64,000 nucleotides of DNA. It comes from Terriglobia bacterium (lineage in GTDB: Bacteria; Acidobacteriota; Terriglobia; UBA7540; JAPUME01). The DNA lies in assembly GCA_965237895.1 (NCBI GenBank), contig CBDEGR010000002.1, positions 1,950,796 through 2,014,795 on the forward strand, given 5' to 3'. The notes beneath the pieces are model-generated. The model worked only from the letters and a program-made list of their open reading frames with translations, made no database searches and was not told the DNA's origin. Below, piece after piece: positions 1-64,000 of the stretch (positions are counted from its first letter, which is position 1; every line of letters starts with the position of its first letter). The position numbers and the translations under genes were made by a program.

Positions 1-232
1 ACGGCGTCGTGCTCCGTTACTATCCGCATCTGTTCTTGCCGCGACGGGACCACTTCCCGCGCTGGGTGCGTTTGAAAAATATGTTCTTGAGCCTGTTAGA
101 CGCCGCCGTTCCTGGTGACTCCTTATATTGTCGCCGTGCGTCACAGCCGGATCGAGCGCGATCGCATCCAACGTTACTCGGACATGTTCCGTCGTGACCT
201 GATATCGCTAGCCTAGCGCTCCCCCGGCCGGA

Positions 233-1219
233 TCATCTCTTTTTCTTTAATTCCTGGCTTAATTCCCGGTTTTTCCCGGACCTTTCCGGGTTCAGCCAAT
301 AGTCGCCGCTGGCGATCAGCTCCACCGGGCCGGTCAGGTAGACTGGCTCATCTTCATCTTCGCCTTTGCCTGCGCGCCATTCCACTTCCATCGTTCCCGC
401 CAAGGTACGCACCCGGACCCGCCGCCCCGTGTGGCCGTTTAGAATGGAAGCCACCGTCGCGCTGCAAGACCCGGTGCCGGAAGAGAGCGTCACGCCCACG
501 CCCCGCTCCCAGTAGCGCACCTGAATCTCGCGTTTCGAGACGACTTTTATGAACTCGACGTTCGTTCCTCGCGGGAAATGCGGCTTCCGTTCGATCTCCT
601 CGCCCAGGCTCACCCAATCGATCTTGTCAAAACCTTCAACAAAGACCGAACAGTGTGGGTTCCCCATCGAAGTCACCGTCACCGGTAAAGTTCCCTTACT
701 TGTCGGGAGATGGAAACCACAAACCGGTGCGCGGGCGCGATCGGCCTGAAAAGGAATCTTGGCCGGATCGAGGACAGGCTTTCCCATATCGACGCGAAAG
801 ACCCAGCGCCGTTGTCCCACTTCAACCGGAATCAGTTCCTTCGTGCCGGCCAGGGTACGGATGAGCAGCGGTTGGCGGGACGGGCGGCGTGAGACGGCCA
901 GCAGGTAGGCGCCGACGCAGCGGATGCCGTTGCCGGAAATTTCCGCTTCACTGCCGTCGGCGTTGATGATGCGGACCATGGTGGGAACCGGCCCTTTTTT
1001 CAATTTATGAACCAGCAGGAGTCCGTCGGCGCCGAGGCCGAGCCGACGGTCGCAAATCCAGCGGGCGAGTTCCGCGACGCGCATCGGGGCCCGCTCGGCG
1101 GGGACGACAAGGAAATCGTTGCCCACGCCTTGAAACTTCCAAAAGGGCAATCGGCCGGAGCGCTTCAAAACAGAGTCCGCCTCCCAAAAAGGTGGGCATG
1201 TCGCGCATGTTACGCCCAT
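233..1219 (-). CDS. dapF: Diaminopimelate epimerase family protein (Ser/Ser active-site variant); true start probably ~1168
   Basis: FWKFQGVGNDF N-terminus, GADGLL, NADGSEAEISGNG, SMGNPH, TNVEF, ERGVGVTLSSGTG motifs. Confidence 0.9.
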   Translation of the reverse strand: MGVTCATCPPFWEADSVLKRSGRLPFWKFQGVGNDFLVVPAERAPMRVAELARWICDRRLGLGADGLLLVHKLKKGPVPTMVRIINADGSEAEISGNGIRCVGAYLLAVSRRPSRQPLLIRTLAGTKELIPVEVGQRRWVFRVDMGKPVLDPAKIPFQADRARAPVCGFHLPTSKGTLPVTVTSMGNPHCSVFVEGFDKIDWVSLGEEIERKPHFPRGTNVEFIKVVSKREIQVRYWERGVGVTLSSGTGSCSATVASILNGHTGRRVRVRTLAGTMEVEWRAGKGEDEDEPVYLTGPVELIASGDYWLNPERSGKNRELSQELKKKR

Positions 1220-1243
1220 ATAACGAAGGGACCGGAAGATATG

Positions 1244-2110
1244 TCAGGAGAGGTATTTGCCGATCAACAGCTTATATTTCTCCTTGGCTTCATCCGAGAT
1301 AAATTTCGGGTCCGTCATGATGGCATGCTGAAGGGCGACGGCACATCTGCAGGTACGCTTGCCCTGGACTACCTTAACGGCCTCGCGAAGAATCCGCTGG
1401 GCGTTTTCGGCGTTCTGGGTGAGGCAGGCAATGACCTGTTCCACCGTCACCGTGTCGGTTTCCGGATGCCAGCAGTCATAGTCGGTCACCATGGAGAGGC
1501 TGGCGTAGCAGATCTCGGCCTCGCGGGCCAGCTTGGCTTCCTGGAGGTTCGTCATGCCGATGATGTCCATCTTCCAGGAGCGGTAGACGTTCGACTCCGC
1601 CTTGGTGGAAAATGTCGGACCCTCCATGCACAAATAGGTGCCGCCGCGATGGGTTTGCACCTTAGCAGTCTGGCAGGCCTTGTAAAGCATATCCACCAGG
1701 TCGGAGCAGATGGGGTCGGCAAAGCTGACGTGGGCCACCAGACCGTCACCGAAAAACGTGGAGACGCGACCCTGCGTGCGGTCGAAAAACTGCAACGGCA
1801 GCACCATATCCCCCGGCCGAAACTTCGCCTGCAACGACCCGACGGCGCTGACCGAGAGAATCCTTTCCACTCCCAGCGTTTTGAAGGCGTAAATGTTGGC
1901 GCGAAAGTTGATCTCAGTGGGCAGGAGCCAATGCCCGCGGCCGTGGCGCGCCAGGAAGGCGAGTTTTCGGCCTTCCAGTTCACCCAGAAGGAAGAGGTCC
2001 GAAGGATGCCCGAAAGGGGTTTCGATCTCCACTTCTTTGGCGTTTTGGAGGCCCGGCATCTTGTACAGTCCGCTTCCTCCGATAATTCCGATTTCCGCTT
2101 GATAGCTCAT
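1244..2110 (-). CDS. mtnP: S-methyl-5'-thioadenosine phosphorylase
   Basis: IGIIGGSGLY, RHGRGH, EGPTFSTKAES, GMTNLQEAKLAREAE, VTDYDCW motifs. Confidence 0.93.
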   Translation of the reverse strand: MSYQAEIGIIGGSGLYKMPGLQNAKEVEIETPFGHPSDLFLLGELEGRKLAFLARHGRGHWLLPTEINFRANIYAFKTLGVERILSVSAVGSLQAKFRPGDMVLPLQFFDRTQGRVSTFFGDGLVAHVSFADPICSDLVDMLYKACQTAKVQTHRGGTYLCMEGPTFSTKAESNVYRSWKMDIIGMTNLQEAKLAREAEICYASLSMVTDYDCWHPETDTVTVEQVIACLTQNAENAQRILREAVKVVQGKRTCRCAVALQHAIMTDPKFISDEAKEKYKLLIGKYLS

Positions 2111-2141
2111 GGGGTCCTTCCTAATTTAATGCTTATTAAAA

Positions 2142-2987
2142 CTATATTTCCACCGGCACGACGGCGAACTTTCTACCCTCTCCACGGAGCCGTGCAACCG
2201 GAATTCTTACGTCGTGCGGAAAAATAACCAGGGTTCCCCGGCGCGCCAACTCCGGAAAGAGCCGCTCCTTATTTTCGAGCGTCTCCAACGGAAAGAGATC
2301 AAGCGCGGCAATCCAGGGATAGTGCACATGAGCGGCGGTCGGAAACAGGTCGCTGACGAAGAGCGCCTCCGCCCCCTCGGACGAGATCCACACGCCTTGC
2401 AGATGTCGCGTATGGCCGGGAAGAACCTCGACGCGAATCCCCTGGACAATCTCCTGATTGCCCTCCAGAAGAGACATCCGCCCACCCAGGTCTCCGGTCG
2501 CGTCCGTGAAGTAATCCTTCCGGTAGTTTCCCTTCTCCCTGAGCGAGTGCGAAAGTCCTCGTTCCCACTCGCCCTTTTGCACATAGTAACGAGCTTGCGG
2601 AAAGGTGGGGACCGTCGCGCCGCCTTCCCCCGACATCAGGTTCCACCCGCAATGGTCGAAATGGAGATGGGTGTTGATCACAATATCCACTTCCTCCCGG
2701 CTCACACCGACCCGCGCCAAGTCCTTCAGTAAATCGGTGGGTTTTTGCAGCCCGAAGATGTCGCGATCCTTTTCGCTCATGCGGTCCCCAATGCCGGTTT
2801 CGATCAAAACCGTATGCTTCCCGGTCCTCACCAACAGACTGGTTAAGGCCATGGAGATCCGATTCCGGTCATCGGGAGAAATTTTCTTCTCCCATAAGAC
2901 GCGGGGAACGACGCCGAACATCTGACCGCCGTCGAGAGCAAACTCCCCGTCGGAGAGAAGATCCACCTGAAACTTGCCGAGCTTCAC
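2142..2987 (-). CDS. Metallo-beta-lactamase fold hydrolase (YtnP-like)
   Basis: LDGGQMFGVVP, THLHFDHCG metal motif, PGHT, FPHD. Confidence 0.88.
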   Translation of the reverse strand: MKLGKFQVDLLSDGEFALDGGQMFGVVPRVLWEKKISPDDRNRISMALTSLLVRTGKHTVLIETGIGDRMSEKDRDIFGLQKPTDLLKDLARVGVSREEVDIVINTHLHFDHCGWNLMSGEGGATVPTFPQARYYVQKGEWERGLSHSLREKGNYRKDYFTDATGDLGGRMSLLEGNQEIVQGIRVEVLPGHTRHLQGVWISSEGAEALFVSDLFPTAAHVHYPWIAALDLFPLETLENKERLFPELARRGTLVIFPHDVRIPVARLRGEGRKFAVVPVEI

Positions 2988-3386
2988 CTAAGACTTCTCC
3001 ATCAGTTCGATCAATACGCCGGAAAAACTTTGCGGGTGGAGAAAAGCGATTCGTCCGCCGTCGGCCCCCTGCCGGGGTTTGGTGTCGATCAACTCGTACC
3101 CCTTCTGCTTCAAATCCTGCAGGGCCTTCTCCAGGTTGGGAACGGAAAAAGCAACGTGGTGCAGGCCGGGCCCCCACTTCTCCAGGAATTTTGTAATCGG
3201 CGAATCCGCTCCGGTCGCCTCCAGCAGTTCGATCCGGCTCTTCCCGGCCTCGAAAAACCGCACTCTGACCTTCTGATCTTCTATTGTCTCCTCGGCGCTT
3301 CCCTCGCCGAGTATCTGCTCAAATGCCGGGGCCGCCTCAGCCAGGGACCGAACCGCAATGGCGACATGTCGTAGTTTAGCCTTCAT
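2988..3386 (-). CDS. mce: Methylmalonyl-CoA epimerase
   Basis: HVAIAV, IELLE, GLHHVAF, FLHP..GVLIEL VOC motifs; adjacent to meaB. Confidence 0.9.
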   Translation of the reverse strand: MKAKLRHVAIAVRSLAEAAPAFEQILGEGSAEETIEDQKVRVRFFEAGKSRIELLEATGADSPITKFLEKWGPGLHHVAFSVPNLEKALQDLKQKGYELIDTKPRQGADGGRIAFLHPQSFSGVLIELMEKS

Positions 3387-3408
3387 GGCCTACGGCGCCG
3401 GGGGAATT

Positions 3409-4359
3409 TCAATTCCAACCCGCCTGCTCCAACATCTTTTCGATCACAGTGTAGGGGTCCTGACGGCGCGCGGCGATCTGTTCGGTGTATCGGTCCAGGT
3501 CCCCGTCACTCACACGGCGCGTCATCAGAATCTCCAGGCGGCTGCGAAGCAGTTCCTTCAACCTGGCGCGCCATCGCCGGCGGAGCCGCTCCCGCATCAG
3601 TTCCCCCTCTTGGCCGACCTTCAAAAAATCCCGAATCGATTCCATCAACCGGCTGATTCCTTCTCCGTGGGTCGCCGAAGTTAAGACCACCGTAGGCGTC
3701 CACGGCCCCGCCGCAGGAGAAATCTCAAGCAGCGCGGTGACTTCCCTCGCCACGCGGTCGGCTCCTGCAAGGTCTGCCTTGTTCACCACAAAAATGTCGG
3801 CGATCTCCATCACTCCCGCCTTGAACGACTGGAGGGAGTCTCCCATTCCCGGAACCAGCAGGACCAGTGTCACGTCCGCCAGTTCGGCGATCTCCACTTC
3901 GTCCTGCCCCACTCCGACGGTTTCAACCAGGATGATATCCTTGCCGGCGGCATCGAGCACGCTGACGGTGTCGAGCGTGGCCGAGGCCAGTCCGCCCATC
4001 CGGCCCCGGTTCGCCATGCTGCGGATATAGATTCCCTCGTCGGTACTGAGCGAGGACATCCGAATCCTGTCCCCCAGGATGGCCCCGCCGGTAAAGGGGC
4101 TGGTGGGATCGACGGCCACAATACCGAGATTTTTATCCTCCTGCCGGTAACGGCGGGCGAGTTGATCGACCAGCGTGCTCTTTCCAGTTCCCGGCGCTCC
4201 GGTAACGCCCACCGTCACGCCGCGGCCGGTCTGAGGAAAGAGCTCTTTCAGCAGAGGGATCCCGGCTTCTTCGCCGTTCTCAATGGCGGTGATGGCCCGC
4301 CCGATGGCCCGTAGGTCACCGGCAACAACTTTCGCCGCCCACTCCGGAATCGATTCCAT
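3409..4359 (-). CDS. meaB: Methylmalonyl-CoA mutase-associated GTPase MeaB/ArgK
   Basis: GVTGAPGTGKST, AVDPTSPFTGGAILGDRIRM, ETVGVGQDE, VNKAD. Confidence 0.94.
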   Translation of the reverse strand: MESIPEWAAKVVAGDLRAIGRAITAIENGEEAGIPLLKELFPQTGRGVTVGVTGAPGTGKSTLVDQLARRYRQEDKNLGIVAVDPTSPFTGGAILGDRIRMSSLSTDEGIYIRSMANRGRMGGLASATLDTVSVLDAAGKDIILVETVGVGQDEVEIAELADVTLVLLVPGMGDSLQSFKAGVMEIADIFVVNKADLAGADRVAREVTALLEISPAAGPWTPTVVLTSATHGEGISRLMESIRDFLKVGQEGELMRERLRRRWRARLKELLRSRLEILMTRRVSDGDLDRYTEQIAARRQDPYTVIEKMLEQAGWN

Positions 4360-4546
4360 TCCACCCTTGGTATTTTCAGTATTAACAAGATTCTGAGGCT
4401 ACCCCAGCGGTCCGGCCGCCGTCAAGCAGAGAGGGGAGCGTCCCCGGCTCCAGGTTCCAAACAGCTTGCAGGACAAAAGGTTACCGCCTCGTGGTAGAAT
4501 TACCGCGGTACGGAACGGCACGAAAAGCGAAGGGTACGGAACCAGA

Positions 4547-5314
4547 ATGCTACGAAAAACAATGCCCGCAGTCGGCACTTACGGAAAAATGCTGGGATTG
4601 TTTCTGATCGCCTTGGGCGCCGTCTCTGGGGCACAAGGCGAAGAGGATCGACCCCCACGGGGAGCGACCCTCGCCGTCAGCACCGACATTGCGGATTGCG
4701 AAGTAAGCCTTGATGGGGAACCGTTCGGCCCCACGAACGCGAAAGGTGATTTCACGCTGGAGGCGATCGAGCCGGGAGAACACTACGTGCAGGTTACCTG
4801 CCCCGGTCAAAAACTGGGTTCCCATTTTATTTCATTGAGGTCGTCGCAAATTTTCGTCCTGTATGTTTCCGCGCGAAAAACCTCAAGCCCCGCCGTCGGT
4901 TCTCCCGAATCGCTGGGGGCCGCCTTCGAGGCCCGGAGCCGGCTCCGCCGTCACGTGAACCAAGCCCTCGATTTTCGGAAAGAGAATAAGTTTACCGAGG
5001 TGGTTCGCGAACTTCGCCACGCGGCTCCTCTCGACCCGGGCAACTCGGACATTCATCGGGAATTGGGCATCACCTTCCTTTTGATGAAGAGCTGGAAGCG
5101 AGCCGCCAATGAGCTGCGCGAAACGCTCCGGCTGGATCCCAATTCGGCCGAAGCTCACAATGATTACGGCTATGCTCTGGAGAAGATCGGATATCTGGAC
5201 GAGGCCCTCGACGCCTACCGCGAGGCGGTCAACCTGGCCCCCGAAGAGGATACCTATCTCCAGCGTTACGCCAACCTGCTGGCAAAAGTCTACGCGCAAA
5301 ATTCCCGCAAGTAA
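4547..5314 (+). CDS. Exported PEGA-like + TPR-repeat protein
   Basis: Hydrophobic signal peptide, beta-rich PEGA-like segment, C-terminal TPR repeats (LDPNSAEAHNDYGYAL). Confidence 0.75.
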   Translation: MLRKTMPAVGTYGKMLGLFLIALGAVSGAQGEEDRPPRGATLAVSTDIADCEVSLDGEPFGPTNAKGDFTLEAIEPGEHYVQVTCPGQKLGSHFISLRSSQIFVLYVSARKTSSPAVGSPESLGAAFEARSRLRRHVNQALDFRKENKFTEVVRELRHAAPLDPGNSDIHRELGITFLLMKSWKRAANELRETLRLDPNSAEAHNDYGYALEKIGYLDEALDAYREAVNLAPEEDTYLQRYANLLAKVYAQNSRK

Positions 5315-5424
5315 CTTCTCTTACTAAACGCCTTCGAAACGCTTCCTTTTGAAATTTTGAGAGCCCGCGCTCGACGTCGCCCGTAGTCAAACGATGTCGA
5401 ACGCTCTCAAATAAAAGCCGTTCG

Positions 5425-6543
5425 CTATCGGGCCAAGGCGGCTCTGTTTTCCGTCAGAATCTCTTCCAGAACTTTGAGGGCAAGCTCGCACCCGGCGCGA
5501 TCGACGTCGTAGTGGGTCACCATACGCATCGCGGTGGGGTTGAGGCCGTTCGCCAAGACTCCCTGCTGGGCCAGACGACGAGAAATTTCAAACGAGTCGA
5601 ACTCTGCCCTCGCCCCTGCTCCCGATCTTGATTCGGAGGAGGTCTGCTCGACATGCGCATCCAAACCGAAAATCAAGATATTCGTCTTCACCTTTTCCGG
5701 GTCCAACTGAATGCCCGGAAGCCCGGCCAACCCCTCTGCCAGGAACTTCGCATTTTCGTGATCCCGGTGCAGATGCCGAGGAGATTCCTCCAGGGCCACC
5801 AACCCTGCCGCGGCCAACACGCCGGCCTGCCGCATCCCGCCGCCCAATATCTTACGAAACCGGCGGGCCTCTTCGATAAAATCCTTGCCGCCCACCACGA
5901 GCGATCCTACTGGCGCCCCCAACCCTTTCGACAAACAGAACATGACGGAATCGAACCCCTGCGTCATCTCCTCGACGCTTCGCCCGAGCGCCGTCGCCGC
6001 ATTAAAAATCCGAGCGCCGTCCAGGTGAACGGGGATCTTCCTGGCGTGCGCCTCGCGGCAGACCTCTTCGAAAACCGAGGGGTCCGTAACGGTTCCTCCG
6101 CCAAGGGCACGAAGATTGATGTTGAGAGTATTTTCGAGGGAGATCAATCCCGTCCCGGCACGGTTTGCGCTTGCCTGGCGAAGGACCGGAGCGATCCGGT
6201 CCCAGGAAAGGCCGCTCTCCCCGCCCCTTACCGTCCGGGCCAAGCAGCCGGAGATGGCCGCCATGGCCGCCATCTCATAATTGAAGATATGGCACTGTTC
6301 CTCACACACCACTTCCTGGCCGTGGTGGGTGTGGACTTTGACGGCCACCTGATTGCCCATCGACCCGGTGGGAACGAACAAGGCCGCTTGCCGATGGAAA
6401 ATCTCCGCCACGCGGGCCTCCAGGCGATTCACCGTGGGGTCCTCGCGGTAGACGTCGTCCCCGACTTCGGCTTCCGCCATCGCGCGCCGCATGGCGGGCG
6501 ATGGCCGCGTCACAGTGTCACTACGCAGATCGACGAGACCCAT
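5425..6543 (-). CDS. ltaE: Low-specificity L-threonine aldolase
   Basis: DLRSDTVTRP, GDDVYREDPT, HLDGARIFNA, CLSKGLGAPVG PLP-lysine motif. Confidence 0.93.
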   Translation of the reverse strand: MGLVDLRSDTVTRPSPAMRRAMAEAEVGDDVYREDPTVNRLEARVAEIFHRQAALFVPTGSMGNQVAVKVHTHHGQEVVCEEQCHIFNYEMAAMAAISGCLARTVRGGESGLSWDRIAPVLRQASANRAGTGLISLENTLNINLRALGGGTVTDPSVFEEVCREAHARKIPVHLDGARIFNAATALGRSVEEMTQGFDSVMFCLSKGLGAPVGSLVVGGKDFIEEARRFRKILGGGMRQAGVLAAAGLVALEESPRHLHRDHENAKFLAEGLAGLPGIQLDPEKVKTNILIFGLDAHVEQTSSESRSGAGARAEFDSFEISRRLAQQGVLANGLNPTAMRMVTHYDVDRAGCELALKVLEEILTENRAALAR

Positions 6544-6615
6544 ATCGCACTTCCTTCCGAGAAAAGAGATGAAAACTATTCCAGCAGGAAAGAACGCCGC
6601 CGGCGAATCCGAGGC

Positions 6616-7812
6616 TTAACCCAGAAACTCCTGAAACACTTCGTTGGAAATCAACAAGGCCCGGTCGGTGAGCCGAACCCGATCGCCTTCCCGGCGAAGC
6701 AAGCCCCACCCAGCCAGCCTCTCAAGCGGCTCGGAGAAGCGGCGAGCGGGATCGAGATCCGCCCCCAGCCGATTACGAAGATCACGAAGAGAAACTCCTT
6801 GAAGCTGCCGCAATCCTAAAAAGAGATACTCTTCCTCTGCCTCGCAGGGTGGAACTTTGCGGCGGGCCGTTTGCGGAGACTCGCCTTGCAGAATTTTTTC
6901 AATGTACGTCCGGACATCACCCTCGTTCTCCCACCGCACGATGCCGTCAAACGAATGCGAACCGGCGCCGAACCCTAGGTAGGGCTCCCGCCGCCAGTAC
7001 TTCAGATTATGACGGGAACGGAAGCCGGGCAGGGCGAAATTTGAAATCTCGTAGTGTTCGTACCCGGCCTGTTCCAGGCGGCGTTTGCCTTCGAAATAGG
7101 ATTCGACGAAGAATTCCTCTTCGGGCATCTGCGCGGCCCGGTAACGGGCGCCGCCCGAAAGCACCTCGCGGCCCAGACGGCTCTTCTCATCCACCTCGAA
7201 CAGATAGAGAGAGACGTGCTCGGGGCGAAGCTCCAGCGTTTGATCCAGCGAGCGCCCCCAAGAGTCCCGAGACTGGCCGGGAAGGCCGCCAATCAAATCG
7301 AGACTTACGTTGCGAATCCCGGCCGCGCGGGCCCGGCGCACCATGCGGCAGGTCTCCTCCGCATCATGGAGCCTGCCGACGCTTCGCAGCTCGTTTGAAT
7401 CCATCGTCTGCGCTCCGATGCTGAGACGATTCACGCCCCCTTGGATGTACCGGGTCCAGTCCCGGTCTTCCACTGACCCCGGCGTGGCTTCCATTGTTAT
7501 CTCCGGCGTTACCTCCGACGTTACCTCGCTGTCCGCTTGCAGCCGAAACGTCTTCCCGAGTGAGTCAAATAGGCGTCCCATCCGTTGCGCCCCCAACAGC
7601 GTCGGCGTCCCGCCCCCCAAATAGACGCTGTCAATCGCGCGCTCCGCAAGCGAGTGATCCGGCAAAAACCCGCAGATGGATTCGATTTCCCGCGAGAGCG
7701 CTTCCGTGTAGGGCTCCCACAGCGCGGAAGAAAACACCCCGGAGCTGAAGTTGCAAAAACTGCACTTCGACCGGCAGAAGGGAACTTGCAGGTATAGCCC
7801 GAGCGTGCTCAT
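6616..7812 (-). CDS. hemW: Radical SAM heme chaperone HemW (HemN-like)
   Basis: PFCRSKCSFCNF CxxxCxxC, GGGTPT, YEISNF, HNLKYW. Confidence 0.88.
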   Translation of the reverse strand: MSTLGLYLQVPFCRSKCSFCNFSSGVFSSALWEPYTEALSREIESICGFLPDHSLAERAIDSVYLGGGTPTLLGAQRMGRLFDSLGKTFRLQADSEVTSEVTPEITMEATPGSVEDRDWTRYIQGGVNRLSIGAQTMDSNELRSVGRLHDAEETCRMVRRARAAGIRNVSLDLIGGLPGQSRDSWGRSLDQTLELRPEHVSLYLFEVDEKSRLGREVLSGGARYRAAQMPEEEFFVESYFEGKRRLEQAGYEHYEISNFALPGFRSRHNLKYWRREPYLGFGAGSHSFDGIVRWENEGDVRTYIEKILQGESPQTARRKVPPCEAEEEYLFLGLRQLQGVSLRDLRNRLGADLDPARRFSEPLERLAGWGLLRREGDRVRLTDRALLISNEVFQEFLG

Positions 7813-7901
7813 GGGAGAATTATACCGTGATCAGAGGGTGAAGGAACAACGAGCGCCGGGCAAACGGCTTGCCGGCCCGATGATTCCATCCCCGAATCCG
7901 A

Positions 7902-8345
7902 TCAATCCGAAACGATCTTGATTTTCAAAGTGCGGCGGCGCGGTCCGTCGAATTCGCAGAAGAAGATGCCCTGCCAGCGGCCCAGAACTGGGCGCCCGTC
8001 TTCGATGAGGACCGCTTTCGAATTGCCGACCACGGCGGCCTTCAAATGGGAGTCGCAATTCCCGTCGTTATGATGGTAGGAGGTCTTCCGTGGAGCCAGT
8101 TTCATCAAGAAAATATCGAGGTCCCTTTCGAGCGACGGATCGTCGTTTTCGTTGATTAGGATCGCCGCCGTCGTATGCGGGATGAAGAGATGGCAAACGC
8201 CGCTCCGAACGGAAGACTCGTCGATCAGTTTTTCCACCAAGCGCGTGATGTCTTGGAATTCCACGCGGGAACTTGTCTCCAGCGTTACCGTGTGGAGATG
8301 CCCTCCGCGTTCCAGACCGGTGCTCTTTTCCGACTGATGTGCCAT
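7902..8345 (-). CDS. yjbQ: YjbQ/UPF0047 family protein
   Basis: PHTTAAILINEN, GNCDSHLK, LGRWQGIFFCEFDGPR. Confidence 0.9.
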   Translation of the reverse strand: MAHQSEKSTGLERGGHLHTVTLETSSRVEFQDITRLVEKLIDESSVRSGVCHLFIPHTTAAILINENDDPSLERDLDIFLMKLAPRKTSYHHNDGNCDSHLKAAVVGNSKAVLIEDGRPVLGRWQGIFFCEFDGPRRRTLKIKIVSD

Positions 8346-8512
8346 CGGGTGCCTCCTCGCCCTTTCGCTTACGGCTTTCTATACGACGGGATCACAGACC
8401 GTAGTATTCGCGGGCAGAATATGGATATATCTCTATAACAAAATCGTCCCGTGCGAAAGAAGCTTTCTAGGAAATAAGAATTTTTCCCTCCAAGCAGAGG
8501 GAATCTTTCGCG

Positions 8513-10141
8513 TCAGATTTCAATCACCTGATGCTCCGAAGATTGAACCTGGACTTGCCGGTAGAGGTTTTCAAGTAAATCATAATCGGCACGCCCCAGG
8601 AAGTACGCGCCGCTGATGACCCGCTCCTGCAGGTTCTTTCGAGGAAAAAGGAACTGCCGGAGGCGTTGGGCGGCATTCGCCAATTTCTCCGAACGCTGGA
8701 GCGTCGAACGCGATAACTTACCCTGAAAACGGTCCAACTGATAGACCATCTTTTCTTGCACGGTGGCGAGGGCGCCAACCAGCGTGGGATCGATTCTCTC
8801 GACATCGCCCCGGAGTTCCTCGAGGACATCCCTCACCGCCTGCTTCTTCTCTTCAAACCGGTCGTTCCACCCCGGCTCGACCCCGGACGCCGCAAGCCGC
8901 GCCCCGAGGTGTTCTTCTCCTTTCCAAACGTCTTCGATCTGTAAACCGTACTTTTCCATCAACCGCGAGGACCGCCGGTCCACCAGCGTGAACGCCGCCC
9001 GGGGAAAGATCACCGGCTGCGTGCGCTCAAAATCTTCATAAAGAACCTGCGCCTGACCCAGATACGCGAGTTCGGAGGGGCCCGCAACATAGGCCACGGT
9101 GGGCAGCAGCCAGTCCTGCACCAGCGGCCGGAGGAGTACATTGGGGGAAAAGTCCTGCGGGGCGGCTGTGATCTGCCCTCGGAGATCGTCAGGCCGGACG
9201 GAGCGATCCCCGTCAAGAAAAAATGTGTTGTCCGGCTTGTGGCGGACCGGCAGACGGTTCCCGTCCACGTGAGCGAACAATAAGGTCGAATCATCCTGAA
9301 CGTGCACCTGAGCATGGTAGCCCCGGCGGACCAGAAGGGCCGACCGCTGCTGCAACTGGGCGCGAAGCCGGGCCGGATTCTCCGAGGCACGCTGATAGAC
9401 TTCCCCGGCCAACTCCTGTAGGGCCGGATCAAGCGGGTCCACCAGAACCACACCCCACCGGGCAAAGAGGCGGGAAAGGAAGCGACAGAAAGCCTTCCCC
9501 CAGCCCGTCCCCGGACGGTAGCACTCCTCAAGGTCCCGAACCAGAGCGTCAAGCCCGGGTCCGGCAGGCATTCGCTCGCGAAGCTGCTCCAGAGCGCCCG
9601 TCACGTCCTGGGAGACTTTTATCCGCCCGACCGAGCTCTGCGGGGCCGGCCGCTCCCCGCCAAGGCGCAGGACAACCTCTTGGTAGCTTTCATCAAGGAC
9701 GGTACATGAGGCGACTTCCTCAAAATCATGGTCTTCGGTCGCCGCCCAAAAGATCGGAATTGAGGGAACGCCGTTTTCATTGAGATGCCCCGCCAGCCGA
9801 ACCGTGGTGAGAGCCTTGTAGAGAGCAAAGGCGGGACCGGAAAAAAGGCCTATCTGCTGCCCGGTCACCACTGCACACGTATTCGGCTCGGCAAGCCGTT
9901 TTAAGTGGGCCAGGACCGCCTCGCCACAACCGAACTCACGGTTCTGCGCCTCCAGGACCTCGACCAAGCGGCGGCGGTAAGTCTCCGGAAAATGGAGCCG
10001 CCCGGCAACATCCCGATACGATTGCGCCTGGAAAGGGGCATGCGAGTAAAACGAAGACACGCGGCGAAAGTCGTGGACGTAATCGAGAAAGAGACGACCC
10101 GCTCGCGGAACCTTGGCATGGGAGATCGTAGGGTGTTCCAT
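8513..10141 (-). CDS. bshC: Bacillithiol biosynthesis cysteine-adding enzyme BshC
   Basis: VVTGQQIGLFSGP, EDHDFEEV, SPNVLLRPLVQD, YVAGPSELAY, LQER motifs. Confidence 0.9.
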   Translation of the reverse strand: MEHPTISHAKVPRAGRLFLDYVHDFRRVSSFYSHAPFQAQSYRDVAGRLHFPETYRRRLVEVLEAQNREFGCGEAVLAHLKRLAEPNTCAVVTGQQIGLFSGPAFALYKALTTVRLAGHLNENGVPSIPIFWAATEDHDFEEVASCTVLDESYQEVVLRLGGERPAPQSSVGRIKVSQDVTGALEQLRERMPAGPGLDALVRDLEECYRPGTGWGKAFCRFLSRLFARWGVVLVDPLDPALQELAGEVYQRASENPARLRAQLQQRSALLVRRGYHAQVHVQDDSTLLFAHVDGNRLPVRHKPDNTFFLDGDRSVRPDDLRGQITAAPQDFSPNVLLRPLVQDWLLPTVAYVAGPSELAYLGQAQVLYEDFERTQPVIFPRAAFTLVDRRSSRLMEKYGLQIEDVWKGEEHLGARLAASGVEPGWNDRFEEKKQAVRDVLEELRGDVERIDPTLVGALATVQEKMVYQLDRFQGKLSRSTLQRSEKLANAAQRLRQFLFPRKNLQERVISGAYFLGRADYDLLENLYRQVQVQSSEHQVIEI

Positions 10142-10436
10142 GGAAACTCCATTATCCCAAGGAATGCAACTTTTCATCAAGGGAAGAAAATGCCGAAGAC
10201 GGCTTTATCCGAACGAACTGCCGCTTCCGATCCCCTACAACGCTCATCTTTGCGGGCCGGTGAGTTGCTGTGCTAGCATGCTCCTAAACGAGGTCCTGTG
10301 AAAGGACCGGACTGCTGCCCCAGACCGCACCGCTCTCCAGGAGCCGGACCTGGGAAAAATGTCCGCCAGACCGAAAGACGGAAACCAAAATAAAGGGCAG
10401 CGAACAGCCGCCGAGAAACGTAAAGAGAACGTTTAG

Positions 10437-12731
10437 ATGCGAATCGTCAACAGATACATTTTTAAGGAGATAGCGAAGCATTCTCTCTTAGGACTGGGTG
10501 TCTTTACTTTCTTTATTTTCGTTCCTCAGATAAACCGGTTGCTGGCAATCGTAGCGCGGAAGAATGTCTCCCTCTCCACCGTCGTAGAACTCTTCCTGCT
10601 TCCCTTGCCCGGCATCTTCACGTTTACCCTTCCCATTGCAGTTCTGGTCGGAACACTGATCGGACTGAGTCGGATGTCATCGGACGGAGAGATCATCGCC
10701 CTACGGGCGGCAGGAATGGGCGCCAGCCGAATTGCAAGACCCGCCTTGGTCTATGCCTTTGTCGGCTGGCTGCTCGCTTCCATCATGAGCCTCTATTGGG
10801 CGCCGCGAGCAAACCGTGATCTGGACCGCCTCAAATGGCAACTCCAGACCGAGCATGCACCCTATGAAATCCAACCTCGAGTGTTTCTTGAGAAAATCCC
10901 AAAACTTCTTATATTTGTTGGAGATACACTGGATTCCTTCTTCACATGGCGGAATGTCTTTATCGCCGACCGGTCGAATCCCGAGGAGCTGAAAATTACA
11001 ACCGCGGCAACCGGCTCGCTAGGCGGAGATGCCCGCTCGGGCCGGCTTACGCTTCAACTCACGCAGGGGAGCACCCATGAAATCGACCCGGAGGATTCGA
11101 ATCAATACTCTCTTGTCCACTTTAACAGGACCGAGTTCCCGTTGAATCTAAATCCCTCCGGTCTTCGCAGACCCGAAGCCGTCCGCTACCCGGCTCTCCC
11201 CTTAAAGGAGTTATGGAGGGCCCTAGATAAACCCGAGCACTCCCAGGGGGCTCTGGTGGAACTCCACTATCGGCTTGCCATCCCGATGGCCTGCATCGTG
11301 CTGGCATTGGCAGGTATTCCGCTGGGACTCCAGACCCAAAAAGGCGGCAAGTCCGTCGGCTTCATTCTCATAATTCTGCTGGTCATGGCCTACTACTTTA
11401 TGGCGGCTACCGGATTGAATCTCTCCAAACAGGGAAGAGTCCCTCCTTGGTTTGGCCTGTGGGTTGGAAATGTTGTGTTCGGCGTTGCCGGACTGCTCTC
11501 GATTCGAAAGATCAACCGGGGGCTTCCGGGAAACATCTTCCTCCAGAAACTCAAACACTGGCTCTCCAAACTGTTCCAAAGGCTGCGACACAAACCGAAA
11601 TTCACCATGCAGGCTCCCGCGCCACGGCGGGACCGTTTCCTGCAGATCATGGACGGCTACGTTCTCCGCAGCTTCTTTACCTACCTGGGATTGGTATCGC
11701 TGGCCTTGATGGCCATCTTCCTTGTCTTTGATTTCTACCAACTCTTCGCCCATATTCTGAAAAACAAGGCCCCCGTCGGGCTGATCTTAGACTATTACCG
11801 CTACCTCATCCCCCAGGCTCTCTATTTTCCCGTGCTTCCTCTCAGCATTCTGGTCTCCGTGCTGATCTGCTTCAGCCTGCTCGCCAAGAGCAATCAACTC
11901 ACCGCCTTCAAGGCCGCAGGAGTCAGCCTCTATCGATTGAGCTTTCCTTTACTCGCAGTGGCGGCGATGTTCAGCGTGGGACTTTTTTTACTGGAAGAAA
12001 ATTACCTCCCTCAGATCAACCAACAACAGGACGCGCTTCGCAACCGAATTAAAGGAAAGCCTCCGCAAACCTACTTGCAGCCGGGCCGCCATTGGATCTT
12101 CGGGGAAGACTCTCGAATCTTCAATTACCGTTTCTTTGATCCGGATCGGAATCTTTTCGCCCGACTCTCGGTCTTCGAGCTGAACCCGGAAACATTCGAG
12201 CTCCGCCGCAGAATCTATGCCGAACGCGCCCATTGGGAGGTCGCACTTCAGAGTTGGGTTCTAGAAAACGGATGGGTTCGGGATATCGACGGCCGCCAGG
12301 TTACAAAATTTCGCCAATTCCAGGTGGATACTTTCCCGGAACTGACAGAAAATCCCGAATACTTCAAAAAAGAGGTAAAACCTTACGAGCAGATGAACGC
12401 CTTTGAGTTTCGGGAATACATGAAGGACCTACAACAGAGCGGCTTCGACGTGGGGCGGCTGTCGGTCCAGTTTCACAAGAAATTCAGTTACCCGCTCATG
12501 GCTTTGGTGGTAACCCTGATCGGGATTCCCTTCTCCTTTAAAATGGGCAGCCGCGGAGCCCTTTCCGGCATTGCCCTGGGATTGGGAATCGCCCTTGTCT
12601 ACTGGGCCAGTTCCAGCTTCTTTGAGGCCATGGGAGCTTTAGGCCAACTCCCTCCCGTCGTCGCCGGCTGGGCCTCGACGGTGATCTTCAGCCTGGGCGG
12701 CACTTATCTTCTACTCAAGGTCAGGACCTAA
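10437..12731 (+). CDS. lptG: Fused LPS export permease LptF-LptG
   Basis: Two tandem YjgP/YjgQ-like domains (RMSSDGEIIALRAAG; LAKSNQLTAFKAAG). Confidence 0.88.
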   Translation: MRIVNRYIFKEIAKHSLLGLGVFTFFIFVPQINRLLAIVARKNVSLSTVVELFLLPLPGIFTFTLPIAVLVGTLIGLSRMSSDGEIIALRAAGMGASRIARPALVYAFVGWLLASIMSLYWAPRANRDLDRLKWQLQTEHAPYEIQPRVFLEKIPKLLIFVGDTLDSFFTWRNVFIADRSNPEELKITTAATGSLGGDARSGRLTLQLTQGSTHEIDPEDSNQYSLVHFNRTEFPLNLNPSGLRRPEAVRYPALPLKELWRALDKPEHSQGALVELHYRLAIPMACIVLALAGIPLGLQTQKGGKSVGFILIILLVMAYYFMAATGLNLSKQGRVPPWFGLWVGNVVFGVAGLLSIRKINRGLPGNIFLQKLKHWLSKLFQRLRHKPKFTMQAPAPRRDRFLQIMDGYVLRSFFTYLGLVSLALMAIFLVFDFYQLFAHILKNKAPVGLILDYYRYLIPQALYFPVLPLSILVSVLICFSLLAKSNQLTAFKAAGVSLYRLSFPLLAVAAMFSVGLFLLEENYLPQINQQQDALRNRIKGKPPQTYLQPGRHWIFGEDSRIFNYRFFDPDRNLFARLSVFELNPETFELRRRIYAERAHWEVALQSWVLENGWVRDIDGRQVTKFRQFQVDTFPELTENPEYFKKEVKPYEQMNAFEFREYMKDLQQSGFDVGRLSVQFHKKFSYPLMALVVTLIGIPFSFKMGSRGALSGIALGLGIALVYWASSSFFEAMGALGQLPPVVAGWASTVIFSLGGTYLLLKVRT

Positions 12732-12873
12732 CGATTCACGCCCATCCTCCCTGCTTTCCGCATCGCCCCGACTCAAAAAGCCGAGTCACAAAACCAAAAA
12801 GAAAGCCTTTCGCTTTTGGCGGCAGGATTAATATAAACTTTAAGTTCAGTTTTATATTCTAATTTACTAATAA

Positions 12874-15597
12874 TTAAGCTGTTGAGTACGATGTACACTT
12901 GCTTTTAATCGCCGCCTGCGCCGCTGCAAGCCGCGCAATCGGCACGCGGAATGCCGAACAACTGACATAATCCAGCCCCACTTCAGAACAGAACTCCACC
13001 GATGAGGGGTCTCCGCCATGCTCACCGCAGATTCCCACCTTCAGGTCGGGGCGCGAGCTCCGCCCCTCTTCATATCCCAGGCGCAGAAGCCGCCCCACGC
13101 GCTTCCGGTCCAGCACCTGGAACGGATCGGCAGCCCAAATCTTCTTTACCTGATAGGCCTTGATGATCTTTCCGCAATCATCCCGGGAGAGGCCGAAGGT
13201 GGTCTGAGTCAAATCGTTCGTGCCGAAGCTGAAGAACTGCGCTTCCTTGGCGATCTCCCCTGCACTGAGCGCCGTCGCCGGCAGCTCCACCATGGTTCCG
13301 ACCAAGTACTCCACACGAGTCTGCTTCTTTGCGAATACCTCTTCGGCAACCCTGTTTACGATCTCCTTCTGAAGCGCAAATTCGCGAACGTCTCCTGCCA
13401 GAGGTACCATTACTTCCGGATGCGCTTTTATCCCGCGCTTCTTGCAGTCGCAGGCAGCCTCGAAGATCGCCCGGGCCTGCATCTCCGTAATCTCGGGATA
13501 CATAATCCCCAGCCGGCAACCGCGCATTCCCAACATCGGATTCAACTCATGCAGACCCTCTACAACCTCGAGCAGTCGCCGCTTCTCGGTAAGCTTCTTC
13601 CCCTTCTTTTTCAGAACTTCCAGAACGGCGATATCCACCATAAGCTGCTCACGCTTCGGCAGGAATTCATGCAGCGGCGGGTCCAATAACCGAATTGTTA
13701 CCGGCAATCCGTCCATGGCCTTAAAAAGCCCGAAGAAGTCCTTCCGCTGCATGGGCAGCAACCTGGCGAGCGCCTTACGGCGTTCACGAGCATAGGCGGC
13801 TTTTTCTTTTTCGGTGGTAGCATCCTTACACGCCATAATCATAGCCTGTACGTGAGGCAACCGCTCCGCAGCGAAGAACATATGCTCCGTACGGCAGAGT
13901 CCGATCCCCTCGGCCCCAAAGCGCCGCGCAACCTTGGCGTCGCGAGGAATATCCGCATTCGCCCGCACCTTGAGCTTCCGATACTCATCCGTCCAGGACA
14001 TAAACTCGGCGAAGTCTCCGCTTCCCGGGTCCGCCTCAATCACCTGGGCCTTTCCAACAAAAACCCGACCCGTGGAACCATCCAGAGAAATCCAGTCGCC
14101 TTCCTTCAGTTTGTTGCGGCCGATTTTGAGAATCTTCTTCTTGTCGTCAATCTCCGCCTCACCGCAACCGGCAACACAGCACTTCCCCATGCCGCGCGTC
14201 ACCACCGCCGCGTGGGACGTCATCCCCCCACGCGAGGTCAAGATACCGATCGCCACCTCCATCCCGTGAATATCGTCCGGTACAGTCTCGGCGCGCACCA
14301 GAATAATGGGATATCCCTTGGCGTCGGCAAGCTTGACGGCATCGTCGGCCGTGAAAACGATTCGCCCGACCGCAGCGCCGGGAGAGGCCGAAAATCCCTT
14401 GGCCACCGCCTTGGGAGCGTTGGATTCATCCAAGACCGGGTGCAGAAGCTGGTTCAATTGCTCCGGATCGACACGGGAGACGGCATCCTCCTTGGAAATA
14501 ATCCCCTCTCGAGCCAGGTCCACGGCAATCTTGACCGCCGCCGGCCCGGTCCGCTTGCCGTTGCGGGTCTGGAGCATGTAGAGCCTGCCTTCTTGAACCG
14601 TAAACTCGAAATCCTGGACATCCTTGTAGTGCCGTTCCAACTGGGCGGTAATCTCCCTCAACTGCTTATAGACGGTGGGCATGATCCTACCGAGATCAAC
14701 AATAGGTATCGGGGTCCGTATGCCGGCCACCACGTCCTCCCCCTGGGCATTTACCAGGAACTCCCCATAGAACTCCTTGGCTCCTGTAGCAGGGTTCCTC
14801 GTGAAACCTACCCCGGTAGCCGAACCATCCCCCATATTCCCGAATACCATCGCCTGGACATTTACTGCCGTACCAAGATCATCAGGTATCTTATTGAGCC
14901 TGCGATAGGTGGCCGCACGTTGGTTATACCAAGAACGGAATACCGCCTCTTGGGACATTTTTAGCTGCTGAATAGGATCTTGAGGAAAATCCATCTTCTT
15001 CTTGCTGCGAAGCAGCTTCTTATACCCACTCACCACCGCCTTCAGGTCATCAGCAGTCAGGTCGGTATCCATCTTCACCTTACGCTTCTTTTTTCGACCA
15101 TCGAAGATATGCTCAAAATCTCCCTTCGATATCTCCATCACCACATTCCCAAACATCTGGATAAAACGCCGGTAGCTGTCATAGGCAAAGCGCGGATTCC
15201 CTGTCTTTCGAGCCAGAACTTCGACCGTCCTGTCATTCAAGCCCAAATTGAGGACGGTATCCATCATTCCAGGCATGGAAAATTTCGCTCCGGACCGGAC
15301 AGCCACCAACAATGGATTCTCGTCCGATCCGAATTTTTGACCAAGCAGACTTTCCAGCTTCCCCACAGTTTCCCAGGCCTGTTGCTCAATTTCCGTAGGT
15401 ATCTGATAATTATTCTGAAAATAAAGCCGGCACGCGGTGGTGGCAATCGTAAACCCCGGCGGCACCGGGAACCCGGCATTTGTCATCTCCGCCAGCCCGG
15501 CGCCCTTACCACCCAACACATCCTTCATGTCACCTCGACCCTCTGCACTCCCACCACCAAAGAAGTAAACGTACTTATCCATCGTACTCCTCTTCAT
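12874..15597 (-). CDS. ppdK: Pyruvate, phosphate dikinase
   Basis: LGGKGAGLAEM, RSGAKFSMPGMMDT, GGMTSHAAVV phospho-His, GLCRTEHMFF, SFGTNDLTQ. Confidence 0.97.
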   Translation of the reverse strand: MKRSTMDKYVYFFGGGSAEGRGDMKDVLGGKGAGLAEMTNAGFPVPPGFTIATTACRLYFQNNYQIPTEIEQQAWETVGKLESLLGQKFGSDENPLLVAVRSGAKFSMPGMMDTVLNLGLNDRTVEVLARKTGNPRFAYDSYRRFIQMFGNVVMEISKGDFEHIFDGRKKKRKVKMDTDLTADDLKAVVSGYKKLLRSKKKMDFPQDPIQQLKMSQEAVFRSWYNQRAATYRRLNKIPDDLGTAVNVQAMVFGNMGDGSATGVGFTRNPATGAKEFYGEFLVNAQGEDVVAGIRTPIPIVDLGRIMPTVYKQLREITAQLERHYKDVQDFEFTVQEGRLYMLQTRNGKRTGPAAVKIAVDLAREGIISKEDAVSRVDPEQLNQLLHPVLDESNAPKAVAKGFSASPGAAVGRIVFTADDAVKLADAKGYPIILVRAETVPDDIHGMEVAIGILTSRGGMTSHAAVVTRGMGKCCVAGCGEAEIDDKKKILKIGRNKLKEGDWISLDGSTGRVFVGKAQVIEADPGSGDFAEFMSWTDEYRKLKVRANADIPRDAKVARRFGAEGIGLCRTEHMFFAAERLPHVQAMIMACKDATTEKEKAAYARERRKALARLLPMQRKDFFGLFKAMDGLPVTIRLLDPPLHEFLPKREQLMVDIAVLEVLKKKGKKLTEKRRLLEVVEGLHELNPMLGMRGCRLGIMYPEITEMQARAIFEAACDCKKRGIKAHPEVMVPLAGDVREFALQKEIVNRVAEEVFAKKQTRVEYLVGTMVELPATALSAGEIAKEAQFFSFGTNDLTQTTFGLSRDDCGKIIKAYQVKKIWAADPFQVLDRKRVGRLLRLGYEEGRSSRPDLKVGICGEHGGDPSSVEFCSEVGLDYVSCSAFRVPIARLAAAQAAIKSKCTSYSTA

Positions 15598-15618
15598 TTA
15601 AGGTGTAATTTAAACCGG

Positions 15619-15640
15619 CAATGTCGACGCGTCGACATTG
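15619..15640. promoter_or_regulatory. Perfect 22-bp palindrome CAATGTCGACGCGTCGACATTG upstream of ppdK
   Basis: Read directly; 16-bp core recurs at 19608-19623. Function inferred only. Confidence 0.5.
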
Positions 15641-15727
15641 AAATCTATTGGGGCCTAACAATGCTTACCCGCACCACCCATCAACCGCGCGAGCCCCCAC
15701 GAGCAGCAGAACGATTTTTTAATAACA

Positions 15728-17902
15728 TCAATTATATGTTGTAGTTAGCTCAGAAAAGCGGGCCACAGCAGAAAACAACCGGTCTAGTCCTGCCAGCAGT
15801 CGTAGGCGATTCTGCCTTACCTCAGGCTCCTCCGCCATAACCAGAATCTTGTCAAAGAAGCGGTCCACTAGGGGACGTAGAGCTGCGGTCCGCTCCAGCG
15901 CCGACTTATACTTCCCCGCCTCGATTCTCTTCTTCACGTCCCGTTCCACCCCTTGCAGCGCAGAGAAGAGATCCTCCTCCGCCCCGTCCTCAATCAACGC
16001 TGGATTAATCTCTCCGTCGCGCCAATCGGAGGCCTTAGCAGATTTCGCCAGGATATTGGCGATCCGCTTGGCAGCCAGCGACAGGGGTAGGATGTATTCG
16101 CTGTCGCGTAGCCCTTCAAGACTCTTCGCCCGGCGGTAGACATCTACGGGTTCAATCTCCCCGGTGGCAAGGACCGCATTCACGGTATCGTATCGGAAAC
16201 CGTAGTGTCGCTCCAGGAGAAACCGGAGGCGCTCCTCAAAAAATTTCAATACGGAGTCTGGCGCAGCCTCCGTGGCCTCTTCATGCTTCGCATTTATATT
16301 TTTTACATGAAAATAAGTTATTTCTTTTAAAGTTATTACTATATCTTTCTCAATTATAAGTTTAATTATCGCGTTTCCCTGTCGCCGTAAGGCAAAGGGG
16401 TCGCTCGAGCCGGTCGGCTCCAGCCCTACGGTAAATCCGGAAACAATGTTATCCAATTTATCGGCAAGGGACACCACAGCTCCCAGCAAAGACCTCGGCA
16501 GGGGTCCGTCAGTCGAGACCGGCAGATAATGGTCGTAGATTGCCTCCCCTACCCCGGCAGGCTCCTCCTGCGCAGCGGCGTAAAGCCCTCCCATTTTGCC
16601 TTGTAGTGGGGGGAATTCCTTTACCATCTCCGTTGTAAGGTCGCATTTACAAAGCTCCAGAGCCCTTAAAAACTGCGTATGGACCTCCTCGGTTACTTTC
16701 CCTTGTAGGGCCGGGCTGGCGATCATCCACATGCCCAAACGGCGGAGCCGCTCTACCTTATCGTGATAACTTCCCAGCCGGGAGTGAAACGTCATTCCCT
16801 TAAGCTGCTCCAGTCTCGCTTCCAGCCGTACGCGCTGGTCCGCTTCCCAAAAGAACTGGGCATCCCGGAAGCGGGCCTCCAGAACCCTCTCATGCCCCCT
16901 TTGAATCAACCCCTTGGCATCCTTGGCGTAATCCAGAACCGCCAGAAACCGCGGCTGGAGGCGGTCTTTAGCATCCTCCAGGGTTATGTACTTCTGGTGA
17001 CCCTCCATAACACTGACCAGAACCTCTTCGGGTAAAGCCAGAAAGCGCTTATCGAAGCTTCCTGCCAGCACTTGCGGATACTCCGTCGAGTTCACAATCC
17101 AATCAAAAATTTCTTTATTTTTTCTAAGTTTAACCTTAATTTTCTCAACAATTACATTAACATTTGACTCAAGATAACTCCGCCGCGCTGTAGGGGAAAT
17201 CAACACTCCCAACTTCTTCAGCTTTCCTTCGTAATCCCGGAATCCAGCGACTACCGCAGGCCTCTTCCCGGCCTTTCTATGGCCGAGGGTCGCATTCGAG
17301 CTCTTCACGCCGGCAAATTCCAGTTTAATACCCTTCGTTTCCCTCCCCGCCCCCATCTGCGCCAGGATCCATCTTACCGGCCGGACAAACCTCGGCCCCG
17401 CCTTCTCCAACCAGTACATTGTGGCAGGAAAATTCAGCCCCTCGATGACCCCGGTCAGCAGTTCCGGCAAAATCTCCTTTGCCGGTCGGCCCAGGCTCAC
17501 CTTGCGCGCCACCACATATTCACCCCCATCCCGGGATACTCTTGTCAATTTCTCAACCTTCACGCCGCATTTCTTCGCAAAACCATCAGCAGCTTTCGTC
17601 GGCCGCCCCTCGGCATCGTAGGCAACCCGCACCGGAGGACCTTGTACCAACTCTTCTTTATCTTGTTGATTTATCAGTACGTTATCTACAGAAACAACCA
17701 GCCGTCGCGGCGTACTATAGGTGCGAACAGGGGCCTCAGCATCCAGAATCAGACCACCATCATTCAGCCTACTTCGAATCAATTCGCCCAACTGCTCTTG
17801 CGCCTGCTCCAGCATACGCGCAGGAATCTCCTCGCAGCCGATCTCGAAAAGCAGCGGCGCCGTTTTCCGATTTCCCTTTTCAGCTTTCTTCAACTTGCCC
17901 AT
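15728..17902 (-). CDS. glyS: Glycine-tRNA ligase beta subunit
   Basis: LLFEIGCEEIP, TPRRL, FVRPVRW, PTGSSDPFALRR, VRQNRLRLL. Confidence 0.95.
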   Translation of the reverse strand: MGKLKKAEKGNRKTAPLLFEIGCEEIPARMLEQAQEQLGELIRSRLNDGGLILDAEAPVRTYSTPRRLVVSVDNVLINQQDKEELVQGPPVRVAYDAEGRPTKAADGFAKKCGVKVEKLTRVSRDGGEYVVARKVSLGRPAKEILPELLTGVIEGLNFPATMYWLEKAGPRFVRPVRWILAQMGAGRETKGIKLEFAGVKSSNATLGHRKAGKRPAVVAGFRDYEGKLKKLGVLISPTARRSYLESNVNVIVEKIKVKLRKNKEIFDWIVNSTEYPQVLAGSFDKRFLALPEEVLVSVMEGHQKYITLEDAKDRLQPRFLAVLDYAKDAKGLIQRGHERVLEARFRDAQFFWEADQRVRLEARLEQLKGMTFHSRLGSYHDKVERLRRLGMWMIASPALQGKVTEEVHTQFLRALELCKCDLTTEMVKEFPPLQGKMGGLYAAAQEEPAGVGEAIYDHYLPVSTDGPLPRSLLGAVVSLADKLDNIVSGFTVGLEPTGSSDPFALRRQGNAIIKLIIEKDIVITLKEITYFHVKNINAKHEEATEAAPDSVLKFFEERLRFLLERHYGFRYDTVNAVLATGEIEPVDVYRRAKSLEGLRDSEYILPLSLAAKRIANILAKSAKASDWRDGEINPALIEDGAEEDLFSALQGVERDVKKRIEAGKYKSALERTAALRPLVDRFFDKILVMAEEPEVRQNRLRLLAGLDRLFSAVARFSELTTTYN

Positions 17903-18834
17903 TGGTTCTGATCCATGTAATGGGCGGCTACTCCGCAGGCCATCTTTCGAACCCGACCAATCAAAGCCACTCTTTCGGTGACGCTGATCGCTCCGCGCGC
18001 GTCCATGACATTGAACAGGTGCGAGCACTTGAGACAGAGGTCAAACGCCTTCCTTAGCGGGAACCTCCGCTTCTGCTCAGCGGTCAGGTCGGGATAGAAT
18101 GAAAGAAGCCTGTTCGCCTCCAATTCGTTGATTTCAAATAGCTTGGACAGGGCCTGCACATCCGCCATCTCGAAATCGTAGACGGAGAACTGAAGCTCCT
18201 CATCGCGCCGGATATCACCATAACTAAAATGGTCATTCCACCGGATGTCGTATATGCTCGAAACATTCTGAAGAAATGCCGAGATCCTTTCAAGCCCATA
18301 GGTCAGCTCCACAGAGATCGGCTCCAGATCCACTCTTCCGCACTGCTGAAAATAGGTGAACTGCGTAATCTCCAGCCCATCCAGTACAACCTGCCACCCG
18401 ACGCCCCAGGCTCCTAATGTGGGCGATTCCCAATTATCCTCTTCAAAGCGTATATCGTGGTCCTTCAAACCGATATTCAACTCTTCCAGACTTTCCAGGT
18501 AAAGGTCCTGGACGTCGGCCGGCGGAGACTTAAGAATTACTTGAAATTGCAGGTGCTTCAGGAGCCGATTGGGATTCTCTCCATAGCGGCCATCGGCAGG
18601 CCGCCGTGAAGGTTGAACGTAAGCAACTCGGTACGGATTCGGTCCCAGCGCGCGCAGAAAGGTCTCCGGACACATCGTCCCTGCCCCAACCTCCACGTCA
18701 TAGGGCTGCGTAAGCACACACCCTTGCCGGGCCCAATATTCACTGAGGCGAAGAATGACGTCCTGCAGATTCAAGCCTTGCCCGGCCGCTTTCGGTCTGC
18801 TCTTCGCCGCCGGCTTCCTTTTCGGCATGCTCAC
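17890..18834 (-). CDS. glyQ: Glycine-tRNA ligase alpha subunit
   Basis: EVGAGTM, YVQPSRRPADGRYGENPNRL, WESPTLGAWGVGW, ELTYGLER. Confidence 0.97.
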   Translation of the reverse strand: MSMPKRKPAAKSRPKAAGQGLNLQDVILRLSEYWARQGCVLTQPYDVEVGAGTMCPETFLRALGPNPYRVAYVQPSRRPADGRYGENPNRLLKHLQFQVILKSPPADVQDLYLESLEELNIGLKDHDIRFEEDNWESPTLGAWGVGWQVVLDGLEITQFTYFQQCGRVDLEPISVELTYGLERISAFLQNVSSIYDIRWNDHFSYGDIRRDEELQFSVYDFEMADVQALSKLFEINELEANRLLSFYPDLTAEQKRRFPLRKAFDLCLKCSHLFNVMDARGAISVTERVALIGRVRKMACGVAAHYMDQNQWAS

Positions 18835-19595
18835 TCACCCTCTCCCTCCCCACACAACGCTTCATCCAAAAGGCTTCGCGTTACTAATCTCTTCTCGATA
18901 TTCCCCTCAATCTCATTCGTCAAAAACCGCCGTAACGCCGGCACGCTCTCCCACTCCCCATCCAATTTCAACCAATTGTCCAAAGATAATCCCTGCGCCT
19001 GAGCGCAGCGCTCCCGCATCGCGGCACCCAATTCGTACCCCTGATGAGTCCGGCAGCGAGTGCAGCGAAGCCCTGTCCAGCCTTCCCCATAGAACGCTGA
19101 GCCCGCGGATAGCGCCTGCCCGCATCCCGCACATTTCTCCAAATCACCCAAGAAACCACTTAACCGAAGCACCCAGTAGTTAAAATACACCAAAACAGAA
19201 TCGACCTTCCGCTTTTGCTTAAGCGCCTGCAGAGCGTGCAACAAGAGGCGAAACACACGATCATCCCGCTCTCTTTCCGGAAGGAACTCGTCACACACCT
19301 CAGCCATATACTGCGCCGCCACCTGAACGGGGTATTCTCTCTGCATATCCACAAAGGATTCTAGGATTTCGGTAGAGTTCAATCGCAACAGATCCCGATT
19401 TTCGCGCTCATAGAGCCATGCACGGAGGTAGGTAAGCGGCTCAAGTGAGCTCCCAAAGCGATTTCCCCGCCGACGAGAACCGCTGGCCACACTCCGAAGC
19501 CTTCCCGCATCCCTCGAAAAGAGCACAACAATACGGTCCGCTTCACCGAAATTGTAAGCGCGCAGAACTATCGCCTCCGTTTCAAGCAACGCCAT
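18831..19595 (-). CDS. recO: DNA repair protein RecO
   Basis: TEAIVLR..FGEADRIV OB-fold start, CxxC...CxxC zinc motif; recO-glyQS synteny. Confidence 0.92.
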   Translation of the reverse strand: MALLETEAIVLRAYNFGEADRIVVLFSRDAGRLRSVASGSRRRGNRFGSSLEPLTYLRAWLYERENRDLLRLNSTEILESFVDMQREYPVQVAAQYMAEVCDEFLPERERDDRVFRLLLHALQALKQKRKVDSVLVYFNYWVLRLSGFLGDLEKCAGCGQALSAGSAFYGEGWTGLRCTRCRTHQGYELGAAMRERCAQAQGLSLDNWLKLDGEWESVPALRRFLTNEIEGNIEKRLVTRSLLDEALCGEGEGE

Positions 19596-19607
19596 AAGAG
19601 CACAAAA

Positions 19608-19623
19608 TGTCGACGCGTCGACA
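19608..19623. promoter_or_regulatory. Palindrome TGTCGACGCGTCGACA upstream of recO
   Basis: Identical to the core of the palindrome at 15619-15640. Confidence 0.5.
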
Positions 19624-19849
19624 GTGAGGATCGCTTCGTATCATAATCTATTCACCCCTCAAAGACCTAGCATCCCAAAACCGTAGCGCCGCATTATTTT
19701 TTGTGTAGCTTAGTTATGTTAACAGAACCAGAAAACGAACTTATTATCGGACGCACCACCATCCTCCAATTGCACCTCTGCACCTTTTCAGATAAATTGA
19801 CTAGCTCGTATGTATCCGATTAGATAATGAGCGTTCACACTAGGGTTAT

Positions 19850-20830
19850 ATGACAAGGAACATCAAACCGGTCGATATCGTGGGCCTGGGGGAGAATGCG
19901 GTGGACCTCTTCGTCGTCTCCGAGCACTTCCCTTTCCGAGGCAGCAAACAGCCGGTCCTGGAAACCTCTCTCCAGCCCGGTGGGCAAATTACCACCGCCC
20001 TCCTCACCTGCCGGCGGCTCGGTTTATCGGCACGATACGTCGGCAAGGTTGGTGATAACGAGGACGGAAAGCTCCAGTTCAAGAGCCTGCTGGCGGAGGG
20101 CATCGACCTTACATTTTGCTCCACGGTTCCCGCCTGTCCGAATCGAAAGTCGATTATCCTCGTCGATCGGGAATCCGGGGACCGAACAATTCTTTGGAGT
20201 CGTGATGAGCACTTGGCCCTCAAGGCGGAGGAACTTACTCGGGAGGTTGTCTGTAGCGGCAAAGCACTTTTCGTCGACGGCCAGGACGCTAAGACTTCAA
20301 CGATTGCAGCCGAATGGGCTCGCGAGGCCGGCATCCCCGTCGTGGCGGACTTGGACACGGTCTCTCCCGGAATCGAGGACCTCCTCCCATTTCTCACCCA
20401 TCTGATTGCCGCCAGAGAATTCCCGGCAAAAATAACCGGGCAAAAGACACCTCACGCCTGCCTGAAGCAACTCAGCGAAACCTATGGAGTCCCCACGGTG
20501 GGGATGACGCTGGGCCCTGAAGGAGCTCTCCTCTTTGAAGGGGGCAGCTTCCACTACTCTCCCGGCTTTGAGGTTCTGGTCGTCGATACCACCGGCGCGG
20601 GCGACGTCTTCCACGGCGCTTTTATCTACGGCATTCTCCGGGGTTGGCCCTGCCGGCGGACGCTCGATTTTGCCAATGCTTTGGCGGCGATGAACTGTAC
20701 AGCCCTGGGAGCACGGGGCGCCGTCCGAACCCGTGAGGAAGCCGAAGCGCTCATGAAGAGCGGCACCCGCATCGACAACGTTATTTACCACTCCTCGCCC
20801 GACTCTCCTTCCCGTTTACTTTCCCGATGA
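19850..20830 (+). CDS. PfkB family carbohydrate kinase
   Basis: PGGQ..ALL, VGKVGDNEDG, VVDTTGAGDVFHGAF signature. Confidence 0.9.
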   Translation: MTRNIKPVDIVGLGENAVDLFVVSEHFPFRGSKQPVLETSLQPGGQITTALLTCRRLGLSARYVGKVGDNEDGKLQFKSLLAEGIDLTFCSTVPACPNRKSIILVDRESGDRTILWSRDEHLALKAEELTREVVCSGKALFVDGQDAKTSTIAAEWAREAGIPVVADLDTVSPGIEDLLPFLTHLIAAREFPAKITGQKTPHACLKQLSETYGVPTVGMTLGPEGALLFEGGSFHYSPGFEVLVVDTTGAGDVFHGAFIYGILRGWPCRRTLDFANALAAMNCTALGARGAVRTREEAEALMKSGTRIDNVIYHSSPDSPSRLLSR

Positions 20831-20894
20831 CTTTCTCGATACCATTCCTGATGCGTTTCTCTATAAAAGCCAACTTCTGTAGAATGGCACCATC

Positions 20895-21599
20895 ATGATC
20901 CCCATTCCTCTGCGCGACAATCAGCGGCGCGAACTCTGGCCTCTTGTCACTCTCTCCCTGGTCGTCCTGAACGTGCTTCTGTTTCTTTTTGAATTGTCGT
21001 TGGGGCCTCGCTTGGCAGATTTCATTCAGATGTTCGGAGTCATCCCTGTCCGCTATATGGGACCCGGCGGCCCTTTCTCTTACGGCCTGGAAGGGCTCCT
21101 CCTGTCCCCTTTCGTCTCCATGTTCCTGCACGGAGGCTGGGGGCATCTGCTCAGCAACATGCTCTTCTTGTGGGTCTTCGGAAGGAGTATGGAGGATAAG
21201 CTGGGGCACGGCAGATTCGCCTATTTCTATCTGGCCTGCGGGCTGGGCGCAGTATTGACCCACATTGTTTTGAACCCGCTCTCTACGATTCCCACGGTCG
21301 GCGCCAGCGGAGCCATTGCCGGCGTTCTGGGCGCGTATCTGCTTTCGTTTCCCCGAGCGAAGATTACCACCCTGATCCCTCTCTTCATCTTCTTCTGGTC
21401 CGTCCATCTGCCCGCCTATGTAGTTTTAGGTTACTGGTTCCTGATTCAGTTCGCCTCCGGCTGGCAGGTTCTGTTGATCGCGCCCAGCACGGAGGGCGGG
21501 GTCGCCTGGTGGGCCCATGTGGGAGGATTCGTGTTCGGATTTCTGTTGGGAGTCGTGCTGCCGGCTCGAAAACGAATGAGGAGAATACCCCTGGAGTAA
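20895..21599 (+). CDS. Rhomboid family intramembrane serine protease
   Basis: MFLHGGWGHLLSNM, GASGAIAG, WWAHVGGF. Confidence 0.92.
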   Translation: MIPIPLRDNQRRELWPLVTLSLVVLNVLLFLFELSLGPRLADFIQMFGVIPVRYMGPGGPFSYGLEGLLLSPFVSMFLHGGWGHLLSNMLFLWVFGRSMEDKLGHGRFAYFYLACGLGAVLTHIVLNPLSTIPTVGASGAIAGVLGAYLLSFPRAKITTLIPLFIFFWSVHLPAYVVLGYWFLIQFASGWQVLLIAPSTEGGVAWWAHVGGFVFGFLLGVVLPARKRMRRIPLE

Positions 21600-21624
21600 G
21601 AGATGCCTAAGGGATGCCGGACCC

Positions 21625-22592
21625 TTACCTTCCCCGCTCGGCAAGATAGACCCCGCCCAAAATCAAAACGGCAGCCAGGATCATTCGCAAGGTAACCGCT
21701 TCGTGGAGAAGCAGGGCGCTTCCTCCACCGGCGATCAAGGGCTCCAAATAGCTGAAGAAGGCCACCCGCCCCGCGGTAAGGCGCGCCAGGGCCTTATAGT
21801 AGAGCAGGTAGGGAATGATGGCCCCAAAGATCAGAATGAAGCCTGCCGCCGCCCAACCTACCGCCGATACGTCCTGCAATCTCGCCCCGGGCAGGGTCAT
21901 CACTAAGAACGGAACGACGAGGACCGCCGCAATCAGATAGGTAAAAGCGTTCAGGGTCATGGTGTCATACTTCGCCGCGGCTCTCTTGGCAAGGATCGTA
22001 TAAATGGAAAAGGAGCCTGCCCCGCAGAGCAGAAGAAGATCGCCGATCCAGACATTCTCTTGCTGGAGCGGCTGCTCGCCCGAACCCAGCATCGCCACTC
22101 CGCCGAAAGCCACCATTGCTCCCGTGATCTTCGCCGTGGTCAGCGGTTCCATCCCCAGCCGGGAGGCCATCAAAAGGACCAGCACCGGGCCGAGGCGTAG
22201 ATCAAGCCGGCATGAAAGGGGGAGGAAAGATTCATCCCGGTCACAAAAAACAGGTGGGTCATGACCGGGCCCACCACGGCCAGCCCGAAGAGCATCTTCC
22301 CGTCGCGCCGGTACAAGTTTCCGCGACGGCGAAACACCCGCACCCCGAGCAGACAAAAAATTACGCCGGCCCAGAAGATTCTGAGCGGGCCGATAACGAA
22401 GGGTGAAAACTCCCTCAGGGCGACCTTCGCGACTACCATGTTGGCGCCCCAGCTTAAGGTGGCAATAAAGATGAGAATGTAAGCGACGGTCTTCCCCGGG
22501 GTCCTGCGTGAATCCCCCGGGGGGGAAATCGACAGTGCTCTGCTGCTCCACAACCATCGTTTCCGCCATATCGCTAAAGAGAGACCTCGCAT
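21625..22592 (-). CDS. DMT/EamA family transporter, one apparent frameshift near 22190; start uncertain
   Basis: ATLSWGANMVVAK in one frame, WIGDLLLL...SYLEPLIA in another. Confidence 0.75.
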
Positions 22593-22641
22593 CGGGAATT
22601 TACCCTCGTCTCGAAATCCGAACGGGAAGCCTGCGTGGGGT

Positions 22642-23751
22642 CTAGGAAAAACTTTCCTGCCGTACCGTGAGCTTTTCGATCCGATCCAACGACACCGCGT
22701 ACCCCAGCCCGGCTTCTTGCTTGATCGGAATCGTCCCCTGGGGCGTGAGGGTCACTTCCGGCTCGATGATGTCCTGCTCCCAGTAGCGGCGGCTGGCGGA
22801 AACGTCTCCAGATAAAAGGAAATTCGGAAGGGTGGAAAGAGCAATGTTATGCGCGCGCCCTACGCCGCCTTCGAGCATCCCGCCGCACCAGACCGGGATA
22901 TTCTTAACCCGGCAAAGATCGTGTATCTTCTTTGCCTCGCTGAATCCCCCCACCCCCGGCCCAGTTTGATGTTGATAATCTTGCAGGCTCCCAGATCGAC
23001 CGCCTTCCGTGCGTTCTCAGCGCTGGTGATCAACTCATTCAGGCAGATTGGCGTCGAGAGTTCCTTCTGGAGCTTGGCATGGTCCACGATGTCGTCCCAC
23101 GCCAGGGGCTGCTCGAGCATCATCAGGCAGAACCGGTCGAGCGATCTCAGGCGAGGAATATCGGAAATCGTGTAAGCCGCATTCGCGTCAGCCATCAGGC
23201 GGATGTCCGGGAAGCGGTTGCGGATGGCCTCCAGGATGTCCGCGTCCCATCCCGGCTTGATCTTCACTTTGATGCGCTGGTAGCCCGCCGCCAGTTCCTT
23301 CTCCACCCCCTCCAGAAGCTCTTCGACCGTGCCTTCGATTCCCAAAGAGACTCCACAGACGATCTCCTCGATCTCACCTCCGAGCAGCTTCGAGAGCGGC
23401 TCCTGCCGCCGCAGCGACTCCAAGTGCCACACCGCCAGCCTCCAGCGCCCCCTTGGCCATGTTGTGGCCGCGGATCGGCTGGAAGAGCTTGGCCGCCTCC
23501 GCCGGCGCCTTCAACTCCTGTCCCAGGAGCCGAGGAACGAGAAAATCCTTCAGGACATGCCACCCCGTCTCGGTGGTCTCGTGGCTGTAAAAAGGGCCCT
23601 CACCGGCCGTCACCTCTCCCCAGCCGCGCAGCCCTTCGGAGAAGAGTTCCACCAAAAGAATACGGCGATCGGTCGTCCTTCCAAAGCTGGTCTCAAACGG
23701 ATGGACCAGCGGCATCCGGATTTCGCGAAGCTCAATTTTTTCAATCTTCAT
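22642..23751 (-). CDS. menC: o-succinylbenzoate synthase / N-succinylamino acid racemase, two apparent frameshifts (~23435, ~22955)
   Basis: PFETSFG, RIKVKIKPG, DANAAY, EQPL, NIKLGR, WCGGMLE, GDVSAS spread over three frames. Confidence 0.85.
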
Positions 23752-24298
23752 ACGACTCCAACAAGTAGAATGCCTCGGATTCCCCCAACCACACCCTCGT
23801 CACCGCCAAGCCGCGGGAAAAGTGCCGGAGGAATTCCCGGCGCAGACGGAATTGCTCGGCTCGCGCCGCCTTCAGGTTCCGCCCCGCCGTCTTCCAGACG
23901 TCGAGCGGCAGGGCGACTTCCGCCTGGACGGCCGCGGGAGAAACTTTTCCTTTTCCGCCGCCCACCGCGCGCCGGACACGCGCCGAACGCAGGCGCCATT
24001 CGATCTCGAACCGGTCGGTGTGGAGCCCCGCCCGCTGGTTCGTCAAAAGCTGTCCGTAGTGGTCCGGAATGTAGATCAGGAAGCCGGCCGGTTGCCCCTG
24101 GGGGTCGAAAGCGCCCAGGACGGCGCCGCCGATCTTGTTGGTAACGACAAAGATGCGCTCCGGGTAGAGTTCGCGGTCCTCCAAGCCCCAGATGCGCTTC
24201 TGCAGCTTCACACAGTTTCTGAGTTCTTGGTGCGAACGGCAGAGGCGGATGGTGTACCCCGCACCTATTTGCTTTCCGCCGCCTTGACCTTCTCCCAC
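23741..24298 (-). CDS. GNAT-family succinyltransferase-like protein, apparently internally deleted
   Basis: CVKLQKRIWG, GGAVLGAF, YG...GLHTDRFEIEW resemble the GNAT partner of NSAR/OSBS; central acyl-CoA motif missing. Confidence 0.6.
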   Translation of the reverse strand: MGEGQGGGKQIGAGYTIRLCRSHQELRNCVKLQKRIWGLEDRELYPERIFVVTNKIGGAVLGAFDPQGQPAGFLIYIPDHYGQLLTNQRAGLHTDRFEIEWRLRSARVRRAVGGGKGKVSPAAVQAEVALPLDVWKTAGRNLKAARAEQFRLRREFLRHFSRGLAVTRVWLGESEAFYLLESYED

Positions 24299-25158
24299 AG
24301 TCCGTCGAGCTCCTCCAAACTGAAATCTCTCAGTCGCTTTCCCTGCGCCAACACTTCCGCCTCCATGCTCTCGAACCGTCGCTTGAATTTCTGGTTGGCG
24401 GCGCGCAGCGCCGTCTCGGCGTCGAACCCGAGAAAGCGGGCCAGGTTCGCCCCGGCAAACAGCAGATCGCCGACTTCCTCTTGGGCACGCCGTCGGGCTT
24501 GGGAAATCTCAGGTGAAATCTCGTTTCTTGCCGCATTCGATTGCTTCGAAAGAGTTTTTCCTTGCAATGGGTTTCGGTACTTCGGAACCGCAACCCGGCG
24601 AACCTCCTCCAGTTCTTCCGAGATCTTTTCCAAAATATCCTCGACCCCCCGCCAGTCAAACCCCTCTTCAGCCGCCCTTGCGCCCAGCTTATGGGCTTCC
24701 AGCGTGGCCGGGAGTGAGGAGCTGATTCCCTCCAGCACCGAGCTGGCGGAATACCTTCCGTTTCCCTTCTTGCCGGCTCTCTTCTCCTTGGCCTTGGCCG
24801 ACTGCCAACTGTTCAGCGCCTCGGCGGGAGTGTCGGCCCGCACGTCTCCGAAGACGTGCGGATGTCGTCGCACCAGCTTCGAGTGAATCTCCTCGATTAC
24901 GTCCGCCAGTTCAAACCGTCCCTCCTCGCGGGCCATCTGCGAGTAGAAGACCACCTGAAAAAGCAGATCTCCGAGTTCCTCCCGGAGGCCATCGAAGTTT
25001 CGCGCCTCGACCGCATCCACCACCTCATAGGCCTCTTCCAGAAGCAACTTCTTCCCCGAGTCGTAGTCCTGCTTCCGGTCCCAGGGGCAGCCTTCCGGAC
25101 TGCGCAGGACAGCGGCCAACTCCACCAGCTTTTCCAATTTCTCACCCGCGATTGACAT
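24265..25158 (-). CDS. mazG: Nucleoside triphosphate pyrophosphohydrolase MazG
   Basis: LRSPEGCPWDRKQ, EELGDLLFQVVF, RRHPHVFG, ANQKFKRRF. Confidence 0.94.
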   Translation of the reverse strand: MSIAGEKLEKLVELAAVLRSPEGCPWDRKQDYDSGKKLLLEEAYEVVDAVEARNFDGLREELGDLLFQVVFYSQMAREEGRFELADVIEEIHSKLVRRHPHVFGDVRADTPAEALNSWQSAKAKEKRAGKKGNGRYSASSVLEGISSSLPATLEAHKLGARAAEEGFDWRGVEDILEKISEELEEVRRVAVPKYRNPLQGKTLSKQSNAARNEISPEISQARRRAQEEVGDLLFAGANLARFLGFDAETALRAANQKFKRRFESMEAEVLAQGKRLRDFSLEELDGLWEKVKAAESK

Positions 25159-25469
25159 CTTCTCCTGTGGATACCAACTTGAGATATCTGATCCCGACGG
25201 ACATCAAGGATTTCTAGGGCTTGGAAGAACACCCCCTGAACTCTAGCAGTCAGGCGGAAACTTTGACAACCACAAATTCCTCAAACGATCAACGGGACAG
25301 ATTCAACGTACCCTTCCAATTTCCAGCCGGGTGACGCATTTGCCGGTCGAATGGAAAACTGGTAAACTATGAGGTTCCGGTCTTTCAGACTGGAATTTTC
25401 CGCCCATTCAATGCTTTCGAACCGGTCCGGTTCATCAGGGTTGGTGGGAGGAGGCTGGAGGCAGGGTTG

Positions 25470-25928
25470 ATGTCAGAAGAAAATCCCGCCGCTTCGGAAT
25501 TCAAGGTAGTGGACCGCCGCGGCTTCCATACGGACGGCACGCCGCGAGACCCCAGCCCTGCGGCTGGTCCGGCTTCCACCTCCTCCCCGACAGCCGCGCC
25601 GGACCTGTCCCCACCGCCGTCCTTTGAAGCTCAAAGCGAGGTTCAGGGCGAAGTTCACGGCGAAGAATCAGGGAAAGGGGTGAATTTCGGCGATCTGGTC
25701 ATGTCGCTCAGCACAACGGCCATGTTTCAGCTCGGGCTTATCGAGAGCCCGGACGGGGAGAAGATTCCTGCGGACCTCCTCAATGCGCGGCGGACCATCG
25801 ACATGCTCGGAGTTCTAAAGGAGAAGACCCAAGGAAACTTGGCTGAAGATGAAAAAAATCTTCTCACACAGATTCTCTACGAATTGCAGATGAGCTTTGT
25901 GGCCGTGACGGACCAGCCGAAAAAATGA
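25470..25928 (+). CDS. DUF1844 family protein
   Basis: FKVVDRR start; ARRTIDMLGVLKEKTQGNL..E..LL..ILYELQMSF. Confidence 0.8.
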   Translation: MSEENPAASEFKVVDRRGFHTDGTPRDPSPAAGPASTSSPTAAPDLSPPPSFEAQSEVQGEVHGEESGKGVNFGDLVMSLSTTAMFQLGLIESPDGEKIPADLLNARRTIDMLGVLKEKTQGNLAEDEKNLLTQILYELQMSFVAVTDQPKK

Positions 25929-25998
25929 ACATCTCGACTGCAACCCAATCCGTCCGACCGAATCCCGCCGCGCGCAAGAACGGGCATCCGAAATTTCC

Positions 25999-26760
25999 GT
26001 GACACTAACGTTTTTAGGAACCGGAACCTCCACCGGCGTGCCGACCATCGGTTGTGAATGCGCCGTCTGCCGGTCGACGAATCCCCGTGACAACCGAACC
26101 CGACCCTCTGTCCTGCTCCGCTTTAACGGCCGGGCCGTGCTGATCGACGCCACCCCGGACTTTCGTGCCCAGGCCTTGCGCGAAAAGATGGACCGGCTCG
26201 ACGCCATCCTCTTCACGCACGCCCACGCGGACCACATCCTGGGCCTCGACGACGTCCGAGTCTTCAACTTTCGCCAGAAGGATCCCATTCCCATCTACGC
26301 CGGCGAGCCGACCCTGCAGTCCATCCAAAAGACTTTTCATTATGTTTTCAACGGCATGCCCTACGCGGGAACCATTCCCAAGCTGAACCCGCGGGTGCTC
26401 AATGGCCCGCTGGACCTCTTCGGGGAAGAGTTCCGCCCGGTCCCGGTCCTGCACGGAAAGCTGGAGGTTTTTGGGTTCGCCTTCCGGCGAGCCGCCTACG
26501 TGACGGATTTCAGCGTGATCCCGCCCTCATCGAAGGAGTATTTGATGGGCCTCGACCTGCTGGTCCTCGACGCCTTGCGGCGAAAACCTCATCCGATGCA
26601 CTCCTCCTTGGACCAATCGCTGGCGCTGGTCGAGGAGCTCGAACCGCGGCAGGCTTACTTCACGCACATCTGCCACGACCTGCCCTATGAGGCCACCAAC
26701 GCCGCTCTGCCGGAAAACGTTGCCTTGGCCTACGACGGCCTGCAGGTGGAAATAAAATGA
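25999..26760 (+). CDS. PhnP-like MBL-fold metallohydrolase
   Basis: FLGTGTSTGVP..GC.CAVC, THAHADHILGLDD. Confidence 0.9.
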   Translation: MTLTFLGTGTSTGVPTIGCECAVCRSTNPRDNRTRPSVLLRFNGRAVLIDATPDFRAQALREKMDRLDAILFTHAHADHILGLDDVRVFNFRQKDPIPIYAGEPTLQSIQKTFHYVFNGMPYAGTIPKLNPRVLNGPLDLFGEEFRPVPVLHGKLEVFGFAFRRAAYVTDFSVIPPSSKEYLMGLDLLVLDALRRKPHPMHSSLDQSLALVEELEPRQAYFTHICHDLPYEATNAALPENVALAYDGLQVEIK

Positions 26761-27755
26761 TGCGTATCGCCAGACAGTTGGACGAAATCGGCCGCCTCTC
26801 CTCTCCCAGCCTGTTGACCATCGGGAACTTCGACGGCGTCCACTGTGCGCACCGCAGCCTGCTCGAAAGGCTTGTCCGTCGGGCTGACGCGCAGAAGGCC
26901 CTGGCCGCGGTGCTCACCTTCGACCCGCATCCACTGAAGATCGTGGCGCCGGATAAGGCCCCTCTCCTCATCCTTCCGCTGGAGGAAAAAATCCGCCTCA
27001 TGGACCAGATCGGTATCGGGATGATGGTGATTCTTCCCTTTACCGCAGAGTTGGCGCGTCTTTCGCCGGAGGCATTTGTGGAGCAGATTGTTGTCGAGAA
27101 ACTCCAAGCGCAACAGGTCCACCTGGGCCCCAACTTTCGCTTCGGCCATCGCCAGCAGGGCGACACGAAATTGCTGGCGCAATTGGCGGAACGCTTCGGG
27201 TTCCGGGTGGAGATTCTGCCGATGATGGAGATTCGCGGCCGGCGCGTCAGCAGTACCTGTATTCGCGGCTTGGTCTCCTCCGGCCAAGTCGCGCCGGCGG
27301 GCCGCCTGCTGGGACGCCCGTTCACGCTCCATGGGAAGGTCATAGCCGGCGAAGGCGTGGGGCGAAAGCAAACGGTACCTACGCTGAATCTCCAACTCCG
27401 CCAGGAGCTTCTTCCGCAGGCGGGGGTCTACATCACGCGAACGCGGCCGGCCTCAGGTTCCGATCGCTATTCTTCCCTCACCAACGTCGGGCACAAACCT
27501 ACGTTTGGGGATCATCCGCTTTCCATCGAAACGTTTCTGCTGGACCCGCCCGAAGCCCTGCCGGAAGCCATAGATGAAGCCGTCGATTTCGCCCAGATCG
27601 AAGTGGAGTTTCTTTATCGCCTTCGGGATGAAAAGAAGTTTCTCGATCCTTCCGCGTTGAAGCGCCAAATCGCACTCGACACCCAACGCGCAAAAAAGTA
27701 CTTCCGCCTCTTGGCAAAGGTTCGACCTCGGCGCCTCAGCCCCACCCATCGATAA
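26757..27755 (+). CDS. ribF: Bifunctional riboflavin kinase / FAD synthetase
   Basis: IGNFDGVH, TFDPHP, VSSTCIR, PTLNL, NVGHKPTF, LRDEKKF. Confidence 0.94.
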   Translation: MMRIARQLDEIGRLSSPSLLTIGNFDGVHCAHRSLLERLVRRADAQKALAAVLTFDPHPLKIVAPDKAPLLILPLEEKIRLMDQIGIGMMVILPFTAELARLSPEAFVEQIVVEKLQAQQVHLGPNFRFGHRQQGDTKLLAQLAERFGFRVEILPMMEIRGRRVSSTCIRGLVSSGQVAPAGRLLGRPFTLHGKVIAGEGVGRKQTVPTLNLQLRQELLPQAGVYITRTRPASGSDRYSSLTNVGHKPTFGDHPLSIETFLLDPPEALPEAIDEAVDFAQIEVEFLYRLRDEKKFLDPSALKRQIALDTQRAKKYFRLLAKVRPRRLSPTHR

Positions 27756-27812
27756 TCCGAGCAGCCAAACAATTTTCGTTTTTAATAATGATATTTGTGG
27801 GGGGCGGGAACT

Positions 27813-28952
27813 CTAGGGAGAAGCGGTTTCAACAGGAGCGGGAGTACTTGATTCCCTTTTTTCGGTCTTTTCGGCAATATAGCTTTGGATCTCTTTGATG
27901 AGTTCGGGGACAATGTCGGCCTCCGCCACGCGCCGCACGGCTTTCCCTTCGCGGTAGATGACGCCGTTGCCGCGCCCGCAGGCCACGCCCAAGTCCGCCT
28001 CACGCGCCTCACCCGGCCCGTTCACCGCGCAACCCATCACGGCTAAGGAGACCGGATAGCGGATGTGCGCCGTCGCCTGTTCGATCTCACCGGCGATCTT
28101 GAACAGGTCCACCTCCAGCCGTCCGCACGTGGGGCAGGCGATCACCACCGGGCCGCGGCTGCGAATCTCCAGCGCCTTGAGGATTTCAAACCCCACGCGC
28201 ACTTCTTCGGCCGGGTCCGTCGCCAGCGAGATGCGGATCGTATCCCCGATGCCGTCCGCCAGCAGCATCCCCAGGCCGACCGAGGACTTGATGGTGCCGG
28301 AAAATTGCGTCCCGGCTTCCGTAATGCCCAGATGGAAGGGATAGTCGCACTTTTCCGCCAGCAGCCGGTAGGCGGCTACGGTCAGCTTTACATTGGAAGA
28401 TTTAAGGGAAACGATGATGTCGCGGAAATCCAATTCCTCAAGGATGCCGATGTGGTAGAAGGCGCTTTCGGCCATCGCCTCCGGCGTCGGATAGCCGTAT
28501 TTCTCAAGCAGCCGCCGCTCGAGCGACCCGGCATTCACTCCAATGCGAATCGGCACGCGGCACTCTTGCGCCTTCCGCACCACGGTGCGGACCTTCTCGG
28601 TGTCCCCGATATTCCCCGGGTTGATACGCAGTTTGTTGACGCCGGCGTCGAGCGCCATCAGGGCCAGCTTGTATTGGAAATGGATATCGGCCACCAGGAC
28701 CGCGTCCGTCCGTTTGCGGATTTCGGTAAGAGCCTTCGCGGCCTCTTCATCCGGTACGGCCAGCCGCACGACTTCGCACCCCGCGTCTTCCATTTGTTGG
28801 ATTTGCTGGAGAGTGCGCTCCACGTCGCGCGTGTCCGTCTTGGTCATCGACTGGACAGAGACCGCCGCCTCGCCACCCACCGTCAGGCGGCCAACTTGGA
28901 CGGCGCGGGTCTTCCGCCGGGCTTGGAAATACTCCGTGTCGCTGAAGTTCAA
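27813..28952 (-). CDS. ispG: HMBPP synthase IspG
   Basis: VQSMTKTDT, ADIHF, RINPGNIG, CPTCGR, MGCAVNGPGEA. Confidence 0.96.
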   Translation of the reverse strand: MNFSDTEYFQARRKTRAVQVGRLTVGGEAAVSVQSMTKTDTRDVERTLQQIQQMEDAGCEVVRLAVPDEEAAKALTEIRKRTDAVLVADIHFQYKLALMALDAGVNKLRINPGNIGDTEKVRTVVRKAQECRVPIRIGVNAGSLERRLLEKYGYPTPEAMAESAFYHIGILEELDFRDIIVSLKSSNVKLTVAAYRLLAEKCDYPFHLGITEAGTQFSGTIKSSVGLGMLLADGIGDTIRISLATDPAEEVRVGFEILKALEIRSRGPVVIACPTCGRLEVDLFKIAGEIEQATAHIRYPVSLAVMGCAVNGPGEAREADLGVACGRGNGVIYREGKAVRRVAEADIVPELIKEIQSYIAEKTEKRESSTPAPVETASP

Positions 28953-28994
28953 CTCTTTTCCTTTCGTCGGACAAATTTCTGCACGGGAAAAGTG

Positions 28995-30320
28995 CTAGCT
29001 GGGACCGACAAGTTTCAGTATATCGTTCACAATCACAAAGCCGGCAATTAAAATCAAGAAGAAAAAGCCCGCCATCGAAAAGCGCTCTTTGAATTGGAGG
29101 CTCATATCCCGGCGCAGCAGCGATTCGACCAGCAGCAGAAGCAGCACTCCGCCGTCTAAAACCGGGATCGGCAACAGGTTGAAGATGCCCAACTGAAGGC
29201 TGATAAATGCCGTGATCTCCAGCAACGGTAAAAATCCGTCCCCGTAGGCTTGGCCTGTAATCTGGGCAATTCCGATGGGGCCGGACAGAGCGCGGGGCGA
29301 AAGTCCGCCGGTAAACATCTTCCCAATAATTTCAAAGGTCATGAAAAAACTCTTCCGTGTCTTCGCGAAGGCCTGGGTCCAAGCCTCTCCCCACGGCAAC
29401 TGCACCACCACGGCTTTAGGCCGGAGATTGACTCCAATCAGCCATTTTTTTTCTCCTTGTATCTCCCCATAGACCGGCTTGATCGAAACGGTGTGTTCCT
29501 TGCCCTGGCGAAGGATCGTCAGTTCCAGCGGCGCGCCTTCCATTTCCTGAAGCAAGGGAGATATGTGGGAAGCCGCAGGAAACTTCAACTCACCGACTTG
29601 GACGATCTCATCGCCCGGCAGCAACCCGGCTTCTTGGGCCGGAAAATCATCTCGCACACCTCCCAGCACGGCGGGAACCCACGGGTACAACCCCACATAC
29701 CCGAGACGGTCCCGGCCCTTCGCTTCCGGCGTCACCGACAGATGAATCCGCCTCCCCTCCCGCTCCAGGACGAAAGGGATCTCTTCGTCGACACTGGTGG
29801 CAATTTTCATTGCAAAATCTTCCCAAACGGGATTCTCCATCTCCCCTACCTTGAGAATCTTGTCCCCGACGCGGATGCCGGCCGCTTCGGCCCGAGACCC
29901 CGGCTCAACATCTCCCACGCGAACCACAAGATCCTTATAGGCGGGTTTTGCAAAATGAAAATGATAAGTCGCAGTAAGCAATACAACCGCCAGCAGACCG
30001 TTCATGAGGGGCCCCATGAGGATCACGATGAAGCGCTGCCAGCGAGGCTTGGATTGAAACTCGTCCGCGCTGCCGGAGACCTTATCACCGGGGTTCTCTC
30101 CCGCCATTTTGACGTAACCACCCAGCGGAATGGCGCTCACGCGGTAGTCCGTATCACCGCCCTTAAAACCCCACAGCCGCTTCCCGAACCCCAACGAAAA
30201 CGTCAGTACCCGGACCTTGAAAGCCTTGGCGGCAAGAAAATGGCCCATCTCATGAATAAAGATCATCACGCCCAGAACCCCTGCCACGACGGCAAGGTTG
30301 GTAAAGAAACTTGAAACCAT
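28995..30320 (-). CDS. rseP: RIP metalloprotease RseP
   Basis: HEMGH, two PDZ domains, NLLPIPVLDGG. Confidence 0.94.
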   Translation of the reverse strand: MVSSFFTNLAVVAGVLGVMIFIHEMGHFLAAKAFKVRVLTFSLGFGKRLWGFKGGDTDYRVSAIPLGGYVKMAGENPGDKVSGSADEFQSKPRWQRFIVILMGPLMNGLLAVVLLTATYHFHFAKPAYKDLVVRVGDVEPGSRAEAAGIRVGDKILKVGEMENPVWEDFAMKIATSVDEEIPFVLEREGRRIHLSVTPEAKGRDRLGYVGLYPWVPAVLGGVRDDFPAQEAGLLPGDEIVQVGELKFPAASHISPLLQEMEGAPLELTILRQGKEHTVSIKPVYGEIQGEKKWLIGVNLRPKAVVVQLPWGEAWTQAFAKTRKSFFMTFEIIGKMFTGGLSPRALSGPIGIAQITGQAYGDGFLPLLEITAFISLQLGIFNLLPIPVLDGGVLLLLLVESLLRRDMSLQFKERFSMAGFFFLILIAGFVIVNDILKLVGPS

Positions 30321-30332
30321 CTTTTTTAACCC

Positions 30333-31520
30333 CTAGGTAAATTCCATCTGAAGATATTGCCGGGCTCGCTCCCGGGCCTCCCGGTCCTGCTCCCACACGT
30401 CGTTTAAGGTATTAAAAGGTCGGACGGGGCTTCCCTGAAGCACACGTTCCACCATACGAGGTATATCGGCAAATTTGAGCTTTCGTTCCAGGAAAGCCTC
30501 CACGGCCACTTCGTCGGCGGCATTGAGGGCGCAGGGCATCGACTCGCCCGCCTCCAAGGCCTGCCGAGCCAAGTCCAAACACGGAAAGCGTCCCGTGTCG
30601 GGCGGCTCGAAATCGAACCGTTTGATCTCGCGCCAAGAAAGCGACCCGCTGGCGCCGTTCTCCGGCAGCCGCTCCGGATAGGTCAGCGCGTAGCGGATGG
30701 GCAACTGCATGTCCGTTACGCCCATCTGGGCCATGACCGACCCATCATGGAATTCTACCATGGAGTGAACCACCGACTGGGGGTGGATCACCACCTCGAT
30801 CGCTTCCGGCGGAAGCCCAAACAGCCAACAGGCCTCAATGATCTCGAAACCCTTGTTCATCAACGTGGCCGAATCGACCGTAATCCGCCCGCCCATCTTC
30901 CAGGTAGGATGCTGCAAGGCCTCCTCAGGTTGAATGGCGTCCATTTGTTCACCGGGAGTCTTGCGGAAAGGTCCACCAGAAGCGGTCAGAATAATGCTCC
31001 GTACCTCTTCACGCCGTCCGGCGCGGAGGCATTGGTGAATGGCGTTGTGCTCGCTATCGACGGGCAGGATTTCGCTGCCGGTCTTTTGGGCCAGTCGTGT
31101 CACCAGGGACCCGGCAACCACCAGCGTTTCTTTGTTGGCCAAGGCTACGTCTTTTCCGGCTTCGATGGCCCGGTAGGTGGCCTCCAGGCCGGTCACGCCG
31201 TGCGCGGCCGAGACTACCAAATCAACATCGGTATCCGTCGCCGCCTCCACCATGCCGGCGGTCCCGGAGACGATCTTGAGCGGCTCGGTGTACCCTGCCT
31301 TCTTCAAGCGGGTCTGGAGTTCCGGTTCCTTCTCCTTATCCCGTAGGGAGACAATTTTCGGATGGAATTGGGTTACCTGCTCAAGGAGGAGGTCAAGATT
31401 CCCTCCCGCCGCCAGAGAGACGACACGGAAGCGGTCTTCCATACCTTCCAGCACGCGGCACGTATTCCGACCGATGGAACCGGTTGCGCCGAGGATCGAG
31501 ATTCCCTTTACATTAGGCAT
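30333..31520 (-). CDS. dxr: 1-deoxy-D-xylulose 5-phosphate reductoisomerase
   Basis: LGATGSIG, LANKETLV, PVDSEH, HPTWKMG, NKGFEIIEA. Confidence 0.96.
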   Translation of the reverse strand: MPNVKGISILGATGSIGRNTCRVLEGMEDRFRVVSLAAGGNLDLLLEQVTQFHPKIVSLRDKEKEPELQTRLKKAGYTEPLKIVSGTAGMVEAATDTDVDLVVSAAHGVTGLEATYRAIEAGKDVALANKETLVVAGSLVTRLAQKTGSEILPVDSEHNAIHQCLRAGRREEVRSIILTASGGPFRKTPGEQMDAIQPEEALQHPTWKMGGRITVDSATLMNKGFEIIEACWLFGLPPEAIEVVIHPQSVVHSMVEFHDGSVMAQMGVTDMQLPIRYALTYPERLPENGASGSLSWREIKRFDFEPPDTGRFPCLDLARQALEAGESMPCALNAADEVAVEAFLERKLKFADIPRMVERVLQGSPVRPFNTLNDVWEQDREARERARQYLQMEFT

Positions 31521-31547
31521 AGCAACAAATCAGAAGCGACCAGCGGG

Positions 31548-32471
31548 TCATAGGCGACCAATCGGCAGCACCGAAATCAAAAACCACATGGCCGGAGCCG
31601 CCGCAATGAGGCTGTCCACTCGGTCCAATACGCCTCCGTGTCCGGGCAGCAAGGCGGAAGAATCCTTCGTACCCGCCGCACGCTTTAAGGCTGATTCAGC
31701 CAGATCACCTGCCTGCCCCACCAAGCCCACCAAGGCGCAGACAATCAGCAGGGAAGGCAGCTTCTCCATATCTCCAAAGAAATAGAGAACGACGGCGCCT
31801 GCCAGCAAGCTCCCGGCGAAGCCTCCGAGGGAGCCTTCCACAGTCTTCTTCGGACTGATCGAGGGGGCAAGCTTGGTCCTCCCCACGCTGCGTCCGACGA
31901 AGTAGGCCCCGACGTCGCCCATCCACACCACGGCAAAGAGCAGGACCACCAGCATCGGTCCGCCCTGCTCCGGATGGAACCGAAATTGCACCAGCCAGCT
32001 CAAGCCTAAGGCGACATTAAAAATACCGAATAGGGTTGCCGGAGCCGCCGTCGCATACCGCCTTACGTTCTTTTCAAATCCCAACGCCGCCAACGGCACT
32101 ACCATCGCCAGGAGTCCCACCAGCGGCAGAAGAGAAAATTCCGGCCGCTTCAGCACCCATAGCTGCCCCACCGGAAAAGCCAGCCCCGCCGCATACCCTA
32201 AAATTGAGTAGCTGCCCAATCCGGCCTTTTCCGCCAGCGCAAAGTATTCGTAAAGGCACAAACCGATGATCAGCATCAAGAACGGCAGAAACACCCACCA
32301 GGGCGCAAGCAAGGAGGCGTAGAGGACCGGCCCCAGCAGCAGCAAGGCCGTCAGGAGGCGCTGCTGGAGGTTGGAGAGCCCGCGCGCGGAGTTGCCCGGC
32401 TTGAACGAATCCTTCAAAGATTCCTCCGCCTTCAACAATTCCGCCTCTTCTGAGTTCACTGGTGAGTTCAT
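31548..32471 (-). CDS. cdsA: Phosphatidate cytidylyltransferase
   Basis: SISPKKTVEG, GDLAESALKR, KDSSALLPGHGGVLDRVDS. Confidence 0.94.
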   Translation of the reverse strand: MNSPVNSEEAELLKAEESLKDSFKPGNSARGLSNLQQRLLTALLLLGPVLYASLLAPWWVFLPFLMLIIGLCLYEYFALAEKAGLGSYSILGYAAGLAFPVGQLWVLKRPEFSLLPLVGLLAMVVPLAALGFEKNVRRYATAAPATLFGIFNVALGLSWLVQFRFHPEQGGPMLVVLLFAVVWMGDVGAYFVGRSVGRTKLAPSISPKKTVEGSLGGFAGSLLAGAVVLYFFGDMEKLPSLLIVCALVGLVGQAGDLAESALKRAAGTKDSSALLPGHGGVLDRVDSLIAAAPAMWFLISVLPIGRL

Positions 32472-33235
32472 CCGCCGAGCCCCCCATAGCGCCGCTCCCG
32501 CTTCTGGTAGTCGACGACGGCCTGGAGCAGGTCGAGCTGCGTAAAGTCCGGCCAGAGCTTCTCCGTCACCCAGATTTCCGCATAGGCGATCTGCCAGAGG
32601 AGGAAGTTGCTGATGCGCATTTCGCCGCTGGTGCGGATCAGCAGGTCCGGGTCGGGAAGGTCGCGCGTGTAGAGGCAGCGGCTGATAGTTTCCTCGTCAA
32701 TGGGGACGCGACCGTTCTGAATACTCCGCCGGACCAATTCATTTGCAGCATCAACAATCTCCGCCCGTGCGCTGTAGTTGAGCGCCAAGGTCAGCCGCAG
32801 GCCGGTATTCTTGCGGGTCTTTTCGACGGCGCGCTCCAGATCGTGCTGAACGCCTTTCGGAAGCTCGTGAATGCGCCCGATCCGGTTGAGCGAGATGTTG
32901 TTCTCGTCCAGATCGTCCACGGCGTCTTTCAGATACTCGCGCAACAACGCCATGAGAAAACGGACCTCCGTTGGCGGGCGCTTCCAGTTTTCAGCCGAGA
33001 AGGCATAGAGGGTCAGGTGGGAGACGCCCAGCCGCGTGCAGGCTTTCACGGTTTCCCGCACGGCCCCCACGCCGGCCCGATGGCCCGCCACGCGCGGCTG
33101 ACGCTTCCGCTTCGCCCAGCGGCCGTTCCCGTCCATGATGACGGCAATGTGGCGCGGGAGGCGTTCCAGGTCGACCTCGGCCAGCAGGTCGGCTTCACGC
33201 ATCGTTGCCGATGGGGTGGAAACAGAGGGCTTCAC
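32468..33235 (-). CDS. uppS: Undecaprenyl diphosphate synthase
   Basis: HIAVIMDGNGRWA, YAFSAENWKRP, LLIRTSGEMRISNFLLWQ. Confidence 0.95.
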   Translation of the reverse strand: MKPSVSTPSATMREADLLAEVDLERLPRHIAVIMDGNGRWAKRKRQPRVAGHRAGVGAVRETVKACTRLGVSHLTLYAFSAENWKRPPTEVRFLMALLREYLKDAVDDLDENNISLNRIGRIHELPKGVQHDLERAVEKTRKNTGLRLTLALNYSARAEIVDAANELVRRSIQNGRVPIDEETISRCLYTRDLPDPDLLIRTSGEMRISNFLLWQIAYAEIWVTEKLWPDFTQLDLLQAVVDYQKRERRYGGLGG

Positions 33236-33282
33236 GAATTCAATCTCCTTACCATCTAACAAGTTAGCACAAACGAAAACCC

Positions 33283-34542
33283 TCAATCGAGAGGAATACC
33301 CGCATCGGACTTGAACAGAAACGTCAGGTTCAACGAGATCAGGAGCAAGACGGCAAGCCAGGCAATCGAATTGAACACTCGATGATTCCGGTATTCTCCC
33401 ATCAGGTCTTTGCGGCTGCTCAACCGAAGGATGAAGATCAGAATGAACGGCAGCAGGAAACCGTTGACGATTTGGGAAAGGAGGATGACATACATTAAAG
33501 GAAGGTTCGGCAAAAGAACGATGGCGGCGCCTCCGAACACCAGCGCCGTGTAGAGCCAATAAAAGGCCGGTGCCTCGCGGAATTTCCGGTCCACGCTGGA
33601 CTCAAGACCCAACCCCTCACAAACGTAGTAGGCCGTCGCCAGCGGAAGGACCGTGGCGGCCAGCAGCGAGGCGTTGCACAACCCGGCGGCGAACAGGACC
33701 GACGCCCAGCGCCCGGCCAACGGTTCCAGCGCCCGCGCGGCAACGGCAGCGTCCGGGATATCGACCATGCCGACTTCGTGGAGCGTCACGGCGCAGCCGA
33801 CGATGATAAAAAACACCAAGGCGGCGGAAAATACAGCTCCCAGAATGACGTCCCAGCGCGCCTCACGGAAGTGCTCCCTGGTAATTCCCTTCTCCACCAC
33901 CGCCGACTGTTGATAAAACTGCATCCAGGGAGCGATCACCGCGCCGATCATTCCCACCATCAATGCCAGGTACATGGGGTCGGAACGGAATTGAGGCTGC
34001 ACCGTACTCCGGAGCGCTTCTCCCCAATCCGGTTCCGCCAGGAAGGCGGAGACGAAATAAGCGAGATAAAAAAAACAAGCCAACAGGAAGACCTTCTCCA
34101 CCGAGCGGTAGGTCCCCTTCACCACCAATCCCCAGACGAGCAGCGCCCCCAGCGGCACGGAGATATAACGGGTCACTCCGAAAATTTCCAGGCTCGCGGC
34201 CACACCGGCAAACTCGGCCACGATGTTCCCCAGGTTCGTCACCACCAGCGCCGCCATCAGGAGGAACGTCACGCGAAGTCCGTACTCTTCCCGAATCAGA
34301 TCGGCCAAGCCCTTGCCCGTCACCACGCCCATCCGCGCGCACATCTCTTGGACAAGAATGAGGAGAATCAGAATGGGAATCAGCGTCCAGAGCAGGTCGT
34401 AGCCGAAACGGGCGCCGGCCACCGACGCCGTAAGGATGCCCGGGGCGTCGTTGTCCACCGTCGCCGTGATCAGGCCGGGACCCACGATGGCCAGAAAGAC
34501 CAGCACCGTTTTGCGAAAACGTCGAAACCTTTTCCGGACCAA
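33283..34542 (-). CDS. Nramp-related divalent metal transporter
   Basis: GPGLITATVDNDAPG, QEMCARMGVVTGKGL, multiple TM segments; follows an MgtE-like CBS protein. Confidence 0.88.
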   Translation of the reverse strand: MVRKRFRRFRKTVLVFLAIVGPGLITATVDNDAPGILTASVAGARFGYDLLWTLIPILILLILVQEMCARMGVVTGKGLADLIREEYGLRVTFLLMAALVVTNLGNIVAEFAGVAASLEIFGVTRYISVPLGALLVWGLVVKGTYRSVEKVFLLACFFYLAYFVSAFLAEPDWGEALRSTVQPQFRSDPMYLALMVGMIGAVIAPWMQFYQQSAVVEKGITREHFREARWDVILGAVFSAALVFFIIVGCAVTLHEVGMVDIPDAAVAARALEPLAGRWASVLFAAGLCNASLLAATVLPLATAYYVCEGLGLESSVDRKFREAPAFYWLYTALVFGGAAIVLLPNLPLMYVILLSQIVNGFLLPFILIFILRLSSRKDLMGEYRNHRVFNSIAWLAVLLLISLNLTFLFKSDAGIPLD

Positions 34543-34573
34543 ACAAACACCCTCTCTGCCGACAGCGGTCGGC

Positions 34574-35815
34574 TTACCAGCCGGTGACGACGAGATCGAT
34601 CACATCGTCGGCCGTTACCTCACCGATCAGCCGCTTCTCCTCATCCAGAATGGGCAAGGAGAGCAGGTTATACTTTTTGAATAGCTTAATCACGCGCTCT
34701 TGCGGGTCGTGGCCGGAGGCGGAAAGCAGCGTCTCGGCCGAGAGCTCACTCAGAGGCTTCGAGTCGGGACTCACGGCAATCCTGGCCAGAGAGACAGCGC
34801 CGACCAATTTCTCCTGGGCGTCGACCCGGTAGAGCGTATGCAACGTCTCAATCTGACCCTCGAATTCCGCTACGGCGCGCACGGCGTCTCCCACCGTCGC
34901 CGACTCCGGCAGCGAGATAAAATCCTTCGTCATCAGCGCGCCCGCTTCGCCTTCTTCGAACTGAAGCAACTCCTGGACATCTTCGGCCTCGTCCTTTTCC
35001 ATGTCCGCCAGAAGTTCTGTGCTGGTCTCGGTCGGCAACTCCTGCAGCAGGTCGGCGGCTTCGTCGGGAGGCATCTCCTCGATCAAGTGGGCCGCCTTAT
35101 GCGGATCGAGTCCCTCGACGATGTGCGCCTGCTTGCGCGTGGGAATTTCCGAGAGCGCCTCGGCCGCCGTCTCTTCATCCAGCGAGGTCAGCACCGCCTT
35201 TTGATCCTGCGCGCTCAAGTGCTCCAGAATATCGGCCAAGTCCGCAGGATGCATCTTGGCAAGACGTTCGTAGGAAATCCTCAGCTTCCATTGCCGCGCC
35301 GGGTCCGACTCAATCAAGTTGACGAACTGCCAGGGGATGGTCTTCGACGGCAACCACCCCTCCAGGCTCCGAATCCAATGCTTCGGCAACAGTCCTTGGA
35401 GCAATCGCCTCGCGGCCGCCGCCAAGCCGACGTTCACCGCCACCACGCGAAGTTCTGCGTACCCGTCGGCGGGCTGCACGTCAAAGTTGAGATCGTTCAC
35501 GCGGACCACCTTGCGGTCGTTCACGTCGATTATCTGCTGGTCCAACAGGTCCTTTTTCGCCCAAATCCACGCTTCATCGGGAGCGTCGGTGGGAAGATCA
35601 GCAACCGCCAGCTTGATGTGAATCGCCTGATGGGAAAACGACTGGACCTGCGAATAGGGGATCGTCACCCACCCGCCCAGGACCGACTTCGCAAGGTAGA
35701 ACGCCACGCGATTCGGCTCGTCTTTCGGGTCGATACAGATCTCCCGCATTCGGCCTACGAATTCGCCGAAGACGTCGAAAATCGGAACGCCTTCGATCTC
35801 CGTAAAGTAAATCAT
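34574..35815 (-). CDS. PRC-barrel + MgtE N-terminal + CBS-pair cytoplasmic protein
   Basis: LLDQQIIDVNDRKVVRVND, MHPADLADILE, MPPDEAADLL, CBS pair; no TM domain. Confidence 0.85.
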   Translation of the reverse strand: MIYFTEIEGVPIFDVFGEFVGRMREICIDPKDEPNRVAFYLAKSVLGGWVTIPYSQVQSFSHQAIHIKLAVADLPTDAPDEAWIWAKKDLLDQQIIDVNDRKVVRVNDLNFDVQPADGYAELRVVAVNVGLAAAARRLLQGLLPKHWIRSLEGWLPSKTIPWQFVNLIESDPARQWKLRISYERLAKMHPADLADILEHLSAQDQKAVLTSLDEETAAEALSEIPTRKQAHIVEGLDPHKAAHLIEEMPPDEAADLLQELPTETSTELLADMEKDEAEDVQELLQFEEGEAGALMTKDFISLPESATVGDAVRAVAEFEGQIETLHTLYRVDAQEKLVGAVSLARIAVSPDSKPLSELSAETLLSASGHDPQERVIKLFKKYNLLSLPILDEEKRLIGEVTADDVIDLVVTGW

Positions 35816-36070
35816 GGCATCACCCTCCTTCGCGGGTTCTCTCGCCGACGAGACGCCGCGCAAATCCTATCGCACCCGGGCCGGAGGCGTTCAAAATTAT
35901 TTTCTCGGACCTCTCCCCCAAAGCCCGGAGTTGCAAATGTTTGGAGTTTATCCAATCAGGCGGGAATGCCCAGTAAGAAAGGCGACTTCAGATTCAAAAA
36001 GATTCAGAGCGGCCAGCAGGCCGGCCAGGGCTGGAAAAAAGGGTTGGAAAAAAGGAGGGCGCAGTACGGC

Positions 36071-36340
36071 CTACGTTTCTTTTCCCGCCCCCGCTCCCAC
36101 AGCCTCTTTTTTCTCTTCTTTTTTCGCTTCGACCCTCTTGGCTTCTTCTTTTGAAGCCTCCGCTTCGCTCTCCGAATCGTCTTCGTCCTTATTGATGCCC
36201 TTCAAGGCATCCTTGAATTCCCGGATGCCTTTGCCCATGCCTTTACCCAAGCCGGGCAATTTTTGCGGGCCCCAAAAAATCAACAGGACAATGATAATCA
36301 ACAGAATGTGCGTCGGTTGTAATAACCCCTCACCAATCAT
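36071..36340 (-). CDS. tatA: Twin-arginine translocase TatA/E
   Basis: TM helix + FWGPQKLPGLGKGMGKGIREFK. Confidence 0.9.
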   Translation of the reverse strand: MIGEGLLQPTHILLIIIVLLIFWGPQKLPGLGKGMGKGIREFKDALKGINKDEDDSESEAEASKEEAKRVEAKKEEKKEAVGAGAGKET

Positions 36341-36431
36341 CGTAAACCTCCCCCCTCTCGGTAACAGACCGGAAGGAGTAACTTGGGAATCGTCGTACTA
36401 TTATAGCCCAGAAAAGCACATTCCGAGAAGT

Positions 36432-37067
36432 CTAGCGAAATACCATATGGCCCGCTTTTTTTCTTTTCCGGCGGCAATCGAGCCGATAGAGCGTGGCATA
36501 GCTTGCTGAAATGTAATCTTTCCTCCGGTATCCGAGGCCTTGCGCCACCCGGTCAATCCAGCGCGGCGGCCCTTCGAGCTCCAGAAAATTTCCGATCGGG
36601 GTTTCGTCCAATACGGCAACTGCCCCGCTGTGCCGCTTCCTTGAGCCCTCCTCAGAAAATGTCGTCCGGTACTTTTCGTAGCGAAAACTAACATTAAATC
36701 CAATCCTTTCAATTACTTGCCTAAATGCCTTCCCGTCCCTCACTTCAAACTCCAATTCAGTCCTCGTTTTATAAGGACCCTTGCCTCCTGCCGGCCTCTT
36801 ACCCGTTGGTCCCTTACCCGCGGGGCCCTTAAACGTCAGCAGAGACTTTCCACCTACAAAACGAAGACGCAGCAGTTGGCCGCGACGCCAGAGCCACCGG
36901 TCGGCGAAATCGAACAGGTAGTTGTCTTCATGAACTCGTCGGCGCGAAAGGCGAAACCCAAGCCGCTTCAGATTCCGGCGAATTTTCTTCAGGTCGTCGT
37001 CTTCCACCGGCAGCTTGATTTCCGTTTCAATGAAGGCAGGCTTCAGCTTCGAACGTGATTTTGTCAT
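36432..37067 (-). CDS. CYTH / class IV adenylate cyclase family protein
   Basis: ETEIK ExExK motif, LRLR, YEKYR, LDETPIGNFLELEG. Confidence 0.88.
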   Translation of the reverse strand: MTKSRSKLKPAFIETEIKLPVEDDDLKKIRRNLKRLGFRLSRRRVHEDNYLFDFADRWLWRRGQLLRLRFVGGKSLLTFKGPAGKGPTGKRPAGGKGPYKTRTELEFEVRDGKAFRQVIERIGFNVSFRYEKYRTTFSEEGSRKRHSGAVAVLDETPIGNFLELEGPPRWIDRVAQGLGYRRKDYISASYATLYRLDCRRKRKKAGHMVFR

Positions 37068-37155
37068 AGTAAGTGGGTCATGGTGAGGGGGTCATGGCGC
37101 CAGGGCCCTGGCAACTGGGACGTTGCAAAACTTGGCCATTTCATTTCGGTCTATC

Positions 37156-38175
37156 TCAGTATTCCCGTTCCAGGACGAAGTCCGGGAGGGAGAGAAGAGC
37201 CTGTTTGTAGATGGAGTCGGGAAAGGAGGCAAGGCACGCCTTCGCCTGCTCGACATAGGCCTCGGCCTTACCACGGGCGTCGTGCATGGTTCCGTGCTCG
37301 GCCATCAGGTTCCGAAGCTCCGCCCAGGGTAGAGCTTCAAAGGATTTCTCCTGCAACACGCGCGAGATTCTTTCCGCTTCTTCGGCCCGACAGCGGTGAA
37401 GCAGCAAGATCAACGGCAGCGTCACCTTGCCTTCCAGGATGTCCTTCCCCACCGGCTTGCCCAGTTTTTCCGCCGAGGCCGAATAGTCGAGCAGATCGTC
37501 CACCAGTTGAAACGCCATGCCGAGGTTCCGACCGTACTTCTCCAACTGTTCTTCCAATTTCGGTTCACAGCTGGCGATCATCGCTCCCAGCCGTATGGAG
37601 GTTGAAAACAGCAGCGCCGTCTTCCGATAGATCAAATCCAGATGTTGCTCTTCGGTAATTCCCATGTCGGCGAGCAGCGTGAGTTGGATCATCTCCCCTT
37701 CGACCATCGCTTGGGTCAAATCAATCAGCCGGTCAAGGATCTTAAAGTTCCGCTCGGCCAGGGCGATGCGGAACGACTGCATGTAGAGCCAGTCGCCCGC
37801 CAGCACGCTCATCGAATTGCCCCAGCGCGCGTTGGTCGAACTGCGCCCGCGGCGTGTGTCGGCATTGTCAACAATGTCGTCGTGAACCAAGGTCGCCGAG
37901 TGAATCAACTCCACCACCGCGCCGAGTTGATACGCCGATTCCCCCTGATAGCCGCAGAAACGCCCTGCGAGCAACACCAGCGCCGGCCGAACTCGCTTTC
38001 CTCCTCCTTGGCGCAAGTAGTTGCCGATCTTGCTGATGGGCTCAATCGAAGAGACGCTCTGCTGCTCAAGGGCCTTTTCAACTTCCCGGAGGTCCTCACG
38101 GACCAAGGCGAAAATTTCCTGCGGCCCCAGCCGCAGCCCCGCAGTAAGAATTTTAGCTTTCGAATCCCACTTCAC
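37156..38175 (-). CDS. Polyprenyl diphosphate synthase (IspB-like)
   Basis: GGKRVRP, LVHDDIVD, FQLVDDLLD aspartate-rich motifs. Confidence 0.92.
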   Translation of the reverse strand: MKWDSKAKILTAGLRLGPQEIFALVREDLREVEKALEQQSVSSIEPISKIGNYLRQGGGKRVRPALVLLAGRFCGYQGESAYQLGAVVELIHSATLVHDDIVDNADTRRGRSSTNARWGNSMSVLAGDWLYMQSFRIALAERNFKILDRLIDLTQAMVEGEMIQLTLLADMGITEEQHLDLIYRKTALLFSTSIRLGAMIASCEPKLEEQLEKYGRNLGMAFQLVDDLLDYSASAEKLGKPVGKDILEGKVTLPLILLLHRCRAEEAERISRVLQEKSFEALPWAELRNLMAEHGTMHDARGKAEAYVEQAKACLASFPDSIYKQALLSLPDFVLEREY

Positions 38176-38296
38176 CGTTTACGGGTTCCTCCCCTCAGGA
38201 AACTTTGCGGATTAGGTTGATCTTTGATGTTCGCACAAAAAACGATACCAAGCAAAGAGCAAGTTCTTTTCTGCCGCACAAGCCAGGTACCTGTAC

Positions 38297-39076
38297 TCAA
38301 TCTCTCAAGCCGAACAGTCGCAGAAAATTTTTACTGGTATGACGGGCCATATCTTCAACGTCAATCCCCTTCACCTCCGCCAGCACGCGCGCGACTTCCT
38401 TCACCCGAGCCGGCTCGTTCCGCTTGCCGCGATAGGGCACGGGAGAAAGATACGGGCTGTCGGTCTCGATCAACAAACGGTCAAGGGGGATTTGCCGAGC
38501 CACCGCCCGCAAATCATCGCTCTTCTTAAAGGTCACGTTGCCGGCGAAGGAAACGTAGAACCTGGCGTCGAGAAACGCCTTCGCATCTTTCCAGGTTCCG
38601 GTAAAGCAATGGAGAATGCCGCCTTTCTCTGTATTGCGCCCGGCTTTGAGGACGAATTTTCGGAGGTCCTCCCACGCCTCCCGGCAATGAAAGATAACCG
38701 GAAGTTTCACCTCGGCGGCCAAGTCCAACTGCCGAATCAGAACCTCTTTTTGAATAGGACGTGCAAGCTCTTCGTAATAATAGTCCAACCCGATCTCCCC
38801 CACGGCCAACACTTCTTGGCGACGGCAAAGCTGCGCCAGCGATTCGTAATGAGCGGATTCTGCCCGGTGCGCCTCATGCGGGTGGATGCCGACCGTGGCA
38901 TGGACCCACTCGTACTGTTCTGCCAAGCGGACGGCCGCTTCGAGGTCTTGCGGACCGGTTCCGCTTCCAATGGCCAGAATGCGGCGCACTCCGGCCGCCC
39001 AGGCGCGATCCAGCATCGCCTTCCGGTCTTCATCGAATTCGGGAAATTCCAGATGGGCGTGGGAGTCTATGTACAC
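38297..39076 (-). CDS. tatD: TatD family hydrolase
   Basis: IDSHAHL, GIHPH, VGEIGLDY, HCFTG, ETDSPYL. Confidence 0.93.
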   Translation of the reverse strand: MYIDSHAHLEFPEFDEDRKAMLDRAWAAGVRRILAIGSGTGPQDLEAAVRLAEQYEWVHATVGIHPHEAHRAESAHYESLAQLCRRQEVLAVGEIGLDYYYEELARPIQKEVLIRQLDLAAEVKLPVIFHCREAWEDLRKFVLKAGRNTEKGGILHCFTGTWKDAKAFLDARFYVSFAGNVTFKKSDDLRAVARQIPLDRLLIETDSPYLSPVPYRGKRNEPARVKEVARVLAEVKGIDVEDMARHTSKNFLRLFGLRD

Positions 39077-39128
39077 GATGGAATCAAAAAGGTGAGATAA
39101 ACGGAAATCCTTATTCAGGCTGTAAAAA

Positions 39129-41117
39129 CTATCTCAGCCGCGCCCCGTTCGGAACCTCTTCGGCAAACGTCACCAGGACGGGCTTTCCTTCCTCTCCGAG
39201 GGAGGCGGCGACCACCATGCCCTGCGATTCATGGCCGCGCATTTTTCTCGGTTTGAGATTGGCAACTACCACCACCTTCCGCCCCACCAAGCTCTGCGGC
39301 TCGTAGTACTCGGCAATCCCGGCCAGGACTTGCCGGACCTCGCTGCCGATGTCCACCGTCAGCTTCAGCAGCTTCGTCGCGCCCTCGATGCGCTCGGCGG
39401 TTTTGATTTCCCCGACGCGCAGGTCCACCTTGGCGAAATCGTCGATGGAAATAATCCCCGTCTCTTCACCGAATACCTCACTTGACATCTTTTTTCCTTT
39501 CCCTTTTTCGTTTCCATTCTTGGGTTTTTCCTCCGCGGCGTTGGCAGCAGTAATCTTTTGAACCGTCTCCTTCTTATCGAGTCGCGGGAAGATGGCCTGC
39601 GCCGCGCCGGTCTTTTGCCCCGCCGGCAATCCGCCCCATGCCAAATCTTTGAACCGCTGATTTTCCAGAACGCCGGTGAATCCCAACTGCGCCCAGAGCT
39701 TTTGTGCGCTCCGGGGAATCACCGGATAGAGCAGCACGGCAGACAACCTAACCGCCTCGGCCGAAGTATAGAGCACCGTGCTCAGTTTCGCCCGGCTCGC
39801 CTCGTCCGGCTTGCCCGCCAGCACCCAGGGCTGCGTCTCGACCAAATACTTATTGATACGGCCGATGAACTGCCACAGCGCTTCCAGCGCCCGCGAGAAC
39901 TCGAAATTCTCAAACCTCTTTTGATAGTCCGCCAAAGTCTTCGCGGCCAGTTCGCGGATATGCTTTTCCTGCCGCCCTTCGCTCTCTTTATCCGGCTCGG
40001 GCACTACTCCCTCAAAGTACCGCCCGATCATGTTCATCGTGCGGCTGGCAAGATTTCCCAGGTCATTCGCCAAGTCCGAGTTGAAGCGCTGCACCAGACC
40101 GTCATAGGAGAAACTTGAGTCTTGCCCAAAAACAATGTCCCGCATCAGGTAGTAGCGCAGGCCGTCGATTCCCACCGCTTCGGCCAGAGGCTCCGCGCGA
40201 ACGACGTTGCCCTTCGACTTGCTCATTTTGTCCTGCTCGAAGAGCAGCCAGCCGTGAGCGTAAATCTTCTTGGGCAGCGGCAGCCCCGCCGCCATCAGAA
40301 ACGCCGGCCAATAGACGGCATGGAAGCGGAGAATCTCCTTGCCTACCAGATGCACGTCCGCCGGCCAGCACTTCCGGAAAAATTTCTCCTCCTCCGGCCC
40401 CTTGCCGTAGCCGACACCGCTCAAGTAGGAGGTCAGCGCGTCGAACCAGACGTAGAAGACCTGATCGGTTTCGAGCGGAAACGGGATTCCCCACTTCAGA
40501 TTTTTTCGGCTGATCGAAAGGTCCTTCAGGCCTTCCTCGACGAAGCGGACCACTTCGTTGCGGCGCGTCTGAGGGCGGACGAACTCGAGATCCTTTTTAT
40601 AGAGCTCCAGCAGCGGCTCCTGAAACGCCGAGAGCTTGAAGAAGTAGTTCTCTTCTTCCACCAACTCGGTCGGGCGGCCGCAGAGCGGGCAGTCAACCTC
40701 TTCTTCCGCGGTATCGGTAATAAAAGCCTCATCCGAAACGCAGTACCGGCCCCGGTAGCTGCCCTTATAGATGTAACCTGCCTTCTCAACCGCCTCGAAA
40801 ATCTTCAGCACGGCCTTCCGGTGCTGGGGTGAACTGGTCCGCACAAAGTGCGTGTAGCCGAGCCCGAGCCGGTCCCAGAGGCTGCGGAATTCCGCCGAGA
40901 CGCCATCGGTAAACTTTTGCGGATCCATCCCCGCCGCCTCCGCCGAGCGCTCAATTTTCTTCCCGTGCTCGTCGGTTCCGGTCACCAACGCCACATCCCG
41001 CCCCACCATGCGCTGAAAACGCACCACAGCGTCGGCGATGATCGTCGTATAGGTATGCCCCAGATGCGGGCGGGCGTTGACGTAGTAAATAGGTGTTGTA
41101 AGGTAATAGGTCTTCAT
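39129..41117 (-). CDS. metG: Methionine-tRNA ligase
   Basis: TTPIYYVNARPHLGH, KMSKS, C-terminal tRNA-binding OB domain. Confidence 0.97.
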   Translation of the reverse strand: MKTYYLTTPIYYVNARPHLGHTYTTIIADAVVRFQRMVGRDVALVTGTDEHGKKIERSAEAAGMDPQKFTDGVSAEFRSLWDRLGLGYTHFVRTSSPQHRKAVLKIFEAVEKAGYIYKGSYRGRYCVSDEAFITDTAEEEVDCPLCGRPTELVEEENYFFKLSAFQEPLLELYKKDLEFVRPQTRRNEVVRFVEEGLKDLSISRKNLKWGIPFPLETDQVFYVWFDALTSYLSGVGYGKGPEEEKFFRKCWPADVHLVGKEILRFHAVYWPAFLMAAGLPLPKKIYAHGWLLFEQDKMSKSKGNVVRAEPLAEAVGIDGLRYYLMRDIVFGQDSSFSYDGLVQRFNSDLANDLGNLASRTMNMIGRYFEGVVPEPDKESEGRQEKHIRELAAKTLADYQKRFENFEFSRALEALWQFIGRINKYLVETQPWVLAGKPDEASRAKLSTVLYTSAEAVRLSAVLLYPVIPRSAQKLWAQLGFTGVLENQRFKDLAWGGLPAGQKTGAAQAIFPRLDKKETVQKITAANAAEEKPKNGNEKGKGKKMSSEVFGEETGIISIDDFAKVDLRVGEIKTAERIEGATKLLKLTVDIGSEVRQVLAGIAEYYEPQSLVGRKVVVVANLKPRKMRGHESQGMVVAASLGEEGKPVLVTFAEEVPNGARLR

Positions 41118-42332
41118 CTATTTTTTGGGATCAACCTTATTCCGCTTCATATAAGCGAAATTCGCTTCTTGGAGGACGCGCTTTAACGGCACACCTTTTT
41201 CCGCCGCCAGCCGCCGGCAGTCTTCATACTCCGGGCTGAAGTTCACCACTTGCCCGTCTCGGCTGGCGACCTTCATTGGAACCGAACCCCATGCGGTCTC
41301 CACGCTCACCTGCTCCCGCTGCAAGACTCTTCGGCGAGCTTCATAAACTCTCAACCCGATCGTCGTCGTCTGGTCGAAGAGCAGGTCGGAAAACCGTCCG
41401 CTCTCTGAGGGGCGGCAGAGAATCGTAACGGCCAATCCCGGACGGTTCTTCTTCATCTGCACCGGGTGGCAGGTCACGTCCAGAGCGCCCGCCGCCAACG
41501 CTTCTTCCACGAATGCGCCGTAGAGCTGTGGGCTCATGTCGTCGATGTTCGCTTCAATGACGGAAACGATCTGGGCCGCCGCATCCGATTCTCCTTCCCT
41601 CTTCTCCAGACCCTCGCCCACCATCACGCGCACCACGTTCGGCTGCGTGGGGAAGTCCTTCGTTCCCGCGCCGTAACCGATGCGCTCGACTTTCATCAGG
41701 GGCATCGGCGACATGGGACCGAACGCCGTCACCCAACTTTTGAGGAAGGCCGCGCCGGTCGGCGTGACCAGCTCAGCTTCAATCCCGGACGAATAGGTGG
41801 GCACCTTCTTCAACAACTCCGCCGTCGCCGGAGCCGGAACCGAGTAGAGGCCGTGCTCGGTCCGCACCTGCCCGCCGCCCACGTTCACCGCCGAGGCGGA
41901 GAATTCCTGCAAACCCAGCCATTCTACCCCGATCGAGCAACCCACAATGTCCAGGATGGAATCGACCGCGCCGACCTCATGAAAGTGGACCTTCTCAACC
42001 GGCTGATTGTGAATCTTCGCTTCCGCCTCGGCCAGCAGTGAGAAGACCCCGAGAGCGCGATCTTTTGCCCGTTGCTCCAGCGCGCTTCCGTTTATCAGTT
42101 TTTTTATGTGCGAAAGATGCCGGTGCGGCTGCTCTCCCGTGACGCTGATCTCCACCCGCGCCGAGGAGACGCCGCATCGCATTGTCCGCGAGGGCTTGAT
42201 CTCGTAGCCGCCGAGGTCGAGCTTCTTCAGTTCGGCGATCAACTCATCGGCGTCAACGCCCAGATCAACCAGAGCGGCAAGCATCATGTCGCCGCTGATC
42301 CCCGAACTGCAATCGATGTAGACCCGTTTCAT
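41118..42332 (-). CDS. larC: Nickel-pincer cofactor biosynthesis protein LarC
   Basis: SGISGDMMLAAL, VHFHEVGAVDSI, ELVTPTGAA, MKKNRPG, PEYEDC. Confidence 0.92.
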   Translation of the reverse strand: MKRVYIDCSSGISGDMMLAALVDLGVDADELIAELKKLDLGGYEIKPSRTMRCGVSSARVEISVTGEQPHRHLSHIKKLINGSALEQRAKDRALGVFSLLAEAEAKIHNQPVEKVHFHEVGAVDSILDIVGCSIGVEWLGLQEFSASAVNVGGGQVRTEHGLYSVPAPATAELLKKVPTYSSGIEAELVTPTGAAFLKSWVTAFGPMSPMPLMKVERIGYGAGTKDFPTQPNVVRVMVGEGLEKREGESDAAAQIVSVIEANIDDMSPQLYGAFVEEALAAGALDVTCHPVQMKKNRPGLAVTILCRPSESGRFSDLLFDQTTTIGLRVYEARRRVLQREQVSVETAWGSVPMKVASRDGQVVNFSPEYEDCRRLAAEKGVPLKRVLQEANFAYMKRNKVDPKK

Positions 42333-42361
42333 AGCCGTCTCATACCCGCCTTCGATCCATC

Positions 42362-43102
42362 CTATAAAAACCACGGCAGGATCTCCGCCGCCTTGCCGTG
42401 GAGAACCAAGTCCGCCGCCGAATCCATCGGCGTCGGTTCTAAATTCACGATTATGACGTACGCCCCGGCCCCCAGCGCCACTGTAACCAATCCCGCCGCC
42501 GGGAAGACCGTGGCCGAGGTTCCCACCAGGAGAAAAACGTCCGACCGCTTCGTCGCCTCGAGGCCGCTCTGCAAAACCGCTTCCGGCAGCGCTTCGCCGA
42601 ACCAGACCACTCCGGGCCGCAGTATCGCGCCGCATTCACAAAGAGGCGGGAGATTCGGTAGCGGAACTTCGCGATTTACTTCTTCGCGCCCGCAGCCCGT
42701 GCAGCAGAGTGTCCATATGTCGCCGTGCAGCTTGGCAATATTTCGGCTGCCGGCCACCTCATGCAGCCCGTCGACGTTCTGCGTCACCAGCATGAACGAG
42801 GGAAGGCGCGATTCGAGCTCCCCCAGCGCCTTGTGGCCCGCGTTCGACTCGGCCTTGGCAATCAGGCCTCGCCTCCAATCGTACCACTCCCAGACCAACT
42901 TGGGGTCGCGCCAGAAGGCGTCCGGTGTAGCCAACTCCTGCGGCGAGTATTTTTCCCAGAGGCCGCCCCCGCCGCGAAAGGTCGGGATGCCGCTTTCAGC
43001 GGAGATCCCCGCGCCGGTCAGCACGGCCACGGAATTCGCCTGCACCAGACGGGCGCGCGCTTCGATAACGCCGGGTTCATCGGACACTCGAGAGGCTGCC
43101 AA
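42362..43102 (-). CDS. cobB: NAD-dependent protein deacylase (sirtuin)
   Basis: TGAGISAESGIPTFRG, TQNVDGLH, LHG, RPGVVWFGE. Confidence 0.93.
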   Translation of the reverse strand: MAASRVSDEPGVIEARARLVQANSVAVLTGAGISAESGIPTFRGGGGLWEKYSPQELATPDAFWRDPKLVWEWYDWRRGLIAKAESNAGHKALGELESRLPSFMLVTQNVDGLHEVAGSRNIAKLHGDIWTLCCTGCGREEVNREVPLPNLPPLCECGAILRPGVVWFGEALPEAVLQSGLEATKRSDVFLLVGTSATVFPAAGLVTVALGAGAYVIIVNLEPTPMDSAADLVLHGKAAEILPWFL

Positions 43103-43317
43103 GAAGAGAATACTATGCGTCGGGGAAAAGCGATGTCAAATCACTTCAATAGCATTCAAAACCCAGGGCAAAACTAAGGGCAATACCAACCGTTTCGCGT
43201 CCGCTGAAATTGACAAGCTTCTTATAATGATGTTAGCAATATTATTGGGAGTGTCGCAGTTTCAACCTTATGAGGTCTTCGGCTTTCCGCCGCCTTGTTT
43301 GATATCTCCCGCCTTGC

Positions 43318-43394
43318 GGGCCGGTAGCTCAGCAGGTTAGAGCATCTGCCTTTTAAGCAGAGGGTCCCGGGTTCGAGTCCCGGCCGGCTCACCA
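43318..43394 (+). tRNA. tRNA-Lys(TTT); integration site of element A
   Basis: GGGCCGG...CCGGCTC-A-CCA acceptor, TCTGC-CTTTTAA-GCAGA anticodon arm, GTTCGAGTC T-loop. Confidence 0.96.
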
Positions 43395-43479
43395 TTTAAC
43401 TTATGTGTTTTCAGCACCTGTTTTTCTTTCCTCTCATTGCCGAAGACGGAAACGTAAAGAAACCGTCAGAAAACTGGCC

Positions 43480-44489
43480 CTATCCGGCCAGCGCCGTAAA
43501 GGAAGTCGCGCCGTGCTCGTTCGCCTGCCGGTCGAGCTTGGACAGCGCTTCCCGCATCATGTTGAGCTTCGCCTGGCTGTAACGCTTGAACACCTGCGAA
43601 TCGCCTTGCCGCAGCATCTGCGTCACGAAATGATCCGCCACGCCCCCGGCGCTGAGCCGGGTCGCAAAGGTGTGGCGCAACTCGTACAGCGAAAAATGGG
43701 GCAACCCGGCACGCTGCAGCGTCCGGTCCCACAGCTTGGTCACCCTCGTGATGTGCGGCTTGCTTGATCCCATCCGCTGGCTCGGAAACAGGTAGTCGGA
43801 ATCGCCGCTCTGCTTCATCTGCGAGACGAACGCTGCGCGTACTCTGTCTGTCATAGGCATGTCCGCGATGCCGTTCACCGTCTTGGAACCCGGCAGATGC
43901 ACGATCCCGTTCTGCATATCCACCTGTTGCTTTCGCATCGGGATCAACTCCCGATAGGGCCGCAGCCCCATCTCCACCATAATCACGATGATGTTGCGCA
44001 AGTACACCGGCGCGCAGGCTTCCAGCCGAACCTGCTCCGAAGCACTCAGATAGTGCGGCTTGCGCGTCGTACCCGCCAACGGCACCGGAAACTCCACGCT
44101 GAAGCACGGATTGACCGCCAGCCGCTGCTTCTTCACCGCCACGTTCAGGATGCGTCGCAGGATGCGAAACTCCTGATGCACGGTGGCCGGTTTGAGCCGG
44201 CCGCGAAGTTGCAGCCCCAACTTGGTATGCACCCGCTTGCCTGTGTTTAGTCTCGTCATCAGATACGATTCGATCTCTTCCACTGTGATCTCCGAGAGTT
44301 TGTTCTTGCCGAACCGTGGCCTGAGGAACTTCAGCGCGCCGAGATGTTGCAGGTGGGTCTTCTCGCTCCGGAAGGGCGGTTGGGAGCGGTTCGCAAGGAA
44401 CCAGTCCGCCCACTGGTTAAAGCTGATCCCACCGTCCGGCGCGGCGCTCGGCGGCAACCCCTCATCGCGAGCCACCAACCGCTTGCGCA
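43480..44489 (-). pseudogene. Tyrosine integrase A, C-terminal part (codon ~52 onward)
   Basis: Near-identical to integrase B from RKRLVARDEG to FTALAG; homology stops at 44489. Confidence 0.9.
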
Positions 44490-44603
44490 GCAGCCAGGCG
44501 TCTTCCATTGTTTTCTCCCAACTCCTTCCTTTCGTTGCTCTTACACGGTTTTGGGGCGTCTGCTTTCGCTCGCAACGCCTACGGTTAGCCCGCTTGAGGG
44601 GCG

Positions 44604-44627
44604 AGTTTTCTGACGGTTTCTTGACGG
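44604..44627 (+). repeat. Putative integrase arm-type sites (AGTTTTCTGACGGTTTCTTGACGG)
   Basis: Same motif at 57968-57990 and, inverted, at 43453-43475; each lies ~100 bp from an att core. Confidence 0.7.
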
Positions 44628-44705
44628 TAGTTGCTGCCACGGCCATGCGCTAGGGGCTGAGGCGTACTTGGTTGCAGTAATCAGTAATGGTTTTCGAGCT
44701 GCCAT

Positions 44706-47630
44706 TGACCTGACCCCCTCAAACCGGTCCAGTTCTAATGTTAGAGTTGGACCTGGAATAGGGAGGTCAGGATGGTCAAGAGGAAGCATTCGATCGAACA
44801 GATTATCGGTAAACTTCGAGAGACCGAAGTGGAACTTGCCCAGGGTCGCAGCGTAGCCGAGGTGTGCCGGTCGTTGGGGGTGACCGAGCAGACCTATTAC
44901 CGCTGGCGAAAGGAGTACGGCGGTCTAAAGATGGATCAGGCCAAGCGGTTGAAGGTCCTCGAGCAGGAGAACACTCGCTTGAGGAGGGCGGTTGCAGACC
45001 TGACCTTGGACAAGCAGATTCTGCAGGAGGTCACAAGGGGAAACGGCTAAGCCCGGCGCGTCGCCGGCAGTGGGCGGCGCATGTCTGTAAGGCGTTGGGT
45101 GTCTCGGAACGCCGGGCTTGTCGAGTGCTCAGCCAACCCCGGTCCACCCAGCACCATCGATGCATCGCTGCTCCCGACGAGGATGCCCTGACGAGGGCCA
45201 TCGTCACCCTGGCCGGTCGGTTTGGTCGCTATGGCTATCGTCGGGTCACGGCCTTGCTGCGGCGAGCCGGCTGGAGGGTCAACCATAAGAGAGTGGAGCG
45301 CATCTGGAGGCGGGAGGGGTTGAGAGTGCCGCAGAAACAGCCGAAGCGTGGACGCCTTTGGCTCAACGACGGATCGTGCGTTCGTCTGCGCCCCTGCAGT
45401 CCGAACCACGTCTGGGCTTACGACTTCGTCCAAGCCCGCACTCACGACGGGAGGGCTTTCCGGTTGTTGACGGTCATCGATGAGTACACTCGGGAATGTC
45501 TGGCTATCCAGGTGGCCCGCCAGATTCGATCCGACGATGTCGTGCAGCTACTGGCCGATCTGTTCGTTCTCCGAGGTCCGCCCGAGCACCTTCGCTCGGA
45601 TAATGGCCCGGAGTTCTGCGCCCAAGCTCTACGAGAGTGGCTGGGGCGAATCGGAGTGAAGACGCTCTACACCCGCATTTCCAGTTTGAAATCGTAGAAG
45701 CAACCCTCGACTAACCTCCAACATCAATATTGATGCGGGGTCTAGCATCAACATTGCTTTCCGGAGGTGTAAACCCAATGGGTGAGAGCCAAAAACAGGG
45801 ATTTCAACTGTCATTCAACCGGTTTTTGCGGGTCGCTTTTCAGGGATCACGGGTGACCTCCAACGGAGGTCTGATTCTGGTGCGCGAGTTGGACGAGCGA
45901 TTGGGATTCGGCGAACTCGTCGAGCAGCACTTGAGCGATTCTCGAGCGAGCAATGCGCGGTTGCCCTTTGCGGACCTTCTACGGCAGTCCGTGTACAGTC
46001 GCCTGGCTGGGTACGAGGTATGTGAACGATGCCGAGCAACTCTCACGAGATCCGACCTTCGGGCTAATCGGTTCAGAGAAGAATTGGGATCGAGGGGCAG
46101 CACTGCCATCCCGGTTGCAAACCTTCGAGACGGAACTTCTGGCTGAGGAGGAAAACTTCGCGGGGCTGGCACGGGTAAACCGAGAGCTGATCGGCAATGC
46201 AGAAGCGATTGATTCACCGCACCGAACCGTTCTGGACATGGATTCGACCGAGATTCCGGTCTACGGCGAACAGGAGAATAGCGCCTACAACGGGCACTTC
46301 GAGTCCATGTGTTATCACCCGCTGTTGCTGTTTAATCGAGACGGCAACTGTCTGGCGGCGAAGCTCCGTCCTGGAAACGTGCACGGTGCCGAGGACTGGG
46401 AAGAACTTCTCCTGCCGGAGATTGAGCGGCAGCAGACGCTGGGCAAGGAGGTGGTGTTTCGTGCCGACGCCGCCTTCGCCAAACCGGAGATCTATGAGGC
46501 GCTGGAGGAGCGGGGCGTGAAGTACGCCATTCGCATTCCTTCTAACGACAACCTGGAACGAGATATTGCCGAACTGGTGCCGCGCCCGGTGGGCAGGCCC
46601 AGCAAGAAACCGCTGGTCGAAATACAAGGGATTTCTGTACCAGGCAGCCGGATGGAAGACGGCCCGAAGGGTGGTGGCGAAGGTAGAGCATCATCTGGGA
46701 GAGTTGTACCCGCGAGTCAGGTTCATTGTGACGAACCTGACGTTTCCGAGTCAGGCGGTGGTACGGTTTTACAACAAACGGGGGACAGCGGAGCAGTGGA
46801 TCAAAGAAGGAAAGCAAGCAGTGAAGATGACGCGGCTCAGTTGTCACCGGTTCCGGTCGAACGAGGTCCGGCTGTGGCTGACCATCATCGCCTATAACCT
46901 GGGCAACCTTTGGCGGCGGCTGGCATTGCCGCAAAGAATCGGGAACTGGTCCCTGACGAGCTTGCAGCAGCGATTGGTCAAAACCGGAGGACGCCTGATT
47001 AAGCATGCCCGCTATTATTGGTTGTTGTTAGCGGAGAGCCACCTGACTCGGCGGCTGTTTGCCAGCATGCTGGGACGGATAGATGGACTGTCGCTTCCCT
47101 CTGGATAGCCTAGCCTGCGGCACCCAAGAAAATGATTCCGATATCCCACAGGAATGGAGAGGTATCTGAAAAAGCTGGTTCTGGATGCCCAGGCGATGAG
47201 TTTTTAGGACTCGTAAAAGGGTGGCTGGGAGCCGGTGGGACCCTCTGGGAGAAAAACCGTGCTCGGAGGGCTCGACTGGGGCAAACGGATGTATACTTGC
47301 AACCGCCGGAGGGCTATAAAACTAATTCCGGCTACATCCAACCCGGGAGTCCCTGGGAGAACGGCTACAACGAGAGCTTTAATGGGAAGCTCCGCGACGA
47401 GTTGCTCGACCGGGAGATCTTCTACACCTTGCAGGAAGCGAAGGTGTTAATCGAGCAGTGGAGGCGACACTACAACAGGGTTCGACCTCACAGTGCTCTT
47501 GGTTATCGTCCACCGGCACCGGAGGCCATGGAAATCCCGCCGCTGCTCGGGAGGCAGCTGCCTCCCGACCTAGGGACAGAATTACCGCTGAACTAACATA
47601 CGAGTTGGTACAATCACTGGGGACAGGTCA
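44706..47630 (+). mobile_element. IS3-family element, copy 1 (orfA 44772-45050; orfB interrupted by IS1380)
   Basis: IRs TGACCTGACCCC / GGGGACAGGTCA, GGGAAAC frameshift motif, [22 protein letters not shown]. Confidence 0.93.
45672..47331 (+). mobile_element. IS1380-family element nested in IS3 orfB; transposase 45778-47108 with two frameshifts
   Basis: 5-bp target duplication CTACA (45667-45671, 47332-47336); 1660 bp; VTSNGGL, LDMDST, RADAAF, RGTAEQWIKEGK motifs. Confidence 0.9.
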
Positions 47631-47715
47631 GGTAACCGAGTACGATTACGAAGCCGCGCTCGGAGAGGCTTCGTAAATGTACAGTGTGTGCATCGCACTT
47701 TCCAAGGCCTCATGA

Positions 47716-49968
<2,253 letters not shown>

Positions 49969-50031
49969 TCCTAGTGTGGTGGCCGGTGGCAGCACTCAGC
50001 CGGTCTCTGTAGACTCAAGAGAATAGAGTGT

Positions 50032-50108
50032 GCGCCCGTAGCTCAGTTGGATAGAGCATCGGCCTTCTAATCCGAGGGTCGCAGGTTCGAATCCTGCCGG
50101 GCGCGCCA
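50032..50108 (+). tRNA. tRNA-Arg(TCT), with a C.T mismatch at the base of the anticodon loop
   Basis: GCGCCCG...CGGGCGC-G-CCA, TCGGC-CTTCTAA-TCCGA, GTTCGAATC. Confidence 0.92.
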
Positions 50109-50187
50109 CTTTCTCGCCGGATTCTGCCGACTGCGCAGGCTGGTGACCACTCCTGCGGTCACTTCTCGTCGTTCCGACCGGTCACAT

Positions 50188-51439
50188 TGACCAGACCGAT
50201 CTTTTGTACCAATCCTAGTGAGAGAGTTTACATCACAGCCTGGGGCTGCGAAATCGGTTCTGGGAGAAGAAATGGATTACAGGCCCCCGGCGCCGGGGGC
50301 CTGTAATCCAGCGCCGAGTGCGGTCTCCGGGTGTTGTATTCCTCCCGCCATTGCTCAATCACGATCTGGGCCTCCTGCAACGAGTAGAAGATCTCCCCGT
50401 TCAGGCATTCATCCCGCAACTTCCCATTGAAACTCTCACAATACCCGTTCTCCCATGGACTACCTGGTTCGATGTACAACGTTCCGGTCCCGAGATTCCC
50501 CAGCCATTGGCGCAACTTCTGGGCGACGAACTCCGGGCCGTTATCGGATCGAATGTGCTCCGGGATCCCTCGCCACAGCATCACGTCCGACAACGTCTCG
50601 ATCACCTCCAGGCTGCCCATCCTTCGCTCCACTCGGATCGCCAGGCATTCCCGCGTATACTCGTCCAGCAGCGTCAGCAACCGCAGCGTCCTTCCATCGT
50701 GCGTTCTGGCGCTAACAAAGTCATAGCTCCATACGTGGTTGCGCCGCTCCGGCCTCAGTCGTATACAGGAACCGTCGTTCAGCCACAGTCGTCTTCGCGG
50801 CCTGTGTTTTTGCGGCACTTTCAGCCCCTCTCGCCGCCAGATCCGCTGGACCCGATCCTTACCCACCTGCCAGCCTGCTCTTCGCAGCAGCGCCGTAATC
50901 CTCCGGTAGCCATAGCGGCCGTAGTTCGCTGCCAAGGCAATGATGGCCTGTGTCAGTTCATCCTCGTCCAGCCGATGCACCGGTTCATATCGTTGCGTTC
51001 CTCTCCATTGCCCTAGCAGCCAGCAGGCGTGCCGCTCACTCATCCCGTACTCGTGCTCGGCACGCTCCACCGCACAACGCCGCCGCTCAGGGCTTACAAG
51101 TTTCCCTGCGCCACATCCCGCGGTACCTGCTTCTCTATCGACAGCTCCGCCACTAGCCGTTTCAGTCGCGCATTCTCCTTCTCCAATTCCTTCGGCCGTC
51201 TGGCTTGGTCTAGCTTCAGTCCTCCGTACTCCTTCCGCCAGCGATAGTAGGTCTGGGTGTGGTTTCCGGCTTCTTTGCAGGCTTGGGGCACCTTCTTCCC
51301 GTTCGCGATCTGCACTTCGATCTGCCGTAGGACCGTTACGATCTGTTCCGGTTTGTTCTTTTCGATTGACATGACTTGCTTCCCTCCTAAATGAGATTCT
51401 CTCTCACTTCAGGTGGTACAAAAAGAGCCGGTCAGGTCG
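50188..51439 (-). mobile_element. Second IS3-family element (orfA 51094-51372, orfB ending at 50228)
   Basis: Imperfect IRs TGACCAGACCG..TTTTGTACC / GGTACAAAAA..CCGGTCAGGTCG; GGGAAAC motif; [22 protein letters not shown]. Confidence 0.92.
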
Positions 51440-52217
51440 GTGCGAGTACGAACCGCGCCAGGACAAACGCGGCTTTCAGGAGCGCGTCGAAGGGGTGCTG
51501 GCCGACGTAGGGATGTATCGCAACGTCTCCTACCGCGACCTGGTGGAGTCGCAATTCGGGGGACATCCCTACACGGCGCGGCGGGCTGTCGATCGCATGA
51601 TACGAGACGGCCACGTGCGGGAGCACCAGGCAAAGGGGCCGAGGGGCGGCACATACAAAGTGCTCACCTTGACCGAGGCCGGGGCGCGGAAAGCGCGCGA
51701 TTACGCCGTCGAGCAGGGATTCGACAAGGAACAGCAAACCTGGTCCGGGCTGGTGAAGCGTGGCGAGTTGAGCCACGACACCGCCGTCTACCGGGCGGCT
51801 CGGAAAGAGCAGCGGCGCCTTCTGCAACAAGGGGCCAGGATCCGTCGAGTCCGGATCGACGCGGAAATGAAAAAGCAGGTGGCGCGGGCCACCGAAGGCA
51901 GGGCGGCGGCAGACGCAACGCGGCGCCAGGCCGCTCAGGATTTAGAGCTTCCCATGCAACAGGGCCGGGTCGTCTATCCCGACGCTCAGATTGAATATCT
52001 GGACAGTGAGGGCCGCAGCGGGCGCGTCAACGTCGAGATTGCCTCGGAACACTACCGGCCCGGCGCTATTGCCGCCAAAGCCCGGGCCGAGTTCCAGATG
52101 CACGGCAGCGGTGGACGGGCAATCGCCGCGATTCACCGGGTGCTCGGCAATGGAGGGCGCGACGGCAGAGTCGGCGCACCCGCACGGGGCGGGCGAGAGG
52201 GCTCGATCGAGCTTTGA
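51440..52217 (+). CDS. Putative replication-relaxation / relaxase-related protein, 5'-truncated by IS3
   Basis: wHTH-like LTLTEAG, ELSHD, YPDAQIEY...NVEIASEHY; frame open up to the IS boundary; conjugation-gene context. Confidence 0.55.
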
Positions 52218-52220
52218 GCT

Positions 52221-52541
52221 ATGCAACCCTGGAAAGTCAGTATCGGACTCACCGTGACCGCTTCAGGCGTGGTTGCGATCTTCGGCTTGCCGGAACTCTC
52301 CTATCTCAAGCCGCACTGGAAGGTCCTGCTCCGCGACTACGGGTTGACCATCGCCCTCTATGGCGGGCTGGCCGTCGTCTCGTTCGCTTTCTCGATCTAT
52401 GCAGGCGCCCGCTCTTTGGGACTGGCCGATTTAGGCCGCAAGGTTGATCTGGTGGAGCGTTCGATCCGGCGCCGGGAGGGCGGCGATTCTGAACTTGCAG
52501 AGGCTTTGCACAATCAGTCAAAGGGGAAGTTTCCGGACTGA
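52221..52541 (+). CDS. Small two-TM membrane protein of the conjugation module
   Basis: Two hydrophobic segments; tightly packed between the relaxase-like gene and the pilin. Confidence 0.6.
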   Translation: MQPWKVSIGLTVTASGVVAIFGLPELSYLKPHWKVLLRDYGLTIALYGGLAVVSFAFSIYAGARSLGLADLGRKVDLVERSIRRREGGDSELAEALHNQSKGKFPD

Positions 52542-52571
52542 CTACCAACCGAACCAACAAAGGAGCAAGTC

Positions 52572-53219
52572 ATGACTTCACGATTTCCCCAATTCCGTAC
52601 CGCGGCGCTAATGACCGGCATGGGTTTGCTGATGCAGCAGGAACTTTTCGCCCAGGGCGTGAGTCCGTGGCTTGATGCGATCAACGTGCTACAGACGGCC
52701 TTCACCGGCCCCATCGCGCGCGGGCTGAGCCTGATTGCCATTGTGGTGGGCGGACTGATGTTCGCCTTCGGCGAGGGCGGCAGCAAGCGGGCTTTGGCCG
52801 GGATCATCTTCGGATTAGGCATGGCGATGGGCGCGGCGCATGAGTGGCTTTGGAGGGCTTTGCGGTTGAAAGGCATCGAGGTCCACGTCGTGGTAATGGG
52901 AGCAGACTACACAGCCACAAGGCGGTCCAAAGCGGCGCTCCAGAGTTGGAGCAACGGAGCGAGTGAGCAAGGCGTGCATAAAGCGGAAGGGCCGACCCAG
53001 GACGACCCGGCGGTGAAGGCTGAAATGCAACAGATTGAGGACGTAATGCGACGCGGAGATCGGGCAGGATTGTCAAAGTATGGCGGGTTCCAGGGAGCCA
53101 CAATGCGGTTGATCGAATTAAGAAAACTTCCCCAATCGAAGGGAGCATCCGGGGCCTCTATCGATAGCTACGAGACATGGGTCTCACGCCGATTGAGGAT
53201 GCTGGATGCGGAGCTATGA
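52572..53219 (+). CDS. trbC: TrbC/VirB2 pilin fused at ~52840 to unrelated sequence (probable deletion junction)
   Basis: SPWLDAINVLQTAFTGPIARGLSLIAIVVGGLMFAFGEGG is typical TrbC; the tail is not pilin-like. Confidence 0.75.
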   Translation: MTSRFPQFRTAALMTGMGLLMQQELFAQGVSPWLDAINVLQTAFTGPIARGLSLIAIVVGGLMFAFGEGGSKRALAGIIFGLGMAMGAAHEWLWRALRLKGIEVHVVVMGADYTATRRSKAALQSWSNGASEQGVHKAEGPTQDDPAVKAEMQQIEDVMRRGDRAGLSKYGGFQGATMRLIELRKLPQSKGASGASIDSYETWVSRRLRMLDAEL

Positions 53220-53293
53220 ACCGTAGAAATGGAGTCCCCATAAGCGGTGCCATACAGGACTGTTTTTATTGCGCCCCGTGCACGATGCCCGTG

Positions 53294-53551
53294 CCGATCC
53301 AGCCTGGTACGCAGACAAGGGGGGGAGTGTACCAAGATTCGGTGATGCGGTGTACCAGCACCCTTGTTCCTATCTATTTGCCGCAACGCGGCTTGTCCGT
53401 AATAGCCCGGCCAGCCCGCACCGATCCAGCGGAAAAGGGCAGGACGGGAGCGACCCCCCCTTTTTTGCCGCTGTATCGGCAAACGGGGAAGGGGGGTGTA
53501 CCAGCCGGTGTACCACCGCCTACCCCCCCTTTTCAGGGGTCGCTCCCGTCC
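53294..53551. repeat. Structured non-coding region, candidate oriT/origin
   Basis: 16-bp perfect IR 53442-53457/53536-53551, inner hairpins, four GTGTACCA repeats. Confidence 0.55.
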
Positions 53552-53620
53552 AATTTATCCCTACGGGAAGGTTCCGAACACCGACTACAAGCGGGCGCTG
53601 ACGCGCCGGAGGCAAGCCCC

Positions 53621-55638
53621 ATGAAAATGCTCTATCCGATCCTGATCTCTGGCGGGCTGTGCTGCTCTGTATGGGGTTTCATCTACCGGCCCTTCCCCTT
53701 GCCCGGCAACGATCCGGTGCTCGATCTGGTGCTCTATCACACCCCCAACTTCTACGGCTGGATCGTCCGCTGGTACTACGCCGCCCCCGCCATCGCCCTC
53801 ATTGTCGGCGGGCTTGTTCTTATCTCGGTCTAGCGGGTCTGGTTTGAGACATGGGGTAGCAATTTAACTGCCTTCAAATTGCTGCCACCCTGGCCCCTTT
53901 CTCCCGACAAAGACGCCGGGCCGGGCATCGTTGTCGGGGAGGTTCACCACCCGGTCAAAGCCGTCGAAATCCCGAACCCTTCCTGGCTCATTATCCCGGA
54001 GCGGGGACTGTATACCGGAGTGGCCATTTTCGGGGCCGTGGGGTCCGGCAAGACCTCGGCTTGCATGCACCAGTTCGCCCAGCAGATCTTGTCCTGGCAA
54101 TCGGGCAATCCCCAGCGCCGGGCGGCCGGCCTGATCCTGGAAGTCAAGGGCGACTTCTGTCATGACATCCGGAGAATCCTGGCCGATGCGGGCCGGGAGG
54201 AAGACTACATCGAGCTGGGAATGGAGGGCGGCTGGCAGTGGAATCCGCTCTCGACAAAATGGCTCGATTCTTACTCGTTGGCCTACACCGTTTCCTCCCT
54301 GCTCAACCAGTTGTTCGGCAAGGGCAAGGAGCCGTTCTGGCAACAGGCCTACACCAATCTGGTCCGCTGGATCATCGAACTCTACCGGGTCTTCCCCGGC
54401 CAATGGGTCACCTTGCAGCAGGTCTACCACTGCGCCATCGACAAGGAGCTGTTCGCGGCCAAGATCAAACAGGCCGAGGCGTTTGTCCGTGAGCTGCAAC
54501 AGGGAACACTGGTTATTTCCTTCGACGACTACCTTGCCAACGCGGACCACCTTTCCGGCTGGAAATGGCAACCGCCCACCCAGGAGAATACTTGCCATGC
54601 GGACCACTCTCCGTCGCTCGAATCCCAGCTCAAAGAACTCCAGATCGACTATCGGATAGAGCGTACCGAGAGCGTAAGGTCCTCAGAGATTCGGCAGCGG
54701 GTCGAGGCCGTCAATCGCTGGTATCAACACGACTGGCGGATGATCGACAACAAAATCCGGTCGAGCATCGTCGAGGGCATCTCGGTTTTCTTGTCCATGT
54801 TCGACCTGCCGGACGTGGCGCGGGTGTTTTGCCCACCGCCGCGAGTCCAAAAGGGACCACAGCAAGGCGAACAGCCGAGACTGGGAACGAGAGTGCGCCA
54901 GAGCTTGCCACCCCTTGATGAGTTGATCGAGTCGGGCAAGGTGCTGGCCCTGAACATGCCCGCCGGCACCAACCCGGCGCTGGCCCGCGCGATCGGCGTC
55001 ATGCTTAAAAACGCCTGGCTGCAATCGTTGCTACGGCGACCGGCGCAGATGAAGGCGGCGCCGGAGCGATACTTCCGGCCCGCCGTGTTCATCTGCGATG
55101 AATACCAGGCGTTCGCTTCCGTGGGTGAGGACGATCCCTCCGGCGACGAGAAATCCTTTGCCCTCACCCGGCAATGCCGCTGTATCCCGATTGTCGCCAC
55201 CCAGTCTATCTCCTCGCTGCGGTCGGTGCTCGGCAGCTCGGAAGCCTGGCGCACCCTTCTGCAAACCCTGCGCACCCGGATATTCCTTTCCTTGAGTGAT
55301 GACGCGAGCGCTCAAACCGCCTCAACTCTATGCGGCCAGGTCGCCAAGATCAAACCCTCCTAACACCATCACCGAGTCGGCCAAGCAAAGCGAGGTATCC
55401 ATGCTTTCGGCCCAGGCCGGAGGCGGACAAGGCAGCGTGGGGGCCAGTAAATCCTTTCGCGAGCAACGCGAGGCGGTGTTTCAGCCTCGCGAGTTTGCCC
55501 TGCTCTCCAACTGCCAGGCCATCTGTCTGCCCTACGACGGCGCACAGTCGCTCGCGCCGACCCGCGTGTACCCTCAAGCCTCACTACCTGCCCCGCATGC
55601 TTCCCTACTGGCGTGCGAAGGTCGAGGGGAAGCTATGA
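53621..55638 (+). pseudogene. VirD4/TraD-like coupling protein (TAG at 53831-53833, frameshifts ~55362 and ~55572)
   Basis: N-terminal TMs, GAVGSGKT Walker A, LEVKGD, FICDEYQ Walker B, VATQSISSL. Confidence 0.85.
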
Positions 55639-56608
55639 GCGACGGCCTGGAGTTGCTCAAAGCATTCCTGCCCGGCCTGGAAGCCGTGCTGGAGGACCCG
55701 GAAGTGAGCGAGATAATGATCAACGGCCCGCACAACGTCTGGATCGAAGGGCATGGAAAGCTCTATTCCCACGAGGCGCCGTTGCTGACCGCCTCAGCTC
55801 TGAATCGGGCCGCGATCCATATCGCGCGGCCTCTCGGTCTGGACCCGGCCACGGCTCCCATCGTCGATGCCCGCCTGGAGGACGGCTCGCGGGTTGCGAT
55901 CTGCGTTCCGCCCGCCAGCCCGAAGGTGGCGATCACCGTGCGGCGGTTTGGCAAACGGGCATTCTCGGCGGGTGACCTGGTAGAACAAGGCGCACTACCC
56001 AAGAATGTGAAGGAGACGGCGGAGCGGATGTTAATGACCCGCCGCAACATCCTGGTTTCGGGAGGGACCGGATCAGGCAAGACCACGCTGCTGAACGCGC
56101 TCATTGAATTGCTACCCGACGACGAGCGCATCGTCGCCATCGAGGACACCTTGGACTTCGCATCGAGCACTCCAATTGCGTCCGCTTCGAGGCTCGCGGG
56201 CTGGCAACCGGGGCGGTGACGATCCGGGACCTGGTGCGCCATGCCTTGCGTCACCGCCCGGATCACATCGTCGTGGGCGAGGTGCGCGGCGGGGAGGCCG
56301 CTGATCTGCTGCAGGCCCTCAACACCGGACACGGCGGCTCGCTCACCACCGTACACGCCAACAACGCCGAGAGCGCCTTGTCACGGCTCGCCAGTTGCGC
56401 CATGCAGGGAGGCGGGGAGCTGCCGTGGGAGGTCACCTGCCGGGGCGTGGTGGACGGCATTGCGATGGTGATTCACATGACCCGGCGCGAGGGACGGCGG
56501 TTTGTGGAGGAAGCCTTGCGCGTCCAGGGTTACGACGCGCCACAGAACCGCTGGCTCATCGAGCCGATCTGGAGGCAACACGATGAGGGAGGGAAAGATG
56601 AGTCTTGA
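55635..56608 (+). pseudogene. VirB11/CpaF-family ATPase of element B (frameshift ~56155)
   Basis: SEIMING, DARLEDGSR, GGTGSGKTT, RHRPDHIVVGEVRG, NTGHGGSLTTVHAN. Confidence 0.88.
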
Positions 56609-56819
56609 CGGAGAAGCAACAGATGCCCCGATCACGGTGAAGGACGCAGCCCGTTTCTTGGGCGTCAGCCCCTCGTTGGTGTATGCTTACGTGGAGCGAA
56701 AGCAGATTCCCCATTACCGCATGATGGGCCGCTCGATCCGATTCCGACTGTCGGAACTGGTTGAGTGGCGCCAGCAATTTCATGTGCATGGAGGAATCGA
56801 TGAACAACAAGATAGGTAG
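56598..56819 (+). CDS. Excisionase-like HTH protein (element B)
   Basis: ITVKDAARFLGVSPSLVY...IPHYRMMGRSIRF; overlaps the integrase start. Confidence 0.85.
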   Translation: MSLDGEATDAPITVKDAARFLGVSPSLVYAYVERKQIPHYRMMGRSIRFRLSELVEWRQQFHVHGGIDEQQDR

Positions 56820-57963
56820 ACCCAGAAATACATCGGGTAGCCTGTACTCCCGACGTGATTCACGCGTCTGGTGGATGAGCTACCGGGATCACAACGGAAA
56901 GTTCAGACAGGAATCGACAGGTGAGAGGGAAAGAGGCGAAGCCGAGAAGGTGATGCGTAAACGGTTGGTGGCTCGCGATGAGGGGCTGCTGCCGAGCGCC
57001 GCGCCGGACGGTGGGATCAGCTTTAACCAGTGGGCGGATTGGTTCCTTGCGAACCGATCCCAACCGCCCTTCCGGAGCGAGCAGACCCATCGGCACAACC
57101 TCGGCGCGCTGAAGTTCCTGAGGCCACGGTTCGGCAAGAACAAACTCTCGGACATCACAGTGGAAGGGATCGAATCGTATCTGATGACGAGACTAAACAC
57201 AGGCAAGCGGGTGCATACCAAGTTGGGGCTGCAACTTCGCGGCCGGCTCAAACCGGCCACCGTGCATCAGGAGTTTCGCATCCTGCGGCGCATCCTGAAC
57301 GTGGCGGTGAAGAAGCGGCGGCTGGCGGTCAATCCGTGCGTCAGCGTGGAGTTTCCGGTGCCGTTGGCGGGCACGACGCGCAAGCCGCACTATCTGAGTG
57401 CCTCGGAGCAGGTACGGCTGGAAGCCTGCGCACCGGTGTACTTGCGCAACATCATCGTGATCATGGTGGAGATGGGGCTGCGGCCCTATCGGGAGTTGAT
57501 CCCGATGCGAAAGGAACAGGTGGATCTGCAGAACGGGATCGTGCATCTGCCGGATTCCAAGACGGTGAACGGCATCGCGGACATGCCGATGACGGACCGA
57601 GTGCGCCAAGCGTTCGCCTCGCAGATGAAGCAGAGCGGCGATTCCAACTACTTGTTCCCAAGCCCGCAGATGGGATCAAGCAAGCCGCACATTACGACGG
57701 TGCACAAAGTGTGGGACCGGACACTCCAGCGCGCCGGGCTGCCCCATTTTTCGCTGTACGAGTTGCGGCACACGTTTGCAACCCGGCTCAGCGCCGGGGG
57801 AGTGGCGGATCATTTCGTGACGCAGATGCTCAGACAGGGTGATTCGCAGGTGTTCAAGCGTTACAGCCAGGCGAAGCTCACCATGATGCGGGAAGCGCTG
57901 TCCCAGCTCGACCGGCAGGCGAACGAGCACGGCGCGACTTCCTTTACGGCGCTGGCCGGATAG
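56800..57963 (+). CDS. Intact tyrosine integrase B (387 aa)
   Basis: GGAGG RBS; arm-binding-like N-terminus; GLRPYREL, SKT, YELRHTFATR, FKRY. Confidence 0.92.
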   Translation: MNNKIGRPRNTSGSLYSRRDSRVWWMSYRDHNGKFRQESTGERERGEAEKVMRKRLVARDEGLLPSAAPDGGISFNQWADWFLANRSQPPFRSEQTHRHNLGALKFLRPRFGKNKLSDITVEGIESYLMTRLNTGKRVHTKLGLQLRGRLKPATVHQEFRILRRILNVAVKKRRLAVNPCVSVEFPVPLAGTTRKPHYLSASEQVRLEACAPVYLRNIIVIMVEMGLRPYRELIPMRKEQVDLQNGIVHLPDSKTVNGIADMPMTDRVRQAFASQMKQSGDSNYLFPSPQMGSSKPHITTVHKVWDRTLQRAGLPHFSLYELRHTFATRLSAGGVADHFVTQMLRQGDSQVFKRYSQAKLTMMREALSQLDRQANEHGATSFTALAG

Positions 57964-58049
57964 GGCCAGTTTTCTGACGGTTTCTTTACGATTCCGTCTT
58001 TCGGCAATGAGAGGGAAGGCAGACGGGTGCTGAAAACAAATAAGTTAAA

Positions 58050-58094
58050 TGGAGACCCAGGCCGAATTCGAACCGGCGACCCGCTGCTTGCGCA
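58050..58094 (-). other. att site of element B carrying a tRNA 3'-half
   Basis: TGCGCAA-GCAGC-GGGTC-GCCGG-TTCGAAT-TCGGC-CTGGGTC-T-CCA on the minus strand; no 5' half. Confidence 0.85.
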
Positions 58095-58248
58095 TCACCT
58101 TCTCGGCTTCGCCTTTCTCCTTTCGGCCTGTCGACTCCTGCCTGAACTTTCCGTTGTGGTCCCGGTAGCTCATCCACCAGACGCGTGAATCACGTCGGGA
58201 GTACAGGCTACCGGAGGTATTTCTGGGTCTACCTATCTTGTTGTTCAT
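58086..58248 (-). pseudogene. Tyrosine integrase A, N-terminal fragment
   Basis: MNNKIGRPRNTSGSLYSRRDSRVWW...KVMRK matches the integrase B N-terminus and rejoins 44489 in frame. Confidence 0.9.
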
Positions 58249-58450
58249 CGATTCCTCCATTGACATGAAATTGTTGACGCCACTCGGCCAGCTCCGACAA
58301 TCGGAAGCGGATCGAGCGGCCCATCATGCGGTAATGGGGAATCTGCTTTCGCTCGACGTAAGCATACACCAGCGAGGGGCTGACACCCAAGAAACGGGCT
58401 GCGTCCTTCACCGTGATCGGGGCATCTGTTGCTTCTCCGTCAAGACTCAT
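58229..58450 (-). CDS. Excisionase-like HTH protein (element A)
   Basis: Near-identical paralog of 56598-56819. Confidence 0.85.
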   Translation of the reverse strand: MSLDGEATDAPITVKDAARFLGVSPSLVYAYVERKQIPHYRMMGRSIRFRLSELAEWRQQFHVNGGIDEQQDR

Positions 58451-59307
58451 CTTTCCCTCCCTCATGGTGTTGCCTCCAGATCGGCTCGATGAGCCAGCGG
58501 TTCTGTGGCGCGTCGTAACCCTGGACGCGCAAGGCTTCCTCCACAAACCGCCGTCCCTCGCGCCGGGTCATGTGAATCACCATCGCAATGCCGTCCACCA
58601 CGCCCCGGCAGGTAACCTCCCAGGGCAGCTCCCCGCCGCCCTGCATGGCGCAACTGGCGAGCCGCGACAAGGCGCTCTCGGCGTTGTTGGCGTGTACGGT
58701 GGTGAGCGAGCCGCCATGTCCGGTGTTGAGGGCTTGCGGCAGGTCCGCCGCTTCTCCTCCTCGCACCTCGCCCACTACGATATGATCCGGACGGTGACGC
58801 AGGGCATGGCGCACCAAGTCCCGGATCGTCACCGCCCCGATTGCAAGCCCGCGAGCCTCGAAACGAACGCAATTGGAGTGCTCGATGCGCAACTCCAGGG
58901 TGTCCTCGATGGCGACGATGCGCTCGTCGTCGGGCAGCAATTCAATGAGCGCGTTGAGCAGCGTGGTCTTGCCTGATCCGGTGCCTCCTGAAACCAGGAT
59001 GTTCCGGCGGGCAAATAACACCCGCTCCGCCGCTTGCCGTACAGTCTCGGGAAGGGCGCCTTGTTCTACCAGGTCCGCCGCCGAGAATGCCCGTTTACCA
59101 AAGCGCCGCACGGTGATCGCTACCTTCGGGCTCGCCGGCGGAACACAGATCGCAACCCGCGAGCCGTCCTCCAGGCGGGCATCGACGATGGGAGCCGTGG
59201 CCGGGTCCAGGCCGAGAGGCCGCGCGATATGGATAGCGGCCCGATTCAGAGCTGAGACGGTCAGCAACGGAGCCTCGTGGGAATAGAGCTTTCCATGTCC
59301 CTCGACC
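58440..59307 (-). pseudogene. VirB11/CpaF-family ATPase of element A, 5'-truncated by IS3
   Basis: Paralog of 55635-56608; homology ends at the IS left IR. Confidence 0.88.
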
Positions 59308-60567
59308 TGACCTGACCCCCTCAAACCGGTCCAGTTCTAATGTTAGAGTTGGACCTGGAATAGGGAGGTCAGGATGGTCAAGAGGAAGCATTCGATCGAA
59401 CAGATTATCGGTAAACTTCGAGAGACCGAAGTGGAACTTGCCCAGGGTCGCAGCGTAGCCGAGGTGTGCCGGTCGTTGGGGGTGACCGAGCAGACCTATT
59501 ACCGCTGGCGAAAGGAGTACGGCGGTCTAAAGATGGATTAGGCCAAGCGGTTGAAGGTCCTCGAGCAGGAGAACACTCGCTTGAGGAGGGCGGTTGCAGA
59601 CCTGACCTTGGACAAGCAGATTCTGCAGGAGGTCACAAGGGGAAACGGCTAAGCCCGGCGCGTCGCCGGCAGTGGGCGGCGCATATCTGTAAGGCGTTGG
59701 GTGTCTCGGAACGCCGGGCTTGTCGAGTGCTCAGCCAACCCCGGTCCACCCAGCGCCATCGATGCATCGCTGCTCCCGACGAGGATGCCCTGACGAGGGC
59801 CATCGTCACCCTGGCCGGTCGGTTTGGTCGCTATGGCTATCGTCGGGTCACGGCCTTGCTGCGGCGAGCCGGCTGGAGGGTCAACCATAAGAGAGTGGAG
59901 CGCATCTGGAGGCGGGAGGGGTTGAGAGTGCCGCAGAAACAGCCGAAGCGTGGACGCCTTTGGCTCAACGACGGATCGTGCGTTCGTCTGCGCCCCTGCA
60001 GTCCGAACCACGTCTGGGCTTACGCCTTCGTCCAAGCCCGCACTCACGACGGGAGGGCTTTCCGGTTGTTGACGGTCATCGATGAGTACACTCGGGAATG
60101 TCTGGCTATCCAGGTGGCCCGCCAGATTCGATCCGACGATGTCGTGCAGCTACTGGCCGATCTGTTCGTTCTCCGAGGTCCGCCCGAGCACCTTCGCTCG
60201 GATAATGGCCCGGAGTTCTGCGCCCAAGCTCTACGAGAGTGGCTGGGGCGAATCGGAGTGAAGACGCTCTACATCCAACCCGGGAGTCCCTGGGAGAACG
60301 GCTACAACGAGAGCTTTAATGGGAAGCTCCGAGACGAGTTGCTCGACCGGGAGATCTTCTACACCTTGCAGGAAGCGAAGGTGTTAATCGAGCAGTGGAG
60401 GCGACACTACAACAGGGTTCGACCTCACAGTGCTCTTGGTTATCGTCCACCGGCACCGGAGGCCATGGAAATCCCGCCGCTGCTCGGGAGGCAGCTGCCT
60501 CCCGACCTAGGGACAGAATTACCGCTGAACTAACATACGAGTTGGTACAATCACTGGGGGCAGGTCA
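59308..60567 (+). mobile_element. IS3-family element, copy 2 (orfA nonsense TAG at 59538; orfB WAYAF instead of WAYDF)
   Basis: Near-identical to copy 1 without the IS1380; same IRs; no target duplication. Confidence 0.93.
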
Positions 60568-62543
60568 CCCTCCTCCCCCGCTTTGCCTACGTGGCCAACT
60601 CAGAGGACGACACCCTATCCATTTACACCATCGAGGCCGAAACTGGTTTGATGCTCCCGAACGGGTACGTGAACGCAGGCGACGGTCCTGCTTCGGTGAC
60701 GATTGATCCCTCCAACCGGTTCGTCTATGCGGCGAATACCAATTCGAACAACGTCTCCGTCTACACGATTGACGCCGCCACCGGGAATTTGACGCTGGTG
60801 GAGACCGAGGCGGCCGGAACCGGCCCTACCTCCGTCACGGTCGATCCCTCCGGCCAATTCGCCTATGCCGCCAACTTCACCTCTAACGACGTCTCCGTTT
60901 ACACGATTGACGCCGCCAGCGGCGCGCTGACTCTGGTGGAGACCGAGGCGGCCGGGACCGGCCCTACCTCCGTCACGGTCGACCCCTCCGGCCAATTCGC
61001 CTATGCCGCCAATTTCAACTCCAACGACGTCTCCATCTACACGATTAACACTGCCACCGGCGCGCTGAGTCCGACGGGACCCGTTGCCGCCGGAGAGGGC
61101 CCCGAGTCCGTTGCCATCGACCCCTCCGGAAAATTCGCCTATGCCGCAAATTTCACCTCCGATGACATCTCGGTCTATACGATTGACACCGCCACCGGCG
61201 CGTTAACCCCAGCCGGGACCGTTGCGGCCGGGACAGGCCCCATCTCCGTCACGGTCCACCCGACCGGCCAATTCGCCTATGCCGCCAACTTCACCTCCAA
61301 CGACGTCTCCGTTTACACGATTGACGCCGCCAGCGGCGCGCTGAGTCCGACGGAGCCCGTTGCCGCCGGAGAAGGCCCTGAGTCCCTCGCCATCGACCCT
61401 TCCGAAGAGTTCGTCATAGTCGCCAACAGCGTTTCTTTCGATGTTTCCTTCTACACGATTGACCCCGCCACCGGAAACTTGACCCTTCCCCGTACCCTGC
61501 GGGCCAGGTTCAATCCCTCTTCCGTTGCCCTGAGCGGGAGTACGACTGCCTTTGTCCAAACTCCGAAGTTCGCCTATGTCGCCAATTCCGGTTCCAACGA
61601 CATTTCCGCCTTTACGATTGACGCCGCCACCGGCGCGCTGACTCTGGTGGAAACCGAGGCGGCGGGAACCACTCCCCGCTCCGTAGCCGTGGGACCCTTC
61701 GGACGGTTCGCATATGTGGCCAATTCCGGTTCCAACAACGTCTCCGCCTACACGATTGATGCCGCCACCGGCGCGTTAACCCCAGCCGGAACCGTTGCGG
61801 CGGGAACCGCTCCGATCTCCGTCGAGGTCGATCCCTCCGGCCGGTTCGTCTACCTCGCCAATTCCGGTTCCAACGACGTCTCTGCCTTTACAATTAACCC
61901 CGCCACCGGAGCGCTGACCGCAGCCGGGACAGTGGCCGCCGGAACCCTTCCTCGCTTCATCCTTGTCGAACCCTCCGGCCGGTTCCTCTACACGGCAAAC
62001 TTCAATTCCACTAATGTCTCCGTCTATACGATTGATTCCATCACCGGAGCACTAACCTCGGTCGAAGCCTTTGCCCCCGGTACGGACTCCCGCTCGCTCA
62101 CCCTCGCCCCTTCCGGAAAGTTCCTCTATGTGGCCAATTGGTTTTCCAACAATATCCGCGCCTACAAGATCGATGCGCCCACAGGAATTTTGACGTTATC
62201 GGGGCTCTCCACCCTCGGAGGGGCATCTCGTCCGATCTCCATGACAATCGATCCTTTCGGCCTGTTCCTCTATTCGGCAAACTTCGGTTCAAACGACGTC
62301 ATCTCCTTCAACGCAGACAACTCCACGGGCACTCTATCCTTCAATGGGACCTTCCCCGCAGGGAACAACCCCACCTCCATAACGATGGGGCGCTCCGGCC
62401 TGTTCGTCTATGTGGCGAACTTCGGTTCGAACGACGTCTCCGTCTTCTCGATTACGGAAACTTCAGGCGATCTGACCTTGGTGGAAACCGTGGCTGCCGG
62501 AACAGACCCCAGGTCGATTACCACGACCGGGACGATTCAGTAG
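60568..62543 (+). CDS. Lactonase-like double beta-propeller repeat protein, 5'-truncated by IS3
   Basis: ~14 repeats of ~46 aa (P.SV.VDPSG.FAYAANF.SNDVSVYTID..TG.L); frame open back to the IS end (PPRFAYVAN). Confidence 0.85.
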
Positions 62544-62579
62544 CGCCCAACCCACAGTAAGGGCCACAGCAAAGGCCGC

Positions 62580-62834
62580 CGCAGGGAGCGGGGAAGAGAG
62601 CCCTGATCGTCGGCTGCGGATTGCCGGGTTCGTCCGGCCGGGAGGAACGCTTGCGGGTTCTCACGCGCTTGGCCGGGATGCAGCGGACGCTCCCGGAGAG
62701 CTGCCCTGGCCGCTGACCAGAGACGACCTGAACGCCTTCGTGCAATAGGGCTTTACAGAAGAGACGAAATTCCTGGATTATCTCGACCACGAAACCCCGT
62801 CGGCCCGAAGATTTCGTGCCGAATACCTGGCTTG
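62580..62834 (+). pseudogene. Remnant of a class I SAM-dependent methyltransferase (TPMT-like)
   Basis: Fragments GKRALIVGCGL and ELPWPLTRDDL...RRFRAEY with a stop and an apparent deletion. Confidence 0.45.
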
Positions 62835-63016
62835 AAGCCCGCCGGCCGCGCCCCGCCTCCTTCGGCGTCACCAGCCTTGACATCTCCCTTAACCCCCGCT
62901 AAGTTATTGTATATACGAGTGCTTTGGTTTTTTGCATTCGATTCGCACCACAGAACTTTTCGCGATGCCTCGACACTGCCGACCAGGCTGCTTGCGTGCC
63001 GGATGTGGAGGTCAGG

Positions 63017-64000
63017 GTGTGTTTGTTGATTGACGTCGGAAAAACATACGCGCAACACGAAATCCTCCTCGTCGGCGGAAACGGATTTCTCGGCAAGGTC
63101 ATTCTGGGACTCCTGCTGGACCGCTTCCCGAATCTGAAACGGATTCATCTTCTGCTGCGGGCGGGCGGCAACCTTACCTCGCGGGAGCGCTTTCAGGTGC
63201 AAGTACTCCAGTCCCCGGCCCTGGTCCCGGTTGTAGGAAAGCACGGCCTGGAGTGGATCGAACGAAAAGTTGCCGTCTGGCCGGGGGATATTGTGCAGAC
63301 CTCCTGCGGGCTCAGCTCCAAGAACTTGAAAAAACTGGCCGGGCGGGTAGACCTCATCATCAACTGCGCCGCACTGGTCGACTTCTTTCCTCCGCTCGAC
63401 GATTCCTTCCGCTCGAACGTGGACGGGGTGGAAAATCTGATCCTTCTGGCGAAGCAGTTTTCCTCGAAGCTGCTTCACGTCTCCACCTGTTACGTCTGCG
63501 GCGAAGCCGACGGCTTGATTGAAGAGACCGAACCGATTCGCGGTTTTTATCCCCGCAAAGAAGGTCCCGAAGACAAAACCTTCGATCACACGCAGGAACT
63601 CCGCACCTGCCGCGAGCGGATCGATCAAATTCGCGAATCCGATCAGGCAAACGACGGCGCCGGTAACGGAAAAAACAGCCCTACGGTTCGATTGACCGTG
63701 GAAGGCCCGGCGGAGGAAGTGGCGGCGCGGGTGAGGACTCTCGCCGGTGTTCATGAAGTGGAGCAGAAGGGGCAATTCGACGGCACGGTGCTTTTGGAAG
63801 TCCGTTCGGAAAAGGGGCGAGACCTCCGCCAGGAGTTGACAAAAACCATTGTCGAGGCCGGCTGGGGATTATTGGAACTCAACTTGGCCGGCATGAGCCT
63901 GGAGGTAAAAACCCAACGCTCCAAAGAGACGGCGGAGCGGCTGGTGGAGTTCGGCCGCCGTCGCGCCGGGCATTGGGGTTGGGTCAACACCTACACCTTC
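63017..64000 (+). CDS. Fatty acyl-CoA reductase / NAD_binding_4 SDR protein (runs off the window end)
   Basis: GGAGG RBS; GGNGFLGKV, IINCAALVDF, LHVSTCYV, WGWVNTYTF; absent from the ORF track because there is no stop. Confidence 0.85.
   Translation, partial: MCLLIDVGKTYAQHEILLVGGNGFLGKVILGLLLDRFPNLKRIHLLLRAGGNLTSRERFQVQVLQSPALVPVVGKHGLEWIERKVAVWPGDIVQTSCGLSSKNLKKLAGRVDLIINCAALVDFFPPLDDSFRSNVDGVENLILLAKQFSSKLLHVSTCYVCGEADGLIEETEPIRGFYPRKEGPEDKTFDHTQELRTCRERIDQIRESDQANDGAGNGKNSPTVRLTVEGPAEEVAARVRTLAGVHEVEQKGQFDGTVLLEVRSEKGRDLRQELTKTIVEAGWGLLELNLAGMSLEVKTQRSKETAERLVEFGRRRAGHWGWVNTYTF

Follow-up and report, generated by a model that had tools for sequence, protein, structure and literature searches.

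The window, a 64,000-nucleotide stretch of a Terriglobia bacterium contig, holds two related tyrosine integrase genes, one intact and one in two pieces (Table 1). The divided gene, int A, belongs to a resident element (A) beside a tRNA-Lys gene, and its N-terminal (154 nt) and C-terminal (1010 nt) pieces lie on the minus strand with 13,605 bp between them. The insert, in which a sibling element (B) carries the intact gene int B, is bounded by the 9-bp direct repeat GCTTGCGCA, whose two copies are spaced by the same 13,605 bp. Joined together, the pieces of int A give 1164 nt, which is 387 codons plus a stop, the length of int B when counted from its MNNKIG start; the two integrases are ~92% identical over residues 49-387. 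An earlier note on this DNA had described an integrase gene split by 13.6 kb between direct repeats, from which removal of the insert restores an in-frame, 387-codon gene colinear with int B (Met52 at offset 153, 1010-nt remainder), and both its coordinates and its arithmetic are right. The N-terminal reading frame now continues through the adjoining end of the insert (g) to a stop at 58045. Before its division, the target at codons 51-55 of int A read GGTGA-TGCGCAA-GCGGT.

Table 1. Features of resident element A and of insert B in the window.
Feature	Position	Strand	Evidence or remark
tRNA-Lys(TTT), attachment site of resident A	43318-43394	+	ARAGORN
Arm-type motif of A, int-proximal	43453-43480	-	Inverted copy of 28-nt motif, 93%
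Integrase A, C-terminal piece	43480-44489	-	Codon 52 position 2 to stop; open frame
Left copy of 9-bp repeat	44481-44489	.	GC + TTGCGCA on + strand
P-arm end (c) of B	44490-44705	+	Core GCAGC 44490-44494; arm motif 44599-44626
IS3-family IS (rve transposase)	44706-47630	+	Interrupted by IS4-like element 45675-47331
katG, catalase-peroxidase, cargo	47719-49968	+	PF00141 3.6e-73
tRNA-Arg(TCT) within insert	50032-50108	+	ARAGORN
Second IS3-family element	50188-51436	-	Different from first, ~65% identity
Conjugation backbone of B	51437-56608	+	Pfam; colinear with siblings
xis-like gene of B	56502-56819	+	93% inverted copy of xis A region
Integrase B, intact, 387 aa	56800-57963	+	PF00589 3.5e-17
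Arm-type motif of B, int-proximal	57963-57990	+	Direct copy of 44599-44626, 26/28 (93%)
Pseudo-tRNA 3' half (g) of B	58050-58087	-	Anticodon-stem strand, variable loop, T arm, acceptor strand, CCA
Right copy of 9-bp repeat	58086-58094	.	TGCGCAA on minus strand, 58094-58088, = anticodon-loop position of pseudo-tRNA
Integrase A, N-terminal piece	58095-58248	-	51 codons + 1 nt
xis A (HTH_17 / AlpA-like)	58229-58546	-	HTH_17 2.3e-14
VirB11-like gene of A	58440-59324	-	PF00437 7.3e-47; truncated by IS3-family copy 59308-60567

An uninterrupted orthologue of int A is found at the same tRNA-Lys position in a related genome (G002) and provides the empty site. The N-terminal piece is identical to this orthologue over the first 51 residues (51/51) and the C-terminal piece is 99% identical to it. 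The outer flanks of the insert match the empty site at 50 of 50 positions left of the overlap (J2) and at 49 of 50 to its right (J1), and the inner flanks at merely 19 and 15 of 50, so that the insertion structure is beyond chance. Homology between B and A ends at the junction and does not cross it, and no IS end adjoins either junction. The comparisons show a precise, integrase-made insertion into the integrase ORF of the resident. Two other arrangements were considered and rejected. An inversion would misplace the reverse complement of the N-terminal part, and the two pieces of int A share one strand while their outer flanks follow the order of the empty site. Self-splitting of the SSV type does not fit either: int B is intact in the insert, and it is the resident whose gene has been split, as the intact orthologue of G002 at the same tRNA-Lys indicates.

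Like the sibling integrases at tRNA-Arg genes, int A converges on the 3' end of its tRNA gene. Homology between A and B ends at 59305 and an IS starts at 59308, which marks the limit of what survives of A, and no P-arm for A was found anywhere in the genome. Resident A is shown by these comparisons to be a remnant without a far end that belongs to one family with the siblings that have a VirB-type system. The earlier note is formally correct that B disabled the resident, but by then A had been reduced to a stump, with its virB11-like gene cut by the IS at 59306; int A, if switched back on, would therefore revive no element here.

Insert B is not a clean copy of its siblings, as it contains katG, a tRNA-Arg gene and two IS elements and has lost a stretch of 8.2 kb with genes for type IV secretion (VirB4/6/8/9/10) between the equivalents of 52837 and 52829. 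The genes remaining in its backbone include those for a TrbC/VirB2 pilin (52572-53219) and a VirD4-like protein (53879-55363), and the VirB11-like gene is divided between two ORFs (55296-56219 and 56216-56608); as a copy of an integrative and conjugative element (ICE), B is incomplete. No DNA match to its katG cargo was found in G002 or in the genome G001. The first IS3-family IS has 34 full-length copies in the genome with at least 99.2% identity, and its uninterrupted form is represented in contigs of public runs by a joint of 45666 to 47332, the sole consistent long joint among those listed. The sibling L119 encodes a VirB4-like ATPase, CagX/VirB9, TrbI/VirB10, TrbL/VirB6 and VirB8, that is, a VirB-type type IV secretion system, and also contains a region matching the VirD4- and VirB11-like genes of B; no relaxase was found among the ORFs scanned. 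From the gene content of L119, the family is predicted to be of the integrative and conjugative type.

Both int B and the C-terminal piece of int A, which comprises the core-binding and catalytic domains (PF00589 1.4e-17), score above the PF00589 cut-off, and the integrase matches XerA (5hxy) at 1.4e-5. R228, K254, R323 and Y355 are invariant in six relatives, R323 and Y355 align with those of XerA, and the same alignment places Y320 and Q346 at both catalytic histidine positions. Residues 1-77 of the integrase have no match in Pfam. For this N-terminus AlphaFold predicts strands at 12-17, 24-29 and 35-39 and a helix at 45-59, with a pLDDT of only 30-55 there. PF16795 (Phage_integr_3) is absent, PF00589 and SAM-like domains being the only ones detected.

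Williams is said to have described in 2002 a type of integration into tRNA genes with the crossover in the anticodon loop (P4-like or 'class I' sites). The siblings and A resemble this type in that the integrase converges on the 3' end of the tRNA gene, the part of the tRNA from the loop to the 3' end is contributed by attP and the two sides of the anticodon stem act as inverted cores. The residents accord with it: A is at tRNA-Lys, siblings are at tRNA-Arg(CCT) and tRNA-Arg(TCT), and tRNA fragments are found at the far ends of L038 and L048 (Lys), L044 (Asp) and L045 (Arg). The attP of B has the order found in its siblings, i.e., P arm (c), core, tRNA 3' half (g) and converging int, with arm motifs ~100 bp from the core on both sides and an overlap flanked by the perfect inverted cores GCTGC and GCAGC. 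The earlier note had credited B with its own int and xis genes and an arm-like motif at both ends, and the motif copies at 44599-44626 and 57963-57990 bear this out. The g end is 82-86% identical to the 3' halves of the tRNA-Lys and tRNA-Arg genes beside sibling integrases and differs from them at the loop position, which reads TGCGCAA in B and CTTTTAA (Lys), CTCCTAA or CTTCTAA (Arg) in the siblings. No match to the TGCGCAA loop heptamer was found in the sibling tRNAs aligned (52 tRNA genes of the genome listed). Unlike in class I, the tRNA half of B has decayed, and its heptamer instead matches integrase codons 52-54; the target of B is an int ORF and not a tRNA gene. The opposite end, c, carries an outward-facing Shine-Dalgarno-like stretch and an ATG (44510-44508) in frame with the C-terminal piece of int A. 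Among the matches listed, copies of c are always element ends, with five in the genome of the window (G000), at least ~33 in G001 and four in G002. A resemblance of c to a xis remnant was dismissed, as the 27-nt match depends on an exact seed of 14 nt, and a few such seeds would arise by chance when 24 kb is compared with 24 kb.

Insertion at the same codons was found repeatedly when junctions were surveyed in G000, in G001, a single-contig genome of another genus, and in G002. Among the matches listed for the three genomes, eight of 41 P-arm (c) junctions are at these int codons (2/5 in G000, 6/32 in G001 and 0/4 in G002), as are four of 34 int-side (g) junctions (1/6, 3/24 and 0/4, respectively). 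The survey left out a c match of G001 (967933-968093) that starts at query position 50 and has no junction, and did not count as ends the arm-motif-only matches of 26-31 nt or C1:87454 of G000 (42-nt tRNA similarity). Both orientations are seen, and at least four complete nested pairs have matching repeats: that of the window (13.6 kb, TGCGCAA) and, in G001, those at 3527257-3540734 (13.5 kb, TGCGCAA), 2516993-2548886 (31.9 kb, TGCGTAA) and 1720863-1783332 (62.5 kb, in opposite orientation, TTGCGCA). All 12 junctions with TGCGYAA or its complement lie inside int genes and none elsewhere, among the matches listed. The 13.5-kb insert of G001 has a backbone only 73-76% identical to that of B and lacks the cargo of B, and is therefore not the same composite copied. 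Interruptions at the VMRKR codons, for which the earlier note had proposed looking in related genomes, are thus present in G000 and G001, and together with the empty site of G002 they uphold its proposal that B used a relative's integrase gene as attB. A precise insertion with a repeat, inside another element and at a recurrent site, constitutes nested site-specific integration.

Based on these results, we propose, with a probability of roughly 80%, that B belongs to an ICE-derived lineage in which the crossover sequence of attP corresponds to codons 52-54 in the integrase genes of siblings. Comparison shows that targeting of int codons is a habit of the lineage, as it occurs in two genera and in residents of different ancestry. 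A bolder version, which we consider doubtful, pictures an 'integrase-hunting' lineage and its kin as engaged in an arms race. In this version the crossover would have been rewritten from the anticodon loop to codons 52-54, a synonymous change at K54 would provide escape and insertion would be a switch that can be reversed, comparable in bacteria to the suicidal integrases of archaea. The K54 codon is AAA in 11 of 24 intact int genes versus none of eight cut genes, and the AAG-to-AAA change is synonymous and removes the GC adjoining the overlap. Matching repeats occur with either synonymous allele of codon 53 (CGC or CGT), and the insert's own int gene is one base off its own attP overlap in all three same-orientation inserts. 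If the bolder version were true, it would show how an att core comes to live in an int ORF.

The family as a whole is promiscuous. Among the matches listed, 24 of the 32 c junctions of G001 fall at various sites outside tRNA and int genes, and the 7 bp differ from site to site; the int site is thus favoured, but it is only one of many targets. Two integrases of G001 (1782047 and 2803695) that are identical over the C-part are found beside different overlaps, so specialization may lie in the 7 bp alone. These findings, together with the two codon 53 alleles, would also be expected if there were no specialized lineage and any sibling integrase occasionally used an int-internal secondary site, the overlap being copied from the target each time and int genes being hit frequently because there are up to ~24 copies per genome. 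We regard this explanation as improbable, since the same-orientation insert integrases of two genera form a supported clade, the junctions with the int-type overlap are without exception inside int genes among the matches listed (12/12) and the overlap of B is surrounded by a complete attP core whose inverted arms are perfect. The c ends are joined to int genes at other positions too, at ~aa 277-289 in G000 and at aa 137 in G002 (twice), which hints at a wider bias toward int genes that the overlap model does not explain.

Phylogenetic analysis was performed with 34 integrase C-parts; gene conversion among copies that are ~90% identical could blur a tree of this kind. The label 'cut' requires eight changes on the tree, and three cut integrases adjoin intact close relatives with support of 100/100, 100/100 and 100/98. 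A single clade of the seven same-orientation cut genes, a group chosen after inspection of the tree, was rejected by the AU test (p = 8.9e-6). The cut integrases are thus not each other's relatives, which argues for repeated insertions rather than one inherited event. By comparison, int B and the two same-orientation insert integrases of G001 form one clade (97/96) that requires one change. Descent of all split integrases from one accident, through copying or transfer of an ancestral nested composite, would account for the identical junction sequence of the two G000 copies, and a composite might move if a sibling Int acted in trans. Such descent is nevertheless very unlikely given the scatter of the cut integrases on the tree; moreover, the residents differ from each other in site and in overlap (tRNA-Lys, L073, L063 and others), the inserts are unlike in size and content and the opposite-orientation pair cannot come from the same event. 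Homologous or illegitimate recombination between the ~90%-identical siblings, or an IS-mediated rearrangement, is even less probable. The 34 copies of one IS and the many inverted sibling repeats in the genome would provide substrates and IS elements have remodelled B itself, but the break falls precisely where the pseudo-tRNA has its anticodon-loop position and is accompanied by a 9-bp duplication, the flanks on either side follow the empty site base for base and the homology between B and A halts at a junction where no IS end is present. An assembly artefact is the least credible of all. The region is repeat-rich and the contigs of the public runs are too short to bridge the junctions, but a 9-bp repeat cannot mislead an assembler, and the same junction types are found in G001, a separate single-contig genome of another genus.

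Under the proposed lineage with an int-matching crossover, Int B, with arm sites on either side, would have exchanged strands inside the 7-bp overlap, joining c to the C-terminal piece of int A and the N-terminal piece to g. The repeat would be 9 bp rather than 7 because both partners also have GC; the cleavage points are placed according to the tRNA paradigm, the 9-bp repeat being the sole observation. In phage lambda, the identity of the overlaps is required and their asymmetry sets orientation. The same appears to apply here, where the reverse-complement attP overlap (TTGCGCA versus TGCGCAA) goes with the opposite orientation. The target of each element is probably set mainly by the 7-bp overlap and a loose GC-N7-GC(AG) frame; a GC dinucleotide is found beside N7 in 29 of 36 targets among the matches listed. 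In lambda saf mutants, excision from a secondary site yields an attP with a new overlap that prefers that site, and the sublineage may, most simply, have gained its int-codon overlap in the same way. Unlike in lambda, where saf is a laboratory curiosity, this event would have founded a natural lineage and a spectrum of targets.

Excision would be expected to restore the split ORF exactly. Neither an excised circle nor a restored int gene was detected in the contigs and metagenomes covered. No joint of 44489 to 58095 is present among the 15 joints listed of 75 (Logan contigs of four of the 21 runs listed, from mixed communities). Contigs of these runs over 44300-58300 are mostly 170-770 nt long, and no listed piece bridges either junction; such short pieces carry no weight for or against excision. 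A metagenome scan with a degenerate 26-mer for the c-side junction and attP gave 11 loci, all in unrelated coding sequence without the c arm. While B is in place, the split gene might yield a 67-aa N-terminal fragment with a tail and, from the Shine-Dalgarno-like stretch and ATG of c, a 342-aa N-terminally truncated integrase, both of which are speculative. No sigma-70-like site was found in 44300-44900, for which reason expression of the truncated integrase from c remains speculative. The relation between the elements may be one of competition or piggy-backing, as the earlier note had suggested.

Nested targets known from streptococci are conjugation or accessory genes. 'Matryoshka' integration of IMEs inside ICEs has been described in Firmicutes (PMC9585547), and prophage-in-prophage integration in Escherichia coli, where the internal attB sites are copies of the chromosomal attB region carried by the prophage (PMC8112680). 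As in these nested cases, a site inside an integrated element serves as attB here and the composite is resolvable in principle; unlike in them, attB is the integrase coding sequence of the resident and the invader has an integrase of the same family and the same arms. No example from bacteria in which attB is an integrase ORF came to light in the full-text literature (main texts, with few subscription journals). Nested site-specific integration is already known, and the use of an integrase ORF as attB is a new form of it.

Elements with archaeal 'suicidal' integrases of the SSV/pTN3/pT26-2 type split their own int gene on entering a tRNA gene (PMC8371274; PMC7253208), and self-disrupting integrases are called exclusive to archaea in a review (PMC8371274). 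The system proposed here is a bacterial parallel and shares with this type a core inside an int ORF, int(N) and int(C) parts flanking the integrated DNA and the need for a complete related integrase for reversal. It differs in that a second element with an intact int splits the gene of a sibling, the tRNA-like sequence is on the incomer and the integrase domain is PF00589 rather than PF16795. The Tn5053-family 'res hunters', transposons that are aimed at res sites via interaction with the resolvase (PMC7765201), likewise use the recombination machinery of other mobile elements as a host-safe target, but a tyrosine integrase and a coding sequence as attB are involved here.

The split integrase of the window would accordingly be a recurring outcome of one branch of conjugative elements that aims its 7-bp crossover at the integrase genes of its kin. 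For the invader, any sibling already in residence would offer a harmless place to integrate, at no cost to the host. For annotation, this implies that some 'pseudogenised' integrases are filled attB sites, reversible in principle, and it may account for the Russian-doll islands that pile up in such genomes. The three genomes provide ~40 natural attP/attB pairs for near-identical enzymes, comprising sites in tRNA genes, inside int genes and elsewhere, with both orientations represented, so that the rules of target switching are directly testable. Among the genomes searched, close relatives (~86-95%) were confined to the window's own family, in two of three other genomes, and in a sample of the phylum one of 300 other genomes gave a match at E<=1e-80, with 51% identity.

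The integrase gene of A, the resident element at tRNA-Lys, is split into two pieces by a precise insert (B, which has its own integrase, int B), as the earlier note had claimed. The N-terminal piece continues through foreign sequence until a stop codon, the two pieces total 1164 nt, which is the length of int B from its MNNKIG start, and GCTTGCGCA is found twice. The C-terminal piece beside tRNA-Lys shares 93–94% DNA identity with int B in inverted orientation, as do the N-terminal piece and the upstream xis and virB11-like genes with their counterparts in B. An empty-site control is found in the related genome G002, where a whole integrase at tRNA-Lys is 99% identical to that of A. The empty site matches the outer flanks of the insert at 50/50 positions at the right junction and 49/50 at the left, vs. 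just 15/50 and 19/50 for the inner flanks, and the N-terminal piece is identical to the first 51 residues of the G002 integrase (51/51). The insertion is therefore real, precise and 13,605 bp long.

Coordinates and properties of the split integrase gene, the ends and cargo of insert B and the complete nested inserts
Feature	Location	Size, strand or identity	Repeat or context
tRNA-Lys	window 43318-43394		adjoins C-terminal piece of integrase A
Integrase A, C-terminal piece	window 44489 to 43480	minus strand	
Integrase A, N-terminal piece	window 58248 to 58095	minus strand	
Direct repeat	window 44481-44489 and 58086-58094		GCTTGCGCA
int B, from MNNKIG start	window 56800-57963		
c (P-arm end), left end of B	window 44490-44705	216 bp	conserved arm, occurs at element ends
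g (tRNA-like stretch) of B	window 58050-58087	38 nt, strand opposite int B	82-86% vs. tRNA-Lys/tRNA-Arg 3' halves
katG (catalase-peroxidase) and tRNA-Arg(TCT)	window 47719-50108		between two different IS elements within B
Nested insert	window	13.6 kb	
Nested insert	G001	13.5 kb	TGCGCAA
Nested insert	G001	31.9 kb	TGCGTAA
Nested insert	G001	62.5 kb, opposite orientation	element-sense repeat TTGCGCA, the reverse complement

B was further said to possess its own int and xis and an arm-like motif shared by both ends, which is borne out. At its right end, xis and int B are followed by a 28-nt arm motif immediately past the stop codon and then by g on the opposite strand, which was compared with the tRNA-Lys and tRNA-Arg genes adjoining sibling integrases elsewhere in the genome. 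The sibling heptamer ahead of GCAG is the anticodon loop, CTTTTAA (Lys), CTCCTAA (Arg-CCT) or CTTCTAA (Arg-TCT); at this position B has TGCGCAA, which is identical to integrase codons 52–54 (aTG CGC AAg). The c end, with 5 copies in the window's genome, at least about 33 in G001 and 4 in G002, begins in B with GCAGC, which forms an inverted pair with the g-side GCTGC, and has the same arm motif as the int side in direct orientation, the arms lying ~100 bp either side of a symmetric core. Given the matching core and arm motifs at both ends, c and g form a canonical attP. The conjugation backbone of B includes a VirB2 pilin and VirD4-like and VirB11-like proteins. B is without 8.2 kb that is present in siblings, in one of which it codes for VirB4-, VirB6-, VirB8-, VirB9- and VirB10-like proteins; B is thus a decayed ICE-family member, though it retains int, xis and both att halves. 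Its interior contains an IS3-family element, cut in turn by an IS4-like one, and a second IS. Neither G001 nor G002 has a DNA match to the katG cargo, which is thus specific to this copy of B.

A is more reduced than B: an IS at 59306 truncates its virB11-like gene, which lies past int and xis, and a P arm for A in the right orientation was found nowhere in the genome. The suggestion that excision of B restores integrase A consequently holds in part: the 387-codon ORF would return, yet the resident is already a remnant without a far end, so that no element would be revived in this genome. Both A and B are truncated by IS copies. The 1260-bp IS3-family element occurs as 34 full-length copies of at least 99.2% identity in the 3.0-Mb genome (window copies 44706–47630 and 59308–60567), one copy being interrupted by the IS4-like element at 45675–47331.

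Interruptions at the same codons in related genomes, for which the earlier note had proposed a search, were found. The window's genome has about ten sibling integrases and, on its other contig, one further c/int(C) junction of the same sequence, whose flanks are just 88–92% identical to those in the window. G001, a single-contig genome from another genus of the same family, has about 24 siblings, six of which begin at residue 47–49. When the junctions of the window's genome were added to those taken from G001 and G002 (36 P-arm and 28 int-side), 8/41 c junctions (seven in the window orientation and one opposite) and 4/34 g junctions (three and one) were at this int site, and pairing c with g gave a complete nested insert in four cases, each with repeats that match. 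The reverse-complement repeat of the opposite-orientation insert is expected if an asymmetric overlap sets orientation. Among the junctions examined in the three genomes, all those with this heptamer are in int genes, while the others are at tRNA-Lys, tRNA-Arg, tRNA-Asp and many non-tRNA places, each with its own heptamer; GC adjoins the heptamer in 29/36 cases. That the targets of this family are set largely by the 7-bp overlap is supported.

A second recurrent non-tRNA target, CGCCCAA, lies within another repeated sequence of G001, where three elements (L068–L070 with L021, L027 and L034) have both flanks homologous. Sibling int genes also adjoin P-arm ends at two other positions, at about residue 277–289 (G000 C2:577658–579027, in the window's genome) and at residue 137 (two identical copies, G002 L046/L047). 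At both, int reads sense-wise into the arm, which suggests either that int genes are favored more broadly or that there are additional secondary sites.

INDEPENDENCE and lineage were analyzed in a tree built by maximum likelihood from the C-parts of 34 integrases (1007 columns). The cut genes, i.e., those interrupted at codons 52–54, are each apart from one another, and some are found beside intact close relatives: A with the G002 pair (support 100/100), G001 1325343 with 4014970 (100/100) and G001 1677453 with 1430253 (100/98). The cut state requires eight changes, and when the seven same-orientation cut genes, a group chosen post hoc from the tree, are constrained to be monophyletic, the log-likelihood falls by 416 units (p-AU 8.9e-6). 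The integrases of the same-orientation inserts (B and two of G001) form one clade (97/96, one change), and the 13.5-kb insert of G001 shares just 73–76% backbone identity and no cargo with B. These results indicate that one lineage hit different residents repeatedly.

Variation at the target site of intact integrases is nearly all synonymous (R53, CGC/CGT; K54, AAG/AAA). K54 is AAG in 8/8 cut genes and AAA, which abolishes the GC beside the overlap, in 11/24 intact integrases, a skew with a hypergeometric probability of ~0.02, worked by hand on non-independent copies. The attP heptamer differs by one base from the element's own int site in all three same-orientation inserts and by none in the opposite-orientation insert. 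In this small sample, the pattern fits escape and self-avoidance.

Crossover in the anticodon loop is a paradigm of integration into tRNA genes. The insertion is precise, the 9-bp repeat occupies the loop position in an attP that derives from a tRNA and is flanked by arm motifs, both orientations are seen with complementary heptamers, and the interrupted residents are unrelated to one another. Following the paradigm, we propose that strands would be exchanged within the 7 bp, with GCTGC/GCAGC (attP) and GGTGA/GCGGT (int site) as putative core-type sites. The new overlap probably arose by excision out of a secondary site, as in lambda saf mutants. The resident integrase is cut after residue 51, which the predicted structure, of low AlphaFold confidence there, places within a helix past three N-terminal strands in an arm-binding-like layout. 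Whatever the target, every c end has a GGAG..GGGAG stretch that faces outward and then ATG or GTG followed by GAA GAC GCC (window 44508–44530). At this target the start codon is in frame with int(C) and might give a 342-aa truncated integrase; as no promoter-like site was found for this start, its production is speculation.

Nested site-specific integration is already known for IMEs within ICEs (PMC9585547) and for prophages within prophages via captured chromosomal attB copies (PMC8112680), and archaeal "suicidal" integrases, with the att core inside the int ORF, split their own gene and are called archaea-exclusive in a review (PMC8371274). The present case unites both features: a bacterial ICE family has the att core within its int ORF, and the element that uses it as attB is a sibling whose own gene stays whole. 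No report of a sibling int ORF as attB in bacteria was found by full-text searches of literature largely outside subscription journals. Close relatives of the integrase (about 86–95%) were found only in the window's bacterial family, in two of three other genomes of that family that were searched, and a phylum sample of 300 other genomes gave one match, at 51% identity. Use of a sibling integrase ORF as attB is supported as recurrent and lineage-specific, which sharpens the original proposal of site-specific integration, with the resident already a remnant.

A distant integrase type (61–62% identical; G000 C1:86100–87452 and C2:2194835–2196165, and G001 C1:1640186–1641537) has an unusual layout, 5' of a tRNA: a complete tRNA-Arg (CCT or TCT) lies ~125 bp downstream of the integrase, on the same strand, at all three loci. 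The spacer is conserved between the two G000 copies despite differing tRNAs and has its own direct repeats (TTTTGGCACAG x2). G000 C2:2182927–2194874 and C2:2314976–2326803, the latter ending at the contig end, share one ladder of matches, with an IS and a truncated integrase that starts at residue 78; they are either duplicated DNA of roughly 12 kb or a repeat that the assembly left unresolved. In the window, tandem 138-nt units at 60582–62543 code for a lactonase-type beta-propeller ORF (PF10282, 4.6e-113), and ARAGORN's "tRNA-Ser(ACT)" call at the end of this array (62504–62589) is probably false.
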